Below, in pieces: positions 1 to 9,236 of a stretch of DNA of 9,236 nucleotides. Below the pieces are notes generated by a model. That model was not told the origin of the DNA. It ran no database searches and worked only from the letters and a program-made list of their open reading frames with translations. How positions within the stretch are numbered: the first letter of the stretch is position 1; every line of letters begins with the position of its first letter. The position numbers and the translations under genes were made by a program. This DNA is from a virus (taxonomy: Duplodnaviria > Heunggongvirae > Uroviricota > Caudoviricetes), in IMG/VR virus record IMGVR_UViG_2636415610_000005, positions 1 through 9,236 of that record. The stretch is one strand, 5' to 3'.

Positions 1-7626: not shown

Positions 7627-8330
7627 TAACTGACGGTAACAGTGCAGGAAGTGGAGGTCACCTTGTTAACAGGGCTTGCTGAATCAGAAATCTCGCAGGT
7701 ATACGCACCGGCATCACCTGATGCTGCTGATGCCTTACTGAATGTTGCCGCCGTCTGTCCGGAAACAGGAGAACTACCTTTCTTCCAGACATAAGAATAA
7801 GGCGGCACACCACCGGCAGCCTCAACCACCATTTCGAGTTTCGCTCCGGCAGAAACCTGCAGCGTGCTGTTTAAATCGACCTTCACTTTCAGCGGCTCTG
7901 TCGTCAGCACAGGTTTACCTTTCAGGCGCAGGGAAAACGTTGCAGCCACAACACCATTGGTTCCTGCAGACCAGGTATGCTGACGCACCTCTGCCATAAA
8001 GGTAAATCCGTTTCCTGACGGAAAAATAACTTTAAAGCCATACGTGGTGTCATTGTCATAGGCACTGCGCAACGCGTTCTGGGCAGCATTGAGGTAAAAG
8101 TTGCCTGACATGGAAATCTCTGACGCGGCACCAAGACCGTTAATATTTTCCTGCTCAACAGAACACAGCGTGGTGACATCAATATCCTGCTTTTGTCCTG
8201 CGGTAAACTGCACCTCTTTGATTGTACAGCTCAGACCAAGATAGCTGGCAGAATCCAGGGTTTCTGCTGTTACCGGTGCAGACGAAATCATAATTTTCGT
8301 CAGTTGCGAACGCTCAAAATTAGAGGACAT
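7626..8330 (-). CDS. Major tail (tube) protein with a C-terminal Ig-like domain
   Basis: Lies between the U-like gene and G. Likely start is the ATG at 8330..8328 (MSSNFERSQ...), preceded by GGAG at 6-nt spacing; the track's longer start at 8381 would read through the upstream hairpin. The C-terminal ~95 aa carry Ig-fold hallmarks (PPYSYVW, DAGAYTC). Not obviously lambda gpV-like in sequence. Confidence 0.8.
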   Translation of the reverse strand: MSSNFERSQLTKIMISSAPVTAETLDSASYLGLSCTIKEVQFTAGQKQDIDVTTLCSVEQENINGLGAASEISMSGNFYLNAAQNALRSAYDNDTTYGFKVIFPSGNGFTFMAEVRQHTWSAGTNGVVAATFSLRLKGKPVLTTEPLKVKVDLNSTLQVSAGAKLEMVVEAAGGVPPYSYVWKKGSSPVSGQTAATFSKASAASGDAGAYTCEISDSASPVNKVTSTSCTVTVS

Positions 8331-8342
8331 ACTCGTCTCCTG

Positions 8343-8368
8343 AAAATAAAAAACCCGCCAGCGGCGGG
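8343..8368 (-). terminator. GC-rich hairpin (CCCGCC-GCU-GGCGGG) followed by UUUUUUAUUUU on the minus-strand transcript, between the U-like stop and the major tail gene start; intrinsic terminator-like element
   Basis: Minus-strand sequence read directly: ...ACCCACCCGCCGCTGGCGGGTTTTTTATTTTCAGGAGACGAGT-ATG. Six G-C pairs, a 3-nt loop and a T-rich tail immediately upstream of the ribosome-binding site. Confidence 0.5.
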
Positions 8369-8389
8369 TGGGTAAAATCATTAACGACC

Positions 8390-8734
8390 TCAGGCTATTA
8401 CCTGAAATTCAAGCGTGGCTCTGCTCAGACGGGAATCAGGATCATAACCCTGAGTTTTAGAAATAACGGAGGGTGCAAGTTGCCTTACCGCATCAAGCGC
8501 CTGCTCACGGATATCATCTGCGTCATCAGGTACTGTTGCCCAGACATCGATCTGCACGGTAATTCTGGATTCAGCCTGACCATCAAGCACATCAGACGCA
8601 GTGTCAGACACCACAGAAAATACCAGCCATGGCGGAGATACCGCAGGCTTTCCCTCCGTCAGCGGGACCACATAAGGATAAACCTGTCCTCCGGCCAGTT
8701 GAGACAGCAGGGAATACAGTGTGGTCTCTCTCAT
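8390..8734 (-). CDS. Tail terminator / tail completion protein (lambda gpU position; DUF3168-like by recollection)
   Basis: 114-aa ORF (MRETTLYSLLSQLAGGQVYPYVVPLTEG...RITVQIDVWA...) located directly upstream of the major tail protein. Its ATG overlaps the upstream stop as ATGA. Family assignment is by position and motif recollection only. Confidence 0.6.
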   Translation of the reverse strand: MRETTLYSLLSQLAGGQVYPYVVPLTEGKPAVSPPWLVFSVVSDTASDVLDGQAESRITVQIDVWATVPDDADDIREQALDAVRQLAPSVISKTQGYDPDSRLSRATLEFQVIA

Positions 8735-9177
8735 TTACTTAAGACCTCATCAATAGCCTGATTCATTCGCTGTATGGCAATCTGTGCTGCCAGTTCCTCT
8801 GTCGTATCGAAAGCCGGGCGAATGAACGGATGCGCGGGCATGTTTATCGTTCCCAGCTCCACAAAGCGCCAGTAAAACGCATTTCGGGGATCACTGGCTT
8901 TCATGCTGTTATCACTGTTTCCGGTCCGCAGGTTCCGTCCACGAATGTGGACACCCGAGATAATTTCCCCCCGACGCTTTGAACGCTGAGTGAGAACAAC
9001 CACATTTTTCTTCAGTTTCCCGGTTCGCTCCGGCGCACGTTCAACAACTGCATCCCGCATAACTTCAGCACCGGCACGGGTGGCATCGCGCAGTACCTTA
9101 TTGTTTTCTGCCCTGCTGAGCGTCTCCAGATCCCGTGCAATATCCGCCAGACCTGAAAAATCAAGACTGAAATCCAT
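8731..9177 (-). CDS. HK97 gp10-like head-tail joining / tail completion protein (lambda gpZ position)
   Basis: ORF with ATG at 9177..9175 (AAGGGG about 8 nt upstream); the track extends it to a GTG at 9180. The motif NAFYWRFVELGTINMPAHPFIRPAF is characteristic of the HK97 gp10 family as I recall it. Confidence 0.65.
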   Translation of the reverse strand: MDFSLDFSGLADIARDLETLSRAENNKVLRDATRAGAEVMRDAVVERAPERTGKLKKNVVVLTQRSKRRGEIISGVHIRGRNLRTGNSDNSMKASDPRNAFYWRFVELGTINMPAHPFIRPAFDTTEELAAQIAIQRMNQAIDEVLSK

Positions 9178-9236
9178 CACACATTCCCCTTCTGAGAACA
9201 GAGTATCTCAAGCCGTGTAGACTGGCCCCCTGAATC
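9177..9236 (-). CDS. 3' end of an upstream phage gene (possibly a head-tail connector); only ~19 codons in the window
   Basis: An open minus-strand frame enters from the window end and stops at TGA 9179..9177, overlapping the downstream ATG as TGATG (a translational coupling pattern). No product can be assigned from 19 codons. Confidence 0.3.
   Translation of the reverse strand, partial: DSGGQSTRLEILCSQKGNV

Follow-up and report, generated by a model that had tools for sequence, protein, structure and literature searches.

Why should the late operon of a tailed phage carry a strong, terminator-like hairpin immediately upstream of the gene for its major tail protein? The question arose from an initial annotation of a 9,236-nucleotide stretch of viral DNA (IMG/VR record IMGVR_UViG_2636415610_000005, positions 1 to 9,236; the window, in what follows), which had placed such a hairpin at 8343-8368 and had regarded it as unusual inside a tail operon. 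The window carries, on its minus strand, the tail module of an E. coli prophage that is lambdoid and of the HK97 type. Over the compared stretch it is 100% identical to E. coli APEC O78:H4 E12049 and to the induced phage vB_EcoM-606R7, and its tail region, including the hairpin, was matched in 1397 of 5426 E. coli genomes. Also encoded in this prophage is a "bacteriophage antitermination protein Q" (WP_001064896), whose gene is located ~11 kb upstream in NZ_CP126952, 5' of the tRNA, lysis and structural genes of the prophage. The features of the window are the following:

9180-8731, minus strand: HK97-gp10-like gene (Pfam, PGAP)
8390-8734, minus strand: tail completion or tail terminator gene, U-like, 114 aa, stop codon TGA at 8392-8390
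8370-8389, minus strand: 20-nt spacer between this stop codon and the hairpin, variable in sequence and constrained in length
8379-8381, minus strand: spurious in-frame ATG that opens a 251-aa ORF through the hairpin, out of frame in T7 variants
8353-8369, minus strand: hairpin, with 5' arm ACCCGCC (8369-8363), loop GCU (8362-8360) and 3' arm GGCGGGU (8359-8353)
8343-8352, minus strand: U-tract UUUUUAUUUU (U5AU4), directly abutting the stem and separated by CA from GGAG
8337-8340, minus strand: Shine-Dalgarno sequence GGAG of the major tail gene, followed by ACGAGU (6 nt) and the ATG
7626-8330, minus strand: major tail (tube) protein gene, 234 aa, with a C-terminal Ig-like domain, start codon ATG at 8330-8328
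Minus strand, split by an IS66-family element: chaperone G gene
5060-5464, 5461-5808 and 5857-7395, plus strand: ORFs of that element, ISEc22
4766-4476, minus strand: gene T (Pfam/PGAP)
4446-4467, minus strand: second hairpin element, AACCGC-UUCG-GCGGUU plus U6, with GGAG at 4440-4437 and then the tape-measure start
About 4429-1202, minus strand: tape measure gene (Pfam/PGAP), with M and then L next
170-868, minus strand: gene L (Phage_tail_L, E 1.6e-99)

The genes on either side of the hairpin were assigned by their domains. The tail completion gene matched Pfam PF11367 (Tail_completion_gp17, E 2.7e-11) and was named "tail completion protein gp17" by PGAP, and the major tail protein matched Ig_2/Ig_3 together with a weak Phage_TTP_11 hit. 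The gap between the two genes is 59 nt long and contains the hairpin. Two further observations concern the rest of the window. A plus-strand ORF of 236 aa (164-874) mirrors gene L, and ON470580 has a hypothetical protein there, on the wrong strand, instead of L. In addition, the gene for tail assembly chaperone G is interrupted by an ISEc22 element of ~2.45 kb (IS66 family, window 4979-7431), the ends of which read GTAAGCGTGCAGC... and GTAAGCGTCGTCTC...; the target duplication comprises 8-9 bp, TCCGTTGC(G). The chaperone G gene is intact in vB_EcoM-606R7, and almost all other E. coli matches end at the junction at 7432. Because of this insertion, the prophage copy in the window has probably lost the ability to build tails.

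We then studied the predicted fold of the element. Its stem has 7 bp, six of them G-C pairs, and closes a loop of 3 nt; the isolated 30-mer folds at −12.6 kcal/mol and the hairpin accounts for 86% of the ensemble. Only 2 of 200 shuffles of the 30-mer folded as well (z-score −2.8), and the z-score was −1.4 for the 81-nt context, so that the fold statistic alone, taken without the conservation described below, is only moderate. In a terminator scan of the window the hairpin ranked top of 15 terminator-like sites, compared with 8.3 ± 2.5 sites in shuffled sequences. A d'Aubenton-Carafa-style score of +38 was also obtained, but it was computed with modern energies, and we gave it no weight. The plus strand has no T-run after the stem and the element is therefore one-directional. 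Taken together, the GC-rich stem, short loop, stable fold, immediately 3' U-tract and untranslated position are those of an intrinsic terminator. The layout of hairpin, U-tract, GGAG and ATG read in the initial annotation was thus confirmed; its extent of 8343-8368 corresponds exactly to the GC core plus the U-tract and was correct as far as it went, since the stem can be extended by one A-U pair (8369/8353).

The fold was robust to its surroundings. When 60-250 nt of upstream transcript were included, the pair probability stayed at 0.93-0.98 with the sole exception of the 150-nt context, in which a long-range rival fold won by 0.1 kcal/mol. We regard this rival as an artefact, as it was absent at 120-140 and 160-250 nt and pairs non-conserved coding sequence ~140 nt upstream. 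The U-tract was predicted to be unpaired with a probability of 0.83-0.99. A search for an upstream segment complementary to either hairpin arm found none, nor was a conserved competing structure found. With no competing anti-terminator fold, the element would be constitutive, without a sensor, and a regulated attenuator is unlikely. An Rfam scan of the whole window in E-value mode gave no match. An RNase III processing site was considered and rejected: it needs about 20 bp or more of double-stranded RNA, and the stems are 7-9 bp long in all relatives.

To determine whether the element is kept by selection we relied on its relatives. The sample comprised 183 related loci with 78 distinct upstream sequences from about 12 enterobacterial genera, and included 160 viral contigs found with more distant tube proteins. 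The GC-rich hairpin, U-tract, Shine-Dalgarno sequence and ATG lie at the same spot in 76 of the 78 distinct sequences, which bears out the hairpin as a conserved feature of related prophages. The two exceptions are one degenerate contig and one lineage with a single C.A mismatch. This lineage (the L120 group) consists of 12 viral contigs that share one sequence, CCCGC-uucg-GCAGG, at −40 to −20 of the tube gene; the mismatch weakens the hairpin while the U-tract, the Shine-Dalgarno sequence and the start are kept, which makes it a natural partial-loss variant and suggests that full hairpin strength is dispensable. All close relatives (n = 80, 97-100% protein identity) keep the hairpin, followed by a U-tract of T6 or T7. 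Likewise, when one genome per species was taken, all 22 loci (58-79% identity) had the GC hairpin, U-tract, Shine-Dalgarno sequence and ATG in the same place; these loci come from Phytobacter, Serratia, Symbiopectobacterium, Leclercia, Buttiauxella, Pectobacterium, Raoultella, Klebsiella, Enterobacter, Kosakonia, Superficieibacter and Brenneria. The Shine-Dalgarno sequence is GGAG in all but one of the aligned sequences (n = 20), the exception being GCAG.

A uniform scan of 20 of these diverse loci (105 kb) gave a congruent picture. Every one of the 20 had a terminator-like motif between −42 and −19 relative to the gene start, and the coding strand carried 52 such motifs versus 11 on the other strand. 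Two further clusters were observed, one behind the capsid gene, ~1.5-1.8 kb upstream, and one ahead of the tape-measure gene, 1.5-2 kb downstream; the latter cluster (+1.5 to +2 kb) is present in the majority of the 20 loci.

What is conserved at the hairpin is the pairing and the spacing. We tabulated the stems by a structure-anchored comparison in place of MAFFT followed by RNAalifold, which on 20 upstream regions mis-registered the GC stems and recovered 4 pairs. The GC-core stems fall into eight types, all perfectly paired: CCCGC/GCGGG, CCCGCC/GGCGGG, GCCGCC/GGCGGC, CCGCC/GGCGG, CCGC/GCGG, CCCGGC/GCCGGG, CCCGCU/GGCGGG and CCCGAC/GUCGGG. Seven of them are Watson-Crick throughout and one has a single G-U pair. 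Depending on the lineage, one stem position is C-G, G-C or A-U and another is C-G or G-C. The loops are of 24 different kinds, many of them UNCG or GNRA tetraloops. Wherever a distinct relative has kept the hairpin, its U-tract has T at no fewer than 5 of 8 positions, and in most cases at 6 or more. Among 71 distinct relatives, 59 have 19-23 nt between the stop codon and the GC core (in the window, 20 nt precede the first paired base), and the interval between stem end and ATG is 18-24 nt in all distinct sequences; the sequence upstream of the hairpin varies between lineages. As a control, we swapped arms between stems: native stems had a mean of −9.7 kcal/mol and swapped stems of −6.5 kcal/mol, but 61% of the swaps were at least as stable as the weakest native stem, so this control discriminates native from chimeric stems only weakly. 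The covariation is real but modest, because every stem has mostly C in its 5' arm and mostly G in its 3' arm. Taken together, conservation, covariation and constrained spacing show that the element is non-random and under selection.

These results bear directly on the possibility that the hairpin has no role at the RNA level, being a chance structure or a short linker or recombination joint between the neck and tail modules. The modest z-scores and the position of the element at a mosaic boundary (see below) would fit such an origin, but the stems vary in sequence and yet pair, the loops vary and are enriched in stable tetraloops, a U-tract always follows and the spacing is constrained on both sides; a pure DNA-level linker would conserve sequence rather than pairing, and we consider this explanation very improbable.

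The boundary itself was evident from BLAST: nucleotide matches to HK97-, Stx- and Klebsiella-type phages set in at the hairpin (query 332-334, window 8369-8367), whereas the tail-completion gene of the window instead resembles those of mEp390, HK542 and LMessi. This switch places a mosaic joint in the 20-nt spacer 5' of the hairpin and suggests that the hairpin, the ribosome-binding site and the tube gene were inherited together. We also considered HK542 as a test of whether the hairpin is linked to the upstream gene or to the tube gene, but it proved uninformative, as HK542 also carries the hairpin.

By position and sequence, the hairpin is an already known element. The HK97 record (NC_002167) has a "terminator, putative" between the tail terminator gene (gp11) and that of the major tail subunit (gp12), at 6692-6719, with the sequence GAACCCGCC-agat-GGCGGGUUU-ucuuuuuccAGGAGACagcuAUG. 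The window and the HK97 type agree in position, gene order and stem core (ACCCGCC/GGCGGGU), in the U-tract followed by AGGAGAC and the ATG, and in a homologous tube gene, with ~71% nucleotide identity from the hairpin on. They differ in that HK97 has the loop AGAU and a stem of 9 bp, versus the loop GCU and 7 bp in the window, and in the upstream gene, which has diverged. HK75, HK106 and HK633 carry an identical putative terminator feature, and their blastn match begins at the hairpin with ACCCGCC...GGCGGGU...AGGAGAC...ATG aligned; in HK542 the feature is called a "rho-independent terminator". In Stx2 phage 1717 and Sakai prophage Sp6 the element reads AACCCGC-cgcgu-GCGGGUU-uuuuauuaucAGGAGG...AUG (NC_002695.2, about 1570769-1570797, in Sp6). 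Given homologous annotations in five HK phages and a homologue in essentially every relative examined, the view that the hairpin is unusual inside a tail operon did not hold: in tail operons of this kind a terminator shape is the rule and not an oddity. Our literature searches turned up no relevant experiments on terminators in the late operons of HK97-type phages.

The tube gene is not the only place where such hairpins occur. The second element of the window lies 8 nt after the stop codon of gene T and repeats the layout of hairpin, U-tract, Shine-Dalgarno sequence and start seen at the tube gene. Equivalent pre-tape-measure terminators are annotated as putative in HK97/HK75, and one lies on the plus strand of Sakai Sp6 at 1572221-1572240 of NC_002695.2. 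At this site the Shine-Dalgarno spacing favours the GTG at 4429 (PGAP) over the ATG at 4435 (ORF finder) as the tape-measure start. A third class of hairpin follows directly after the major capsid gene (8147-8170 in locus L002, 1000-1021 in L001, and ~−1.5 to −1.8 kb in L084-L105) and reads GGGGCGC-agaag-UGCGCCCC here versus GGGGGCGGG-gaaa-CCCGCCC in HK75/HK97. Its U-tract is often weaker, and this class may serve stability more than termination. The HK97-type records, too, have terminators marked at both of these sites, behind the capsid gene and ahead of the tape-measure gene. HK97 and HK542 have an extra hairpin right after the tube gene that the window lacks (14-nt gap).

The hairpin also settles where the major tail gene begins. 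The initial annotation had held that the ORF start at 8381 is wrong, and this was upheld: the U-tract is T7 in about a third to 40% of near-identical relatives, and this T6/T7 length variation breaks the frame, as the ATG at 8381 is in frame with 8330 in T6 variants only. The start equivalent to 8330 is used by PGAP and by the HK97/HK75 records, and Met1 at 8330 is invariant in an alignment of 20 homologues. In many records and gene calls the major tail CDS is nevertheless an extended one, of 251 aa or 281 aa, translated through the hairpin; examples are ON470580 (6251-7006), gp64 of NC_011357 (Stx2 phage 1717) and the protein clusters P0002, P0005, P0006 and P0008. In Stx2 phage 1717 the tail-completion gene is unannotated because the tube CDS start was extended upstream. 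Regarding the length variation itself, variants T6A and T7A, and occasionally T10 or interrupted tracts, occur in the U-tract (window 8343-8353) among prophages that are otherwise 97-100% identical, consistent with a mutational hot spot produced by slippage in a non-coding homopolymer.

From the structure, conservation, covariation and geometry of the element, the earlier annotation of its homologue and the presence of the Q gene, we infer termination, read-through by Q-modified polymerase and a biological purpose as follows. RNA polymerase without the Q modification would transcribe the GC hairpin and the U-tract and release its transcript there. Leak-through at tR', spurious promoters or read-in during lysogeny could supply such polymerase, and its termination would prevent expression of the tube gene, which is strongly translated, and of the remaining tail block. 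After induction, Q-modified polymerase from PR' would ignore the hairpin as it does tR', and the whole operon would be transcribed. The hairpin would then remain in the long mRNA, where the unpaired U-tract abutting the Shine-Dalgarno sequence may also aid translation, and the ~20-nt spacer may keep the hairpin clear of the ribosome that terminates on the upstream gene. We assign a probability of about 0.55 to this reading, in which a constitutive intrinsic terminator stops unmodified polymerase and is read through after induction. Its first part, that the element terminates ordinary E. coli RNA polymerase, is highly probable when taken by itself. The initial proposal that the element terminates unless antitermination is active is a reasonable one, as the prophage encodes a Q antiterminator.

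Q-dependent read-through of terminators is established in lambdoid late operons (PMC7547250). Late control in lambda is alike in that intrinsic terminators lie in a late unit under a Q antiterminator, of which the window's prophage has the gene; the difference is that tR' of lambda is a switch directly after the late promoter, whereas the element of the window lies ~9 kb further downstream, inside the structural genes. Phage SPP1, in which no Q-type antitermination is known, differs in that phage, host and sequences are unrelated and the positions are non-homologous. It resembles the window in that predicted Rho-independent terminators lie in gaps and punctuate the late structural clusters (PMC6316719). 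Several points call for caution. A fail-safe at this site leaves the lysis genes, which are located upstream, unprotected, and this counts against the reading, as do the weakened stem of the L120 lineage and a position that is odd for dosage control. The start of similarity at the hairpin and the packing of the element against the ribosome-binding site of the tube gene also mean that its main job could be tube-gene expression, termination aside.

The latter thought leads to the best-surviving alternative, a post-transcriptional or translational cassette for the tube gene in which the hairpin acts in the read-through mRNA and termination is incidental. The hairpin would block exonucleases or, once an endonuclease had processed the mRNA, form a protective stem at the 5' end, and the U-tract would be an S1-binding, AU/U-rich enhancer of translation that provides the very high yield of tube protein required. 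AU-rich leaders enhance translation and stabilise mRNA through protein S1 in E. coli, and intercistronic stem-loops give segments of polycistronic mRNA unequal stability, as known for REP elements in the malEFG, puf and pap operons. Like these, the hairpin of the window is a stable structure between cistrons whose products differ greatly in amount. Such a role would account for the inheritance of hairpin, ribosome-binding site and gene as one unit while the upstream genes differ, for the fixed 18-24 nt between stem end and ATG with an unpaired U-tract (0.83-0.99), and for the repetition of the layout before the tape-measure gene. REP-type stem-loops, however, generally have no U-tract and are placed after the abundant gene, whereas this hairpin precedes it, and a 3' hairpin shields the RNA upstream of it rather than the RNA downstream. 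In the tract, which directly adjoins the stem as a terminator requires, U predominates, so that it is more than simply A/U-rich; the tape-measure protein is low-copy and yet has the same design; and the co-inheritance could reflect recombination within the conserved hairpin-RBS sequence. We therefore hold a pure cassette to be unlikely, though it is the strongest competitor of the terminator read through by Q-modified polymerase.

Somewhat less probable still is a leaky attenuator that operates even in lytic growth, with a fraction of polymerases lost at each of three or four late hairpins and a stepwise fall in transcript from the head genes to the tube genes to the tail-tip genes. Conserved terminator-like motifs recur at three places, namely behind the capsid gene and ahead of both the tube and the tape-measure genes, and copy numbers follow roughly the order capsid > tube > tip. 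In SPP1, clusters of late genes are likewise delimited by stem-loop terminators (PMC6316719). The arrangement at the tube gene argues the other way: the site would lower the tube gene relative to the low-copy neck genes, the opposite of what is needed, and it makes no sense as a dosage control, given that far more copies are required of the tube protein than of the neck proteins encoded upstream. Moreover, Q-modified polymerase is highly resistant to terminators, and lambda builds the same kind of tail with a U-V gap of 7 nt and no hairpin.

On a par with the leaky attenuator we place a dual-purpose cassette travelling with the tube gene, which would stop unmodified polymerase and, besides, serve either as a 5' insulator with an S1 pad or as a processed 3' end. 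If this were true, very high and autonomous translation of the tube protein would be set by the cassette, which would be reused before the tape-measure gene, and module exchange would transfer the gene along with its own signals for stopping transcription and starting translation.

Far weaker is the proposal that the hairpin forms the 3' end of an Hfq-binding sRNA derived from the 3' end of the tail-completion gene, similar to the sRNAs of EHEC prophages. A GC hairpin with a U-tail is the standard Hfq-binding 3' module, and late regions of EHEC prophages encode the sRNAs StxS and the 66-nt HnrS (PMC7547250, PMC13502914). Against this, a scan of the window showed no promoter-like site upstream on the minus strand, and the upstream sequence is unconserved between lineages. 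[quoted passage not shown] Reading by eye the sequence 5' of the hairpin showed no CUUCU complement in either the window or the Stx/Sakai version, and this narrow host range compares with a window tail region found in about a quarter of the E. coli genomes searched; with no hha RBS complement and a very different host distribution, we judged it unlikely that the element is HnrS.

As a constitutive terminator that would be read through by Q-modified polymerase, the element leaves the current understanding of phage gene control unchanged. Its practical value lies in annotation: the hairpin shows where the tube gene truly starts, and numerous database entries wrongly extend the gene through it. 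For the family, it frames a small unsolved question, namely why HK97-type phages, unlike lambda, keep strong terminators in a Q-dependent late operon, a puzzle that is sharpest right before the most abundant tail protein.
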